A DNA stretch of 63,965 bases, counting the filler, from Globobulimina sp. (lineage: Eukaryota), in assembly GCA_003354225.1 (NCBI GenBank). It is 30 parts of 30 records of this genome, joined end to end, with 100 filler letters (N's around TTAATTAATTAA, not from the genome) between each part and the next. Parts side by side here need not be neighbours in the genome. Positions count along the whole stretch, not along the records: positions 36,317 to 38,351 come from PIVH01009557.1; positions 38,452 to 40,486 come from PIVH01009558.1; 28 more parts are not named here. One strand, written 5' to 3'. The notes under the pieces are model-generated. The model was not told where the DNA came from and searched no databases. It saw only the letters and a list, made by a program, of their open reading frames with translations. Both the position numbers and the translations under genes were made by a program. Shown one piece after another: positions 1-63,965 of the stretch; the first letter of the stretch is position 1; every line of letters starts with the position of its first letter.

Positions 1-1863
1 AACACAGAAACAAAAAATAATTGTTCTGAAACAGAATGCGAAATGATTTCAAATACAATAACGAGTGAACATATAAATGGTTCGACATTTACACAAAATT
101 ATAACGATATGATGAAATTATATAGTTTTTTGCAATCGAGTGGTCTTGACTTTGATGCAATATTTCCTTTAGCTTCATTCTTGAATGATAATTTTATGTC
201 TACTCCAAACATAAATAGTTTGTATGATATACCATTTATAGTGGAGGATGAATATGGTTTTGATAAAATATGTGATGATTCCATTCAAAAACAATCAAAA
301 CATGCCAGCAATGACATTAAACATATATTTGAAAATGAAGAAAAAATGAATAAGAATAACTGGCTATTTATAACAAAATATGGTGAAGATAAGCAGATGA
401 AATATGGCAAAAATAAGAGATTGCGACAAGATTTACTACCCAATGGGATACAATCTAAATATTCAAAAGATGAAATGATACAAATTATGAGGAAAACAGC
501 AGGCGTTGGTCGAGAGTTCAATGGCTTAAAATTTTATGATTCCGAAATTTATCTAAATCAATTAATGTTACGATGTGTTGTTTTGAACCATCAGTTCCAG
601 GTTGATGTACAATTACTATTTGAACAGAGTAAAAATGTCATATTTCGTGCTGGTCCATTGAAGAAAAAACAACGCTGTACAATCAAAACAGAAACGGATT
701 ATTTTAATCAGGAATGGCCGCAAAGTTCATGTTTGTTGGATATTATCCGTTGTACCCTTACCTTTGAAAATATTTCTGCACTCATTGACGGTATAAAGTT
801 GTTTGAGAATACAATCGCAAATAATGTTAAAAATGCGTCATCCGGATGTATAAAAGAAATATTACGCATAAAAAATGGTTTTGCGGATTATTCCCATTCG
901 AATCCAGAGTATGTAGACATAAAATATAATGTCGGTGTTTGTGTGAATAATATGCAATGCATTGGTGAAGTGCAGCTGTTATTGAGTGATATGGGCAAAT
1001 TTAAATTGAAAGCGCATAAATTTTATGGTATCATTCGGCGGAAAGAGTATTTTGATAATTTAAAGTTAGTGACCACTTTGAAAAATAATGTGGATAAAAA
1101 ATTAATGATATTTTGTCATCAAGGAAATGCAAAAGGAATTAAAGATATTATCATCAATCAAAAAATTAAAAACTTGAATGATTTGACGAGAATAAATAGG
1201 CTGAACGATAGCTTATGGTCTCTTTATCATTATGGTCATGTTCAATGTGTAAAAACATTTGTTGCAATTTTTAAAAATGATAAAAAGAGTATTGCTGAAT
1301 TTTTCAAATTGCCGGTTAGTGATTTTGGCGGAACGGGTTTAATGCTCTCATCGTTTCATGGCAAATTTGAAACGGCACAATATATTTTATCACAATTTTC
1401 TGAGAGAGAATATATTTTTCGACGAAACGATTTAGGACGAAATGCGTTTATTTGTTGTTCATTTCAAGGCCATTATGAAAATGCAAAGCTTTTATTATCA
1501 AAATTAAAGGATAAAAAGGATATTATTAATCTTATTCAATCAAAAACATCAAACAATGAAAATTGTTTAATTGAAGCTGCAAAGAATGGACACAAAAATA
1601 TTATTTCATTGATTTTATCAAAATTTGATGATAAAAATGATAAAATTAAAATGTTGAAAGAAAGAGATAATTCAAATATGAATGCATTTGATATGGCGTG
1701 TACTAATAAACAAATTAAAACCGCTCACTTTATTTTATCTCAGTTTAATGATAAAAAAGAAGCATTGCAAATTATAAAAGACTGCATTGGAAAATTGGAT
1801 CAAAAAATGATAAATACTGCAGTTGCAATATCACTTAAAAACTGGACACAGGAATTTTCTTGA
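1..1863 (+). CDS. RelA/SpoT-like nucleotidyltransferase domain + C-terminal ankyrin repeats (frame open to contig start)
   Basis: GPLKKKQRCTIK...LDIIRC...RIKNGF...YVDIKYN...GEVQL...AHKFYGIIR (649-1040). Then ankyrin-like repeats: GGTGLMLSSFHGK, GRNAFICCSFQGH, NENCLIEAAKNGH, NMNAFDMACTNKQ. Confidence 0.75.
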   Translation, partial: NTETKNNCSETECEMISNTITSEHINGSTFTQNYNDMMKLYSFLQSSGLDFDAIFPLASFLNDNFMSTPNINSLYDIPFIVEDEYGFDKICDDSIQKQSKHASNDIKHIFENEEKMNKNNWLFITKYGEDKQMKYGKNKRLRQDLLPNGIQSKYSKDEMIQIMRKTAGVGREFNGLKFYDSEIYLNQLMLRCVVLNHQFQVDVQLLFEQSKNVIFRAGPLKKKQRCTIKTETDYFNQEWPQSSCLLDIIRCTLTFENISALIDGIKLFENTIANNVKNASSGCIKEILRIKNGFADYSHSNPEYVDIKYNVGVCVNNMQCIGEVQLLLSDMGKFKLKAHKFYGIIRRKEYFDNLKLVTTLKNNVDKKLMIFCHQGNAKGIKDIIINQKIKNLNDLTRINRLNDSLWSLYHYGHVQCVKTFVAIFKNDKKSIAEFFKLPVSDFGGTGLMLSSFHGKFETAQYILSQFSEREYIFRRNDLGRNAFICCSFQGHYENAKLLLSKLKDKKDIINLIQSKTSNNENCLIEAAKNGHKNIISLILSKFDDKNDKIKMLKERDNSNMNAFDMACTNKQIKTAHFILSQFNDKKEALQIIKDCIGKLDQKMINTAVAISLKNWTQEFS

Positions 1864-2037
1864 ACTTTGTTAGCAGACAATAACAGTTAACTTATTGTTT
1901 TTTTGTTAAATCACATATATATATATACTTATTATAATAAAGCCAAACTTTAAAAAAGCTGAAATGCGATATCTCGGGATTTATTGGTGCTATAACATTC
2001 AAACTTTTTTATTCGGTTTCTTTGTTAAAAATGATTC

Positions 2038-2137
2038 NNNNNNNNNNNNNNNNNNNNNNNNNNNNNNNNNNNNNNNNNNNNTTAATTAATTAANNNNNNN
2101 NNNNNNNNNNNNNNNNNNNNNNNNNNNNNNNNNNNNN
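2038..2137. other. Artificial contig linker (first of 29: 44N-TTAATTAATTAA-44N, recurring every ~2134-2137 nt)
   Basis: Identical 100-nt spacer with stop codons in all six frames. Intervening contigs fall steadily in length from 2037 to 2034 bp. Confidence 0.99.
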
Positions 2138-2652
2138 TCCATTACGAATTTCTACCATAAATGCACGAAATATTAACCAAACAATTCAATTCCTATATTT
2201 CATTGTAAATTTGTATAATGCATCCATGAGATCACAATATCTTTTTCCGCATCCATTTGTACTGTATTTTTCTATTCTTTATCTTTTCTTGACAGTTGTG
2301 AAGTTTTTGAAATCTTTTGAAATCATCGACGTTGGACGCCTTCAAAAACTTAAGAATCAATCTTTGTCAAACAAACGTTAGAAATCAGTTGCCCCATCAC
2401 CTAGGAACGGAATCCACTGAATCTCACGGGACTTTAATTGCGGTCAATGCACTATTTCAACATGTACAAAAACTAAGCAATCCGTTTTTTTTTATCTCAC
2501 AATAACAGACGACATAAACAAATAACAATCAAACAGAAAACGCCATGACATCAAATATTTTTTATTGTGGTTAAATTTACAAAATGAATCACCAAAAAAA
2601 AATTATTTTACGTAGAAAAATAAATACATTTCGGTTGGGATTTTGATCCACC

Positions 2653-4174
2653 TCAATACAATTCAGCTAAGCTTTTGCTTAATATATTAATAAATATCTC
2701 AGCATGTTTAATCTCAAAAATCAATGCAGGTCTTAATCGAATACTTTTCTTTCCACAAACACCAATATGAATTCCATTTGCTCTCAATATTCCAATTAAC
2801 TTACTTCTTTCCTCTGTATCATCACAATCAAATGCAATAAATGTGCCCTTTCCACGTACATTTGATATCTTCGCATTACTCATACTTAGTTCACTTAATT
2901 TGTCCATCAAATATTCTCCAGTTTCATTCACATTTCCCAACAAGTTCTGTTTATTAATCACATCAATCACAACTTGCGTCTGTAGCAATTTAATTGGATC
3001 ACCGCACCACGTATTAAATATACGATATCCCTCTTCCACTTTCAAATACTTCTTATAATAAAAGCCGCTCGAACACATTTTCTTGGCGAAAGTAACAATA
3101 TCTGGTGAACCGCCATCATTTTCATCTAAATCCCAATGCTGATGAGCCCAGAATTTACCTGTCGGACAACAGCCAGTTTGCACCTCATCCACAATAAATA
3201 TAACTCCATTATCTTTACATAATTTCCTCAATCTTTTGAAGAAATCATTGGAACAATGATTATCTCCGCCTTCAGCTTGTATCGGCTCAACAATTAACGC
3301 TACAATATCTTTCCCCGATTTTTTCATCATACTCTCGATATTAATCAAGCATTCTCGCTCTATGTTGTCATTATACTCTTTGTGAATGTGACCAGATCTA
3401 TTCACAGGGAATGGAGTTCGCAAAATCATGTCCAAAACGGGAAGATCAACCTTGTGCATAGGGTTTGTCTGCGTGCAGGATAATGCTAGAAACGTTCGAC
3501 CATGGAAGCCGCCTTCGAATGCTATAATACCTAAACTGAGCGGTGTTGGCGTTCCGGGCAGTTCGTGTTGCAGACAACTGCTTAAATCCAGATCAGTGGG
3601 AGGCTCATCGCCACGTTTACGATACGCATGATTTATTAATGCTAATTTGAGAGCGTTCTCATTTGAACACGAACCGCACTGCAAAAACATGTACAGATTG
3701 AAACAATGAATAGTGGTTATTTGACTAAACAGGAATACACAGGACATACCATCATAAGTTGCACTGCGTCTAAACCTTGCGGTGCCACTGACATTAGGGA
3801 ATTGTAGACTGTTTGTGGGAATTCTTTAGGTGGACAGTTGCCTAAAGCGGGTCTGTTAACTATCCAAGCAATATTACTTTCGTTGTGGATAAGTTGATTG
3901 ATCATATCTTGATTGTTGTATCCCAATGGGATGGATGATATGGATTGGAATAAATCTTATTATATGGAAACAAATTAGATTTAAATCAAAAATCGGAAAA
4001 ACATGCAAGGATTTTGTTTCTGTCGCAGTGTATATGTATTTGGTACAAATCGTTCAAAACAAATTATAGTGTGCTGGTTCATTTTGTTGTGTACAAACCT
4101 AAATATACATTTCCATCCACATCTGCGACATAATTACCAATGCTTTTGTCGTAATCTACAAAAAATTGTACTTC
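2653..4174 (-). CDS. ABAT: 4-aminobutyrate aminotransferase (eukaryotic GABA-T), 5' partial; introns 3956-4098 and 3679-3749
   Basis: Spliced reading gives [36 protein letters not shown]...[33 protein letters not shown] and the PLP lysine in TFAKK. GT-AG introns restore the frame. Confidence 0.95.
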
Positions 4175-4505
4175 NNNNNNNNNNNNNNNNNNNNNNNNNN
4201 NNNNNNNNNNNNNNNNNNTTAATTAATTAANNNNNNNNNNNNNNNNNNNNNNNNNNNNNNNNNNNNNNNNNNNNATAATTAATCTGTCCATGCCTGATCA
4301 GACCTTTTTGATTTCCATTCGTTATATTTTGTAACTTGATAGTTTGATGCTGTTTTCTGCAATTATTAAAGAGCAGCCTGTTTTCAGCGTCAGATTTTTA
4401 TTGGGGTAAGGTAGATGCAAACCGTTTCTGGTGACTGACAAAGGCAAAAATTATAGGTTTGCCATCGTTTCTCAGAAACAAAAATAATCTGACGTTGAAA
4501 ACCGG

Positions 4506-5549
4506 ATGCTCTTTGAGTCTGACTATGATTCAGATTCTATTTTTTCATTTTTACCATGTCTGCCAACTTGGATCATGACCACTTACCTATTGCAAGCGCC
4601 ACATTCGCTCCAAATTCCATCATTGGAAGGTGATCAAATTCATCAAGATATACAGAGTGAAAGGGAGAACTTTATTGTTGCAAATCCCGGCGAACAAGAT
4701 TTTGAATCTGATCCGAAACTTGAAATCAAAATAAATTGGTCCAAATTGAAATCAAAATTGGGTATTTTAGCAATATTTGGATTTATATATTGGTTAATTA
4801 TTACATTTACTGCATTTTTAATTCAATTTAATGACAAATCAAATTCATGGCTCTTCAAATATTGTGTTGTGTCAATGTTGTTTGCCTTTTTTTGTCAATG
4901 TGGTATAATGTCGATGGTGGTGACCGGATATGATGAGAAAAATAAACATTTTCGTCGTACTGAAATGCCAATTATTACACTTGTAATGTTTCCATATGCG
5001 TTATTAATGTGTATTGATTTATTTGTTCATAGTGGTTCAATGTTTTTAGGTAAAAGATATATTTCTAATGGCTTTTCCATAGCATTTATCATTTGTCATT
5101 TTTTAAGTTTATTTTGTATATCATCCTTACATTTTTGTTGGCATAAAGGACACAAAAAATTTCGATTTATGAATTTTTTTTTTGAATGGATTGATATATT
5201 CAGCCAGCTTGTTGTTACATTGTTGTATTGGAAATATAGTGACGCGGATAATAAATTTGCAATAACTACAACATTCTGGACATTTACATTGATTCAGTTA
5301 TTGTTTTGGATACCGCCCTTAACATTAGGTTCAGCACAAAATGTGAATAGATTGGTAAAACATGTGGTTGTATTGGATATAGTTACCGATATTCCATTAA
5401 TTATAACAACACTAATAAGTGGAGCGTACACTGTGCAACTTTGGATATTTATAGATTTAATTTTTAAAACGATCTTAATGTTAAGAGGAGTTGTTGTCAA
5501 TGGCTTTATATATATGTTATTACCGTATCTTTCAAAAGACTCTTTATAA
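4506..5549 (+). CDS. Hypothetical multi-pass membrane protein (~7-8 TM)
   Basis: 347-aa ORF with many hydrophobic helices; no family recognised. Confidence 0.7.
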   Translation: MLFESDYDSDSIFSFLPCLPTWIMTTYLLQAPHSLQIPSLEGDQIHQDIQSERENFIVANPGEQDFESDPKLEIKINWSKLKSKLGILAIFGFIYWLIITFTAFLIQFNDKSNSWLFKYCVVSMLFAFFCQCGIMSMVVTGYDEKNKHFRRTEMPIITLVMFPYALLMCIDLFVHSGSMFLGKRYISNGFSIAFIICHFLSLFCISSLHFCWHKGHKKFRFMNFFFEWIDIFSQLVVTLLYWKYSDADNKFAITTTFWTFTLIQLLFWIPPLTLGSAQNVNRLVKHVVVLDIVTDIPLIITTLISGAYTVQLWIFIDLIFKTILMLRGVVVNGFIYMLLPYLSKDSL

Positions 5550-6412
5550 CATCACTATACAGACAAGAATATATTTAATTATAGCGTTTCTGTGCTGTTT
5601 TCCCGATAGCTTTTAAGGAGGGATGATTTGCTCCAATTCCATTATAAATTTCACCCAGTCATTGATTGAGGCACAAGTAGTGATATTCTGCATTCCGTTC
5701 GCCATTTCCTATCCATATTCTATCCATATTATACCAGAAATTAATACCATAAATATTACATAAATGTAATCCACCGTACAATTCCAAACATATTTATAAC
5801 ATAATGATCATAATATTTGTGTCATGGGAGTAAATAAATTTACAATAAGTGTGTCATTGATAATTTATATGTCTGACACGTCATGTCCGGTATGCATGCG
5901 CATATTTCAGCATTTTCAAAAGTCTTCACATTACTGTGCACTTTGAAAACGTCTCCAAGCACATTGCATGCTTGCATCTCATTTGCCTGACACACATCGT
6001 CATCAGACAGTCATCAGATCACTCATATCAATGCCATATTACAAAGCATATATTTCAATGCACCAGTTAGAAATGGATATATTAATCGATACAGATCATT
6101 ACCTAAGGGCTCTTTGATAATATGAGAAATATCAGAGCAAATTTTGAATTGAATAAAAATAAAGGTAAGAGACAAACGCCACCAATTGTATCAATCACAA
6201 AGTTGTCAATTATCTTAATAATAATTTTAATATACAGTAGTGTTCCCGATAAGAGATACGCATATGATTAGCTAATATATATGATTAGAGCTAATATATA
6301 GCTAATATATTNNNNNNNNNNNNNNNNNNNNNNNNNNNNNNNNNNNNNNNNNNNNTTAATTAATTAANNNNNNNNNNNNNNNNNNNNNNNNNNNNNNNNN
6401 NNNNNNNNNNNG

Positions 6413-6520
6413 GAAGAAAAATGTAAAAAATGCGGTGACGCAGAAGATGAAATCGTGCGAGGATTATGCGAAAAATGCGAAATACAAAAACAAATAGAAG
6501 AAATTGAAAACAATAATTAA
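6413..6520 (+). CDS. 3' end of a Zn-ribbon-like protein (CKKC...CEKC)
   Basis: EEKCKKCGDAEDEIVRGLCEKCEIQKQIEEIENNN*. The stop overlaps the stop of the convergent gene (TTAA 6517-6520). Confidence 0.55.
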   Translation, partial: EEKCKKCGDAEDEIVRGLCEKCEIQKQIEEIENNN

Positions 6521-7002
6521 TTCACAACAATAAAATCTAACCCCTTTTCGCCAAAATTAATAACATAACCTTCGTCTATGTTTTTAAGTAATCGCATATA
6601 TCGCGTGCATTGAAGATATGCAGAAGATGCTTTAATTTCATCCATTTTTAATTCACCAGTTTTTTTACAGCGTTTCTCTAATACGCCGCCAACGGCCTTT
6701 AGTTCAAGAATAATTCTATAATCGATGAGTATATCTATGCGAAGATCGGCGATTAATACTTTACGCCCAGACGTGGTGGTATAATGCTGCGAGACGTGAT
6801 ATTCCATTTGTACATTATCATAACTTTCGCTTAACTCATAGAACATCGCAGTTTGATATGCGTTTTCACTTAGGCCACTTCCGAATAATTGTTCGTAAAC
6901 ACGTTCCGAAGCTTTTTTTATTATAGCATAGTCTTTTGAATATACAATTTCTTTTGGGATAATTTCATTCATATTCTCATCAAAATTGATTACTTTTGCC
7001 AT
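6517..7002 (-). CDS. GxxExxY family PD-(D/E)xK nuclease-like protein
   Basis: GSGLSENAYQTAM, RIDILID, ILELKAV, QCTRYM, GYVINF match the GxxExxY family found in bacteria and NCLDV. Confidence 0.9.
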   Translation of the reverse strand: MAKVINFDENMNEIIPKEIVYSKDYAIIKKASERVYEQLFGSGLSENAYQTAMFYELSESYDNVQMEYHVSQHYTTTSGRKVLIADLRIDILIDYRIILELKAVGGVLEKRCKKTGELKMDEIKASSAYLQCTRYMRLLKNIDEGYVINFGEKGLDFIVVN

Positions 7003-7287
7003 TTGTTAATATAATATACTGTTATATATTATATTAAATTTTAACACTTAAAATTATTTAGTGATTTCCAATTTCTCAAAGTCGTTGATACTTATTCTAT
7101 TACTCAAAGTATTAAAGCGATTAATAACAAAACAAGATTTAAGAAGATATATATCAATTACGAAGCTCTTGAAAAAATGTTATCCTGATTATAAAAATTT
7201 CATTCTGAAATATAAAAATGCTAAATAAAAGTAAGTTTCCTTAGATTAATGAATTAATTTAAATAAAAAAATCTATCATGGTATATA

Positions 7288-7716
7288 ATGGATTTTTTAC
7301 CAAAAGAGTTAGAGGATATAATCAATGATTACAAAACACAAATAGAACATCAAGAGAAATATGCTAAATGTATGAAACAGTTAAAACTTAAAATGTTATT
7401 TTCATATAAGTTTTACGCAGAACACGGCGATTATGATATTGAAGAGTTAATAAAAATATTTAACAAATATCAATTTATAAAATATAAAATTATAAAAACT
7501 CACGATTACGGTGGATATTGTGGAAATTATAAAATGGTATGTAATATATCAATTGAAAGTGTTGTTGGACTTATTATAAAACACGAACAAATAGATATTG
7601 ATGTTCATAGAATAGGACAAACAATTCATTATTCTCATATTTACGATATAGAGACAGAGTTATATGAAGGAGATTATAATTGGATGTTAAAAAGAGACTT
7701 TATTTATCGTTTTTGA
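7288..7716 (+). CDS. Hypothetical protein, NCLDV-like (MDFLPKELEDII N-terminus)
   Basis: Intronless AT-rich ORF in a gene-dense, virus-like contig. Confidence 0.65.
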   Translation: MDFLPKELEDIINDYKTQIEHQEKYAKCMKQLKLKMLFSYKFYAEHGDYDIEELIKIFNKYQFIKYKIIKTHDYGGYCGNYKMVCNISIESVVGLIIKHEQIDIDVHRIGQTIHYSHIYDIETELYEGDYNWMLKRDFIYRF

Positions 7717-7829
7717 AAAAAGGTTGATAATGTGAATAAAAGCTAATCAGAGTAGGGTAACACCTTGAAATGAATAAAATCAATAATATGTATATAATTT
7801 AATCTTAAATTATTTCAAAAATATTTTTT

Positions 7830-7837
7830 AAAATTGA
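7830..7837 (+). promoter_or_regulatory. AAAATTGA Mimiviridae-type early promoter motif
   Basis: Exact octamer ~70 nt upstream of ATG 7909 in an AT-rich intergenic region. Confidence 0.55.
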
Positions 7838-7908
7838 CTCATTTTTTTATCACACAAATATTAAACGGAAAAAGCTTTAAAATTTATTTGTAACTATATA
7901 ATATACAG

Positions 7909-8448
7909 ATGACTTCAATAGCAATCCCAGAAGATATTTTCGAGTTTTTACACGACAACGTGAAAGAAAAAAGTTTAGTTTTTCAAATTCTTGAAATGAA
8001 ACATCAATTTGAACACGCACATGAGATGGAAAAACTTAGAGATAAACTTTTTGAAAAATACGAATATTTCGCAGAGGAAGTATATGATGTTGAAATTGAT
8101 ATATGGAATGTTATTTTCTTTAAAGTGAAAAACTTACCGCAAGATTTCGTTGATTTTTACGCGCATAACATCAAATGGGAACAAGTTATAACAACACGTG
8201 AAGTTTTTAAATTATGCTGCAAGAGTTTCATGCGGCGCCAATCACATGTGAATTGGGATATGATATCAAAATCCCCGTTCATTTATGAAAGAGGTTTTTC
8301 AGCCGTGGTTTTTATTGATAAGATAAACTGGGTTATTGTTAGCAACACACCAGGGTTTGCCAATAGTTATATGGATAAATCATTTATGGATTTTGTTGAG
8401 TGGGAATTGGTATCAAAAAAACGTGAAAGATTCCGGTTAAAATCAGAT
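7909..8448 (+). CDS. Tryptophan-repeat (NWxxIS-type) protein, 3' partial
   Basis: Periodic IKWEQV / VNWDMIS / INWVIVS / VEWELVS repeats, as seen in large DNA viruses. Confidence 0.6.
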
Positions 8449-8548
8449 NNNNNNNNNNNNNNNNNNNNNNNNNNNNNNNNNNNNNNNNNNNNTTAATTAA
8501 TTAANNNNNNNNNNNNNNNNNNNNNNNNNNNNNNNNNNNNNNNNNNNN

Positions 8549-8627
8549 AATTCAATTTATTATCATTATGCACGATAATCTCGCACGTGTGCAATATCTG
8601 GAACATCTGAACGCGAGTTCCGCCTTT
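8549..8627. repeat. Exact 79-bp copy of 9151-9229 at the contig end
   Basis: AATTCAATTTATTATC...GTTCCGCCTTT is identical at both positions. Confidence 0.9.
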
Positions 8628-10585
8628 TCTGTGTCTTTATCATTTTCAGTTTCTTGGTCATGTATATCATGACAAATGGACTCAATCTCTACTTTCATGT
8701 CATGCAATGTCTCTGTCTCTGCATCGTGTGGTTCCTCCAGAATCGAGGTATTATTCAAAGAATCGGTCAGATGGAACGATGCCTTGTGTTCATTGGTTTG
8801 CAAAGCTCGCATATTTGGCGTCAATGACCTATTTTCATTACAGGCTTCGGCCAAAGGTTGCGAATGAAACTTATCTTCCAACTCACACTTTGTCGGCAAA
8901 AACGTTTCCAACTTCATCCGATCCGCCATCATCCGCGCTTCTTTTTCCTTTTCCCGCTTCACCGCAATCTTCTTCTTCCAAATGCGCTGTGCTTTGGTCA
9001 CCGCCAACAATACGCCCAACGATGGCTGATTTTCGCCAAATAAATCAAATTTGCGCGCCAACTGTTTGTTGATCTTATTGTACACTTTCGAGTCCTCATT
9101 GACCCAGCAACCGTCAATGCGTTCGCATAACGAGTACAATACTTCGGTGAAATTCAATTTATTATCATTATGCACGATAATCTCGCACGTGTGCAATATC
9201 TGGAACATCTGAACGCGAGTTCCGCCTTTCCCGATACCCATTGGCTTCCTTATTTTCTGCAGGAAATGCTCAAACGAGGAATAGTCCATATACCCAGTGG
9301 CCATGGGGTCGAAATACGACCACGAATCTATAAACTCGGCGATCATATCGTCCGTGATCTTGGCCTTGGCATTGCCGGTCTCGTTGTTATTGTTCTCGTC
9401 GTTGGGGTCGAATGCTTGTAATATAATAGCGATGAATAGATTTAATGTGACGAAGGACACCGTCAAATAGAACATCATGAAAAAGAGCCAGCACCACGAA
9501 TAGCCGCCGATTGCTACATTGCAGGCATCCGCCATTATGCAGTCCCAGTCTTCGCCGGTCGAGACGCGGAACATTGTCAATAACGAATAAAAAAAGGACT
9601 GGAAATGGGTGTGCGAGTTAATACATTTACCTTCGTCTAAGTCTATGGTATAGAATATGTTCATGGCCAATATGGCAGACACAAAGTACATTAAACCTAA
9701 TAAGATGCCAATCGATAATAAACTGTGAAACGATTTTACTAATGTCCTCATTAACGATTTTAACCTCTCTGCTGATTTCACAATGCGTACTAAACGGGAC
9801 ACTCTGAAGACGCGTAATATGCGCAAGAATGTAATGTCTGTGGCAGCGGACTGGTCCTGTTGCATAATAAAATCCATCACGAATTCGAATAAGGCGCCAA
9901 TCACTATGAAGAAATCGAATTTGTTCCAAATGTCTGCGAAATATTGCTGCAGACCGAAGCCCATTATCTTTATTACTGATTCCACTAAAAATATAAATGT
10001 AAAGACGGTGTTTATGATTTCGAATGTGGCTGAATATGATTTTGATTCGCCTTCGTACATAAAGCACATTACGCCGATATTCAAACAGATGCAAACCATC
10101 ATTAATTTCTCGAACTGTGTGGAAATCCCAATATAATAACACCAACCTCGGAAATTACTATCTTCCTCTCTGCGTTTTGACAAATCGATATTGTGTAATA
10201 AGTTGGTAAATATTTTCGTTCTTTTCTTGTTTTTAAAGTTATTCGTTGTCCGTTTATAGGACATTAACGACGGCGGCAACGGCAATGGAATTGGATGCGA
10301 ATTAATTATTTTTGTTTGTAAATTGACCCATTGCTTTTGTTCGATTGTCAACATCCCGACGCCGGTGGCTTCATCCCTTAATTTCACAAAATTATCGAAT
10401 ATAATACCTACGAATAACGAAATTAGAAAAAATGAGCCAACCAATATAAAAAAGATGAAAAATAATGCATTCATTTTGGACGAGTTCTTGACTGGTAATT
10501 GGTCAAAGTCTGTCGAGTCCACTGCGTGATACATGATAGTATGCCAGCCCTCCAATGTGGATATGACAAATAGTGATTTCAGAGC
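8628..10585 (-). CDS. Four-domain voltage-gated Ca2+-type channel alpha subunit (domain III pore, domain IV, EF-hand/IQ tail), partial
   Basis: Pore motifs STLEGW and STGEDW, S4 LRILRVFRVSRLVRIVK, WNKFDFFIV, S6 LNLFIAII, WSYFDP EF-hand-like region, IQ-like AQRIWK. Confidence 0.93.
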
Positions 10586-10743
10586 NNNNNNNNNNNNNNN
10601 NNNNNNNNNNNNNNNNNNNNNNNNNNNNNTTAATTAATTAANNNNNNNNNNNNNNNNNNNNNNNNNNNNNNNNNNNNNNNNNNNNGATATATCTTAAAAT
10701 TCCATACAAACTACATACTTCTTTGGCACACATGCATACCTAC

Positions 10744-11063
10744 CTCTTCGTCTTCTGAAACGACCCCAGCTTCTTTTGATTCGATTATCTGTGCCACCGG
10801 ATGCGTTGCCTGAAGCACCACCAGTTCTGCTTCCACTTTGTCCAACTGCCAACAATCCTACAAATAATTTAAATATACATAATTTATAATATTTTATTTA
10901 AAATAAAAACTCTACACTACACAACCTACCCGAGTTAGTAGACGTCATGCTGCCTGGTGTGGATGCATTGCGTGATGTGGGACCAATTGTGTTGTCAGTA
11001 GAACCATCTGTTGTGCTTACATTATGTTCAACCGGCACAAACCCCCCATATTCCATAACAAAT
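10744..11063 (-). CDS. Two internal exons (10930-11063, 10744-10857) of a Ser/Thr/Gly-rich protein
   Basis: GT-AG boundaries. Spliced reading ...STNSGLLAVGQSGSRTGG...RIKRSWGRFRRRR. Confidence 0.5.
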
Positions 11064-11172
11064 CTAAAACGCAAATATACAATGCATGTCATAGTATGCT
11101 ACGCTATATCAAGATAGTTACGATTTACTCTTGATATAAGATGGTGGTTGCACTGCGTTACTTCGCGGCTGC

Positions 11173-12165
11173 ATCAACTACCTTTGATTGATATAACTCA
11201 AAGTTATCTACCTACATCATCTTAAAATAACTACTTGAACTCGGCGATTGCCTCATAAATACTGTCGATGCAACCACTATATCCAGAGTGACTTTTTGAA
11301 ATTGTGCCACAGAGTCTCTACTCTATCTAGTGATTTGTAGCAGGTAGCCCTGATGCAACCACTACTCTGCTGCATCGTAACGATGACACCTCTTGTTTTA
11401 AGAGTTATATCAAGAGTTTTTCTGCCGGATGCAAACGCAACAACCGAGTATAATCGACAGTAGTTACGAGGTAACCTAACCGCCTAGTTCAAGAGTCCTT
11501 CCTCCAAACGATCCAACCGCCGAGCTATATCAACACTAGTTGTCATGCAACAACGAAGTTATTTCCCAACACAGCAGCGCGGCGCAACCGTCAAATTGTA
11601 AGAAATGGATGCAACTACCTACAAGACAACTAAAGCCAAAAATGGAAAAGGACGGCATCATACCACAAACACAAGCTAACAGCCGGACTTAGAGAATATA
11701 AAATAAACGCATTGCCGACTTCCTGTGCAGGTTTAGGGTTGTCCCAGGAGAGTAGAACAATTTGACCTTATATCGCGGAAGATCTCAACGGGACGCCCCA
11801 AGGATAATTTCAGAAATTCAAATGAGCCTACCTAAGAGCGTGAATAAATTTACGATGAGAATGTCTCTTTAGAGCGGCCTAAAAGTCATAAGTAAACTGG
11901 GCCCCAAATCAACAATGGGCCGACGTTGAAAAACCGAACGGATTGCAGGCTTTTATTGTGGGAGCGAGCACTATATATGATCCCGCATTGTGGGAGATAT
12001 CTACACAAATTACACAATTACTTGAATCAACTACCCTTGATATAACTCATAGTTATCTACCTAACCTACATCATCTTAAAATAACTACTTGAACTCGGCG
12101 GTTGCCTAGCATAAATACTGTCGATGCAACCACTAAGTTATTATATCCAGCCAGAGTGACTTTTT
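11173..12165. repeat. Degenerate ~130-bp direct repeat (11173-11297 and 12026-12165) with dispersed GATGCAAC motifs
   Basis: ATCAACTACC...CATCATCTTAAAATAACTACTTGAACTCGGCG...GTCGATGCAACCACTA...CCAGAGTGACTTTTT is present twice, with indels. Confidence 0.85.
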
Positions 12166-12822
12166 AAAGCCTCTTTATTGTAACCCAACCAATCATGATT
12201 CTGTAAATAATTGCATGCACACAGCGATATATTACCGTTTGTACATATCTTTCTTTACGGGTTACTGTGGATCGGAGAGAAATTGTGGGTAGGCTTATGG
12301 GAAAAAAATAAACTTTATACTAGGTAAAGTCGAAAAGTGCATTTTTATCAAAATTAACATTTGTTTTAAATAGGAATGTTGCAAAATACAGAACATATTA
12401 ATAACAACAATGTAATGGAATAACAATGTTATACATATATCAAAACTTTCTTTTGGAGGGACAATTATCGTTTTGGCCACGGTCTCCTGCATACAGTACA
12501 AACGCCATCTCGTCTTGTCAGTAGCCATCGATACATACACTACAAAAAATTTAAGGTCTACAAAGTTGCGCAGTCGTTTATTTTAAAAGTGATGTAGCAG
12601 CATAATAATCTGCTACTGAAACGATGCCTTAAACTGTAGTAACATAATATGTTTTACATTACTGTGTTACGTATGGTAGGAGGTAATTTGTGTTGAATAA
12701 ATGTACTTACGTTGATATGATANNNNNNNNNNNNNNNNNNNNNNNNNNNNNNNNNNNNNNNNNNNNTTAATTAATTAANNNNNNNNNNNNNNNNNNNNNN
12801 NNNNNNNNNNNNNNNNNNNNNN

Positions 12823-13335
12823 CAAATGGCCGACTGCCGCAGAACAATATGTGACAAACATAATGGTTATGGATACATTGCCAATGCTTATGGACCACAA
12901 CAATGATATTATTAAAGTGGTAATTATTTGAAAAATGATCAAGGCATACATCAAATATCTGTATGAATTATATGATGGTTTATATGTATTTATAATTAGA
13001 TAATAAATTGGTATTATTGTTGCCATGGATATGGCGCCGCTCAATGACATTCTTGCAGCGATTTTAAACGATTCAGGTTGGTGTTGTTGGAAATAGGGAA
13101 CCTGAATAAACATCGCATCCAATAACATCCAACTTGGTCCCAACGAAAATATAATGAATAAGATTTGATGAGAAATGGATAAATGCATTGTGATTTTGCC
13201 ATCGTTATCTTTGTAGGTATTCGTTTCAGTTTTGTTTTGTATTTCGTTTGATATTCTTAAGTCTTGCATTTCTATGTTGTCTGACGGACTGTGCTCGTGT
13301 TGATCGGCGACAGTTTCTGGGGGTTGAGTTTCCAT
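12823..13335 (-). CDS. SLC52/riboflavin transporter-like membrane protein, 3' partial
   Basis: FSLGPSWMLLDAMFIQVPYFQQHQPESFKIAARMS resembles the SLC52 N-terminus (FGxGSW...ELP...PEGW); several TM helices follow. Confidence 0.6.
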
Positions 13336-13436
13336 TATGTTGAAGTTTACTACTAAGAGGTTTTCGTATTTTCTTGAATGAAAACTAAACAAGTCAATCT
13401 CGTCTACGTTGGTTAATCTCGTCCACCATTCAACTA

Positions 13437-14650
13437 ATGAGCATCTCAGGCACAGCAGACACCTCTGATCCAGAGAATGGTATCTTTGTACAGGTAGCCA
13501 CTCCAAGACCTAGACCTAAAAGTACATCCCAGCAAATCCCATCTGATGAGGACACAGATAGTGATTACGACGATGTATATACCAACGGCATCCCCAGAAA
13601 TAATAAATCTGCCAAATCTAAAAACAAAAAACAAAAGTCACAATACGCGCCATTGGACAAACATAAAAAACAAATGAAAATATATATCATTGCTACTGTA
13701 TTATGTGTCGCCATTATAGCCTTATTATTAGTTTTCATGATTGATATTTTGTTTACAGACTCAAATAATTCAACTTCAATCACAAATGCACCATACAATA
13801 TAAACACCACTACAAGTTACAAAATACATTCGTATACAAATAATACATCCATCAAATAACATATATACAGATCTAGAATCACCAACATATATTCCCACTT
13901 ATTTGCCTTCATCCCATCCCAGCTTAGGCCCTGCAATATTTCCCACTATGTTCCCTTCACAAAACCCTTCTACAAATCCCAGCCATTCCCCTTCATTTAT
14001 CCCCACTGCAACTCCGACCTATACACCGTCACAAAACCCCTCTACAAACCCTACAAAATTGCCTACCAAAAAGCCCACAGTTACACCAACACAAACTCCC
14101 TCCATAAATCCCTCCACATCGCCCAGTCATAATCCAAGCCGTTCCCCCACAACAAATCCAAGTGTATCACCCAGCACCATCCCTTCACAAACACCCACAA
14201 ACAATCCGAGCCTGCCACCCACCCAAAATCCAACCATCTCTACAGCAACACCCTCCGTATCACCAACACCATCACCAAGTATAAATATACATACTTTGTA
14301 ACTACTTTTACTTTCGTTTGTAAACACACACAAATTAATTACAGTTACTATGATACTTCAGCGTGGAAACGATATCTACGACCAAGACATCACTATGAAT
14401 TTCCCAGAAAACGCGTTTCCAGATTCCATATTAACTATAAATATCGGACAAGCCGCACCTACCACGCAACAGATATTTGACGACACCACCACTGCCTTTA
14501 AGGCAATGAGCGTACATAATATCACTAACAACGCCATACATTTTAGTGTAGAACATAACCCGTTACAGCTTGCGGCCAATATAAGCTACAAAACCACCAT
14601 ACCAATCCCTGCAGATTTATTGCGACAATGTCCAAGTCATTATGGCTATG
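13437..14650 (+). CDS. Type II membrane protein with a Pro/Thr/Ser mucin-like stalk (introns near 13832-13870 and 14279-14344)
   Basis: Single TM (IYIIATVLCVAIIALLLVFMI), xPS/xPT repeats, GT-AG introns. The 3' end probably breaks at a chimeric junction. Confidence 0.6.
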
Positions 14651-14858
14651 AAATATTTACGCAAATATGGTACGTATACAATCGAACCGATGGGGATCTC
14701 ATTTTTATCTGTTGCAAATGTGTTTGGATCACCATATTTGCCTGTGCCTTCATACGCTTCATCATCCCAGCCATACGATGTGCACCAACCTGTATGATTC
14801 ACTGGTTTTTGACCATTAACACCCGCAAATATAACCAACGCTATCAAAAGTACAATTT
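14617..14858 (-). CDS. Secreted 3D/DPBB-like domain protein fragment
   Basis: Signal-like stretch followed by TSYGWDD...GTGKYGDPNTFAT...IPIGSIVYVPYLRKYFI, then abrupt loss of similarity. Confidence 0.55.
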
Positions 14859-14958
14859 NNNNNNNNNNNNNNNNNNNNNNNNNNNNNNNNNNNNNNNNNN
14901 NNTTAATTAATTAANNNNNNNNNNNNNNNNNNNNNNNNNNNNNNNNNNNNNNNNNNNN

Positions 14959-15318
14959 AAAATGACCTGTAGGCGGTAACTTGATGTAATAAAGCTCTGT
15001 ATAGGTCAACCCATCCCTTCCAGTTAGATTATTTACTATTGAATCAATTTGATTTTTATGGTTGAATACTCCATTTTTGTCATTGAAACAAAATCTTTTA
15101 AATGAAACTGCGCTCGAATCTCCGCTTGGATGCACATACAAAACCATCACATCACCTTTATTTCTATTTGTTTCGGAATCAATTTCCTTATCTGCACATT
15201 TCGAAAACACATTTATTGCAGATGGATTGCTTAAATAAAAATAGCATGCTCGGCTCCTTTGTGCCAAAATAGCACCAGAAATAAGCAATAATACCAATAT
15301 TATTTTTAATCTAAACAT
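14959..15318 (-). CDS. Secreted hypothetical protein (Bacteroidetes-like signal peptide), 3' partial
   Basis: MFRLKIILVLLLISGAILAQ; starts 2 nt after the previous stop. Confidence 0.7.
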
Positions 15319-15320
15319 AA

Positions 15321-16265
15321 TTATTCCGCTTCCTTTCTGTAATAATTAACATATTTCCTCTTAATATAATCAACGGTTATTGTTGCTATATTATCCCTTC
15401 CAAATAACCAGTTATCATCCCTTCCTGATTCCGTTATATAGTCATACGTATAAGTTCCATTTGCGGTTATACTTAAAGATGGACTAAAACCATCATACGG
15501 TAGTAATATATTAACAGTGTTGATTGTCACATTTGAAGCTGTAACGCATATAGAATAAAGGGCAGGAGCTTCCCAAAAATTAAGTTTTCTAACATAACTA
15601 GTACCTCCGCCTCCTGGAAATGTAATTACATTATCACTAACAATAGCTGAACCAACAATTAAATCGTATGGTTCATATTTATCCTCGCTTAAATATGTTG
15701 GTAATATCCAACAATATTTTCTAATTTTAAGCGTATCTGAAACTTGCGTATTTGAGAAAAAGAAAAACCTTTCCATCTTCTCACCACCATTAAAGTAGTT
15801 GAATCTAGCAAAACACCTATTACTATCAGTTAGTAATTGTTCCTCTAATCTTCTATAATGTAGCTCATAGACTTTCCAGTGATAAGGGTTTGATACATCT
15901 TCATAATAAAATGGATAATCCCAGTTTTCTGCATGACCTCCAGCATTGCCATAATAATTATTTTTATTCCAGAAGGCTGTATCTCCAGCGTTTTCCATGT
16001 CCAGCAATACGGAGCTATCCAATTGCCCATTTACAACAGCCCCTTCAACAATCTTTATGTAGGTAGCCGAATCAGCAGAGTTTATTAATATACTATCTGA
16101 GCTGCCACCTAACCAACTATTTAAGCATGTGTCTATTTCGCTTATGTTTACCAGCCTAATTAAATTAGTTCCGCTCCTAACTAGGCTATCATTTAAGCGC
16201 ATAAGCTCTTGACCTTGCAGGTTGAGGGTTAAGAAAAATAGTAATATGTATGTTAGTTTTTTCAT
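15321..16265 (-). CDS. Secreted hypothetical protein (Bacteroidetes-like signal peptide)
   Basis: MKKLTYILLFFLTLNLQGQ; start overlaps the upstream stop. Confidence 0.8.
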   Translation of the reverse strand: MKKLTYILLFFLTLNLQGQELMRLNDSLVRSGTNLIRLVNISEIDTCLNSWLGGSSDSILINSADSATYIKIVEGAVVNGQLDSSVLLDMENAGDTAFWNKNNYYGNAGGHAENWDYPFYYEDVSNPYHWKVYELHYRRLEEQLLTDSNRCFARFNYFNGGEKMERFFFFSNTQVSDTLKIRKYCWILPTYLSEDKYEPYDLIVGSAIVSDNVITFPGGGGTSYVRKLNFWEAPALYSICVTASNVTINTVNILLPYDGFSPSLSITANGTYTYDYITESGRDDNWLFGRDNIATITVDYIKRKYVNYYRKEAE

Positions 16266-16994
16266 TTATTATAATTTTCGGAAGTGGCAGCCTCCACAAC
16301 CTCTATATAGGTCTTTGTTATTGTCACATCTGTATTAGAAGCATCTGAAGATACCACGAATTTCAATTGATCATTATTTTGTACCCATTTTGAAAATTTA
16401 TGTGTAACGCTTTTTGTTTCACCAATGCCTATTGATGCTGATTTTTGCGAATTTAAAAACGCACTCCCGTTGTCTGAAAAACCAAATGTAATCTCGCTTG
16501 ATTTATTAGCAGAAACAGAAGTTGTATATAAGACTCTAATATATATACTATCTACCTGAGGTCTGTCAATCATCAATGTGTCTACATCGAAATCTACGCC
16601 CCTTGATAGGGTGTTATCAAATGCTCCTTTAGCATAATAGTAAGTGCCTATTGTTACACATGACGTCACCCCCGTTGTTCCAGAAGGAATGTTAGCATCT
16701 GCATTAACAGCGTCTAATGATATTATTGACTTTTGCACTTCTAAATTACCAGTTACTTTCGTTGTGTCAGTGTCTATTATTATGTTATTACTTGATTGTA
16801 TAGTATCTGTTATTATTATTGTACCATTTTTAAAAATTTGGAAAGCATTACTTCTTGCCCCAGAATTTAATCCATTTCCAATAGTAAATATAGGGTCGGT
16901 TGCAACCCATGAACCTTGTGTTCCAGTGCCTATTATATTATATCGACCGAATGCAACCTCGCAATAATCATGTGCTTCAGTATTCGTCCCAGCA
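16262..16994 (-). CDS. Adhesin/tail-fibre-like protein with a YadA-head-associated motif, 5' partial
   Basis: Frame is open to the contig end: AFGRYNIIG...ATDPIFTIGNGLNSGARSNAFQIFKNG, a motif common in Bacteroidetes and phage fibres. Confidence 0.65.
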
Positions 16995-17094
16995 NNNNNN
17001 NNNNNNNNNNNNNNNNNNNNNNNNNNNNNNNNNNNNNNTTAATTAATTAANNNNNNNNNNNNNNNNNNNNNNNNNNNNNNNNNNNNNNNNNNNN

Positions 17095-17322
17095 GATATT
17101 GCGGAGTATGGTGATGGGAATTGCTTTGTTTTAGAGGCCGTCGTCCAGGATGAGACAATGGACGATTTTGAGGTGATGGATGAATTTGAAATTACAAATG
17201 AAATTAATGAATATCGGCGCGTGTCGAAATTAAGAGGACAGTCAATATCTATTTGGTCGGGCTCTGATGATATGGATGATGGTGGCGGGCAGTATGAATG
17301 TGTGGATATTGCAATTGATTAA
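17095..17322 (+). CDS. 3' end of an acidic hypothetical protein
   Basis: Open frame DIAEYGDG...VDIAID* from the contig start. Confidence 0.5.
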   Translation, partial: DIAEYGDGNCFVLEAVVQDETMDDFEVMDEFEITNEINEYRRVSKLRGQSISIWSGSDDMDDGGGQYECVDIAID

Positions 17323-17563
17323 GTTATAGAAACATTAAAATGCAATTTGGAGGAGGACTAGTAATCAACTTCCAAATGCATTGATAAGTAATGTATGACA
17401 TATTAATATTTTATTTTTTCATCAATGATATTTTCTTTTTTGAATGTTTCGCACAAGATTTTTATTATTTTTTTCCAGTTTATTTTACTTCAAATGTTTT
17501 TCTTGCAACACAAAATTCAGAAATCAACGCAAAACACATTACAAAACATATGCAATTATTGGT

Positions 17564-18301
17564 TTAATAAACATGAAAAACCTCATAATCGTATCCGTAG
17601 CCCTTGTCCTGATCACATGCTGGTATAATATCAATTAATGAACTGTGATCGAAGTGCAATTGTGTAAAGCAAGGTCCTCTCGACGAGGAATGGCAAACAT
17701 GGGTTGCTGCAGTCACGTTTGTATTCCAGCACAAATGTTGTTTTTCATCCAGCTTCTGCTCAAACACAAATGTAAATGCTTTATTATCTTTATGTTTGCC
17801 ACCGTATTGAGTCCATGGAATACAACTATAGCCACCTTTGTGTGAGCTATAATTACCACCATAGATTGTAATGGTTGGACCAATGTCATCGCATTTGGAA
17901 TGGAAAGTATATGCACTCCATCCATCACGAGATGCTCTGTACAATAATTTGAGTTTCCAATTTGATTTATTTACTCGAACATTTTCGTACATTGTTGATG
18001 CATTAGTATTGACCTTAGATATTTTGTCATCCATCATATTGAACAATGCATCCATTTCATCTCTATTTAAAATAACTGTATCAATCCCATCTTTACAAAC
18101 ATAATCAAATATCATTTCTTTGATATTTAATGGAACAATGATGTTTGAAAATTTCTCATTAAGCTCAATGTATTTTCGAATCCAATATATCACCACATAT
18201 TCAGTCCCAAAATGTGATGAAAATGATTTTACGGTATCTTTTACAGGCAATGGATCATGTTGAAATGCTCTTGTTTCACAAAGACCTGCACAAATACCCA
18301 T
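17564..18301 (-). CDS. TLDc domain protein (MG start, possible myristoylation)
   Basis: LKLLYRASRDGWSAYTFHSKCDDIGPTITI, GGYSCIPW, DNKAFTF, GPCF, YEVF. Confidence 0.9.
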   Translation of the reverse strand: MGICAGLCETRAFQHDPLPVKDTVKSFSSHFGTEYVVIYWIRKYIELNEKFSNIIVPLNIKEMIFDYVCKDGIDTVILNRDEMDALFNMMDDKISKVNTNASTMYENVRVNKSNWKLKLLYRASRDGWSAYTFHSKCDDIGPTITIYGGNYSSHKGGYSCIPWTQYGGKHKDNKAFTFVFEQKLDEKQHLCWNTNVTAATHVCHSSSRGPCFTQLHFDHSSLIDIIPACDQDKGYGYDYEVFHVY

Positions 18302-18360
18302 CGAGGTAGTAAGGTAGATATAGTAAGTACGTTTTTTGGACATAGTAAGTAAGGTGGATA

Positions 18361-18990
18361 ATGTCGTCGACCTTTTCTCGTAAGCAGAAGTTTTATTTAG
18401 CTGTTATGCAAGGAATTGCCCCAATGATTTTGGATGGAGCGATGAATGGCGGAATTGCGTGGGCACAGTACCACAAAAGTGATGAGTTGAGCCTGTGGTC
18501 TATGCCAAGTCCATTAGCCGGCGATATTTTTGTTACTACAGTGATTCAGAGTGTGTTAACGTGGATTTTTGTTGGCATGTTTGTGAGAAGGGATATAAGG
18601 AAAAGTAATATTGAACCTATTGCTGGGAAACCTATTCCGACACAGAATGGATGTGCTGTATTAATATTTCATTGGATCTTTAAAAATATGGAGCAAATCC
18701 GTCTGATTCCAGTCAACCGAAAGAAAACTGTGGTTGTTATCAAAAGTCTGATATTGTATACGTTGTTGGGATGCATTTTGTTTGCAATCCCAAGTCTTCT
18801 CTCATTGGTAGTGATTCAGTTCACTTTCGACGGTATTGATGATGAACTTGATTGGAGAGATATTGTTTACGTGAAAATATGTTATGGAGGTTTGATGGGT
18901 TTATGTATGACACCGATAGCTGCTGTTTTTGCGCTGTATAAGAGTCCGAAACAAATTATTGAAGAGGCAAAGATGATTGAAGTAATTTGA
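18361..18990 (+). CDS. 4-TM membrane protein of unknown function
   Basis: Four hydrophobic helices with an LAGDIFVT..IQSVLTW motif; divergent from the TLDc gene. Confidence 0.75.
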   Translation: MSSTFSRKQKFYLAVMQGIAPMILDGAMNGGIAWAQYHKSDELSLWSMPSPLAGDIFVTTVIQSVLTWIFVGMFVRRDIRKSNIEPIAGKPIPTQNGCAVLIFHWIFKNMEQIRLIPVNRKKTVVVIKSLILYTLLGCILFAIPSLLSLVVIQFTFDGIDDELDWRDIVYVKICYGGLMGLCMTPIAAVFALYKSPKQIIEEAKMIEVI

Positions 18991-19230
18991 AGACAATACA
19001 AATTCTGATATTTAATTCTTTATATGATACAAGACGGAGAAAATAAATCCGTAATTTTCCAATCTAAAATATCCGAATATATAATAGATGTAAATAAGTG
19101 ACTAACTTGTTTTTTTTTTTTAATGGAACANNNNNNNNNNNNNNNNNNNNNNNNNNNNNNNNNNNNNNNNNNNNTTAATTAATTAANNNNNNNNNNNNNN
19201 NNNNNNNNNNNNNNNNNNNNNNNNNNNNNN

Positions 19231-19779
19231 TAATTTAGCTCTTAATGCGACAGCTTTTGCGAACATTAATTTTCCTCTCATTTTAGCCACAGCGGCTTCG
19301 GCTTGCCGCCGGGTATCGCCTTTTGGATCCACGCGAATATGACAGTCTTTCATGGCAGCGGAGATCCTATCGGCTGGATGGGGCAATTTTGTTTTTGGAT
19401 CTACGTAATTCTTGTTTACAAAATGCACAATTTCAGCGGTTTTTTGCTCCACAAATTGTTTTCTTTCTTGTTTGGTGTATTGTAGTTCGCCTTCGTTGAT
19501 GATGCGTTCACAGCATTTCATCATATCTTCAGTGCCAAACACATCGCCGAAATCGCGGGGATTGGCTATATCGCCGCGGGTGGAATTGGTGAATATTTGA
19601 TCCACCATTAAGACTTTATTGAATCCAATTTTACCGTCACGATATTGTAAGGCAGTGCCTTGATTCGTGATCACTTCGAATTTATGTTTGCCTTTGGTGA
19701 ATCTTATTATTTGACCGTGGCGAGCAGAGCCACTGTGGCTGCCTCTCTGTCCCGATCCTTTGCCTGCCCTGAATGCCAT
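19231..19779 (-). CDS. SBDS: Ribosome maturation factor SBDS/Sdo1, 3' partial
   Basis: KHKFEVI, VLMVDQIFTN, VFGTED, GELQYT..ERK, VDPKTKLPHP..RI. Confidence 0.92.
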
Positions 19780-19974
19780 TTCTAATTTTTATCGTAGATG
19801 TACAAAATTGTTTAGTAAGGTTACTTCAGTTAATGGCAAGCATTTTGATCAACTCCTATCGTTATATCATATGTACGCAAGCCAAAAAAGTTAAATGGTA
19901 AAGTAATATAAAAATCAAATATACAGTATATGTGCGAGGAATAGCAATGTTAAGTTAAAATACTTTCAAGTTCT

Positions 19975-20748
19975 TTAGTGTGGAATTACAAGCCACAGAA
20001 TCAAGAAGAATGCTTGAACTCCTATGGCAGCTGCAGCAGAATAAAATATATATTCGTTTGGTATCTTATCAAATGTGAAATAACTCATGAAACCCTTGTC
20101 CATGGCCTCCGCAGTTAGTCCAAATCCAACAACATTCTCATCCAACTTGTCATTATCAGCACTTTGCTGTGTTGTTGTATCCTTAGGTCCATTGCATAAA
20201 ATCACAGCACAACCATCAGTAACACATTTCGCCTCATATATATATCCAGGCGCTCCTCCTTTGCCAGGCCATAACCATACACAGTCCGCATCATTTGAAT
20301 ACAACGCGACATTGAATCTATAATTTTCATTATCCGGCTCGGCAGGCTCCCAAAATCCACTACATAAATCCTCTCCGGATGTGCAACAGGAACCGTCCGC
20401 CCACTCAAATGTCCCTTCAACAGCACGGTCATTGAGGCCAATCCAGGCCCCAATCGCATTACCATTCAAACCACCAATTGCTTTTTCTGCTGCAGTCAAA
20501 TCTTCCTTTGTTGATTGCCAAAATGAGTTTTTGTTGACAAATAATATATACAATAATACTTGTGTTAGGATGGTGGCGAGATCAGTTCCATATTTATCTT
20601 TGCATTGTTGACGTGCTGCATCGAAGCCATCGCATGATTTTGTTCTAACATATTGTTGTGGATTGTATGTACCTCTGGCCTCACATTCATTTGTGCCATT
20701 GCATAATAATAATCTGGTGATTGAAAACAGTAATACAATTGTTATCAT
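19975..20748 (-). CDS. C-type lectin domain membrane protein (probable in-frame intron 20506-20559)
   Basis: Signal peptide, AR..C...DLATI, AWIGLND..EGTFEWADG, WEPAEPD, DCV, C-terminal TM. Confidence 0.88.
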   Translation of the reverse strand: MITIVLLFSITRLLLCNGTNECEARGTYNPQQYVRTKSCDGFDAARQQCKDKYGTDLATILTQVLLYILFVNKNSFWQSTKEDLTAAEKAIGGLNGNAIGAWIGLNDRAVEGTFEWADGSCCTSGEDLCSGFWEPAEPDNENYRFNVALYSNDADCVWLWPGKGGAPGYIYEAKCVTDGCAVILCNGPKDTTTQQSADNDKLDENVVGFGLTAEAMDKGFMSYFTFDKIPNEYIFYSAAAAIGVQAFFLILWLVIPH

Positions 20749-20828
20749 ATTGTGGAGTTGCATGAAGAGGCAATGGTTCAATCTGTAAAAACTGCCGTAC
20801 ACTTTACTACAATTTTCCATCACTGATC

Positions 20829-21266
20829 ATGGAGGACGCTTCCATAATAATAAACAATAATCATCCGTCAAACAAGAATGATGATAATGACGGCTGGACG
20901 TTGGTCAATATCCCAACAGAATTATCAACCAAAGCAGCAAAATCAGAAAGTAGCAGCAAAAATATCATTAAAATCCCAATTAACATTAAAGGAAATTGGA
21001 ATACTTCCAAGCAATTCAATGACAAATTTCACGTTTATGCGTTGTACAAGAAAAATGAAAAATTAATGAACATTTATGATGTAATAATTACATACCTCAA
21101 CAAAAAACATTATCCAATCAATTTAATATTTTATCAAAATTCAGACAAAAAATCATTTACTAATTATGATATATGGTTTGATGAAGGATATGATTTCATA
21201 AAAAATAAGTCCTTCACGCATAATACAATAAAAAGTATTAAAAAAGACGGGTTGAAGATAGAAATT
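20829..21266 (+). CDS. Hypothetical protein, 3' partial
   Basis: Open frame running to the contig end. Confidence 0.5.
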
Positions 21267-21513
21267 NNNNNNNNNNNNNNNNNNNNNNNNNNNNNNNNNN
21301 NNNNNNNNNNTTAATTAATTAANNNNNNNNNNNNNNNNNNNNNNNNNNNNNNNNNNNNNNNNNNNNGATCTATGTGATCTATGCTCTCACTGTGATTTCA
21401 CATAGTCAGATCACAGTCAGATCATAGTCAGATCATAGAGCATAGAGATCACAGTGAGATCATGATGTGTCGATCTATGAATTCATGTGAAAGATGTTTG
21501 TATATATAATTAA

Positions 21514-22348
21514 CTCCATTTTCGTCTTTGTGATTTTTGCCCGCCAACATCAATAACATTAAACCAATCCTTTTCAACTTGAAACTGTATTTCATGTAAA
21601 CCTTTTTATTCAAATACAATACAGAATTAATATAACAACAAACCACAATGTACTGTACATTTATAATTAGAATACCTGTAGTTTGCAGTCGGCATAACAT
21701 TATGTCTTGTTTACTCGGTAAATATTCAGATTCTTGGATCTCAGGTAATTTATCCCAAAAATGAGCAGATGAGGTCACAATTTTGGTAATATTTCGTTTG
21801 TTATAAATTTCTTTCATCACAGGTTCATTCCATAATGATTGTACCGATGATATTATTTCTTTTAAATCATCCAATGACTGGTTATAACAATGTTTGTTAA
21901 AGGAATAACTCATTAATTTATTGGCTGATTCCATATTACTGATTGCTTTCGATTCTAATGTAAAATTATCAAATATTAATAATTCATCATATTCGCCATA
22001 CTCCATATCATTTTCGTTGTTGTTTTCCTTTTTCTCTTTCTCTCGCTGCTGCTGTCTATGATGCCAATCGATATAAACATGCAATGCGGTTTTCATTTCA
22101 TTGATGATTTGCGAATAAATATGCGGTAGAAATGCTTTCTTGTCCTCGGCTTTAAATCCTCCGCCATGTATTTGTCGCAATTGTTTGAACACTGTGGATT
22201 TGCCAGTTCCACCACTTCCTAAAAATAAGATTTTTTTTAATTTTAAAACATCGCCTTTATCCTTCCCTAATTCACTGGTAATGAGTCCAGATAAGTTTCG
22301 CTCATCAACGGTGCCATAGAAACCATCACCTGAGGAACAACAACCCAT
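21514..22348 (-). CDS. Heterotrimeric G-protein alpha subunit, intron-containing, 3' partial
   Basis: MGCC, KILFLGSGGTGKSTVFKQL, YLPSKQDIMLCRLQTTG | intron | LHEIQF...IDVGGQKSQRRKW. Confidence 0.93.
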
Positions 22349-22589
22349 GATCCCACTCTAAGTTTTTGAAAGGTTTTTACTGAAAGAAATTAGTAAGTTA
22401 CAAAAGATTATCTTTTTGTACTTATTTGTTTGTCGCATACTGGCATTCGTCTCATCTGAGCTAGCATCAGTTTTCAACAAAAAGTGAAAGATAAAAAGCA
22501 TTTTGCAACCGATATAAAAAATAGTTTAAAACACTTGAAAACCCTCAGAAAGTAGAAATCAATGGTTTGAATTCACTCATATCTACACT

Positions 22590-23402
22590 TCATTTGCCAG
22601 ACATAGAATTGGAATTTACTCTCGCATAGAATTCATCCAACACTGTCTGTGATTGTGGTCTTGCTTTGCATTTATGCGCATATCTAAACTCACCACCTAG
22701 CACATCTTGATCTAATTCATCCATTTTTGCCCAGCTGGCTCTCAAAAAATTCTTATTCCACAACACAATGAGCCAAAATATATGCGTTACCACCCAGATC
22801 AGGCCAAATATGCATCCAATCCATTTCTCAATTTCATAGCGCATGGCAACACTCCATCGATCCAAACCACTCAATGCATTCTCCGCAATCAATGTGATTA
22901 ACATTACAAAGCCAAACAATAAATAATAATCCATTATGGTTAAATAAGTGACTTTGGGCAATTGTTCGGTAATCACATACTTAAACACCACTGCAGTTAA
23001 CATCAAAGTGACTGTCACGGCCAACCGTTCCTCTATAAATCTTGAATCTGAGTCATCGATTGGTATTGCTAACGAACTAAAAGCAGCAAAGCAAATCAAT
23101 GCATTTGGCAATATTATACTACTAAAATAATATCCTACTAAGCGCTCAACGCGTAAACGTATTTTTAATGGCTGTTGACACGAAAAATCAACCCACGGCG
23201 TTTTCAGTCCATATTCTGTGATTGACGAACTTTAATATAAATGTTTTTATATGTTTGGTTATGCGAAAACGCGCATATATGTATACGATGAGTTAATATA
23301 ACATAAAATGTAACTTACAGCATACGAACAGCAAACGGTTTCCTATATTTTGTCTGTGTGACCCATTCTGGTGGATTTAATATCCAATTCCAATTAAAAC
23401 GC
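22590..23402 (-). CDS. Pentameric ligand-gated ion channel (protist type), TM region, 5' partial
   Basis: LRVERLVGYYFSNIILP (pre-M1), EERLAVTVTLMLTAVVFK (M2), LPKVTYLTIMDYY (M2-M3). Confidence 0.88.
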
Positions 23403-23502
23403 NNNNNNNNNNNNNNNNNNNNNNNNNNNNNNNNNNNNNNNNNNNNTTAATTAATTAANNNNNNNNNNNNNNNNNNNNNNNNNNNNNNNNNNNNNNNNNN
23501 NN

Positions 23503-25538
23503 TAATGGAGTAGAAATAACTGAAGTATTATGTTTTGAGGTAGATAAATTATTTAAATGTTATAATCCAACCGTGGAACAAATATTATTTGAGGAGATAG
23601 ACTATAATAATAATGATGAATATCTCAACATTGGTTATCAGAACAAAACAAATTATATTAATAATGAACCATGTAAGGGAGGGCAGAGAAGGTGTGGAAG
23701 ATTTATTGAATGTGCAGTTGATGTTCAACCGCAAGATGTAGTGTGGACAGCTGAAGCAGGGCCGTATGCATTTTACGCAACCAATGGACCCGTATGTCAT
23801 AATATTCCTTTTGTTGCCACTCGACACATATACATAGTTTACGTTGTTATTTACAGGATGTCGAACCTTGGTGTCACAATCCAGATAGAAGTATGAATGT
23901 CCGATTATCTGTGAGTTGTTCGTCCATTCCTTCAATTTGCAAAACTTTTACATATTCCTGGCAATGTTTCCATGGAAAAGTTGGTTGTAATGACAGTGAA
24001 TTTGATGGAAATGGTAAAATAAAAATGGATGTTGGATCTTATCAATTTAATACGAGCATTTATATAAAAAAGAAGCAAATAATAATAGAAGGAGAGGGAA
24101 TGAATAAAACTGTGTTACATCACACTGCTACAAATAACACCGTTATTTCTTGTTATTTCAGGCAATGTTATTTGACATTATCTCATTTATCATATTGTGT
24201 ACAATCACCATTATCAACAACTGCTTTAATCACAGCAAATAATTATGCAAATCTTAAGTTTTATTCTGTATATTTTCTGAATGATAATGATAAGAATAAT
24301 TCATTGCATTTTAGATTTTCAGATCATTGTAAGGTTCAGTTTGTAAATTGTATATTTGAGACACAAGCATTTCAATGGAATATTAGCGATAAAGCTGTTG
24401 TCTCATTTACAAACTGCTCCTTTCTGCATATTAATACTAACAATAATAAGCAAACAGACTCACTGTTTGTCATTGAAAATGCAGATTTACGCGTATCACA
24501 ATCAGTGTTTGCTGGAATTAATAACTTATTCTCCATCTTAAAAAGTGGAAATCAATCAAATGTACAAATTGAAGATTCAAACTTTATTAATAATAATGAC
24601 AACCAATACATTTGGTATTGCATTGCCACAAATGCAACATTGACAAATACGCCAATCAATAACACCAATAATTGCATAAATGATTGTTTTTCATTTATTG
24701 ATTCAGATTTATGGATTGATAATGTATCCGCATCATATAACATGACAACATTTGGACACAGCTTACAAAACGATGCATATGTATACAATGAGTTATTTGC
24801 CTGGGATTTTACGCCAGAAACAATACAAAAAAATATTCAATTTGTACATTTTGGAGCAGATAATGGCACAGTAACATTGATGCCATGTCATCCATTTGAT
24901 TCCGAACAAGTAATCGAGACAGAGTTTGCAGCGATTGCATCATCATTTGAACCAACACATACATACAATACAACAGGTTCATTTTATAAAGAATCATTAT
25001 TTTGTCATAATAACTCTTTATGTTTCGTCCAATGCATATCACAAACATTCCCATGTTTTGGCTCACATTTTATTGTCAATAATTCACTGATATCCTTATT
25101 TGAGTGTTCGACGGTGTCTTCATGTCAAGATAATATTATTGATATAGTTGGATCGAGCATTGCTGCCATTTTATGCGACGAGACATCTTCCTGTGAACAA
25201 ATGATGATAAATGCAGAATATGCAAAGCAATTAACAGTAGAATGTATTAAGACTGATTCGTGCATAGATATGCAAATAACTGTCACCAACTGTACGAATG
25301 TTGTGATTAAATGTTACGGAATGCATTCTTGTGATGGTTTAACAATTTGGAGTTCTTCAAATGATATATCATTGTTTCTGCAGTCGTTTAGTGAAAATAT
25401 ATTAGTGATTGTCCCATCACGTTTTAATAAAACACATTTACATTGCAATGAGGAAGATGCGTATTTATCTGTGGATGGTGACGATATAAATATGAATAAT
25501 AATTTGGATGATTTATTTGGCGGTGTTATGCCCTGCCA
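23503..25538 (+). CDS. Large extracellular protein with beta-helix (pectin-lyase-like) and Cys-rich repeats, partial; intron 23792-23856
   Basis: IIIEGEG..KT, repeated F.NC.F strands, later CxxxxSC repeats. The intron joins the ORFs in frame. Confidence 0.7.
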
Positions 25539-25918
25539 NNNNNNNNNNNNNNNNNNNNNNNNNNNNNNNNNNNNNNNNNNNNTTAATTAATTAANNNNNN
25601 NNNNNNNNNNNNNNNNNNNNNNNNNNNNNNNNNNNNNNCAAAAAAAATTGTTTTCTACACAGCTTTGCCTTCGAATAACTAATCAACGAAGGCGTTAGAT
25701 TATCACGGTGGGGTAGATTCCTCCACGAATAATAACAATGATCCAAGGATCTGCAATCTGCCAACTTACGAAATAATTTCATTGTGTTGGTTTTAATGTG
25801 ATTATTCATGATGCCGTGGTGTAACCAGACCTAAATAGTGCCACTAAATTCGCGTCTAAACGTTGCAAGAACAGTATATAGAGCGATATATTTAGGGCGA
25901 GTGACAATATTTATTTAG

Positions 25919-27499
25919 GTAAGTAGTAAGGTGTTTGTTTCTAGGAAAGCACGTTATTTCGTGTTGTATGACGACCGGACAGTCGATTATTTTAAACTGA
26001 AATGGCATTCCACCCAACGGAATAAAGCCAAAGGAACCATCCATTTAACTCAAATCAAAAGAGTTGAGTTGGTGCGGTATGATGATAACAAAAGTAATAC
26101 TCAATTAAAGCACAGTTCTGAGTGCTTCCCCGATACAGTCATCTCTTCCAACTCACCACCACCGGATTATAATAAATCGAAATCAATGTCAGATTTAAAA
26201 GCTGAACGACATAGAATCTCGCCGCCATTACATCGCAAGACAAGCGACTCGTTACTATTCGAATCAAAGCAGAGATGGAGCAGTCTGGGAGCTGGCTGTT
26301 GTTTACATGATTATGATTTGGATTATGACGTTATCTCTTCCTCGATACACAACAATCCAGTCACTCCCAGAGACGCCTATGACGTTTTTCATATTATCCG
26401 AAACGGTACGAAATTAGGCTTAAAATGCGACGCCAAATACGCATTTGCCTTAATCTCAGGGCGCAGAAAATGGATCTTAGCGGCCGAGAATAATAATTCA
26501 TTGAAGAAATGGGTGACCAAATTGCATAAATTATGTCAAGGGACGCAAGTATATGACGGGTATCTGAATGGCAATAAATATTTTCGTTTGTATAAGAATA
26601 AAGTATTAAATTGCTATGATAGCAAGAGTTGGAATATTGAATTTGATATCGATCTGCGACATATATTATATATCAAATATGATTGTTACATTCAAATAGA
26701 AATTGCTGTTCAACAGAGGGAGAAAAATATTGTATTAATTTCGGACACCATAATGATTGCAAATGAGTGGTATAATAAAATTGTATCATTGTTTAAGAAA
26801 GTAATCAACAAAAAAATATATGATTCTTTTGTGGAGAATATTAATATTATTCATAATGGGCAACAATTAAAGCATCGACATATTGCAATGTACGGCGAAT
26901 ATATTGTGATTTTTAACGATGAAAACCAGTTTACTTTGTGGGAAAATATGCAGTTTTTCAATAAGGCCATTTTTAGGGACTATATAAGGAAAAGTAAATG
27001 TATTCTTGTGCCAATCAATAAAAATATTAAAGTCCGGAAAGCATCCAAAAATCACGGAAAGTATGCGTTTTTGGTGTCTAATGCGGATGGAGAGAGGAAA
27101 TGGTATTTTAGTCTCAGAAACAAAGAGATTCTATGGAATTGGATGCAATTATTATGTACAAAGACGAATAATAAAAAACCACGCTCATTGAGTCGTAACA
27201 ATTATAATAGTAATTATTATCATGATACTATGATAGAATCGACGTTATCGCATGAAAAAGAAGAGAAAAACCATCGCTTTCAATTCCCTGTAAATAAAAT
27301 TAAGCGAAAAAAATCAAAGTCAAAATCAAAACAAATGTTTCCGTCATTGCCACCGATATTAGACGATCATCCATCAACTGAAGCATTTAAAATGAGTCCC
27401 ATTGCAGGCAATGATTCATATAAATCGTCGCCAAGCATGGATAGTTTTGCAAGCTCAGATTTTTCAGACAATCATGATTCGGAATTTCTATATATATGA
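25919..27499 (+). CDS. Multi-PH-domain protein (last exon)
   Basis: KARYFVL..RTVDYFK...KGTIHL, YAFALIS.RRKWILAA...KKWV, plus two further PH-like C-terminal W-helices. Confidence 0.85.
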   Translation, partial: VSSKVFVSRKARYFVLYDDRTVDYFKLKWHSTQRNKAKGTIHLTQIKRVELVRYDDNKSNTQLKHSSECFPDTVISSNSPPPDYNKSKSMSDLKAERHRISPPLHRKTSDSLLFESKQRWSSLGAGCCLHDYDLDYDVISSSIHNNPVTPRDAYDVFHIIRNGTKLGLKCDAKYAFALISGRRKWILAAENNNSLKKWVTKLHKLCQGTQVYDGYLNGNKYFRLYKNKVLNCYDSKSWNIEFDIDLRHILYIKYDCYIQIEIAVQQREKNIVLISDTIMIANEWYNKIVSLFKKVINKKIYDSFVENINIIHNGQQLKHRHIAMYGEYIVIFNDENQFTLWENMQFFNKAIFRDYIRKSKCILVPINKNIKVRKASKNHGKYAFLVSNADGERKWYFSLRNKEILWNWMQLLCTKTNNKKPRSLSRNNYNSNYYHDTMIESTLSHEKEEKNHRFQFPVNKIKRKKSKSKSKQMFPSLPPILDDHPSTEAFKMSPIAGNDSYKSSPSMDSFASSDFSDNHDSEFLYI

Positions 27500-28010
27500 A
27501 AAGAAATATAAATATATAAATAAATACCAATTTTTTGTTGTTTAATGTTTTGTATTGTTTCTGTATGTATCTCCATTGTCAATTCAGTTATGTATAAATT
27601 TTTTTCTTTTTTTTCCCACTGCTTTTTGTTTTTTTTGTGGTTTATTAATTAATTATGTGTTGTGTTTGTTGTTTNNNNNNNNNNNNNNNNNNNNNNNNNN
27701 NNNNNNNNNNNNNNNNNNTTAATTAATTAANNNNNNNNNNNNNNNNNNNNNNNNNNNNNNNNNNNNNNNNNNNNGTTGTTCAATATGCATGCATAATGCT
27801 GGCATATTAGATTTGGTGCAGCCAGCTCTTAGACAACATTTTGAACATGTTACTCGAATGTTCAACCCACAATTTTAAAACCCCTGAGAAAGTGTCCACA
27901 CTCTTGTTATTAGTTTCAAATATATATAGTGTTTGTTGGTCCTAAATGATAAGTCAGTTTCCTCAACGCTTTTTTTAATTTTTAGTATTCGGAAATCCAA
28001 AGAAGCAAAA

Positions 28011-29810
28011 ATGTCAATGTCAAAAAACAATACCAATAATAACATCAATGAAAACAATAATTATTCGATTAATACCGATCGTCGTCGTCATCAGCAACAA
28101 CACGATATCGATAAAAAAAGAGAATATAATGAACGTGACTCACATCATCAACATTCTCATAGAGATCATCGGGATCACCGAGACCACAGAGACCACAGAG
28201 ACCATCACAGGGAGCACCGTGACCGTCATAGGGATCACCATCGAGATCATGACAGGTATAATAGTCGCCATACTCATAGTAGTCATCACCATTCCCGTCA
28301 TAGTACACATAATAATAATAATAATAATATTGATAACAGTGAACCAAATGGTAATTATTCAACATTCCCTACGAATAATTATCATGCACAAAACGATCGT
28401 CATCCATTTTCAAACCATAACCGCAATGACCATCATAATGACCGTCCTAATGACCGACCACAAAATTACCAAAACAATAAGAATAATGATAATTCGTTGG
28501 ATGATGAAGACAATTTTTCATGGAAGAAAAAACAAAGAAGTCATTACGATCCAGGTATGACATTTTATAAATTTATCATCAAACATTGAACCAATTGCAA
28601 ACCACTCGTTATATCTCATACCGGTAAATATGTCATGATCAATTATGTATAAATACATTGTATTTGTAATGTGCTGTTAAGGATCACCGGGGCCGCCACT
28701 TAAAAAAAGGAAAATAAATCATGGCTCAGAAAAGGAAAAAGAAAAAGAAAGTGGAAAATATAAATTAGTCGTCGCTGAATATGAGGCGACATCGAGAATG
28801 CATTGCGAAATACCAATAATTCTAACTATAACACGCAATATTTTGATATTGAGATCGATGAAGAGAAGCGAAGAAAACGTATGCAACGATTTGGTACCAC
28901 ATTACCAATACATCCATCTCATTCTCATCCATCTCACCAACAATATCATCATAACAATAATCCGAATCCGAATCCGAATCGGGATCGGGATCGGAAGCAT
29001 AAACATAATAATAATCAGAAGCGAAGAGACAACCACAGCGATAATAATCGGTATAATGACAGACATAATAATAATAATAATAATAATAACCGGCGGTTTA
29101 ATAGGAATAATTATCAACGAAATCGACATAGAAATAATAATAATAATCACAATAAAACAGATTTACGTATGTCGCCGCAATATGATAGCGACGGGAATCA
29201 GAAAATGTCATTCGCTGTTTATCAAATCCGGAATAATAAATTTGATGAAATGGCTCGGAAACAACAACAAGAAAAACAACAAAAAAAAGAAGAAAAAAGG
29301 ATGGAAAAATTAAAAATTAGACAGAAACAAAAAAGAATTCTACATGAAGAAAAAAAGAAAAATAACACCGTAAAAGTAAAACAGGTACGTTTTTTTTATA
29401 TATTGATTGTAAGGTAATTTTCGCGGATTATATAAAAAATATGCTATGCGAAAATTACTTTGCCTCTATAGTCAAAAAAAAAAACTTTGCTTTACAGAGT
29501 GAAAAAAGTGAATCTGATACGGATAAAGATATCGACGGATCATTTTCAGACGTTCGATTATCGGCAATTTCATCGTGTTCATCGTCCGCAGATAATGATA
29601 TTGAAAAATTTCTAAATGAGAATGATAACATCGATATCGAATCCAACTTAACTGAAAAGCCATTATTTTTAGTTTGTGCCAATGACGGATGGAATATGGT
29701 GCTAAACGACACAAACCGGCGATCATTTGGCGGTTACAAAGCAAATCCATTTAGTAAAAAAGAGTTAGATTTGTGGTGGAATTTGATGACAGATTCGAAT
29801 GGTTTGTCGG
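28011..29810 (+). CDS. Multi-exon protein with long H/R/D/N low-complexity regions, 3' partial
   Basis: (RDH)n and poly-N tracts. GT-AG introns near 28555-28682 and 29385-29472 link the ORFs. Confidence 0.7.
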
Positions 29811-30286
29811 NNNNNNNNNNNNNNNNNNNNNNNNNNNNNNNNNNNNNNNNNNNNTTAATTAATTAANNNNNNNNNNNNNNNNNNNNNNNNNNNNNNNNNN
29901 NNNNNNNNNNTATTAGACTACTGCCAATTAAGTTCGGAGGTTAAACATTCGAAAACCCATCTTTGTTTACTACCGAAGGGCTTTAGCTGCAAGCGTTCCA
30001 AAAAGTGATTCTTGTCCCTTTGGAACATCTATCAACAGATATACATTCAAAAATTCATTTCAAAATTACCTCTTACATTAAATTATTATACTCATAAACA
30101 CCCATAAAAGGCATGGGGATTCCATAATATAGCATAATATATATATATATATATCCTTGCATGTTATATAATTGTTTGTTTGATATTTTATGAAAAATAT
30201 ATATGTTTTTTTTATATATAAAATTACAGAGTATACAAACATATACAACAGAAACACAAACAAAAACAAAAACACAAATAATAAAA

Positions 30287-30350
30287 TGTGATGATTGGGA
30301 TTTGAACCCAAATCTTCTTTAAATAGATGCTTTCCTTAAGCCATCATCAC
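30287..30350 (-). ncRNA. 64-nt tRNA-like cloverleaf (no variable region), copy 1
   Basis: GTGATGA/TCATCAC-A acceptor, GCTT/AAGC D stem, ATCT/AGAT central stem, TTGGG-TTCAAAT-CCCAA T arm, followed by TTTT. Confidence 0.7.
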
Positions 30351-31946
30351 AATAAATTAGACGCCGTATGGCATAATGGAAATAACCACAATAATTCATT
30401 AATTTTGTCTGTATATTGAGAACCCACTGCATTTGCAAGATTGCAGGCTTCAATTTTATCAGTGTTCAAATCAAATAACATAAATTCATCAGTATCGCCA
30501 TATGTAAATTTAGGATAACGTTCAGAGTTAATGGTATCATTTCCATTTAATGCTTCTAAACATTCTGATTTATACAATGTGTTTGCTGTTCCCTCATCAA
30601 TTATAAATTGTGGCTAATACCACTCATCAAAAAACGCATGGTTTGGTATTGTATACTTATTATTTCCATATCCCGTCCATGTATTTGTAACATTTGGTTT
30701 GAACCAAATGCAAAGTTATCACCACACATTCTCATGTTAATTAATTCTGTGCGTTGTTCATAATTTGAGACACACGCTTCGTTACAATTACATTTGATAT
30801 CCTGCCATATTTGTAAACTGTTATGGTTACTATCTGAGGTATCATTGCTTATATTTGCGATCTCTGTCAATATATTGGCGCATATTTTGTGGAACAGAAA
30901 TGTGGAGCTTTGGCCCTGTTTTGTGGAACTAGCTTTGTGAGCAAGTCAAACTAATTGTATGTAGTTTTGCGGAACATATTTTTATTAAAAATTAAATCAT
31001 ACTCATTCTTAACATAAACAGCAATATTCCAATCACCTTCAAACAAATCAGTACTATCCAAAACACGCAATAATTGGTTCTCAATCAAATAACTTTTATT
31101 ATTACTTAAATTACTAACTGTTGAACAGTTGATAATGTCATCTTCATTTATAATTATCCATAATATAAAATCTTTTGCTTGAAAATCCAAATTAATTTGT
31201 CTGTGTCCTGATGAATTGAAATGAAAAACAATAATATCATTATCTAAATCAACGTTAAATATAAGGTCCAATAAATCAATATCTTCAACTTCTTCTTTAT
31301 CATTATCAGGATAATGAGTTTCATATTGAGCGCCATTAAAAAGTTTCAATTTTGTTTGTTGTTGAATTGTATAATTAAGATCGTCAATAAACGTACGAAA
31401 TAATTGAATTTAATTGTAATTCTCTTGTGTAATACCGATATTATGTAATGAGTCCATATAAATATTTAAATCAATGCAATTTTTACTTATCATATCACGA
31501 ATAATAATTCCAGTAATATACAGCAATGAATTTGGTTCTGTTTTCATATAATTTAAAACTATAAATCTATTTAACTGTGGAATATTGAATATAATTTGGA
31601 AAAAGCCTGATAGCGATGAATAACTGAGGCCACATAAACTGTTATTTATTTTTTTACTATATATTATAAATAAAATTATTTTTCTATATGCTTTAATATA
31701 CAAACTAAACTTTATTCGACAAGTAATGCAATAAATTGTGTTAATAATTGATTTTTCACCAAATTTGTCAATTTCATCCATCGAATCCATAAAAATTAAT
31801 GCGTTCAATTGCATCAATTCACTGCAAATACCACACATCCAAAGCTTGCTTTCATTGTTACTAAAAAACTGCATATTATCGCCCAAAACACATTTCTTAT
31901 GATACTTAATACGGCAATTTGAACAATCAAATAATACATTAGATTA
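30347..31946 (-). pseudogene. Disrupted ORF (in-frame stop at 31410, frameshifts); weak resemblance to a USP/C19 protease
   Basis: Consecutive ORF pieces 31410-31886, 30951-31349, 30601-30870 and 30347-30577. FQIIFNIPQLNRF resembles the USP post-Cys-box helix. Confidence 0.55.
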
Positions 31947-32046
31947 NNNNNNNNNNNNNNNNNNNNNNNNNNNNNNNNNNNNNNNNNNNNTTAATTAATT
32001 AANNNNNNNNNNNNNNNNNNNNNNNNNNNNNNNNNNNNNNNNNNNN

Positions 32047-34081
32047 TATTTTTTCTCCATTATCGTTCTTCCAAGATGCTACTCCTCTTTCTTGAAGCTG
32101 TACATATTCTCTCTCTCTTTCGGCATTTGTTGCCATTGCGGCGATGTACTGATCAATTGTGCCGCTTACCATCTCTCCGGTTGCTTTCGACCATGCTGCT
32201 GCTCCTTCCAATGGTACAGCTTCTTCTTCTAGTCCAAGGGTAGCCAACCATTGTCCTCTGGTTGGTACTGTATGTTCCACACCTTCTGGTTCTGCTGGTT
32301 CTTCAACCATTGGTCTCTCTGCCGGTGCAATACGTCTTCTATTACGTCTCATTAGTGTTCCGATGTCAATAACACGATTACCGGCAATTGTTACTTCTGG
32401 TTCAGCCACCACTGCTAACATGTTGCCCAATGTTTGCTGATAGTAGTCTCTTGTCTCTGGTGTAAAATGAGGCCACTTACCTGGCAATACTAATGTCAAT
32501 GCAGTCCCAGATGCTATTGTCTCTTTCAATTGTTGACGCACCGCTGCTTCTTCCTGGAGATTACCGACCGTTTGTGTACCCGTTTCCATGCGTTGAGTTC
32601 GGACACGTCGATTTCTTGCACCTTCTTTGATCCGTTGAATATTTTGTAAATCACGTGGCGACAAATGATCGGAGTCCTCGTCACTTTCTTCACCATTCTG
32701 TTGAAGTCCCGACATGTCTGGCCATGCAGCTGCAAAACTCGTTGATGTGCATTTAGCACGAGGTTTTCCCAATGAATGTTGTTGGCCATACAGTGACATT
32801 GTTGCGTTCACAAAATTGATTTGCACTTGGTGAGTTTCCAACCAATCCAACCCGAAAATGAGCAATGGTAGTCGTCGGTCATCGGGTACAACATGTACAG
32901 TTTGTTCAAATTTCAGGTCACCAATAGCAAAAGACAATACAATTTTGCCCAAGATGTTTATGTTCCCCCCAAAACCAGACATTACTTTATGATGGCATTT
33001 ACGTATGTTAGACAAACTAATACCAATAAATTTCAGTACAGACACCTGTGCAATGCTAAGTCCAGAACCAGTGTCAGCCAATGCTGCCACTCTACATACC
33101 CTGATGTGTTCCTTTAGTAAACAAATGGCCATTTCCATGGGTTGTAATAATATAACTAACTTAGGGTCTACCTCCCCTTCAGGCACAACAGTCAACACTA
33201 TTGCATCCAGCGTCTCGGTATCCAATCGATTTGGCCGGACTGTACGTAGTTCAGGTACGGGAGACACAAGTTCATTGGTCACCCAAGTTTCCTCGGTGTC
33301 CAATTCACTCGACTCTTGGGGTTCAGATCGATCACAGAACGTAGTTGATTGGGATGCAGGCGGTTTAGGTACCCATACAGGTTGGTTACTGATAGTTTTA
33401 CACCTCTTATTATTATTGACACTCTCAACTGCTGTATGTACTTCACCTACTGCCCCCAATGGTTCGCCAGTCATTCTGGCAAAACATACCCCAAAATTGT
33501 CAATTGGTCGGATTGTCTCATTCACATTACTTGAAGTTACACGTTTGTGCACGACTGATGCTTCTAATCGTTCTAACTCCTTTTTACACATAATCTCTAA
33601 CGTTGGTGTTATCCAATCATATTCCTCTGGTTCCCCTCTTTCTTTATAGTATACCCAATTATCATAGGCCTCTAAGATACAATAGGAATGTGGAACATCG
33701 CAACTCGGTATCAAAAACTCTGGTAAATTATCAAAAGTTCCCATTGGGAACGATTGACCTGTTTTTATCGCAAATTGATGTAAATACTCAGAGTACTGTA
33801 ATGGACCTAATACCTTACAATAATCCAATTCCTGGTAATCCCATTGAATATTGTCGATTTCTTCTTTTGTTGTTGCGATTTCTGATTGTTGATCGGCTGT
33901 TATTGTGGCATTGATAACCAATGATTGTGGAGCTGGTTCTCTTATTGCAGTTTGATCACTACCCGCTGTATCTTTTTCAGGGCAATTTGGCCTCCAATGA
34001 CCTGTCTTGCCACATGTGTGGCAGACATACCCTTGACCAGATGTACCTCTTTGTCGTTGCGGTCTGCTGGGTCCAAATGAA
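32047..34081 (-). mobile_element. Ty3/gypsy-like LTR retrotransposon gag (CCHC knuckle)-aspartic protease fragment
   Basis: One open frame with CHTCGKTGHWRPNC, ALADTGSGLS and LIFGLDWLETHQVQINF. No RT within the contig. Confidence 0.88.
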
Positions 34082-34181
34082 NNNNNNNNNNNNNNNNNNN
34101 NNNNNNNNNNNNNNNNNNNNNNNNNTTAATTAATTAANNNNNNNNNNNNNNNNNNNNNNNNNNNNNNNNNNNNNNNNNNNN

Positions 34182-34400
34182 ACTTTCCAACCTCCAGAAT
34201 CAGTGAAGAAACGTCTCACTTTCCAACCTCCAGAATCAGTGAAGAAACGTCTCACTTTCCAACCTCTAGAATCAGTGAAGAAATGTCTCACTTTCCAACC
34301 TCCAGAATCAGTGAAGAAATGTCTCACATTAAAGAGGTAACTCCAACCCCCGAAATCAGTGAAGAAACGTCTCAAATTAAAGAGCCAGCTCCATCGCACA
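34182..34400 (+). repeat. 36-bp coding tandem repeat (HFPTSRISEETS)
   Basis: ACTTTCCAACCTCCAGAATCAGTGAAGAAACGTCTC x4, plus degenerate copies. Confidence 0.92.
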
Positions 34401-35794
34401 TTGAGGAACAAATGGAAGCGATAATGACAGATTCAACGGAAAGTGCAGATGAAGTAAATAGAGCAAAATGTGTTGAATTGAAACATGATTCACAAAGATT
34501 ATTTGAAACAGTTCGAGTCGAATCCGATATTATTCAACAAATGATGTTCATTGCTGGTCTTCCAAAACGTATTGCATCTCAAATATCACAAATGATGGAT
34601 ATAACGGCGCCAAATGGAGTAATGGATGAATTGCCAAACAATCAATGTGTATTTATACCATATTCGCCGCACAAAAACATTATACGTATTGTTGGTCATT
34701 ATAACCAAATGCAACAGAAAGAGAAACAAAACGATTTGCCGCAATTAATTATTTCATCAGATCCGCTCCAATGTACTGAGACAAAACCATGTATTGCTTC
34801 TGCAGTATGCGACGGCAAACAAACCCAACATTGTCAAAGCATTGACGCACAACAAAGGTTATCACCATTCGATACAATGAGCAGTGGGCAAAAAACAGTT
34901 ATTTGGGTAACTCCAAATATTGGACCCGGACAAAAATATATTACCACAAGTGATGGAAGCATTGGTTTCAAATTATTTTCAATGTTTGCTGAGGTTTTAC
35001 AACATGACATTCCAAAACAAAATAAAATTGCAAATCTCGTAGTTGCGCCACAACAGAATGGTAACACTGATGTAATGGCAGTCGGTGGGAGATCAATAAA
35101 AAATATTTTGCTCAATGGTTTAAACGGGAATATGCACGCATTTATCCCTCAGATTTGGCCACCTCCAGAACACAAAGTAAATGTAGTAATGTCATTAAAT
35201 AAAAATGAGAATCCATCAACAAACAGTGTGCCGCAGCAAATTCAAATGAGTGTAATCCCATTAATGATCGATGAGACTGCATTGCAACAACAACGAATGA
35301 GAACATGTGCCATTCATCAAAGTGATTCGCAACAATGCAGTGTCTATGTAGATGGTGATTATGATTATGATATTCGTATTGAGAATATTGGTGCAACAAT
35401 GGCGGATATCGACGTATTCACAGTGGAAATACCCAGCAATCACAATGATATGCGATCAGATTATGATGTTATGCTGGAAGAGCATAATCCAATGTTAGTA
35501 CCACATGAACCCCACAGACTATCACAAGACCCATTTGTCACATTTGTCATTGGTGTCATTGGTGTCATTATCATATCATTCATTGCATTATTACTCAAAA
35601 TGAAAAACAAATGCAAAGAACGAAAAAGTTCGACAGAAGAAGCATTTGTAGATGGCAATGGTGGCAGTGCTACGTTATTGGACCAAGACGCTGTATGTTA
35701 TGGTGTAATTGATTGTGGTTCGCCTTTGCTTGAAAGCACTGATAAACCATCAGACACACAATTAAGCTACAAAGTGTTTTCTGTGCCACGATAA
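34184..35794 (+). CDS. Single-pass membrane protein with N-terminal 12-aa repeats, 5' partial
   Basis: Long ORF with TM FVTFVIGVIGVIIISFIALLL followed by a basic cluster. Confidence 0.75.
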   Translation, partial: FPTSRISEETSHFPTSRISEETSHFPTSRISEEMSHFPTSRISEEMSHIKEVTPTPEISEETSQIKEPAPSHIEEQMEAIMTDSTESADEVNRAKCVELKHDSQRLFETVRVESDIIQQMMFIAGLPKRIASQISQMMDITAPNGVMDELPNNQCVFIPYSPHKNIIRIVGHYNQMQQKEKQNDLPQLIISSDPLQCTETKPCIASAVCDGKQTQHCQSIDAQQRLSPFDTMSSGQKTVIWVTPNIGPGQKYITTSDGSIGFKLFSMFAEVLQHDIPKQNKIANLVVAPQQNGNTDVMAVGGRSIKNILLNGLNGNMHAFIPQIWPPPEHKVNVVMSLNKNENPSTNSVPQQIQMSVIPLMIDETALQQQRMRTCAIHQSDSQQCSVYVDGDYDYDIRIENIGATMADIDVFTVEIPSNHNDMRSDYDVMLEEHNPMLVPHEPHRLSQDPFVTFVIGVIGVIIISFIALLLKMKNKCKERKSSTEEAFVDGNGGSATLLDQDAVCYGVIDCGSPLLESTDKPSDTQLSYKVFSVPR

Positions 35795-36089
35795 TGTAAA
35801 TATTTAAATATTATAATAATTTTACTGAAACATACCTTGTCCAAACTTGAAGAATGACGGCATTTTCTTCGGTGCAATATACTCTTCTTTGCGCAACAAA
35901 TGTCGTTTATTTTTGCCTGATCGTTCAGGCCAATACGTAAATGAAATGGTATATAATCCGGCTTGAATCATTCAAAAAAAGCTCTCAGCAATACATTATT
36001 ATTTCTTTCCTTTGGCAGTGGGATCGTGTATAGTCAATGTCTTATGTTTCAAATCATTAATCCTGTTCTGCGAAACACAAAATCTTAAC

Positions 36090-36216
36090 GTATTGAGAAA
36101 TGCATTGGAAAATGTTTTTCCATTTGATACAATTTGTGATTGTAAAATTGGCATAAAATCTGGACTTCCAAGCATTAAGTCTTGATTATCAGTATAGATA
36201 ATGATTATATTTGGTC
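36090..36216 (-). CDS. Sulfatase (GNS/Sulf-like) N-terminal fragment
   Basis: PNIIIIYTDNQDLMLGSPDFMP...GKTFSNAFLNT. The expected CxPSR motif was not found downstream. Confidence 0.55.
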
Positions 36217-36817
36217 NNNNNNNNNNNNNNNNNNNNNNNNNNNNNNNNNNNNNNNNNNNNTTAATTAATTAANNNNNNNNNNNNNNNNNNNNNNNNNNNN
36301 NNNNNNNNNNNNNNNNTATTCATAAGATATGGATTGGAAAAATAAATAAACTGCACAAAGCAGGTGCAAAATCCAAAAATCATAATGCAATGCTTTTCGT
36401 GGTACAATGCCACAAAAATCCCCATTAAAAAATCAATTTTGTGTTGTGATTGTGGCTGTGGATTGTCACTCAAATTGACTAGTGCTAACTAACTTTTTTC
36501 TAAGTGGTAACACTTAAAACTTCGAAAAACACTTAGTGCATTGCATGCAAGGAGCGTGGATTAATTAAAAGTACTCATTCCACTCATCCCTTGACCTGAT
36601 TATAGAATTTATAATTCATTTGAAAAATATCTCTTACATAAAATTATTGCACTTATAAAATCCATGAAATATCTGTCTCTTTGTGTTTTGCAATTTTTTT
36701 ATTTCTTTTTTAATGGAAAATGTGCGTGTTTTAATTTATATGAGAAGATATTGTATACTCAAACATATACAACAGAAACAGAAACACAAACACAAAATGT
36801 TTGTGAAAAATAAAAAA

Positions 36818-36881
36818 TGTGATGATAGGGATTTGAACCCAAATCTTCTTTCATTAGATGCTTTTCTTAAGCGATCATCAC
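36818..36881 (-). ncRNA. 64-nt tRNA-like cloverleaf, copy 2
   Basis: GTGATGA-TC-GCTT AAGAA AAGC-ATCTA ATGAAAG AAGAT-TTGGG TTCAAAT CCCTA-TCATCAC-A, then T6. Confidence 0.7.
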
Positions 36882-37930
36882 AATAAATTGGATAATGTGG
36901 GCCAACATAATCTCTCTTTTAAATATGTTTTTGCGCTGTCTTTCTTCTCTTTATCTGCCTCAATTAAGTCATATTCGTCGCTGTCTGTGTCTGTGTTGGC
37001 AACACTGAGTTTCATGTAATTCCACATGTTTTTAATCACAAATATTTTAGCTTTACTCAGATTAATTCTGCGCTGTCTATCTTCATTTTCCAGTTTTTGT
37101 CATCATAAAAATTAACAAATCGGTTGAACAAACCGCTGATTAATGGCACATCAGAGACGTTAGAATCAGATACGGGGCAAAACGATGGATAATAAATATT
37201 TGTGGCAATCTGTTTTAATTTTGTCGCGGTTTTGTAAACAATAAAATTTAATGGAGGACGCGATGAAATTCGCGACCGATTGCTCTGTAATTAATAAGGA
37301 GTCATTATCGTCGTTGCTATTTATGGTAATAATTTGATGCGAGTCTGTCTCATAAACATCAATTAAGCATAAATCATAAGGAGTCATCGTCGTCGATTTG
37401 CGACAGGATATGATATAAAGTGCTCATTGGACCGGCTTCAAAGCCCATTTGCGTCCAAATAAATTTATTGCTTTGAGACTCGATGTGATCCAAATATAAT
37501 CCAAATATTTTCTCTTTTTTATAAAAAAGGTGCAATTTATCCACATAATAATCGCGTATACGAATATAATCGCGAACATAAATTTGAATTGGTTCGGAAA
37601 GTAAATCTGTAACAACAAAATTGTATTTTCCTGTATATGTACGTACGATAAGTGCAAGGATACAATGTATACAATGATTTAATACTGCAGCGGTACAGTC
37701 CCTGTTGATACATTGAGGGTTACTTCCAAAACCCATTGGGCGTCGTGGATGTGATGGGAATTGATGCACTCAACGGATACGTTTCCGCCATTTGGCTGAT
37801 TAATATTTCAGAGTTTGCATCGCGTATTTTCTTAATTGCCTCTTGTTTCGTGCATTTTCTTTTTGATAAACAGTATCCACCTTTTATCCATTCCAAATCC
37901 ATTACAACAGCTTCTAACTGCTATTCTGTA
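36878..37930 (-). pseudogene. Frameshifted ORF ending LCWPTLSNLL*; weak USP Cys-box resemblance
   Basis: Pieces 37720-37902, 37374-37769, 37166-37387 and a final frame joined by frameshifts; contains PMGFGSNPQCINRDC..VLNHC. Confidence 0.5.
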
Positions 37931-38692
37931 TAATTAAAAAACAACAAAAAATGAAAAAAGTAAATCTGAAGGGGCAAAAATAGATTGCTTTAAATCGGTT
38001 TCATATGAATTTAATACTGAATTGGGTTAAATTCATTAATGGAAAACCGATTCAAAGTTGCCAGACTAAAGCGTAAGTGCCATGTAATTAACTTTGAAAG
38101 TATTAGCACTCAGAAAAAACGTAGTTAGCACTAGTCTAATCGCTTTATTTCCAGTGTCAATTTTGGTGTGTTTGCAGTGGTGGATTGACACTCAATTCCT
38201 TTTCTCCTGTCTTCAAAATCTGTCTTAATTGATTGAGATCGCGCCAATCTAAGTTTCCATTAAATGCCTGGTTTAGTTGAAATCAATCATACATCCATTT
38301 AATTGGATTATTCATCCAATCTCTGTAATATAATATATACAGATTATGAATNNNNNNNNNNNNNNNNNNNNNNNNNNNNNNNNNNNNNNNNNNNNTTAAT
38401 TAATTAANNNNNNNNNNNNNNNNNNNNNNNNNNNNNNNNNNNNNNNNNNNNTGGAATGGGTGGAATGGGAATTGGTATTACTGGCTGTGTTGGAATTGTT
38501 GGCGGTACCCATTGCAGTAACACTTTATTTGCGGATAATGGATAGATTAAAAATATAGAGAATAATAATTGCTTTATCATGGTGTGTGTGTGTGGTTAGG
38601 AGATTGTTAAGTATTGCTGAAAGGATGGTGACAAGGTTTTTTTTTTAGTAAAATACTTCCACTTTACCTTACATTCCAGAAAATGCCTGATT

Positions 38693-39244
38693 ATGGATGA
38701 ATATTCCTGTGCTGGCAGTAGCGAGAAGAACGTAACTTGCTCAGCTTGCGTGCCTCAAAGTGGAATTATAAGATGTTGTTGGTTGTCAGGGAGCCATTAT
38801 TGCATATTAAGAGGCACTGGTCCTGACCAGTACGGTACAGAAGAATGTCTTGACAGTTATTCAGACTGCCCCGGCTATTCTATGATTAATCAGCGAGATG
38901 TCGTACCCATTATAGTGATAGTATCGTTTATGACTATTATCATATGCATAGCACTTAGCTGTACCATATATGGCAAATGTCAAAAGAATAAGAAACCTAA
39001 TAATTCATCTCCCAATTCAGAGGCAACACATATACAACAAACAGAAACAGAAACACAAGCAATGCAACCCGATTATGCTCAGCCATATATACCAAATGCT
39101 GCGATTACAACTGGTCATGGAGCGGTACAACAACCTCAAGTCATTTATGTACAACAACCTGTACAGAAACAACGAGTTTACGCTAATATGCAAATAGCAG
39201 CGCCTCCTCTGCAGGGTCAACAGCGGCCTGTTACACATTGTTGA
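38693..39244 (+). CDS. Small Cys-rich single-pass membrane protein with a P/Q-rich tail
   Basis: Cys-rich ectodomain, TM VVPIIVIVSFMTIIICIAL, QQPQVIYVQQP tail. Confidence 0.65.
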   Translation: MDEYSCAGSSEKNVTCSACVPQSGIIRCCWLSGSHYCILRGTGPDQYGTEECLDSYSDCPGYSMINQRDVVPIIVIVSFMTIIICIALSCTIYGKCQKNKKPNNSSPNSEATHIQQTETETQAMQPDYAQPYIPNAAITTGHGAVQQPQVIYVQQPVQKQRVYANMQIAAPPLQGQQRPVTHC

Positions 39245-39909
39245 TTGTAAATATTATTTTGTTGTTTTGCTAATATCATTGTGTGGGTTTACCCAGTTTT
39301 GTTTTGTATTGATAATTGTAGAAATTCTGACAACTGTTGAATGTAGTTTTTGTCAAAGATAATCCAAATTCGATCAGTTTCATATTTTTTGCAATATCTC
39401 ATATTTAGAGAAAATATGTGATTTGAGAAACATTCAAATTATAGCCTCGCACATTCGCGACTGATCAACTGCAAACGTAAATTTGTACATGTTTGTCGTT
39501 TAAAATCTGAGATCATTGATCCCAAAACCTTTTCAAATTAAGTGATCTAGTCATCTTACTTCCTTTAGTGCCACTGGATTTGGATCAGTTAAATCTTATA
39601 GTAATGTCACTGTAAATTATAGCACCGATGAAACCAGCAGGTAACAAATAAATATGTGCGCGCCAGCCATCATCGATATCGATAGTGATCTCGAATTGAG
39701 AAAAATGGAAAGAAATCTACATCAAAATTGTGTATATGAATTTAAACAGTGGTTGCAAATAAACAAAAAAGAATAATTAGAACAATCATTTAATACCATT
39801 GGAAAAATAAACATTAAATAAAAATAACACAAAAAAATATAACACAAAAAAAGAAATATAACAAAAAAAAAACAAATTACAATAAATAAAATTACAGAAT
39901 TAATGTATT

Positions 39910-40486
39910 TTAAGATTGTTTATGTTTGATAATAAACGGATGTTTATTAATATCGCGCGACGAATATCTTTTATTCGGATCGATTTCCATTAAACATTTC
40001 ACCAAATGTTTGGCATCGTGTTCGATAAATTTCCATCTTCGAGAATTAAAATTGTACATTCCCTTCGAAATCAATTTGTAAATTTGATTCAGCGAACTCG
40101 CATTAAATGGTTGGTATCCAACGAGCATAATATATAAAATAACGCCAACTGACCATATATCGCACTTGTAAGTGTACTGATTTTTCATTATAATCTCTGG
40201 TGCCACGTAATGCGGCGTACCGCAGCAGGTATTACACAAAATTATTTCTGTGTTATCAAAGTATACAAACTGCAAACTAATAATTATCCAAACGGACAAT
40301 CACGAATTTTATTTCCGTGCAATTTGCAGACAATAATTATGAGTTTGGCAGATCGGAAACTCAGAAACAGAGTGTTATTAAAGTCGAATTTGTAGACATA
40401 CCCGGAAATAACTTCGTTTTTGTGGCATGTGTAGCTTTTTCGTAATGCGCGAGGCCAAAATCAGTGATTTTGAGCACACCGTCCGT
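39910..40486 (-). CDS. CAMK-group Ser/Thr kinase, C-terminal half with one intron
   Basis: LKITDFGLA | TCCGTPHYVAPE, DIWSVGVILYIMLVGYQPF, DPNKR, HPFI. Confidence 0.93.
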
Positions 40487-41014
40487 NNNNNNNNNNNNNN
40501 NNNNNNNNNNNNNNNNNNNNNNNNNNNNNNTTAATTAATTAANNNNNNNNNNNNNNNNNNNNNNNNNNNNNNNNNNNNNNNNNNNNAATGTTTTTATTTT
40601 GAATAATCTGTAAAAAACTGTAAATTCAAAGAGTTTACAGTAAAAACAGTAATTTCAAACTGAAAAGCAAAAAGTTAAATGTTACCTTTAACATCTTATT
40701 ATTAACCTATTTTCCTTCCTATTGCTTGCAGAACATACAACATTTTTTTATAATAAAGTATTTGTAAAAAACTATAAATATACCGAGTGTATAAAAGATA
40801 ATCTGCTGTCATGAACTTGAATGTGTCATCGTTAACTTGCACAAACAAAAAACAATAATATTTTATTCATTTCATACCCATTCAGAAGAGACAACAAAAC
40901 GGAAAATTACAACAAAAACAAAATTAAAAAGAGAATAACAATGGTCAACACAAGCTATGATTTTAAATAAATAAGAGAACAGAACACAAAACACAATTAT
41001 TAACTGTCAAAATA

Positions 41015-42366
41015 TTAATTAGCAAAACCAAATGTAAGCAAACTTGTCCACGATTTACTTGCATTTGAATCATTCTTTGTTGCTGGCACAACCAATACAT
41101 CTTTTTTCTTATAATCATACGATGCGGCTTTAAGTTTAACGTACGATGACGAGGAGGATGAGGAATGTGAATGGATCGATGATGCGGAGATATTTAAATT
41201 GTTATAATTGTCATTAAATACTGCATCTCCTGTTGCTGCTGCTGCTGTTGCTGCTGTATTATTATTAATAGTATTCCTATCAATATCGACATATTTTAAA
41301 TGCCGAACCGGTTTTAAATACAATTCATTTAATTGTAATTTAGAGCTTCTATAAATTAGATCGTGATCATCTTTGTTATTGAATATAAAACATTTGCGCG
41401 ACTTCGTAAATTCTATAATCTCAACAAAGTCCATATCCATCAATGCCCGTTCATGCCGAATGACAGTCAAATAGGATATCTTTAGGATTTTGCTAAAATC
41501 TAATTGTTGCACAAGGAAAACATCCCAAATCCGTTTAGCAATATTTCTATTCATGGATGGATATGTAAATAATGAGTGATACCAACCACTTAACATAATC
41601 GGATACACATTCAATGCATTTAAATGTGCTGCTAAGTGGCTGGGTGCGTGGAAATTGAACAGTTTCTTGAAGCACTCCACAGATTTATGAAATCCTGGCA
41701 AGTCGTCACTGAATAAGGTGCCTATTTTATTCATTATGGCTACAAATGTCCAAAAAGACTTCTCTTCGATTAATTTATCATTATTTTCATTTACAAATTC
41801 ATATTCATATTCGTTTTCTGTTTCTGTTTCTTTTTCGAAATATTGCGTCAAAATATTGCCAGCAATGTAGTTCATGCCTTGGGTGTAACCGATTTGTGGA
41901 TCGAGATTGGAGAATGCCACCAATATTCGACGTAATCTGTGCTCATATTTTAGATTGGTGTTTTTCTCCACAAATGTCCTTTTTAAGTCTTTCTCAATCA
42001 CGTCAATACATTTTGAGTGTTTAGTGGATAAATGGTCAAAGACATCGCGATTTTTTCTCATTAAATCGAGTGCGCCGGACACTACAAACCATACATTCGA
42101 GCGTACCTCCACTGGGATTGGATATGAATGGGCCAGAATTAATGCTATATTAATATTAAAGTATACGAGAGAACATTTAATGGCATTATACTGATACATT
42201 AATTACCTGGTTTCGCAACATTGTCATCAAAAGCATTCCATTTTTTTAATGTTCTTCGCCATATTTCAATTAAAGCATTTTTGTTTTGGGATTGATGAGA
42301 ATGAAACTGTTTTCGTTGTTGACGTGGAGAATGTGACCCATTTGAATGTGTTTTGCGTTCCTCCAT
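41015..42366 (-). CDS. TBC-domain Rab GTPase-activating protein (one intron near 42145-42206)
   Basis: IPVEVRSNVW, IEKDLKRTF (Arg finger), GYTQGMNYI (Gln finger), RIWDVF. Confidence 0.93.
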
Positions 42367-42721
42367 TCTGTTTGCTTGCTTGTTCAGCATTGTCCAAGTA
42401 CAGTAAATATAATTCAAAATATCATCAAAAAACCTCAAAAAATGTTACCATTGAGCAATAATCTCAATATTTCACGGGAATATTTAATGAAAGGTATTAT
42501 GGAAACACAGGGGCCATCAAATAACATTAACGTCAATGAGTCTGTAGTTTAGTGATTATTCGAATGTACATATGATATGATTTGTTTCTTGTCTCTGTTA
42601 TATGATATATGATGTACTGTANNNNNNNNNNNNNNNNNNNNNNNNNNNNNNNNNNNNNNNNNNNNTTAATTAATTAANNNNNNNNNNNNNNNNNNNNNNN
42701 NNNNNNNNNNNNNNNNNNNNN

Positions 42722-43080
42722 GTGAGCAGACCACCGCCTACGATGTGCAGACCACTGCGTATGACACACAAACCCTTAAATATGATAAGCAGACGGACGA
42801 CTTGGATGCGCAAACCACGGCATACGATAAGCAGACCACCGACTACGATGTGCAGACCACTGCCTACGATGCGCAGACCATTAGGTACGATGCGCAGACC
42901 CTTGCCTATGATGAGCAGACCATTAAATTTGATGCGCAGACCCTTGCGTACGATGCACAAACCGCCCAACTCGACGCACAGACCGTGAAATATGATAAGC
43001 AGATGGATGAGTTGGATGCGCAGACCATTGCTTACGATGCACAGACCCTGGCCTATGATGAGCAGACCATTGCCTTTGGG
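42722..43080 (+). repeat. 21-bp coding tandem repeat (~17 units)
   Basis: TACGATGCGCAGACCACTGCC-type units. Confidence 0.9.
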
Positions 43081-43464
43081 CAACAGAGAAAAGATTTGGA
43101 TTCGGAAAGGCTGAAATTTACGGAATTGAAGACGGAGTTTGATGCATTGAAAAAGAAGAAAAAAGAGAAGAAGCAACGGAGGCGACTGAAATATGAGACG
43201 TGGGATGCTCAGAATGTGACGGATTTTATTATTAAGATGAATGCGGAGAAATATTCAAAGTATAAAGAGAATTTACTGTCTGGTTTGTCGGAACAAGGGA
43301 TTGATGGTTCGTGTTTGACGGAAATCAGTAAGGAGGATTTGTACCGATTGGGAGTGCGGAATTTTAAGGACAAACGAGATATTTTCAATGCCATCTTATC
43401 ATTCACAGGAAATGCGTCCAGCTCTCCGCCTGCGGCCGAGGCAGAAGAAAAAGAAGAGAAATAA
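42724..43464 (+). CDS. Heptad-repeat coiled-coil + SAM domain protein, 5' partial
   Basis: (YDAQTxA)n repeats, then WDAQNVTDFI...GIDGSCL..ISKEDLYRLGV..FKD. Confidence 0.85.
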   Translation, partial: EQTTAYDVQTTAYDTQTLKYDKQTDDLDAQTTAYDKQTTDYDVQTTAYDAQTIRYDAQTLAYDEQTIKFDAQTLAYDAQTAQLDAQTVKYDKQMDELDAQTIAYDAQTLAYDEQTIAFGQQRKDLDSERLKFTELKTEFDALKKKKKEKKQRRRLKYETWDAQNVTDFIIKMNAEKYSKYKENLLSGLSEQGIDGSCLTEISKEDLYRLGVRNFKDKRDIFNAILSFTGNASSSPPAAEAEEKEEK

Positions 43465-44185
43465 GCAATTAATTATTATCAATTTTTATGAAATTACATT
43501 TTTCCGTTTCCCACTCTGTTTTTTTTTTTTGCTCCTAAAAATAAATAAAAAATAAATGGTTAAGTTAATTGATAATAATGCTACGATGTTAAACAATGAT
43601 AATTTTACAATTTTTAAAAATTATAATTTCTTTTTCTAAATTTTCAACAAACGTTGTTTTATAAATTGTTTCCTTTGTTTATGTAATTAATGTGTGTTTT
43701 TTCTATTTTTAAAGAGAAATTTAAATTTTTAGAGAAAAATAAATTTCTGTTAAAAATATACAATTAATATGTGGCTGATTTTCTTTTTTATTATTATTAC
43801 TAATAATTATTTCTATCCATTCTTTTTTTGGCGCAATGCACTTTTCCACTCTTTGTTTTTTTTGTATATTTTCAACTCCAATGTACTTTTCTACATTTAA
43901 ATTATTGTGTTTTTACTCTGTTATTTTACCTTTTTTTTATCCTATGCATTGCAAAGAAAATTAAACTGGCTGAGAGTGGGAGTTATAATAACAGTGTAAT
44001 TTTATTATTTAAATTATATTTCTACATTTTGATACTTAAACAGAAAACGATATATTAATTCAGATATACTCTACTGTATACTGCATATTCTCCTTGCGTT
44101 TCCAACAAAAGTTGTGTATCTTTTCAATACGCATCACTGCTGGTTACAATGTCTTTTTGTTAGCAGCAAACTTTGACGTCCCACC

Positions 44186-44756
44186 ATGGGTAACAGTAAC
44201 AGAAAGGGAACAAAGCAAGTAACAGAAACCGAAACAGAACGAGTTGACACCGGGAAGGCTCTAATACACGATATTACATCAATTCGCAATAACAGTATAT
44301 CGCGAGATCGTATTCAAAACAATTCCGAGCAAAAACAATCAACATTACAAAAACAGTATGTCTCAGATGATAACTCAGATGATGCAGCAATTCCAACTAT
44401 GCTGGAAGTACAAGCAATAGATTTAAAAAGACAAAAATTCAATCCATTTATGACTGACATGCGTATATACACTGGAGATGACATAAAAACCACTGATGTC
44501 GACATTGCATCATTTGAATTTGGTGAATTATTTGGATATTGGGACGATAAATCACCTTCGAAAATATATATTGCAGCCCAACAAAAGTCATTAAAAGCGG
44601 AGATAACGAACAGTAAAAACCATACATATTTAGATAACGAAGCATGGCAAGGATTTGTAACAAAAGCCACGCATATTTATAATACAATGTATGCTGCAAA
44701 AAGCAGTGAATACGTACACAACACCGGCATATATGCGAAAAATAAGCCATATTTTA
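44186..44756 (+). CDS. MG-initiated hypothetical protein, 3' partial
   Basis: MGNS start; open to the contig end. Confidence 0.6.
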
Positions 44757-44897
44757 NNNNNNNNNNNNNNNNNNNNNNNNNNNNNNNNNNNNNNNNNNNN
44801 TTAATTAATTAANNNNNNNNNNNNNNNNNNNNNNNNNNNNNNNNNNNNNNNNNNNNTCAAATATATACCACCTAAATACCAAAGCCATCAACAAACC

Positions 44898-46891
44898 ATG
44901 ACCAGCTACAGCAACAATGAGCGATTAATTTGTGGATATATTCGACCAAATATCGATAATGTAACAAACAATCTTATTGCCTTAGTATTTGATTATTTTA
45001 TTTTAACATATTTTATAAAAATGGCGTGTGTCGCATGCAAAGCACGCGGTTATCACTGGTTTAACTGTGCAGAATGTGAAGGTTCTGGGCGGTTGGACGT
45101 AAATTGTAATCGATGCAGCATCAAATGCTCAAAATGTAATGGCGAAGGAGGTCATATGAAACAACTTGAATGCAAGCAATGCAAATGCAAAAAATGTGAG
45201 GGTACCGGAAGATTTGTATCGAATGGTTATGATCGCGGGAAATGCTTTGTATGTAACGGTAAGGGGAGGTGTCAGGGAATTTGTCAAAGATGTAAAGGTT
45301 CAGGTTTTTATAGCAATGTTTCTATTTTTATTGATTGTTATCAGTGTCGAGGGGATGGTTTAATACGTAAAAAAAAACAATGTAATACATGTAATGGTAC
45401 ATTCCATTACGAAAAAGACTGTGGTAAATGTAAAGGAGAAGGCAAAGTAAAACATCCATGTACAAATTGTAGCGGATATAAACGTATCTTAGCATTAGAT
45501 TTTAATCAGTTATGTAATAAACAATCTTTGTGTAATAAATGTAATAAATATTTCCCAAATGATATGATTTTTTATTGGACAAATTGTTGTCATACATATT
45601 GTTTTGAATGCATTTCATGGGATATTAAGGGTAAAATTGATAATAATGTGCTTCCAATCTGTGTAGTATCAAAATGTAAACAATATTTAAAAATGAAACA
45701 ATTTCAGTTTATAAATATGAATGAATATGGATATGGCAATAAATTAAAAATATTAATTTCAGAACACAACAGATTTAAATGTAATAAATGTCAGAAAATG
45801 GTGTTACCAGAACAGGAATTTTTATGGACACAATGTAACCATAAATATTGTAATAAATGTGCTTCGAATCTAATCAATCACTCATTATCAATACGAAATC
45901 AATCACCACGTTGCATTGTACCAAAATGCAATCAATTATTAGCTATTCGCCATGCTGATATATTAAAAGATTTCTTATTACCCAAATACAAAATTGATTC
46001 GCGTAAAATGAAAGATTATTATCAAGAAAATAATATTTCAGTCGTAATTGATTGCTATAATTGCAATTCAGTTGGATACGCATTGGTTGATTGTGCAATA
46101 TGTCATGGCTTTGGCTATACTGAAAATAGCAAACATAGTTATAAATGTCGGGGATACGGATACAAACGGAAAAAATGTAATGGTTGCAATGGAAGAGGCA
46201 AACTGTCATACAAATGTCGTAGATGTAGTGATAAAAAGCAAATTAATGTATTAGATTTTAACAAAGTATGTGAGAGTCAATCGTTTTGCTACAAATGTAA
46301 TCAATATTTCCCAGAGAATATCATCAGCGTTTGGTCACAGCATTGTTATCATAAATTTTGTTATAAATGTATTGGGCAATACATCCAAAGACAAATTTAT
46401 TGCAAAAAGGTGATTCCAATCTGTTTATCATCACAGTGCGGTCAAGAATTGACACCACATATATTGGAACAAGCCGCTATTGAATCATTAGTAGATAAAC
46501 TCTCATTAATTAAATCATTGACCTCCATTTACAAAAAAGATAGATTTTTATGTACATTTTGCAAAATTTGGCAAAAAGAATCGGAAAGACAGAAAATTCT
46601 ATGGTCAAACTGCAAACACAAATATTGTCATCAATGCGTTTTGGAAATAGTTAACGAGTCACTGTCAATATTAAATAAAATACCAACATGTGTCCATCCA
46701 AATTGCAATCGACCATTAAGGTATTTACTGATATATATTTTTCAACATTTCCTTCAATTGAATTTATATAATTTGCTAAGTATTAAAGATGGAAATTCAA
46801 TCAAACATGGAATATTAACAAAATACAAATTCAATAAGCAATATAAAAAGACATGTCATAGCAACTGCAGACAATGTTTAACTTATTTCAC
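44898..46891 (+). CDS. DnaJ-type CxxCxGxG zinc-finger repeats + multiple RING-like domains, 3' partial
   Basis: More than 10 CxxCxGxG-like units and four CxxC...CxHxx(Y/F)CxxC...PxC...C modules. Confidence 0.8.
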
Positions 46892-46991
46892 NNNNNNNNN
46901 NNNNNNNNNNNNNNNNNNNNNNNNNNNNNNNNNNNTTAATTAATTAANNNNNNNNNNNNNNNNNNNNNNNNNNNNNNNNNNNNNNNNNNNN

Positions 46992-48071
46992 GAGAAATAT
47001 AATATTCCTGATAAAGCCCAAATAGTTATCCACACTCAAGATGATATGGATAAAATTATTAAATATTTATATGATAATTATCAGGCAAAAAAAGAAATTG
47101 CTGCCAGCGACACTGATCCTAAAATTAAATCTATTCCAACATTCGCAGCAAATGCATTATCCATTCGAGTGTATGAGTTGACAGCAATTATTGCAACCTA
47201 TTATCGCTTAATTAATGTCTATGATTACCACAATTACGCAAACATTACAGATACAATAATATCATATGTCGCTTTAGAAGATGCAGATAAATATATTGAG
47301 GAACTTTATCCAGCAAAGAAAAGCAAAAAAAAGTATAAAATGATTGTGAAAGATAGTTCTAATCATTTTTTTGATGAACTTGAGTTGAAATGTTTAGGTG
47401 CCACGCGGTTGAATGCAAAGATGAATTGTAAAGATTCGAATATTTTGGGCAAAGGCAGTGTTTTAAGATTGAATGTATTGGAAAATGTTACAGTCAATTC
47501 GTCACATTCTGAGGTTGTTGGTGCGATTTTCAATAAGAATGATATTATAATGAATATTGATGGAAATTTAGAGATATCGCACGGTGCGCGTATTAAATCC
47601 AAGAATGGTACAATTATTTTAAATGTTGGCGGTGATATTTATTTAAAAGCGGGGGCCAAAATTGTTACAAATGGCAATATTTATATTAAATGTAATAATT
47701 TGATGATGGCGGATAAGGCGTTTATAGAAACATATGATTTTGGTGAGAAATATAATAAAATAAATTATATCACATTGAATTATCAATTGAATAAAAAGAA
47801 TAAGAGAATATTATATGGTGACACATATATTGAGGTTAAGAATAATTTAAGTGTTCATAAAAATGGTTGTAAGATAAAGAGCGGTGATATTCGAATTAAA
47901 TGTGGCGGAGTTATGGATATTACGCGAATGAAACATATGTTAGCATTGAGAAATAATGTAAATATAACTTGTAATGAATTAAAAGTGTCCACTGCTTTGA
48001 TTCAAAAGAATATCGATGCAAGAAATAAAATAATGATAAAATGCAATAAATTAAATATAATGAATAGATAG
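46992..48071 (+). CDS. Beta-solenoid repeat hypothetical protein, 5' partial
   Basis: Repeated G.I.I.C..L / GA.I motifs. Confidence 0.6.
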   Translation, partial: EKYNIPDKAQIVIHTQDDMDKIIKYLYDNYQAKKEIAASDTDPKIKSIPTFAANALSIRVYELTAIIATYYRLINVYDYHNYANITDTIISYVALEDADKYIEELYPAKKSKKKYKMIVKDSSNHFFDELELKCLGATRLNAKMNCKDSNILGKGSVLRLNVLENVTVNSSHSEVVGAIFNKNDIIMNIDGNLEISHGARIKSKNGTIILNVGGDIYLKAGAKIVTNGNIYIKCNNLMMADKAFIETYDFGEKYNKINYITLNYQLNKKNKRILYGDTYIEVKNNLSVHKNGCKIKSGDIRIKCGGVMDITRMKHMLALRNNVNITCNELKVSTALIQKNIDARNKIMIKCNKLNIMNR

Positions 48072-48230
48072 TGATATTGGTGTATATCTGTTGTATTAAT
48101 TTTATTTACTTTGACATTTTGGTACATTGCCTTTAAGCGCTTTTTAAATTTTTAAAATTAAAAACTATGAGATTTGAATTTGCGGATTTAGTATTTCATT
48201 ATTTAAGCCAGTAAAAAACTATTACAAAAC

Positions 48231-49026
48231 ATGGCTGCTACAAAAAGACGTGGAAGCATTTCGATCCAATACGTCCCGTTGAAAGTTAACGATAAGCATA
48301 ATATGAATAAATTAGTACGAGATCTACCAACACCAATTGTGCATTTCAAGGGATTTGGAAAAGGAATAAATTTTAAAAACGCAGCAACCAAATCCATGCA
48401 ACAGAGATGCGTCGCTACATTGCATTCAATGCTATCAAATGGCGGAACATTGGTATATTCCATTCATTCTTTTCTGCAAATTACAACATTACAATTTCAA
48501 TAGGTTTGGGATGGCGATTCTTATAAATATGGATCATTCACCTATCTAATTCCTTTATTATTTGATGAATTATTTAACAAATCCAATAAAAATACAAACA
48601 AAATTAGCAAATCAAAATTTGGCAATCCCGATCCAAAATGGATGTTTTTAGGGTTTACCAAACAAAGCGATGTTACCAGATTTCATAAATCGTGGACCAA
48701 TCAGTTACAAACCACAAATGATAAATGTATCCAACTTATTACAGACAATAAAATACGATTTTTTCTTCAGCCGCTCATTATTAATTTGGGCAATTTTGTC
48801 GAATTAGGAAATAAAGCCTTAAATACGACCAAAAGCAAAATGATTGTATGCTTTGGTGGTGGATTGGTTGTAAAACGTGAGTATGAAACGGTTATCAATC
48901 CAAACAATCCCAATTATCCATGGCCAAATTTCTATGTTTATGGCGTTGGGAGATATAATTCATCAAAATCCAACAACGAAAGCAAAGAATTTGAGATGAC
49001 TCATTTAAAAATGCTCTTTGATTTCG
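48231..49026 (+). CDS. Hypothetical protein, possible SLOG-like fold; intron 48453-48503; 3' partial
   Basis: HFKGFGKG, LVWDGDSY..GSFT, IVCFGGGLVVKREY. Confidence 0.55.
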
Positions 49027-49400
49027 NNNNNNNNNNNNNNNNNNNNNNNNNNNNNNNNNNNNNNNNNNNNTTAATTAATTAANNNNNNNNNNNNNNNNNN
49101 NNNNNNNNNNNNNNNNNNNNNNNNNNCAATCAGATAAAAATTAATATATCTCTTCTAATTTAGTACTTACATTTGTTTCAATTGTTACATTTATCTATGT
49201 GATTAAATTCTGAATTTAATCCAAATCTGTCATTTATTTTTTATCAAGATATAGACTTTAACGATTCATTTAGGAATCATAAAATAGATATTTACAATAT
49301 TAAACCTTATTTGTTTTGTTTTTAACTCAATATTAACTATTCATTAATTATAAATTAATATAAGTTAGTCATTTTACACACAAATCTAGCAGACCTGTAG

Positions 49401-50555
49401 ATGTTTTGGAGTTTTTTTCCTCAATTTTGCATGAATGGCTTCTGGATGAACGTTAACAGTTTTTTTTCGACACGAAATGAAGAATTAAAAACATGGAAAA
49501 GAATAGGAGGTATATTATGCATTGGCATTTCTGTTGTTTCGCTAGTATTAAGCTCGGAAATTACTTCGCTTATTGATGCAGATTACACAAATCCATATTT
49601 TTTAAATTATCTCATGGTGTTGGGACTTAGTGTTTTAATCATACCATGGATATTAATTGACACTTATTATCGAAATTGCGGTGTACATATGAATAAAAAA
49701 AAAATATTGGCTGCATCATATTTGTCAATAACAAAAACTAATCCTTTTCCCAGGTATCGTACATCAATAAAATGTGATTTATATACATTGAAATTAATTA
49801 CTATTCCTTGTATTTATATGACCATTTGCTTATCTTTGGAATCGTATTTATGGATTTTATCATTATCCCATACCACTGCATCTACTTCAAATACAATATC
49901 CAGATCACAATGTGTTTGGATTTTATTTTTTTACAAAGTTTTTAATAAGTTATTGTTTAATAACAATAAAAACATTTCGTATTTACAATATTTTGGTGTA
50001 TTGTTAAATGTCGTTGGTGTCATATTTATATCTTATGATTCAAACAAAATAAAGGAACACAATGAAGATATTGTGCAAAATAGTGATGCTTTGGGAATAA
50101 TACTAGCTTTAATATCATCTGTTTTATTTGCATTATTTGGAGTACTGTGGGAATATTACAGTACATATCATGATGAAATTAAATATTTGCTGCGACATAA
50201 ATATAACTCATTATATTTTCAATTTATATTTGGCGTAATAGGTTTAATAATCTTTTTTCCAGGTTTAATAATCTTGTATGCTTTGCACATTCCAATTATG
50301 CAAAATGTACATGATGTGAATGGATGGCTCTTTGTTGCAATAAATGGCTTAGCAACAATTATGTTTATGACATGTGTACTCATTGGAATTGAATTTGTTG
50401 GCTCGATGTTTGTTGCAGTTGGTTTGTGTCTGGTTGTTCCAATTTCGTATGTTGTTGATATTATTGTTCATGGCTTACTTATCTCATTGGTACCTATCAT
50501 TGGGAGCATCTTTGTTGTTATTGGTTTCATACTCATTCAAATAAAATCAATGTAG
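49401..50555 (+). CDS. DMT-superfamily (SLC35F/EamA-like) transporter
   Basis: ~10 TM, PYFLNY, LSLSHTTASTSNTI, GIILALISSVLFA, VGLCLVVPISYVVD. Confidence 0.85.
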   Translation: MFWSFFPQFCMNGFWMNVNSFFSTRNEELKTWKRIGGILCIGISVVSLVLSSEITSLIDADYTNPYFLNYLMVLGLSVLIIPWILIDTYYRNCGVHMNKKKILAASYLSITKTNPFPRYRTSIKCDLYTLKLITIPCIYMTICLSLESYLWILSLSHTTASTSNTISRSQCVWILFFYKVFNKLLFNNNKNISYLQYFGVLLNVVGVIFISYDSNKIKEHNEDIVQNSDALGIILALISSVLFALFGVLWEYYSTYHDEIKYLLRHKYNSLYFQFIFGVIGLIIFFPGLIILYALHIPIMQNVHDVNGWLFVAINGLATIMFMTCVLIGIEFVGSMFVAVGLCLVVPISYVVDIIVHGLLISLVPIIGSIFVVIGFILIQIKSM

Positions 50556-50932
50556 TGAAATCTCATCCAGATTTATACAATTATTCACAATCACTGTGGG
50601 TGTAAAGTTTAAACCAAATGAATAAAAAATTGATATTTGACTCATGTAGAATTTGAACCTACATCGATGTGGATTAATAACAGTACGTTTGATTCAATTA
50701 TCTGAGAAAAGCTTTGCTAATCCAGAAACGGTTAACGTTTGCTATAGGTTTGTCTTGGGTTTGTTCTGTGTTTGTTATAACTTTGTCTTGGATTTGCAAA
50801 CCAGAATTTTCGGTATACAAAGGGTGTGAGGGTTATCTAATGGAATATATCGTCACAAAGTCACAAAGCTGAATTGTTACTACACGTATACTTAGTAGAA
50901 AACGTTTCTTTCACATTCCACATATATTAATC

Positions 50933-51161
50933 ATGGCATTACAACAACAGATAGAATATGAAGTGATTTTTAAACAAGGTGCTATATGTAGGCAATCAAA
51001 ACAATTATCATCAACACAACAATGTGTTTTACCTATGGGAACCATTGTGACTGTTGCAGAAATTGATGGTAGTCGATGTAGAATATCATCACCAGTCAAT
51101 GGCTGGGTATCAGCTCATTCTTCAAATAGCGGTGATCCAATATTAAAAAAAGAACATCATG
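50933..51161 (+). CDS. SH3-like domain protein, 3' partial
   Basis: LPMGTIVTVAEIDGSRCRISSPVNGWVS. Confidence 0.6.
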
Positions 51162-51595
51162 NNNNNNNNNNNNNNNNNNNNNNNNNNNNNNNNNNNNNNN
51201 NNNNNTTAATTAATTAANNNNNNNNNNNNNNNNNNNNNNNNNNNNNNNNNNNNNNNNNNNNGCTGCGATGGCAGCAAATATAACCAATGAAGAGGTAAAC
51301 AATAATCTTCGTGAATATTTTAACGGTGTTTGCCTCGGAGCATCATTTTTTTTTAAGTCTGACATAGAGGTATAAGCAATTTCAAGTAAAACCCAAAATT
51401 GCCCATAAAACAAGAGACTCATTTTGGAACTCTTTTGTTTTTCTGAATTCGCTCCCATATTAATTTCGTTTGGAGCACGGTTCTGAGTTTATTGTACAAT
51501 GATAAGTTGTGATTTTTCGAGTTTTACACGCGCAGCAATGGTGTTTTGAAAGTAACAAAGTCCACTCAGCTGTTTTCGAAAAAACGGAATCTATA

Positions 51596-52909
51596 ATGTT
51601 CTTCTCATTTTGTCGTTGGTTGTTTTTGGTTTACGTTTGCGTTGCAAAACTGCCTCAAAACCAAATTGATGCGTTGGTTGAGTTTTATCATGCATTAGAT
51701 GGACCGAATTGGAACTCACATTTTATTAATAATAACAGAAAACATATTAACTGTACATGGAATATAACGTATCTGCAAACCACTCATGAATTCTGTCATC
51801 CAATCACTGCTTCAATAAAATATCAAATGCCTTTCTGCGGATTGATACCGGTCGCGGTTAAATGGGTTGGCCGACATAACAATGCACGAAGACCATGGAC
51901 ACCCATTGCAAACGCGACATGGTGTAAAACCTTAACCGGAATTGATATGTCCAATATGGGACTGTCTGGTACTATTCCTGACTCCTTCGGCAATCTGTCA
52001 AATGTATCTGTTTTACGCTTTGGCGATGACCACGGATTAACTGGTTCTTTACCACAAACTATATGCAATCTCAAACACTTAAATTGGACCATATTCATAA
52101 ATATCAGTATCACGGCCATCCCGCAATGTTTCTTCCATTTGAATGTAACATCAATGCATTTGATAGGACTTCCTTCGTTACAGTCGCCATTGAATATGCT
52201 TGATCTGATGGGAAATTATCAATTATCATTGCAATGGCTCACTGTGATGGCAATACCAATGTTAACCCAGCCACTTCCCTCTTCATTATGCAATTTAACA
52301 AATCTGCGGCAATTAGATATTGTATATTTAAATATTACGGGAACGCTCTTTGACTGTTTTCATAAAATGAAAGCGTTGCGTTTTTTAGATATGATATATT
52401 TGCCGCACTTAAAGGGTTCATTACCTCCGTCACTCGGATATGCAAATGTGACTGTATTATTTTTTTATAATATTCCAAATTTAGTTGGAAGCATTCCACG
52501 AACAATATGTAATTCAAAAACCATTCGAGATGTTACATTTTATCAATTACAAAACATAGAAATACAGGATCCGTGTTTCGGCAATGCCACTCAATTAAAT
52601 ATATTGTATTTAGCAGAATTACCAAAATTAACTGCAATCCCTCACGATTTATGCAATTTGAAGGATACAAATTTGAGTTCATTGGTTATCGCAAACAATA
52701 CAAACTTAGTCGGAACAGTACCGAAATGTTTTGGTGAATTGAGGGGTTTGACAGGTTTAGCTTTATCAAATAACTCATTATCTGGCGATTTGCCGCAATT
52801 TAAACCACGAAACGTTATGTCGTTATTTTTGAATAATAATAATTTCAATGGTAATTTAGATGATATATTTGTAATTAATCGTTGTTTCCGCACGACTTCA
52901 AAATATTAG
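51596..52909 (+). CDS. Secreted/receptor-like leucine-rich repeat protein (plant-type LRR), apparently truncated
   Basis: Signal peptide, QIDALVEFYHALDGPNW cap, repeated LxGxIPxxxxNL units. Confidence 0.88.
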   Translation: MFFSFCRWLFLVYVCVAKLPQNQIDALVEFYHALDGPNWNSHFINNNRKHINCTWNITYLQTTHEFCHPITASIKYQMPFCGLIPVAVKWVGRHNNARRPWTPIANATWCKTLTGIDMSNMGLSGTIPDSFGNLSNVSVLRFGDDHGLTGSLPQTICNLKHLNWTIFINISITAIPQCFFHLNVTSMHLIGLPSLQSPLNMLDLMGNYQLSLQWLTVMAIPMLTQPLPSSLCNLTNLRQLDIVYLNITGTLFDCFHKMKALRFLDMIYLPHLKGSLPPSLGYANVTVLFFYNIPNLVGSIPRTICNSKTIRDVTFYQLQNIEIQDPCFGNATQLNILYLAELPKLTAIPHDLCNLKDTNLSSLVIANNTNLVGTVPKCFGELRGLTGLALSNNSLSGDLPQFKPRNVMSLFLNNNNFNGNLDDIFVINRCFRTTSKY

Positions 52910-53074
52910 CTCCCCCTACCCTACAGTTTTAAACACATTGCATTTTCTTTGGGATTTATGGGATAATGGTTACTTTTGGTGGGAATTTGCTATTGATTTT
53001 GAATATAGTAGAAATATCCACATGTTTTTCAAAACTTGGGGATACACAAATGTTGTGCATAATACAAAATTAAT

Positions 53075-53295
53075 ATGATAATTCGCTTAACACTGTTTTT
53101 ATTACTCATTAGTTCAATTTCTTATAGTCAAACACAAAAAGAAATTGACTCTCTTGTAAATGAAATATGCAAAACAATGGAAAGTATGAAAAATGAAGCA
53201 GAGGGTGTTAAGCTTATTGTTGCTGCACATGATCACATTATGCCTTTTGTTTCAAAATACTCGGAAAATGAAGATTTAAGTCAAAAAATTTATAA
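53075..53295 (+). CDS. Bacteroidetes-like secreted protein, 3' partial
   Basis: MIIRLTLFLLLISSISYSQ signal peptide followed by Q. Confidence 0.6.
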
Positions 53296-53585
53296 NNNNN
53301 NNNNNNNNNNNNNNNNNNNNNNNNNNNNNNNNNNNNNNNTTAATTAATTAANNNNNNNNNNNNNNNNNNNNNNNNNNNNNNNNNNNNNNNNNNNNTATGT
53401 CATTATTTTAGTACAGTACATAGAACGAAAAGGTTATTGTTGACCAAGTATATATTGTTATTATTGTTTAGTTATCATTGTATATAGACCGATACAGTAT
53501 CATTGATGACCAAATATATATATTTACTTCTGTTGTTGTTCTTTAATTTTAATAAAATTGTATCAATACAATTTTCCTTGTTTCT

Positions 53586-53911
53586 TCATGAGCCTAGGAG
53601 CAGTATGAGGAGCACTCGATGAGTTTAGGAGCAGTGGGAATAGCACTCTTGAGTCTAGGAGAGTAGGGGTACTCATAATTCTATGAGCAGCGCACTCCAT
53701 GAGCACTCATGAGTTTAGGAGCAGTAAGGGGAGCTCTCCATGAGTCTAGGAGAGTAAGGGCACTCATAAGTCTATGAGCAGCAGGCGGAGTGCTCCTTGA
53801 GCACCCACGAGTTTAGGAGCATTGAGAGGAGTACTCCAAGAGGCTCATGAGTCTATGAGCAGTAGGAGGGCACTTCTAAATTTAGTAACAGTAGGATGAG
53901 TGCTCCATAGG
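53586..53911. repeat. Degenerate ~30-bp minisatellite (CATGAGTYTAGGAGCAGT...GCACTC)
   Basis: About 10 diverged units with a higher-order ~110-bp period. Confidence 0.85.
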
Positions 53912-54176
53912 TGAATCAAGAGTGCTGGGAGGATAAATGAGATAGTCCTGCAACGCTTGCTTGAAATTCAGGGTTGTTGTAATCATGAGAGGCTCAGCCA
54001 GGCACATGAGTCATTCTTGAGCCCGAGTCTGTCTGGTAGTCTGCTGCTCTTTCGTTTTCCTCCTACTTCAATATTTCTACAAAAGGGTGACAAATGAGCT
54101 CCAGCGAAATTGTAAGAAAACATTTTTTGTTTTAATTTCTATGTTTAAGTCTAAGTAAGTCTAGTTGTTTGTTTAG

Positions 54177-54860
54177 ATGGATGAACTCCGACATTTCAAA
54201 AAGGGCACCAAAGCTAGACAATGTCAATATTGTTCAAAATCGTTCACTTCAACTTTTAACTGTTCCCGTCATGAAAAAAATGCACACACAGCAAAATTAA
54301 ATGGAGGTGGACAAAAATCAAAATTGGGTGATGACTCCGACTCTGATCATAACTCTGCTGCTGATGATGAGACCAACGAAGTTCAGTGGGGTCAATGGGA
54401 GAAACTTATCAAACTAACCATCAATGAAATGGAAAGTGAAATGCCTGAAGAGACAAAAGACTTGTTGCATGAACCACACTTCTCAATCTTCTTGGATAAA
54501 ATGTACGAGAATTTAGAAAAATGCATGACCTTCACACAATACATGAAAGATGATGACCCAATTTATGCCCAAATTCGAAAGACCGCTGACACATATGAAG
54601 AAGACCAACATATGGAAGATGGCGAAGCATTTGAGAAAGCTTGGAATGATCGAAAAATCCTCATCAAGCGATTCTTGCGTGACCACATTCGTGACATTGA
54701 ATATCTAGTAGACAGCGATTCAAAGAGTGGTGCAGGCACGAAAGAAGATTCAGAAGAGGATGAAGGAGAAGAAAATGAAATGGAAACAGATAAAGATGAG
54801 CAGGAAGAAGAGGAGCAGGATGACCAAAACAGTGGAGATGTGACCGAAGAAGAAGAATAG
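54177..54860 (+). CDS. C2H2 zinc-finger protein with a DPxY..I..T...EA...A..RK.LI domain and acidic tail (possibly Polinton/Maverick-associated)
   Basis: CQYCSKSF..TFNCSRHEKNAH; intronless. Confidence 0.7.
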   Translation: MDELRHFKKGTKARQCQYCSKSFTSTFNCSRHEKNAHTAKLNGGGQKSKLGDDSDSDHNSAADDETNEVQWGQWEKLIKLTINEMESEMPEETKDLLHEPHFSIFLDKMYENLEKCMTFTQYMKDDDPIYAQIRKTADTYEEDQHMEDGEAFEKAWNDRKILIKRFLRDHIRDIEYLVDSDSKSGAGTKEDSEEDEGEENEMETDKDEQEEEEQDDQNSGDVTEEEE

Positions 54861-55607
54861 GAATAAGAGCAATTTCAGATTTAGAATAAAATTAGGATTG
54901 TCCGTACATCCAATTGTTAAACGTAATAATAACCAAATGTGTAGATTTTCATAGAATAAAATCCTGAATGCAGAAATGTCAATGGAAAATATTATTGTAA
55001 AGTAATTGTACTGACAAAAGATGCTGGCGAACTCCCTCTTTTAGTTGTTTTTGGAATATCTTTCATTCAAAAGGTGTATGAAAAAACTGATGTATCTTAA
55101 ACTGCTTCGTTTGCATAAAAAGGTGGGAATGTTTGTTGGCAACATGAAAGGGTGTATAAAAACTTCATTAGCATATTGTCTGTCTATGGAATGTTATATG
55201 AAAAAGTTCATTTACATATTGTAGTCTGGCTCATTTGCATAACACTGTCGGCTAATTTGAGCAAGGGCTAGTCTAACAAAGACAGCTAATTTGACCATTT
55301 AATATTCTAATCCCACAGTGGACTGAAATGCAAATAACATATAAAACGCGATTTTGGGGCCTTTTTCATATAATTAATTCGCTCGTTATGCAATGTCAAT
55401 GTTTGGAGCCCAACCGTAATTAATAGATGNNNNNNNNNNNNNNNNNNNNNNNNNNNNNNNNNNNNNNNNNNNNTTAATTAATTAANNNNNNNNNNNNNNN
55501 NNNNNNNNNNNNNNNNNNNNNNNNNNNNNAAACAACTACTCTGTTTTCACAAGTTTTCTAGTAGTAACAAATTTAGTCATTGTTTTCTTTTCAGTTCAAT
55601 ATCAATC

Positions 55608-57227
55608 ATGAATGTGAGCCAAAATAACCGCCCACAAGCATCTGCCACCAAACAATCAGGACTGATATTAACACCTCAACAAAAATCCAATTTAAAGAAA
55701 CAATATATGGTTTGGACCAAACAAGCAATTAAACAAATGCAGGTACAGTCATTAACAGTGTGGTTGTTTGCAAACAACGTGTACGTATAATATACATATA
55801 TTCAGAAAAATGCGACAAATAATGTAACGCAAAGAATACCAATTATGTTATGTGTAGCAAACGCGAAAACAAAAGCGTATCAAACAGCTGCAGTCCAGCT
55901 AACAATTACGGAGCAAGAACAGAGTTATATTGTTAACAAAGTCCACTCTGAGATAGCGACCTGGAATGGTATCCAAATCGGAACATGCAAATCTGAAAAA
56001 AAGCAATTTGTCGATTACTCGCACACTGCACGAAACTGGTTTAATCGCAATAAATCCAAAATATATGGAAATCATTTATTTTATCCGATAATATTTGTTA
56101 AAATTTATCAGGTATTTTCGTTTTTTTTTAATCTGATAATATGTTAATATGTGAACTTAATCTGATAATACGATAAATTGATAATCTATGCAGTGGGCAT
56201 TAAATTTGCCGGACATCACAGCGGATGAGAAAATTGTATTATTTGTTGATATTTTGCATGCTATTTTGCATTCGACCGTGCAATTTAAGAGAAGCAAAGC
56301 CCATCCACTCATTCCGCATCAGACCTTCATACAACCGAATCTATTCACAACTTCCTGTCTAAAGTTATGCACATATTACAATGCAAAATGTGATTTATCT
56401 GTCATGCAATCAAAAAGACAACAACTACCAAATGGGCAATACGCGAAGAATAGAGATAGGTCAAAGGATATAAATAATGCCTTTATTTGCAAAATTGAGC
56501 AGATAAAAAAAAATATATTGTATAAAAATGTACATAAACCATTACCAAGTTTTGTCACTTTCTTTACATGTTTTCTTTGCATGTTTTATAATGTTTCCTT
56601 TCAATAATCTTAATTTTTGGCAGATTTCAATAATCTCAACAACGTTAACTATGATAATAAATGTAATCAAAATAAATTAAGTTATGTAATATGTATTATT
56701 TGGTGACAAATATATGTATAATACTACATTCAGATGACAATTATGTGCAAACTATAGCGAGACGTAAATATAAAGTGCCGCAATTTAATAAAAATTCAAT
56801 ATCTGACCATCAATGTCAAACATGTACCTTGGGACATAACCAAAATAGTAATGACCAGACGAGTTCAACGAACAATGCGGATCATATTCATAATAACACC
56901 AGCAACAAACAAATAACTCCAATTGCAATAAACCATATGAATAACAATGCAATTAATAGTTTTAATATTATGTCGTTACCAATGACTACGAATAGGTCGC
57001 AGCCAGTTCAATCAGATGTAAATTATTTCAATTATTTGCCAAATCGTGGGCAAAATAATTTGGTATCACAGGCAAGATATTCACCATTATTGTCGACACC
57101 ATATATAAATATTGCTGTTAACCCCAATCTGGCAAATGATGGCACAGTGACTGTGTCATTGCATAATATGAATCAACCACAAACTATGCAATTTGTATCA
57201 TTGTTATATGGATCAACATTGCAATGA
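55608..57227 (+). CDS. Multi-exon hypothetical protein with an N/Q-rich C-terminus
   Basis: Successive ORFs separated by short GT-AG introns (e.g. 55743-55806). Confidence 0.5.
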
Positions 57228-57663
57228 CAAAAACAATACGATAAAGAAACAGTTTTTTTTATTATGTTTATACGATTTTGTGTTTTTTAGCTTTTTTCTG
57301 TTTGTCCCTGTGTTTTTGTGCTATCTTTTTTGAACTAACATAGTTTGTTTTGAAGTAACTCTGTTTTTTTTGTGTTTGCGCATCGAAAATTTAATCACAT
57401 AACATCGGAAAGGAAAACAAGTGGCAATTTTTATTAATATTATTTTCGTTTTTTTTTCGGTTTTTTTCATTCTTTTTCGTTTTGGGATTGTATATTTCAT
57501 GTTTTTTTTTTTATTTTATTATCCTGTCTGTCTATTCAGTACTTTATTAATCATTCGACCCTCNNNNNNNNNNNNNNNNNNNNNNNNNNNNNNNNNNNNN
57601 NNNNNNNTTAATTAATTAANNNNNNNNNNNNNNNNNNNNNNNNNNNNNNNNNNNNNNNNNNNN

Positions 57664-58084
57664 CGCCACTTTCCGATGGTTCACTGCCACATAATCTGCG
57701 TCTTTTGCGTGGTGGCGGCGACATATTGAAAATTCGCGCAATTTCATCATCATCACATTCATCATCATCAGATTCATCATCACTGCCACGTTCCATTTTA
57801 TCCGATTCTTTCACATCACTGCCATCCACATCACTGCCATCCGACTCCGCCGGTTCATACGCCGGCAATTCCACATCACTGGTAATTCCATCATCGAATA
57901 CCAATCGCGTCCTCTTCCCAGAATCTCGCAAATCGAGCCCCAGGTTATAAAATGAATCGCATGATTGCGACCTTGACGTTAATCCTCCACAACCTACAAT
58001 CACTGTTGATGCCGCGGATGCTGACTCTTCATATCCATATCGAGAGTCTGGCGGCGACGTAGAGGGTTGGGGGGAGCTTGACAT
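57664..58084 (-). CDS. Acidic low-complexity protein, paralog 1 (3' partial)
   Basis: MSSSPQPSTSPPDSRY... near-identical to 58558-59211. Confidence 0.65.
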
Positions 58085-58131
58085 GTTTATGGTGGAAGTG
58101 ACTGTTTTTTGCGTTATTGGTTATTTTTTTT

Positions 58132-58416
58132 ACATTCAACTTTGCAATATTTGTATTCAATAAAACTATTCGTTTTCATGCAAGTAACTAATTTCAATTC
58201 AAGTTTCAAACTAAAAAGCAATGATTGAATGCATGCAAATAATATTATAATGGCGGCCGAAGGCCGCCGCCTTCGGCGGCCGCCGAAGGCGGCCCCGCCA
58301 TTATAATAATTATTTGCATGCGATCAATCATTGCTTTTTAGTTTGAAACTTGAATTGAAATTAGTTGCATGAAAACGAATAGTTTTATTGAATACAAATA
58401 TGGCAAAGTTGAATGT
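58132..58416. repeat. ~285-bp imperfect palindrome with a GC-rich triple-hairpin centre (58252-58299)
   Basis: ACATTCAACTTTGC...ATTATAATGGCGG and its reverse complement CCGCCATTATAAT...GCAAAGTTGAATGT. Confidence 0.95.
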
Positions 58417-58557
58417 TTCAATGCGAATAAAGTCAATAAACAATTAATTAATTATACAATAAGCAATAAATAAAATCAAATACAAAAAAACAAAATATCG
58501 CAAATTCGCATATAACAAATCTCAAAATAGCAAAAAAACAAACAAACAAAAAAAAAA

Positions 58558-59211
58558 TTAAGTCCCTTGACTATGATTCAAAATAAACGACGTCGGCGGC
58601 GATATATTATGATTATAACGCAGCATTTGCCGCCTTCGCATTTCCCGACAATACTCCCAATTTTCAGTATATGAGTAATTTTGCCATAATCGCCGTCTTT
58701 GATATAACGAATCCAACATATTATCAGATTCATCATCATCATCACCGCCACTTTCCGATGGTTCACTGCCACATAATCTGCGTCTTTCGCGTGGTGGCGG
58801 CGACATATTATCAGATGCGACATCATCATCACATTCATCATCATCATCACTGCCACATTCCATTTTATCCGATTCTTTCACATCACTGCCATCCACATCA
58901 CTGCCATCCACATCACTGCCATCCACATCACTGCCATCCACATCACTGCCATCCACATCACTGCCATCCGATTCCGCCGGTTCATACGCCGGCAATTCCA
59001 CATCACTGGTAATTCCATCATCGAATACCAATCGCGTCCTCTTCCCAGAATTTCGCATATCGATCAACAGGCCATAAAATGAGTCGGACGATTGTGACCC
59101 TGGCGTTAATCCTCCACAACCTACAATGACTGTTGATGCCGCTGATGATGACTCTTCATATTCATATCGAGAGTCTGGCGGCGACGTAGAGGGTTGCGGT
59201 GAGCTTGACAT
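58558..59211 (-). CDS. Acidic low-complexity protein with (GSDVD)n repeats, paralog 2
   Basis: 217-aa ORF with a 15-bp repeat expansion and NLS-like PPPRERRRL. Confidence 0.7.
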   Translation of the reverse strand: MSSSPQPSTSPPDSRYEYEESSSAASTVIVGCGGLTPGSQSSDSFYGLLIDMRNSGKRTRLVFDDGITSDVELPAYEPAESDGSDVDGSDVDGSDVDGSDVDGSDVDGSDVKESDKMECGSDDDDECDDDVASDNMSPPPRERRRLCGSEPSESGGDDDDESDNMLDSLYQRRRLWQNYSYTENWEYCREMRRRQMLRYNHNISPPTSFILNHSQGT

Positions 59212-59797
59212 GTTGATGGTGGAAGTGACTGTTTTAAGTGACTAAATTTAAATAAATAAACTAACTAAATTTAAATAAATTATTTATGAAACATAGAATT
59301 TCAGTTTGAAACTATACAAGCTTTGACTGAGGCAGTTAGTGACTGGTTTAAGTTAGTGACTATAAATAAATGTAAAACAAAAAAAACAAACGTACAAAAT
59401 CACCATATGCGATATGGTATATGTCTTGTTATCAATTATATTCTCACCTAATTTCAATGGGATTATGGCACCGCTTAATTTATTTTCACCATTCTTCAAT
59501 GGTTGACTTGTTTGTATTGAGTAATCAGGCATTGATAGCGTAGCTCCTTGGCTTATTCCACATTTTTGTTGGATACATCCAACTTTTTTCTTATTGACGT
59601 GGACCAGTAATAAATTATTATTTTCAACATCTTTTTTTATTCGATATATTCTTCTATCTATCCCTGGCTGTTCATGGTATGATTGTGTCCTTAATACNNN
59701 NNNNNNNNNNNNNNNNNNNNNNNNNNNNNNNNNNNNNNNNNTTAATTAATTAANNNNNNNNNNNNNNNNNNNNNNNNNNNNNNNNNNNNNNNNNNNN

Positions 59798-61831
59798 CCG
59801 TTAAATAAAAATGCTTGGTTTGGATGTTGCGGGACAATGGTCATTGGGAAGTCGTAACAGTTTGCTTTTACACAGTATTCGGTGAGACTTTCGCCCATAT
59901 TACAAGTGGCACGGCCGTTGAGCGGCGGATCTAATGTGGTCGGATCGGTGCAGTCCGTCACTGATTTTGTTCTCACTCCAACGCCACAATCGCCGTTCCA
60001 ATGTTTGTCGTTCTTGTGTCCTGAAACAGAGATAGTTAAAAATTGTGCAAAATAATAATGAATGGTTACCTTTATAATGGCTGGCTTTCAGAGTGGTGCA
60101 TTCGCTCCAATCTGACCATTTTGTTATTAGTGGGTCGTCGTAATGCACAGTGAACGTCGAACTGAAGCCATCTTTCACTATGTTTGAGTCCGTCACTATT
60201 TTCATGCAAACTTCCATCGAATCTCCATTGCGTTCCACGTAATCACCGTCCATATAATACACAAAGGACGGTGTACTTTCATTTTCTTCCCAATTCAATC
60301 CGATTCCAGATACAGTGTCAATTAATTGCGAATTTATATAAACCTTGAAAAAAAAAGTATGTTCTTGCAAAATTATTAAAATAAAAATGTTCTTGAAAAA
60401 TTCTCAAAAAGTTTTGAGTGTGTACACTTAAAGTTTTTGAGTGAAAAACTTCGAAGTAAAAATTCCAAACCTGAACGTAATCAAATCCAATTTCCATATT
60501 TACATCGTAAAGTGTCAAATTTACCTTAAACGCACCTTCCAACTCATTGACATTGATGGCGTCCGCTTGCAAGGTAACTAAATAACAGTACCACATTAAA
60601 ACATTATTATCATAGCTAAATACACTTTTTTTGCCATCAACATCAACGCCGTTAGTCACAGTATTCACAGCTTCGCTTTTATCTAATTTTTTGAGCACAA
60701 CTTGATGTGTTCGATAATCATTGTTCACACATTTCACATCTTCCATTGGCCCCGGATTCGTCAACAAGGTCATATATGGATGTCGTTTGGCTTCTTTTTG
60801 CTGCAAAGTGTGTAAATCCTTCTCCTTCTCAGCATCGCTCGTTTGCTCAGTGACTGGGTTTTTTATACCAAATCTGCTTAAATCTAATTGTTTTAATATA
60901 TCTTTGGGCGATTTAAGCACACCTTTACCGAAATTCATCTTTCTTATATCATCCAAATGTTTTAAATGTTTCTGTGTTCCAAACGGCATTTTATCCCTTA
61001 GGTCCTTGGCAAAATCACGCGGCGGCCGAGGCAGTCCATGTGCATTCTGCAGCCAATCTGCATAAAATTAAAAAATGTCACTTTCAAACGCAAAAAATTC
61101 CAGTTTCAAACTGAAAATCGATACAAAATTCGAAAAAAAGTTTGAAACTAAAACATTGAGCGACAAATTTTGCAGTTTCAAACTAGAAATTTTGTGAATG
61201 CCATACTCGGAAGTTTGCCGCCACGAAATTTCTTAGGATCAGACATATGTTTCCTTGCTTCGGCTTCAATGTCGCCGGCACCTTCATCGCCCTTTGAATG
61301 TGGATTAATTATATTGGCAGGATTCGGCAACGCATGCAACGGATCGAAACGATGCATGCCATTCAAACCCATATGGATGCCGCCCAATAATCGCCGCGTA
61401 GTCTGGCCTTCGGTTTGTTTGTTTTTTTTATTTTGCTGCCTTCTTTTTTTCCTGTCCTCACGTATCTGTTTCTGCAACGCCTTCTTTTTCTGTTTGTCAG
61501 CATCGGTCAAATCGTCCTTATTCACGGAGTCCACCAATTCGATTTCTTCCTTTTCTTGCTGTGTTTGGAAATCAGCCCAACTAAAATCCACTGCTTCGGT
61601 GAGATATTGCGGCGAAGGCACCCACGAACCATGTTTGATGGCGATGAAATTATAAATGCTGTCATCAGACAATACGTTGCATTCTTCGTCGATGTCAGTT
61701 GGTTTATACAATTGCTGTAACAATGGGTTTCTATAAATTGGTTGGAAATCATTTAATTCCTCCTCTAAGGCCACAATGGCTTGGATTTCGATGGCGTCCG
61801 TGGTGGAATTGGTGCTGTTGTCGTTTACGCC
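59798..61831 (-). CDS. Multi-exon extracellular protein with CUB-like and TSP1 domains, partial
   Basis: EIGFDYVQ|VY...IVTDS...DGF (CUB-like), WSDWSECT and CGVGVRTKSVTDC (TSP1); GT-AG introns. Confidence 0.7.
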
Positions 61832-61931
61832 NNNNNNNNNNNNNNNNNNNNNNNNNNNNNNNNNNNNNNNNNNNNTTAATTAATTAANNNNNNNNNNNNN
61901 NNNNNNNNNNNNNNNNNNNNNNNNNNNNNNN

Positions 61932-62132
61932 TATCCAGTAAAAGAAGCCTGGAGACCATGGACACCTTCGCAATCAACAATGGGTGGCTATGTGCAAATT
62001 TATGAAACTGGCACAAATTTCACATATTTAACAGTGAGAGGTGCAGGGCATATGGCTGCACAATACAGACCTTTTCAATCATTGTCAATGTATGACACAT
62101 TTTTAAATAATGGATTGTATGCTTATTATTAA
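61932..62132 (+). CDS. Serine carboxypeptidase (S10) C-terminus
   Basis: WRPW...GGYVQIY...FTYLTVRGAGHM..QYRP with the catalytic His. Not in the supplied ORF track. Confidence 0.92.
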   Translation, partial: YPVKEAWRPWTPSQSTMGGYVQIYETGTNFTYLTVRGAGHMAAQYRPFQSLSMYDTFLNNGLYAYY

Positions 62133-62531
62133 CAATGAAAACGTTGTAATCATCATAAAGCCAATTCGTTTCACTAATATTTTGTTTCTGAAGTGAATGT
62201 AACAAAAAACTCATTTCGGATATTTACTATTATATTTAGATCAAAAAAAAACAATAAATACAAATCAAACAAAAAAATAGAACCACACAAAACAATGAGG
62301 ATGGCTGAGGGAGACACTTTGGGCAAACAATATTAATTAAAGTCTTTTAAAAATATTAATTATTGCAAAATGTAAGCAACAGTCCATATTACAGAACCAA
62401 AACAATATATTATTTACCTAATATTTTAAAACTATACAAAAACAAAAAAACAACAAAAAAACGAAATGGTTCTCAATGCGGACTGTGCAACACTGCATTT
62501 TTTATATATTACAGTATGAAAATAAATTAAA

Positions 62532-63965
62532 TCATTCAAGGAAATCCCGTGTTTCATCTCCATCATTTCCATCCATTCCATCCTCATCAATAAGTAATTC
62601 TGGATTTTCCATACCATACGGCCGCGGCGGAGCCGGTTGCATTTCCAACGGCTGCGGTGGAGGCGGTTGCATTTCTTCTTCAATTTCACCACTACCGACC
62701 CGAGTGAAAATATCCTCATCGCCAGCACTCGCACTCGTAATTTTCATCATTTCTGCCGCCTTCATCTTCTTCTTAGGCACATTATTGCCAATTTGAGCAG
62801 TGGCTCCTTGTTCATTTTCTTTGTTTGCTTTTTTCGATCTATAAACACACGATATAACTATTAATAAAACAAAACATAAAACAGCACCAATAATAATAGC
62901 AGTAAGCGCACCGCCACTCACATCCCCATTATTAACAACTGCCGCATGTCCCACTGCATTCAAATCGACCAAAGTCATAAAATGCCGAATTTGATCCGAT
63001 TCAGCCACGGCCAATAAATCTCTTCTTCTTCTTCCCGCCTCCACTGATATGGTAACTTGCATTTGAACGAATAAATGTTCATTTTTAACATCCAAATCGC
63101 GGGGTATTACAAAAAAAAATCTATTTTTCTCATCTAATATATTTGCTGTATAATTCGCTGTACTTTCACCATTTGATAAAAAAATATATGGCAATTTATA
63201 CTCATTCACTAAACATCCGCCAATACCCTCTGCCGTTTCTGTATCAGTTAAATTTACACCGTTTGTTCTCTCCGTTGAACAGGCCCAGACATTACTTACT
63301 CGAACCTCAGAAATCTCATAAAATGCATCATCGAACACATTCACCTCAATAAAAACACTCTCGCCTCGCTTATATTTGTTACTATTCTCATTTTTCTTGT
63401 GTTTATATGACGAATCTTTATAAAAATCTATATTATATTTGAATACATGTTGATACACTCCAATGTCACATATTTTATCTTCAAACGCAAAATTATCGGT
63501 CGTTAATGTAGTAAAAAATTTGTTAACATTACCAACAAATCCATTTCTTTGTAAATAATCCAAACATATTTTTTTTTCTGTATATTCTCCAGTACAGCCG
63601 GCTTTAAATTGATATTTAAAATTGCCATCTAAGTCAATATCACAATTCCTTTGTTCATAGTCAATATTCCAATATTGAATGCAATGATCGCTGAAACAAA
63701 ATGAGTTCTCTGTTAACTGAGTTATAGAATTTATATCTGCAAAAGGAAAACCTAATGGATATTCCAACATTGCACTAAAACCTAAGCCCACATAGTGACT
63801 GGTAAACGTTACTAATATCAATGAAAAGGATTTCTCGTCATTTCTCCAATGGGATACAATAAATATATCAAACAAATCCGTGCCATCAATAGTGAAATCC
63901 GTTGGGGATGGCGTGGGATTCTTGGTAACTGCGGTCGGCGCGGCGGAGGTAGGCGCATTGGTTAC
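62532..63965 (-). CDS. Single-pass surface protein with PT repeats, a ZP-like domain and a RRRR furin-type site, 5' partial
   Basis: GESVFIEV...NVWACST...GGCL...RFFF...LFVQMQV, then GRRRRDLL, a hydrophobic patch and a TM helix. Confidence 0.7.
   Translation of the reverse strand, partial: VTNAPTSAAPTAVTKNPTPSPTDFTIDGTDLFDIFIVSHWRNDEKSFSLILVTFTSHYVGLGFSAMLEYPLGFPFADINSITQLTENSFCFSDHCIQYWNIDYEQRNCDIDLDGNFKYQFKAGCTGEYTEKKICLDYLQRNGFVGNVNKFFTTLTTDNFAFEDKICDIGVYQHVFKYNIDFYKDSSYKHKKNENSNKYKRGESVFIEVNVFDDAFYEISEVRVSNVWACSTERTNGVNLTDTETAEGIGGCLVNEYKLPYIFLSNGESTANYTANILDEKNRFFFVIPRDLDVKNEHLFVQMQVTISVEAGRRRRDLLAVAESDQIRHFMTLVDLNAVGHAAVVNNGDVSGGALTAIIIGAVLCFVLLIVISCVYRSKKANKENEQGATAQIGNNVPKKKMKAAEMMKITSASAGDEDIFTRVGSGEIEEEMQPPPPQPLEMQPAPPRPYGMENPELLIDEDGMDGNDGDETRDFLE

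Follow-up and report, generated by a model that had tools for sequence, protein, structure and literature searches.

Two tRNA-shaped cloverleaves in the DNA analyzed here, a window of 63,965 nucleotides joined from parts of the Globobulimina sp. assembly GCA_003354225.1, are members of a very abundant, dispersed tRNA-like repeat family. The family is likely to be a tRNA-derived, polymerase III (Pol III)-type short interspersed repeat in the AT-rich genome of a poorly sampled protist. A preliminary description of the window had placed both cloverleaves at the end of an open reading frame (ORF) borne by a transposon, with a tRNA mimic that serves in mRNA 3'-end processing or as a Pol III small RNA or insulator. 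The mistaken idea of a transposon ORF closed by such a mimic is replaced here by a documented repeat family in a barely described lineage.

The 64-nt folds of the preliminary description were confirmed at both of its positions (Table 1), by Rfam hits, by minimum-free-energy (MFE) structures, and by the T-runs behind them. Likeness to tRNA was scored with Infernal against the Rfam tRNA model (RF00005), and both copies exceed its gathering score of 29 bits. The score of copy 2 is from an E-value scan of 8 kb, and scans of the whole window list copy 1 only. The tRNA finders gave a split answer, with ARAGORN reporting no tRNAs in the window and the Rfam model detecting both copies. The MFE structure of each copy is a cloverleaf, and of the 200 shuffles behind each z-score, 3 folded as well as copy 1 and 2 as well as copy 2. 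In copy 1, the 7-bp acceptor stem is paired throughout, the D stem has 4 bp and a 5-nt loop, the central arm has a 5-bp stem (its last pair being A.A) with a 7-nt loop, and a 5-bp T stem carries a canonical T loop. The discriminator is A and is followed directly by four T's in copy 1 and by six in copy 2. The perfect acceptor stem, discriminator A, short D arm, and canonical T loop attributed to the folds were therefore all found.

Over the 64 nt, copy 2 is 92.2% identical to copy 1 (BLAST). Four of the five differing positions are unpaired, in agreement with the claim that most differences fall outside the stems, and the fifth disrupts a T-stem pair in copy 2, leaving one mismatch there. The claimed lack of a variable region depends on the register. 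Infernal draws an anticodon stem of 3 to 4 bp with a variable region of 4 nt, while the family alignment favors the register with a 5-bp stem and a 7-nt loop, the only one in which the copies on contigs L008 and L012 pair.

Table 1. Features of the two cloverleaf loci, in coordinates of the window
Feature	Position	Strand	Basis and remarks
Conserved 5' leader, copy 1	30351..30376	-	small degenerate GC hairpin followed by the AATTTATTG motif; three-way alignment with copy 2 and L006
tRNA-like cloverleaf, copy 1	30287..30350	-	64 nt; Rfam tRNA, 52.2 bits; MFE cloverleaf, z = -2.55; family alignment
Oligo-T run and T/G-rich tail, copy 1	30172..30286	-	direct repeats; BLAST, 78.5%
Sulfatase-family gene, frameshifted C-terminal fragment	30389..30876	-	context outside the element; phmmer, Pfam, and tblastn; last frame enters copy 1
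Conserved 5' leader, copy 2 (shorter remnant)	36882..36897	-	alignments
tRNA-like cloverleaf, copy 2	36818..36881	-	64 nt; Rfam tRNA, 41.7 bits; MFE cloverleaf, z = -2.89
Oligo-T run and T/G-rich tail, copy 2	36695..36817	-	direct repeats; BLAST; alignment

Relatives of the element were found well beyond the window. An exact 27-nt pattern spanning the T arm and the 3' strand of the acceptor stem matched four metagenome contigs and one contig of a metagenome-assembled genome (MAG) labelled Gammaproteobacteria, and had no match among viral contigs. BLAST with a 191-nt repeat, together with a covariance model built here (R1), raised the number of copies in this MAG to eight, all of them on short AT-rich contigs (0.6 to 1.6 kb; 26 to 41% G+C). 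These contigs (L005 to L013) are probably eukaryotic host DNA that was misbinned. The family sample thus comprises 14 copies (2 in the window, 4 from metagenomes, and 8 from the MAG), 5 of which were retrieved by the exact T-arm pattern. The metagenome copies (L001 to L004) score 45.6 to 50.5 bits against Rfam tRNA, and three of the seven MAG contigs scanned were listed as tRNA, at 35.3 to 46.6 bits. Among the 15 loci submitted to ARAGORN, the longer variants L004 and L013 were accepted as tRNAs, and the 64-nt forms were not. The idea of a recurring, conserved tRNA-like fold has thus held up, with the family present on four metagenome and eight MAG contigs in unrelated contexts. A second tRNA-like repeat family was also observed among these contigs (L016, 419 to 486; L017, 693 to 768, minus strand; L018, 566 to 628). 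It shares the D arm but differs in the acceptor stem, its central loop is larger, and A/C-rich sequence follows it.

The abundance of the family is evident from the word depth of contigs of four public runs compared with positions 29911 to 31946. Run X1 holds 74% of the words of this region, in 426 pieces. Its summed contig word depth, which is not equivalent to copy number, is 20,029 over 30251 to 30318, the T-arm half of the element, and 5.32 over 31339 to 31882. At single positions between 30293 and 30302 it reaches about 36,500 to 40,600. For the bins next to the T-arm bin, into which the leader, the element's 5' half, and most of the tail fall, the values are 2,431 to 2,748. This depth is thousands of times that of neighboring unique sequence, and we read it only as a sign that the cloverleaf sequence is repeated very many times. 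Loose contig ends place the divergence of other copies immediately outside 30283 to 30353. In run X2, from a second organism (records 10 to 14), pieces cover the element with 4 to 10 differences.

The fold is far better conserved than its surroundings. In a structure alignment of 13 copies, 97.8% of the 273 cells of the proposed fold are paired, and RNAalifold recovers the cloverleaf from the alignment unaided. Mean pairwise identity is 95.7% in stems, 77.4% in loops, 30% in the 5' flank, and 47% in the 3' flank (flanks compared without gaps), so that the fold survives the preliminary description's own refutation, namely, stems no more conserved than flanks. Five of the 42 stem columns vary, compared with 13 of the 22 loop columns (Fisher P = 2e-4), and the contrast holds both for columns outside the search pattern (P = 9e-4) and for the nine copies that the pattern did not retrieve (P = 6e-4). 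Covariation was found at one place, D-stem pair 13:19, which is C-G in eight copies and U-A in five. Of the 21 pairs, 18 never vary among the 13 copies.

A functional decoding tRNA was rejected for this element. ARAGORN does not accept the 64-nt forms, the central-loop triplet varies among copies with identical acceptor stems, most copies have no GG in the D loop, and in 5 of 13 the T loop does not follow the pattern that is nearly universal among tRNAs. Comparison with the second family (L016 to L018) and with L004 and L013, the longer variants, suggests, as the most likely origin of the 64-nt form, a normal tRNA whose anticodon arm shrank and whose variable region was then drawn into the stem.

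The same alignment bears on the possibility that the repeat is a multicopy family of genes, each under selection instead of decaying as a retrocopy, whose product is a functional, structurally constrained tRNA-like RNA. This small RNA would be made by Pol III, trimmed by RNases P and Z, and perhaps CCA tailed, and would resemble a free-standing mascRNA. Nearly invariant stems beside varying loops, the compensatory pair, the T-run terminators directly behind the fold, and the retention of the fold in runs of two organisms and in a metagenome would all fit such a family. A central loop with no conserved triplet, a D loop mostly without GG, and a T loop that is altered in 5 of 13 copies speak against it, and a word depth exceeding the unique level by a factor of thousands is what mobile repeats more typically show. 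We regard such a gene family as unlikely.

The two window loci are alike only at about 30172 to 30361 and 36695 to 36892 (78.5% identity over 200 nt by BLAST). In the roughly 200 nt that they share, one to two dozen bases of leader precede the 64-nt cloverleaf, and about 115 nt of T/G-rich tail follow it. The copy 1 leader contains the hairpin (30374 to 30361) found in a scan for terminator-like structures and is similar to the final part of the tandem hairpin unit in L007 and L008. The T/G-rich tail is a subfamily-specific 3' part common to copy 1, copy 2, and L006, and positions 728 to 939 of L005/L006 are 83% identical to 30374 to 30184. Downstream of copy 1, beyond a (TA)n run, the segment 29911 to 30114 has a word depth of about 3,100 to 3,900 in run X1 and thus belongs either to a different abundant repeat or to an extension of the cloverleaf repeat.

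These two direct repeats of about 200 nt could in principle be the long terminal repeats (LTRs) of one old LTR retrotransposon with a zinc-knuckle/protease ORF between them. They lie in the same orientation, 6,531 nt apart, and the interior contains an ORF of higher G+C content that encodes a CCHC zinc knuckle and weakly matches an aspartyl protease. This arrangement is nevertheless extremely improbable as an LTR element. The repeat occurs alone on other contigs, the interior also contains the sulfatase fragment and unrelated ORFs on both strands, and the repeats are only 78.5% identical. Nor does a primer-binding site appear: a search of the window for a complement of the cloverleaf 3' end plus CCA, which might have primed reverse transcription of the zinc-knuckle/protease element, found none apart from the cloverleaf itself.

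The zinc-knuckle frame itself (32047 to 34080, minus strand) encodes 678 amino acids and has 36 to 42% G+C, against about 30% elsewhere. Candidate identities are the remnant of a retroelement gag-protease and a DDI-like gene. Several other features of the window were recorded. At 58202 to 58350 (minus strand) there is a long palindrome in which AT-rich arms enclose nested GC-rich hairpins, in a hairpin style that recalls the L007 and L008 units; its Rfam match, to mir-580, is below threshold (61.6 bits, against a gathering score of 83). Long open frames contain in-frame tandem repeats of 36 nt at 34182 to 34361 (at least four overlapping 72-nt copies) and of 21 nt at 42763 to 43075 (at least nine overlapping copies). 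A GABA-aminotransferase-like protein of the window has at most 49% identity to named relatives among the 120 matches listed, with metagenome relatives at 62 to 71%. The window also holds 58 runs of exactly 44 N, paired 12 nt apart and recurring every ~2,136 nt (for example, 29811 to 29854 with 29867 to 29910 and 31947 to 31990 with 32003 to 32046). These look like deliberate masking rather than assembly gaps, and because they translate as X they artificially lengthen ORFs, such as that at 31999 to 34125.

Reading frames do run into both window cloverleaves. Stop-to-stop frames of 88 amino acids (30347 to 30613) and 73 amino acids (36878 to 37099) close at a TGA formed by nucleotides 2 to 4 of the element, that is, within the acceptor stem, and both end in ...SNLL*, as the preliminary description had stated. 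The bodies of the two ORFs are unrelated. They show no DNA alignment, and BLASTP of one against the other gave an E value of 0.29 (0.91 for the last 10 residues). A search with phmmer of a library of 1.84 billion representatives found nine relatives of the 88-amino-acid frame (best E value, 2.6e-08), and no relatives of the 73-amino-acid frame were found. Apart from a weak, repetitive match to P0129 (E value, 2.7e-4), all matches of the 88-amino-acid frame end by about residue 75. One of the relatives, P0122, is a 659-amino-acid protein with a Pfam Sulfatase domain at residues 27 to 391. By tblastn, its residues 383 to 440 match 30876 to 30718 and its residues 476 to 575 match 30694 to 30389 (E value, 1.3e-25), in two different frames. 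This identifies the copy 1 ORF as a C-terminal piece of a sulfatase-family gene that has been frameshifted. P0122 continues for 84 residues past the point where the homology stops, and tblastn found no sulfatase homology on the far side of the repeat at an E value of 0.01 or less. In these alignments, the sulfatase homology ends at the start of the repeat.

The common ending of the two ORFs is accounted for by the element. The acceptor stem begins G-TGA-TGA, so any frame that enters it in that register has to stop, and in both window copies two of the three frames are closed, at nucleotides 2 to 4 and 13 to 15. The shared ...SNLL* arises because the conserved leader of the repeat is translated, over the last ~10 codons (about 13 residues in the 88-amino-acid ORF). 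Upstream sequence is available for 11 other copies, and in all of them the frame that ends at this TGA is open for only 0 to 24 codons; contact with a long ORF is thus peculiar to the window copies among the copies examined. It appears to be incidental, a consequence of where these two copies landed. Since only 2.4% of the stops in the window are preceded by at least 73 open codons, the frame of copy 2 is mildly unexpected by chance, and it is mildly unusual but unremarkable for a gene-dense region. ORF lengths under other sets of stop codons were also considered and gave no reason to abandon the standard genetic code.

A DNA transposon whose ORF ends in the acceptor stem, with the tRNA mimic forming the 3' end of its mRNA, would account for the long frames (73 to 88 codons) closed by the acceptor-stem TGA in both window copies, open stretches of a length that is rare before window stops. 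It is very improbable in view of the other copies, none of the 11 of which has such a frame, and of the window itself, where similarity between the two loci is limited to about 200 nt, one ORF is a frameshifted sulfatase-family fragment, and the other is without relatives. Pfam found no transposase domain in either window frame. The ORFs cannot, then, be called transposon borne, and because they are unrelated and their shared end is translated leader, there is no basis here for a role of the cloverleaf in mRNA 3'-end processing for an element-borne ORF.

A different association was found upstream of some cloverleaves. Six of the 14 copies lie directly behind tandem arrays of GC-hairpin units of about 40 to 52 nt, with the arrays ending 10 to 25 nt before the cloverleaf (L007 to L010, L012, and L002). 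The array of L007 (128 to 587) has 12 units of about 40 nt and that of L008 (744 to 1092) has units of 42 to 52 nt, each unit with a GC-rich hairpin; L009, L010, and L012 share this type of array, and L002 has a different tandem unit of ~48 nt at about 110 to 300. L007 and L008 have in common a further ~130 nt before the array. Searched against Rfam for hammerhead or other known RNAs, the upstream tandem units gave nothing but tRNA and subthreshold noise. Five of the six array-bearing copies (L007 to L010 and L012) carry a T-loop variant that departs from what we take to be the B-box consensus and that presumably weakens the B box. Together with the array linkage, these off-consensus T loops hint at another mode of expression or spread. 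As the end of the array unit resembles the leaders of the window copies, and the copy 1 leader has a degenerate hairpin, the window copies may be remnants of a longer composite.

If so, the cloverleaf would be the 3' module of an element comprising a 5' region, a GC-hairpin array, the tRNA-like part, and the T/G-rich tail. A longer RNA would be transcribed, RNase P cleavage at the cloverleaf would form the 3' end of the upstream RNA, and the window copies would be 5' truncated. The placement of the six arrays just before the cloverleaf, the ~130 nt shared by L007 and L008, the window leaders that resemble one degenerate hairpin unit, and the T-loop variants, which should weaken the B box if our assumed consensus is right, are consistent with a composite of this kind. 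Against these stand the 8 of 14 copies with no array, the immediate divergence of L001, L004, L011, and L013 outside the cloverleaf, the T-runs that follow the cloverleaf in array-bearing copies as well, and the lack of an A-rich or triple-helix module upstream. On balance, a composite seems quite unlikely. It is the sole surviving form of the earlier idea of 3'-end processing, minus the ORF. A related reading, in which the cloverleaf would be more than a decaying SINE head, namely, a selected, minimal tRNA-shaped handle, devoid of nucleotide 26 and the variable region, that the host's tRNA-processing enzymes recognize and that in its full form closes a GC-hairpin array, with RNase P cleavage forming the 3' end of the array RNA, is likewise a long shot. 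If true, it would be a protist-wide, repeat-borne analogue of the MALAT1-mascRNA arrangement.

The reading that we favor remains that of a tRNA-derived repeat, which is probably SINE-like. Each copy would be a shrunken tRNA gene of 64 nt in which the equivalents of nucleotide 26 and of the variable region have been absorbed or have disappeared. Infernal aligns the D arm and the T arm to the tRNA model, and an internal Pol III promoter would have its A box in the D arm and its B box in the T arm, an assignment made with what we take to be the A- and B-box consensus. An oligo-T run, the presumed terminator, follows the discriminator closely in most copies: at least four T's start no more than 2 nt from it in 10 of the 14 copies and no more than 12 nt from it in 12. 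The T-run right after the fold, correctly noted in the preliminary description, fits a self-contained Pol III unit. Given a tRNA gene with A and B boxes and an oligo-T run, the product of each copy would most likely be a Pol III transcript of ~64 to 70 nt. Spread would have occurred by SINE-like retroposition into unrelated contexts; in a test for target-site duplications, a word shared between the flanks beat shuffled sequence in 1 of 10 testable copies (L004; 9 nt, reached in 11 of 200 shuffles). Several source genes or lineages would have stayed under selection for the fold, which fits the combination of invariant stems, one compensatory change in the D stem, and freely drifting loops.

The family is noteworthy for its unusually small cloverleaf, whose stems have remained intact across copies while the loops drifted, and for the subfamily that is tied to tandem GC-hairpin arrays. 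It also has consequences for annotation. Because the elements pass the Rfam tRNA threshold, tRNA counts in such genomes will be inflated, and because the G-TGA-TGA start closes reading frames, false gene ends arise. Short AT-rich contigs that carry the repeat within a bacterium-labelled MAG can, in turn, flag host contamination of bins. The portions of the open literature that were searched, PMC3079666 among them, yielded no description of this cloverleaf family; repeat databases were outside the scope of that search.

With tRNA-derived SINEs, the family shares a tRNA-related head with A-box and B-box regions, high abundance in unrelated contexts, subfamilies with different 3' parts, and the presence of a second tRNA-like family in the same DNA. 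SINEs seldom have a T-run immediately after the head, and their bodies need to be transcribed through. Here, in contrast, the head is a near-perfect cloverleaf with invariant stems, the T-run that follows it directly is expected to stop Pol III, and the ~115-nt tail of the subfamily of copies 1, 2, and L006 lies past that T-run. In one subfamily, moreover, 12 to 26 nt upstream of the cloverleaf are conserved, whereas a pure Pol III retrocopy predicts no such conservation. Some copies stand behind tandem hairpin arrays, and the tails are T/G rich and subfamily specific.

tRNA pseudogenes and tRNA-like TFIIIC-binding sites likewise have a tRNA covariance score, do not decode, and retain A and B boxes. 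Ordinary tRNA pseudogenes decay regardless of pairing, in contrast to the concentration of variable columns in the loops of this family and its compensatory pair. In the tRNA-miRNA units of gammaherpesviruses and the tRNA-snoRNA dicistrons of plants, the tRNA precedes the hairpins and directs Pol III through them. The presumed resemblance is that of a tRNA-like module beside short hairpins, which suggests release by tRNA enzymes, but here the hairpin arrays are upstream of the cloverleaf and the terminator is behind it.

mascRNA and menRNA are small tRNA-like RNAs that RNases P and Z release from MALAT1 and NEAT1. What they presumably have in common with the present elements is a cloverleaf of ~60 nt that has a reduced central arm, does not decode, and stands at the end of an upstream sequence. 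They differ in being found at one or two loci, compared with thousands of word-depth equivalents here, and the elements described here have no A-rich tract or triple helix upstream and bring an oligo-T run of their own with each copy. A mascRNA-type 3' module, defined by a conserved upstream transcript that has an A-rich, triple-helical end, was rejected, the upstream sequences and ORFs being unrelated among copies. The closest known kind is thus the tRNA-derived SINE, and the closest in shape are mascRNA and menRNA.

Follow-up and report, generated by a model that had tools for sequence, protein, structure and literature searches.

A probable non-autonomous, Pack-like TIR transposon copy inserted into another repeat of a foraminiferan genome

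Pack-MULEs, Pack-CACTAs and similar elements have terminal inverted repeats (TIRs) and no transposase, and carry a decayed, intron-containing fragment of a host-type gene that is truncated at both ends; their short deletion forms are apparently far commoner than the gene-carrying copy. The locus described here resembles them in all of these respects. Foraminiferan transposons are nearly uncharacterised: the literature searched yielded only brief references to foraminiferan genomes, namely Merlin-like matches of doubtful origin and, for one draft genome, a repeat content of 30.5%.

We analysed a 63,965-nt stretch of DNA from Globobulimina sp. (hereafter the window), which consists of ~30 unrelated contigs of ~2035 nt joined by linkers (N44-TTAATTAATTAA-N44); adjacent contigs are not genomic neighbours. 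The element copy lies inside contig 36317-38351 and, since the window is a chain of unrelated ~2-kb contigs, the true flank around it is limited to 160 + 215 nt, up to the ends of its own contig. Positions 36477-38136, together with one base on each side, are probably a copy of a non-autonomous class II TIR (cut-and-paste) transposon of Pack-like type that was inserted into another repeat. The element is best read as a new family within the Pack-like TIR transposons. Its superfamily could not be assigned, as an earlier note on this DNA, which had also proposed a non-autonomous DNA transposon, already stated. The features of the locus are collected in Table 1.

Table 1. Features of the element copy and its flanks (positions in the window)
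Feature	Position	Strand	Basis
Left flank: first part of a ~60-nt host repeat unit into which the element is inserted	36432-36476		Direct repeat, depth
Putative 3-bp target-site duplication, left copy (AAT)	36473-36475		Empty-site contigs vs window
Left TIR (end A)	36477-36515	+	Inverted-repeat search, 15-mer scan, realignment
Left subterminal region, highly repeated in run X1	36516-36612	+	Depth
Passenger repeat: tRNA-like head and ~270-nt tail	36613-36892	-	Second copy in the window
tRNA-like unit of tRNA-Ile origin with an anticodon arm shortened by 4 nt; T-run after it (36812-36817)	36818-36881	-	Rfam
Pseudogene fragment of an orphan gene family	36878-37920	-	Reading-frame pieces, protein alignments
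Intron-like insert, 66 nt, GT...AG borders	37631-37696	-	Sequence; missing from protein alignments
Pyrimidine-rich tract with AG at its end, abutting the first matching exon on the upstream side	37921-37950	-	Sequence
Hairpin-forming repeat in right arm (hairpin arms 37988-38010, 38035-38057)	37981-38089		Fold, depth
Terminal segment of end B common to the second copy L005	38051-38141	-	Alignment
Right TIR (end B)	38098-38136	-	Inverted-repeat search, 15-mer scan, realignment
Putative 3-bp target-site duplication, right copy (AAT)	38138-38140		Empty-site contigs, window, L005
Right flank: remainder of the host unit that the element interrupts, followed by the unit after it	38141-38210		Repeat mapping

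Element ends, empty sites and target-site duplication

The two TIR arms, each 39 nt long and 1582 nt apart, are complementary at 34 of 39 positions (87%), with the first 15 exact, much as the earlier note had described them (imperfect, ~40 bp, first 15 bp exact); such ends are those of a class II TIR transposon. Across the window the 15-mer GACTAGTGCTAACTA has exactly two occurrences, one at each TIR in inverted orientation, even with two mismatches permitted, while shuffling yielded a mean of 0.04 matches over 100 shuffles and never two (0/100). Beyond the 39 nt the likeness of the two ends was not significant (score 22, as compared to a shuffle mean of 19.4), and no second TIR copy was found in the other ~29 contigs of the window. 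Direct reading of the sequence places the palindrome ACTAGT, which had been noticed before, at both tips. Each TIR also carries a pair of 8-mers spaced 22 nt apart: TTAGCACT at both 38103-38110 and 38125-38132 on the right, and AGTGCTAA (36481-36488) followed by AGTGGTAA (36503-36510) on the left. Since position 36507 is a C in 14 contigs of run X1 (depth 1466/1514), the second left 8-mer is AGTGCTAA in most copies, so that both ends present two AGTGCTAA 8-mers.

Contigs that lack the element were found in run X1. Two of them join 36472 to 38138 and omit 36473-38137 (1665 nt), with three ambiguous letters (AAT) at the junction; in a third, more diverged contig, 36475 is joined to 38161 with 25 replaced letters. 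These are paralogous rather than orthologous sites, and the contigs are short, with 39 nt on the shorter side. They read CACTCA-AAT-CGC, with a single AAT, where in the window AAT flanks the element to the left and to the right. Beyond the 1660-bp core only 5 nt are thus inserted, of which at most 3 are duplicated: the target-site duplication (TSD) is at most 3 bp long (AAT/ATT), and could be 1-3 bp as measured against these paralogous sites. It had been proposed that a TSD of TA, CTAG or ACTAGT could not be separated from the TIR; the empty-site contigs exclude these three, as well as TWA. With a TSD of 3 bp, the element would have a plus-strand T as its last base at either end, and these two bases are not complementary.

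End B is also present in another public contig, L005, where positions 171-261 correspond to window positions 38141-38051 with 92.3% identity over 91 nt and contain the same paired 8-mers. Homology is lost 5 nt outside GACTAGT, the flank there being unrelated, and GACTAGT is preceded by ATT-A, with ATT in the same relative position as the right AAT of the window. Given this loss of homology and the empty sites, the whole GACTAGT belongs to the element. The earlier note had named two observations that would count against these termini, flanks that stay homologous beyond the motif and copies that end elsewhere; the empty sites and L005 instead support them. The same termini recur in L005 and in the 14 X1 contigs that run across the left TIR, although, seen as sequence, the element ends comprise two copies of end B (window and L005) and one of end A. 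Searching metagenome contigs with the TIR pattern gave 0 matches.

The flanking sequence, too, recurs in the genome. Positions 36432-36473 and 38156-38195 form a direct repeat of ~41 nt (score 38; shuffle mean 16.8, maximum 31), and the ~60-nt unit to which it belongs, mapping to 36432-36476 and 38157-38210, continues in phase across both flanks. Summed depth in the flank bins was 114-514, as compared to ~19 for the open reading frame (ORF) within the element. The whole block is inserted relative to the paralogous copies of its flanks, and its ends are repeated elsewhere.

A mosaic interior

Between the TIRs the element is a mosaic of an orphan-gene fragment that contains an intron, a tRNA-Ile-derived repeat and a hairpin repeat. 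Run X1 depths, which are summed contig depths and not copy numbers, were 1400-3238 in the bins of the left arm (36453-36588), ~2970 in the right arm and 18-40 over the ORF; the left-TIR bin stood at 1400 and the right-TIR bin at 375. The hairpin repeat of the right arm, at a depth of ~2970, is covered over its full length by an X3 contig, and the DNA fold of 37940-38136 (-24 kcal/mol, z -4.0) was not matched in stability by any of 200 shuffles. One contig joins 36715 to 37988, omitting 1272 nt (shorter side 20 nt), and looks like a short deletion derivative of ~390 bp, which hints at such forms in this family. The copy in the window is itself no MITE, those being short, non-coding and below ~800 bp, since at 1660 bp it exceeds that size and has a gene fragment inside.

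The cloverleaf that had been reported ~340 bp from one end is present, 341 nt from 36477, where the Rfam tRNA model (RF00005) scored 41.7 bits (gathering score 29) on the minus strand at 36818-36881. It proved to be a passenger, extraneous to the element itself. Another contig of the window carries a second passenger copy (30052-30361; 78.5% identity over 200 nt and 82.8% over 58 nt) with neither TIR nor ORF, the tRNA-like bin reached a depth of 15158, and six further tRNA-like copies were found (L001-L004, L007, L008); the tRNA-like sequence is therefore a tRNA-Ile-derived repeat in its own right, which far outnumbers the element and rides within it. An ORF upstream of the second copy (contig 29911-31946) looked like the C-terminus of a sulfatase; this likeness was dropped, with 0 families in Pfam.

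ARAGORN found no tRNA at 36818-36881 and was positive in one of eight scanned tRNA-like copies, L004, which is 4 nt longer and was called tRNA-Ile (AAT). The consensus fold of the unit has a 4-bp anticodon stem and a 9-nt loop in place of the 5-bp stem and 7-nt loop of a tRNA, and a six-copy alignment contains one compensatory pair in the D stem. In abundance, in its tRNA-Ile(AAT)-like origin and in its conserved acceptor, D and T arms, the passenger resembles tRNA-derived SINEs and tRNA pseudogene families. It differs from these families in that the repeated unit is, in most copies, the ~70-nt tRNA-like sequence alone, with the T-run directly after it, the ~280-nt form having been seen only twice, both times in the window.

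The frameshifted ORF that the earlier note had placed between the TIRs turned out to be broken many times over. It is made up of six overlapping minus-strand reading-frame pieces (37920 to 36878) that are collinear on one protein family, matching residues ~113-414 of P0045 and ~56-360 of P0001, with at least four frame breaks (near 37780-37792, 37631-37696, 37377-37392, 37150-37175 and 37060-37075). A paralogue in X1 has 7 additional nt (37781-37790) and 14 additional nt (37152-37173) at two of these breaks. Both ends of the gene are missing: residues 1-112 of P0045 had no match anywhere in the contig at E values up to 50, and the C-terminal ~480 residues of P0001 have no counterpart. In X1, a 185-nt paralogue contig covers 37554-37731 with the 66-nt intron-like insert included. 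A canonical intron at this place was rejected, as the frame is off by one after its removal and one extra indel is needed. The pyrimidine-rich tract at 37921-37950 may be the tail of another intron.

These features mark the ORF as part of a gene from an orphan family, all of whose named members are foraminiferan, and not as a decayed transposase of a recognisable kind. Pfam returned 0 families above cut-off for five ORF pieces, for P0001 and for 19/19 relatives; Foldseek with the P0001 model gave no match in the PDB at E<=0.001, and P0001 had no usable match in the ESM Atlas. Structure alignment (VIA-align, wide) recovered a WWE-like domain at residues 494-621 of the P0001 family (Z up to 7.2, 9/10 top rows) and, at N-terminal residues 46-130, a generic ferredoxin-like fold (Z<6). 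No transposase-like fold was listed among the VIA-align rows, whose Z values were middling. The WWE-like residues fall outside the part encoded in the element. Neither a nuclease nor an integrase fold was matched, and no transposase-bearing partner element was found. As no transposase was found, this copy is non-autonomous.

We considered whether the ORF could be what is left of the element's own transposase, from an undescribed superfamily restricted to foraminifera, in a decayed autonomous copy that lost both ORF ends. The ORF does occupy the centre of the element, and the P0001 family, besides its lack of Pfam and Foldseek matches, is foraminiferan in every member that carries an organism name (6 of the 20 clusters looked up) and comes in many paralogous and fragmentary forms (43 proteins with E<=1e-3); P0023 is a second broken copy, ~80% identical. 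We nevertheless regard this reading as unlikely: the copy retains just ~300 of the 839 residues, the depth of the ORF (~19) lies ~100-fold under that of the arms, a 131-aa ORF piece had no near-length relatives in the protein search, the X1 paralogue with the frame-restoring bases and intact-looking frames departs from the element at 37873, and the sole fold hint is the WWE-like one. A touch less probable is the broader proposal of a foraminifera-only superfamily with target A(A/T)T, paired AGTGCTAA sites in each TIR and a P0001-like transposase that has no Pfam domain and no structural match to known transposases, of which this element would be a decayed autonomous member. We favour the Pack-like reading, in which the family is probably a host gene rather than a transposon gene, and its fragment, to judge from the truncation at both ends, was probably captured; no complete donor locus was found.

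Integrity of the locus and a proposed route

The locus could in principle be an assembly chimera, in which the high-copy arms served to stitch a short MITE-like element in the flank repeat to unrelated gene and tRNA-like sequence. It sits on a 2035-nt contig of a highly fragmented assembly, at least four segments of very high depth lie beside low-depth sequence, and no listed X1 contig covers the whole stretch. A chimeric path would have had to exit one arm and come back through the matching arm, keeping phase within a single host repeat unit, and X1 contigs agree with the window perfectly over 36904-37056 and with 1 difference over 37554-37735, although X1 may be the source of the window assembly and is not independent proof against misassembly; on balance we consider a chimera improbable. 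Least credible of all is that two separate short elements or solo ends lie in inverted orientation around a resident gene, for although the arms greatly exceed the interior in abundance and the hairpin and tRNA-like repeats are independent families, there is one TIR per side and no complete short element, the sequence between the TIRs is not the flank repeat, which runs in phase outside both, and the empty-site contigs omit all 1665 nt.

Under the Pack-like reading, a transposase encoded elsewhere would bind the paired 8-mers, which are putative binding sites, in each TIR and cut at the element tips, and reinsertion would proceed through a cut staggered by no more than 3 bp (AAT/ATT in the two copies). 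Acquisition of the gene fragment may have followed the route of Pack-type elements, and the tRNA-like repeat may have been inserted into the fragment or acquired along with it, presumably without a role in transposition.

The outcome is a defined TIR family, with termini, an upper bound for the TSD, putative binding motifs and one example of gene-fragment carriage, which can serve as a seed for repeat annotation in the very fragmented genomes of foraminifera (tip motif GACTAGTGCTAAC). What the earlier note had called a tRNA mimic belongs to a genome-wide tRNA-Ile-derived family that merits its own study.

Comparison with known transposon superfamilies

Several superfamilies do not fit by their target sites. 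Tc1/mariner elements duplicate TA, whereas the dinucleotides that flank this element are TT and TA, and the TA within the ACTAGT tip is internal, as ACTAGT is absent from the empty-site contigs. The hAT, Mutator, P and Merlin groups have TSDs of 8-11 bp (9-11 bp in MULEs), longer than any duplication seen here; the termini (GACTAGTGC...) do not fit MULEs either.

PIF/Harbinger elements and Tourist-like MITEs are closer, sharing a duplication of 3 bp, all A or T, that adjoins the TIR, and TTA precedes end B in both copies. The empty site CACTCAAATCGC, in contrast, contains AAT and neither TAA nor TTA, the two sides read ATT...TAA in place of a TWA duplication, and neither DDE nor Myb-like ORFs were seen. 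CACTA/EnSpm elements are likewise compatible with a 3-bp TSD, their CACTA tip is one base from GACTA, and they have short motifs repeated in or near the TIR. The present termini differ in reading GACTA with T or A outside, a 3-bp TSD would leave one extra base outside GACTA, and a transposase of this kind was not seen.

The nearest likeness is with Pack-type elements: a fragment of what is probably a non-transposase host gene lies inside the TIRs. Besides termini and TSD, the present case differs in that the host is a rhizarian protist and not a plant, and a single gene-carrying copy has been seen.

Element ends, empty sites and target-site duplication

The window consists of about 30 pieces, each 2034-2037 nt long and ordered from largest to smallest, which are separated by N44-TTAATTAATTAA-N44 linkers; its G+C content is about 31%. 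Since it is a chain of separate contigs, adjacent pieces are uninformative on the surroundings of the element, whose true flank is just 160 nt on the left and 215 nt on the right. An inverted-repeat search retrieved terminal inverted repeats (TIRs) of 39 nt that are 87% complementary, and alignment of the two ends found no significant likeness beyond these 39 nt. The outermost 15 nt of both TIRs are identical; the window contains no further match to this 15-mer at up to 2 mismatches (shuffle control: mean of 0.04 matches, with 2 reached in 0/100). The earlier note had described a TIR-bounded element with the first 15 bp exact, enclosing a frameshifted ORF and a cloverleaf ~340 bp from one end, and all three components were recovered here. 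Each TIR also carries paired 8-mers 22 nt apart (AGTGCTAA and AGTGGTAA on the left, TTAGCACT twice on the right). Position 36507 is C in 14 contigs of the public sequencing run X1, so that the second left 8-mer is AGTGCTAA in most copies.

The two flanks are connected by a direct repeat of ~41 nt (score 38; shuffles mean 16.8, maximum 31), and a 61-nt unit, made of the end of the left flank and the first right-flank bases, recurs within the right flank. The flanks thus continue each other, and the element splits one of the two units of a host repeat. Comparison of the element contig with contigs of X1 (0.39 of sampled words) and two sister runs placed 343, 1 and 11 contigs, respectively. In two X1 contigs, 36472 is followed directly by 38138, so that 1665 nt are missing and the 3 letters AAT can be assigned to either side; in a third contig, which is more diverged, the joint runs from 36475 to 38161 and has 25 replaced letters. 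These joining contigs are host-repeat copies without the element. The empty site reads CACTCA-AAT-CGC, as compared to CACTCA-AAT-T-[GACTAGT...ACTAGTC]-T-AAT-CGC in the window, and the palindromic tip ACTAGT therefore lies entirely within the insertion. The target-site duplication (TSD) is at most 3 bp (AAT), with AT or T equally possible. The earlier view that a TSD of TA, CTAG or ACTAGT could not be separated from the TIR does not hold, as all three readings are ruled out by the empty-site contigs, where AAT stands once.

A pattern scan with 25 letters of the TIR found one match among the genome contigs, the 566-nt contig L005, and 0 matches among metagenome contigs. L005 represents a second copy of the right end (171-261 against window 38141-38051, 92.3% over 91 nt); its TIR is 92.3% identical to the left TIR over 39 nt and likewise has two AGTGCTAA motifs, 22 nt apart. 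Outward, the homology ends after GATTA, beyond which the L005 flank is unrelated; inward, it ends after 86 nt, at the start of the window's hairpin repeat. The earlier note had proposed a check of flanks and empty sites, and both the X1 empty sites and the end of the L005 homology place the terminus near GACTAGT. The outer sequence is alike in both copies, ATT-A-GACTAGT, consistent with a preferred target duplicated over 3 bp, A(A/T)T, and one additional terminal base; equally, the ATT-A bases are compatible with being part of the element end. L005 is filed in a bacterial metagenome-assembled genome (G001), two further contigs of which (C37 and C40) carry the tRNA-like repeat; all three are probably mis-binned eukaryotic contigs. 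At its inner end (445-566), L005 repeats TAGGATAGTA / TTAGTA units in tandem.

Positions of features of the element and related sequences in the window; depth is the summed contig depth of the run comparison, not a copy number
Feature	Position	Strand	Summed depth
Contig carrying the element	36317-38351
Direct repeat, left and right flank	36432-36473 and 38156-38195
Recurrence of the 61-nt unit	38157-38210
Flanks			47-514
TIR arms	36477-36515 and 38098-38136
Left arm bins	36453-36656		1284-3238
Repeat with tRNA-like sequence	36613-36892
Its copy in another window contig	30052-30361
tRNA-like sequence (Rfam 41.7 bits)	36818-36881	minus	15158
Second tRNA-like sequence (Rfam 52.2 bits)	30287-30350	minus
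ORFs ending ...SNLL*	30347-30613 and 36878-37099	minus
Six overlapping frame pieces	36878-37920	minus
ORF region	36929-37880		18-40
Frame breaks, near	37780-37792, 37377-37392, 37150-37175, 37060-37075	minus
GT..AG insert	37631-37696
Right arm	37949-38084		~2970
Hairpin repeat	37981-38089		~2970
Right TIR bin			375

A decayed gene fragment in the interior

The depth pattern and one contig joining 36715 to 37988 (1272 nt skipped, the shorter side only 20 nt), taken together, suggest that two-arm short forms are far commoner than the gene-carrying form. In the latter, a 131-aa piece of the broken ORF had a single longer match, the protein P0001 (839 aa; E 1.7e-21; 49% identity). HMMER with P0001 over 1.84 billion representatives retrieved 43 proteins at E<=1e-3, of which 18 reached <=1e-10 and 3 reached <=1e-30; many were fragments. 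Organism-named relatives, found in 6 of the 20 clusters looked up, were all foraminiferan (Bolivina argentea or Nonionella stella); the remaining 14 derived from assemblies of metagenomes or runs. Together with the G+C content and the intron-like insert described below, these names point to a foraminifer-like eukaryote as the probable source of the window. P0001, which is from Bolivina, falls into the same 90%-identity cluster as a 1763-aa Nonionella protein (P0044), which hints at transcriptome cross-contamination or a very conserved segment.

The match to the closest relative, P0045 (432 aa), covers residues 113-414, and a pyrimidine tract ending in AG stands directly ahead of the first matching exon. 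Residues 1-112 of P0045 had no match anywhere in the contig, even at E up to 50, and none was found for the C-terminal ~480 residues of P0001. The protein match is interrupted by an intron-like 66-nt GT..AG insert, where an additional one-base frame offset occurs and which an X1 paralogue contig runs across without skipping. At two of the frame breaks, X1 paralogue sequence carries +7 and +14 nt, and at a third the relatives P0023 and P0045 are six residues longer. The X1 paralogue contig over 37733-37873 goes on for 144 nt in sequence that does not resemble the element. From these alignments we conclude that the interior holds a genomic gene fragment of the P0001 family, truncated at both ends and decayed, and we infer a host rather than a transposon origin for this gene family.

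No Pfam family scored above cut-off for five window ORF pieces, P0001 or 19/19 relatives, and the P0001 family is thus an orphan. The AlphaFold model of P0001 (43-row alignment, mean pLDDT 66.6, pTM 0.45), confident at about residues 50-290 and 380-615, predicts alpha/beta structure together with helices in its N-terminal part and, at 494-621, a beta domain resembling WWE. Foldseek with this model gave nothing at E<=0.001. In VIA-align, WWE domains made up 9/10 top rows at residues 494-621 (best Z 7.2, rmsd 2.2, 73 aligned), and residues 46-130 matched generic ferredoxin-like folds (Z<6); with their middling Z, these predicted likenesses are no more than hints. Sequence coding for the WWE-like part is missing from the window.

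The tRNA-like and hairpin repeats

The Rfam tRNA model matches 341 nt from the left tip, at a site where ARAGORN called no tRNA. The surrounding repeat recurs in another window contig as a 78-83% copy without TIR or this ORF. Homology of contigs from X1 and a further public run, X3, ends at 36812 and 36883/36884, so that the repeated unit in most copies is the ~70-nt tRNA-like sequence alone. By pattern search, another four copies turned up in metagenome contigs (L001-L004), and G001 holds two more. Six aligned copies conserve the acceptor, D and T arms, with a compensatory change at one D-stem pair (U-A to C-G in 2/6), and a T-run directly follows the unit in 5/6. Their anticodon region pairs over 4 bp around a variable 9-nt loop, giving an arm 4 nt shorter than that of a tRNA; L004, 4 nt longer here, was called tRNA-Ile (AAT) by ARAGORN, which made no call in the other 7 of 8 copies scanned. 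In run X1, the summed contig depth of the unit was 15158, as compared to ~19 for single-copy sequence. The mimic thus belongs to a very abundant tRNA-Ile(AAT)-derived family that exists independently of the TIR element.

Upstream of each window copy lies an ORF that extends into the repeat and terminates with ...SNLL*; its TGA falls within the acceptor stem, and the two copies have 13 nt upstream in common. These two cases may reflect chance and shared repeat sequence, or the repeat supplying gene ends.

The hairpin repeat has 23-nt arms (DNA fold z -4.0) and an Rfam mir-80 match far below threshold (20.1 vs 68 bits). L005 lacks this repeat, which may therefore be a small element nested in the window copy.

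Classification and comparison with known transposons

With its TIRs, its repeated ends and an insertion that duplicated <=3 bp, the element shows the features that define class II TIR elements; its interior is a mosaic, and no transposase was found in this copy. We consider it quite probable that this is a non-autonomous Pack-like TIR transposon of no assigned superfamily, with a gene fragment and a tRNA-like repeat inside. A transposase acting in trans would recognise the paired 8-mers in the TIRs, and cut-and-paste would proceed with a short staggered cut. The gene fragment would have been gained in a Pack-like manner, and the tRNA-like and hairpin repeats would be nested or co-acquired.

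Tc1/mariner elements are defined by a TA TSD, PIF/Harbinger by TWA, CACTA by its CACTA tip and other superfamilies by a long TSD. The element lacks the first three marks, and its duplication of <=3 bp differs from those of long-TSD superfamilies, in agreement with the earlier note, which could not assign its ends to a known superfamily. Full-text literature searches, with PMC8101967, 10.1101/2022.12.15.520654 and PMC13746701 among the texts consulted, listed no paper on DNA transposon families of foraminifera; the genome paper of one foraminifer may contain a prior description. The window element works like Pack-type non-autonomous elements, and appears as a new family of an ordinary, known sort in an under-studied lineage.
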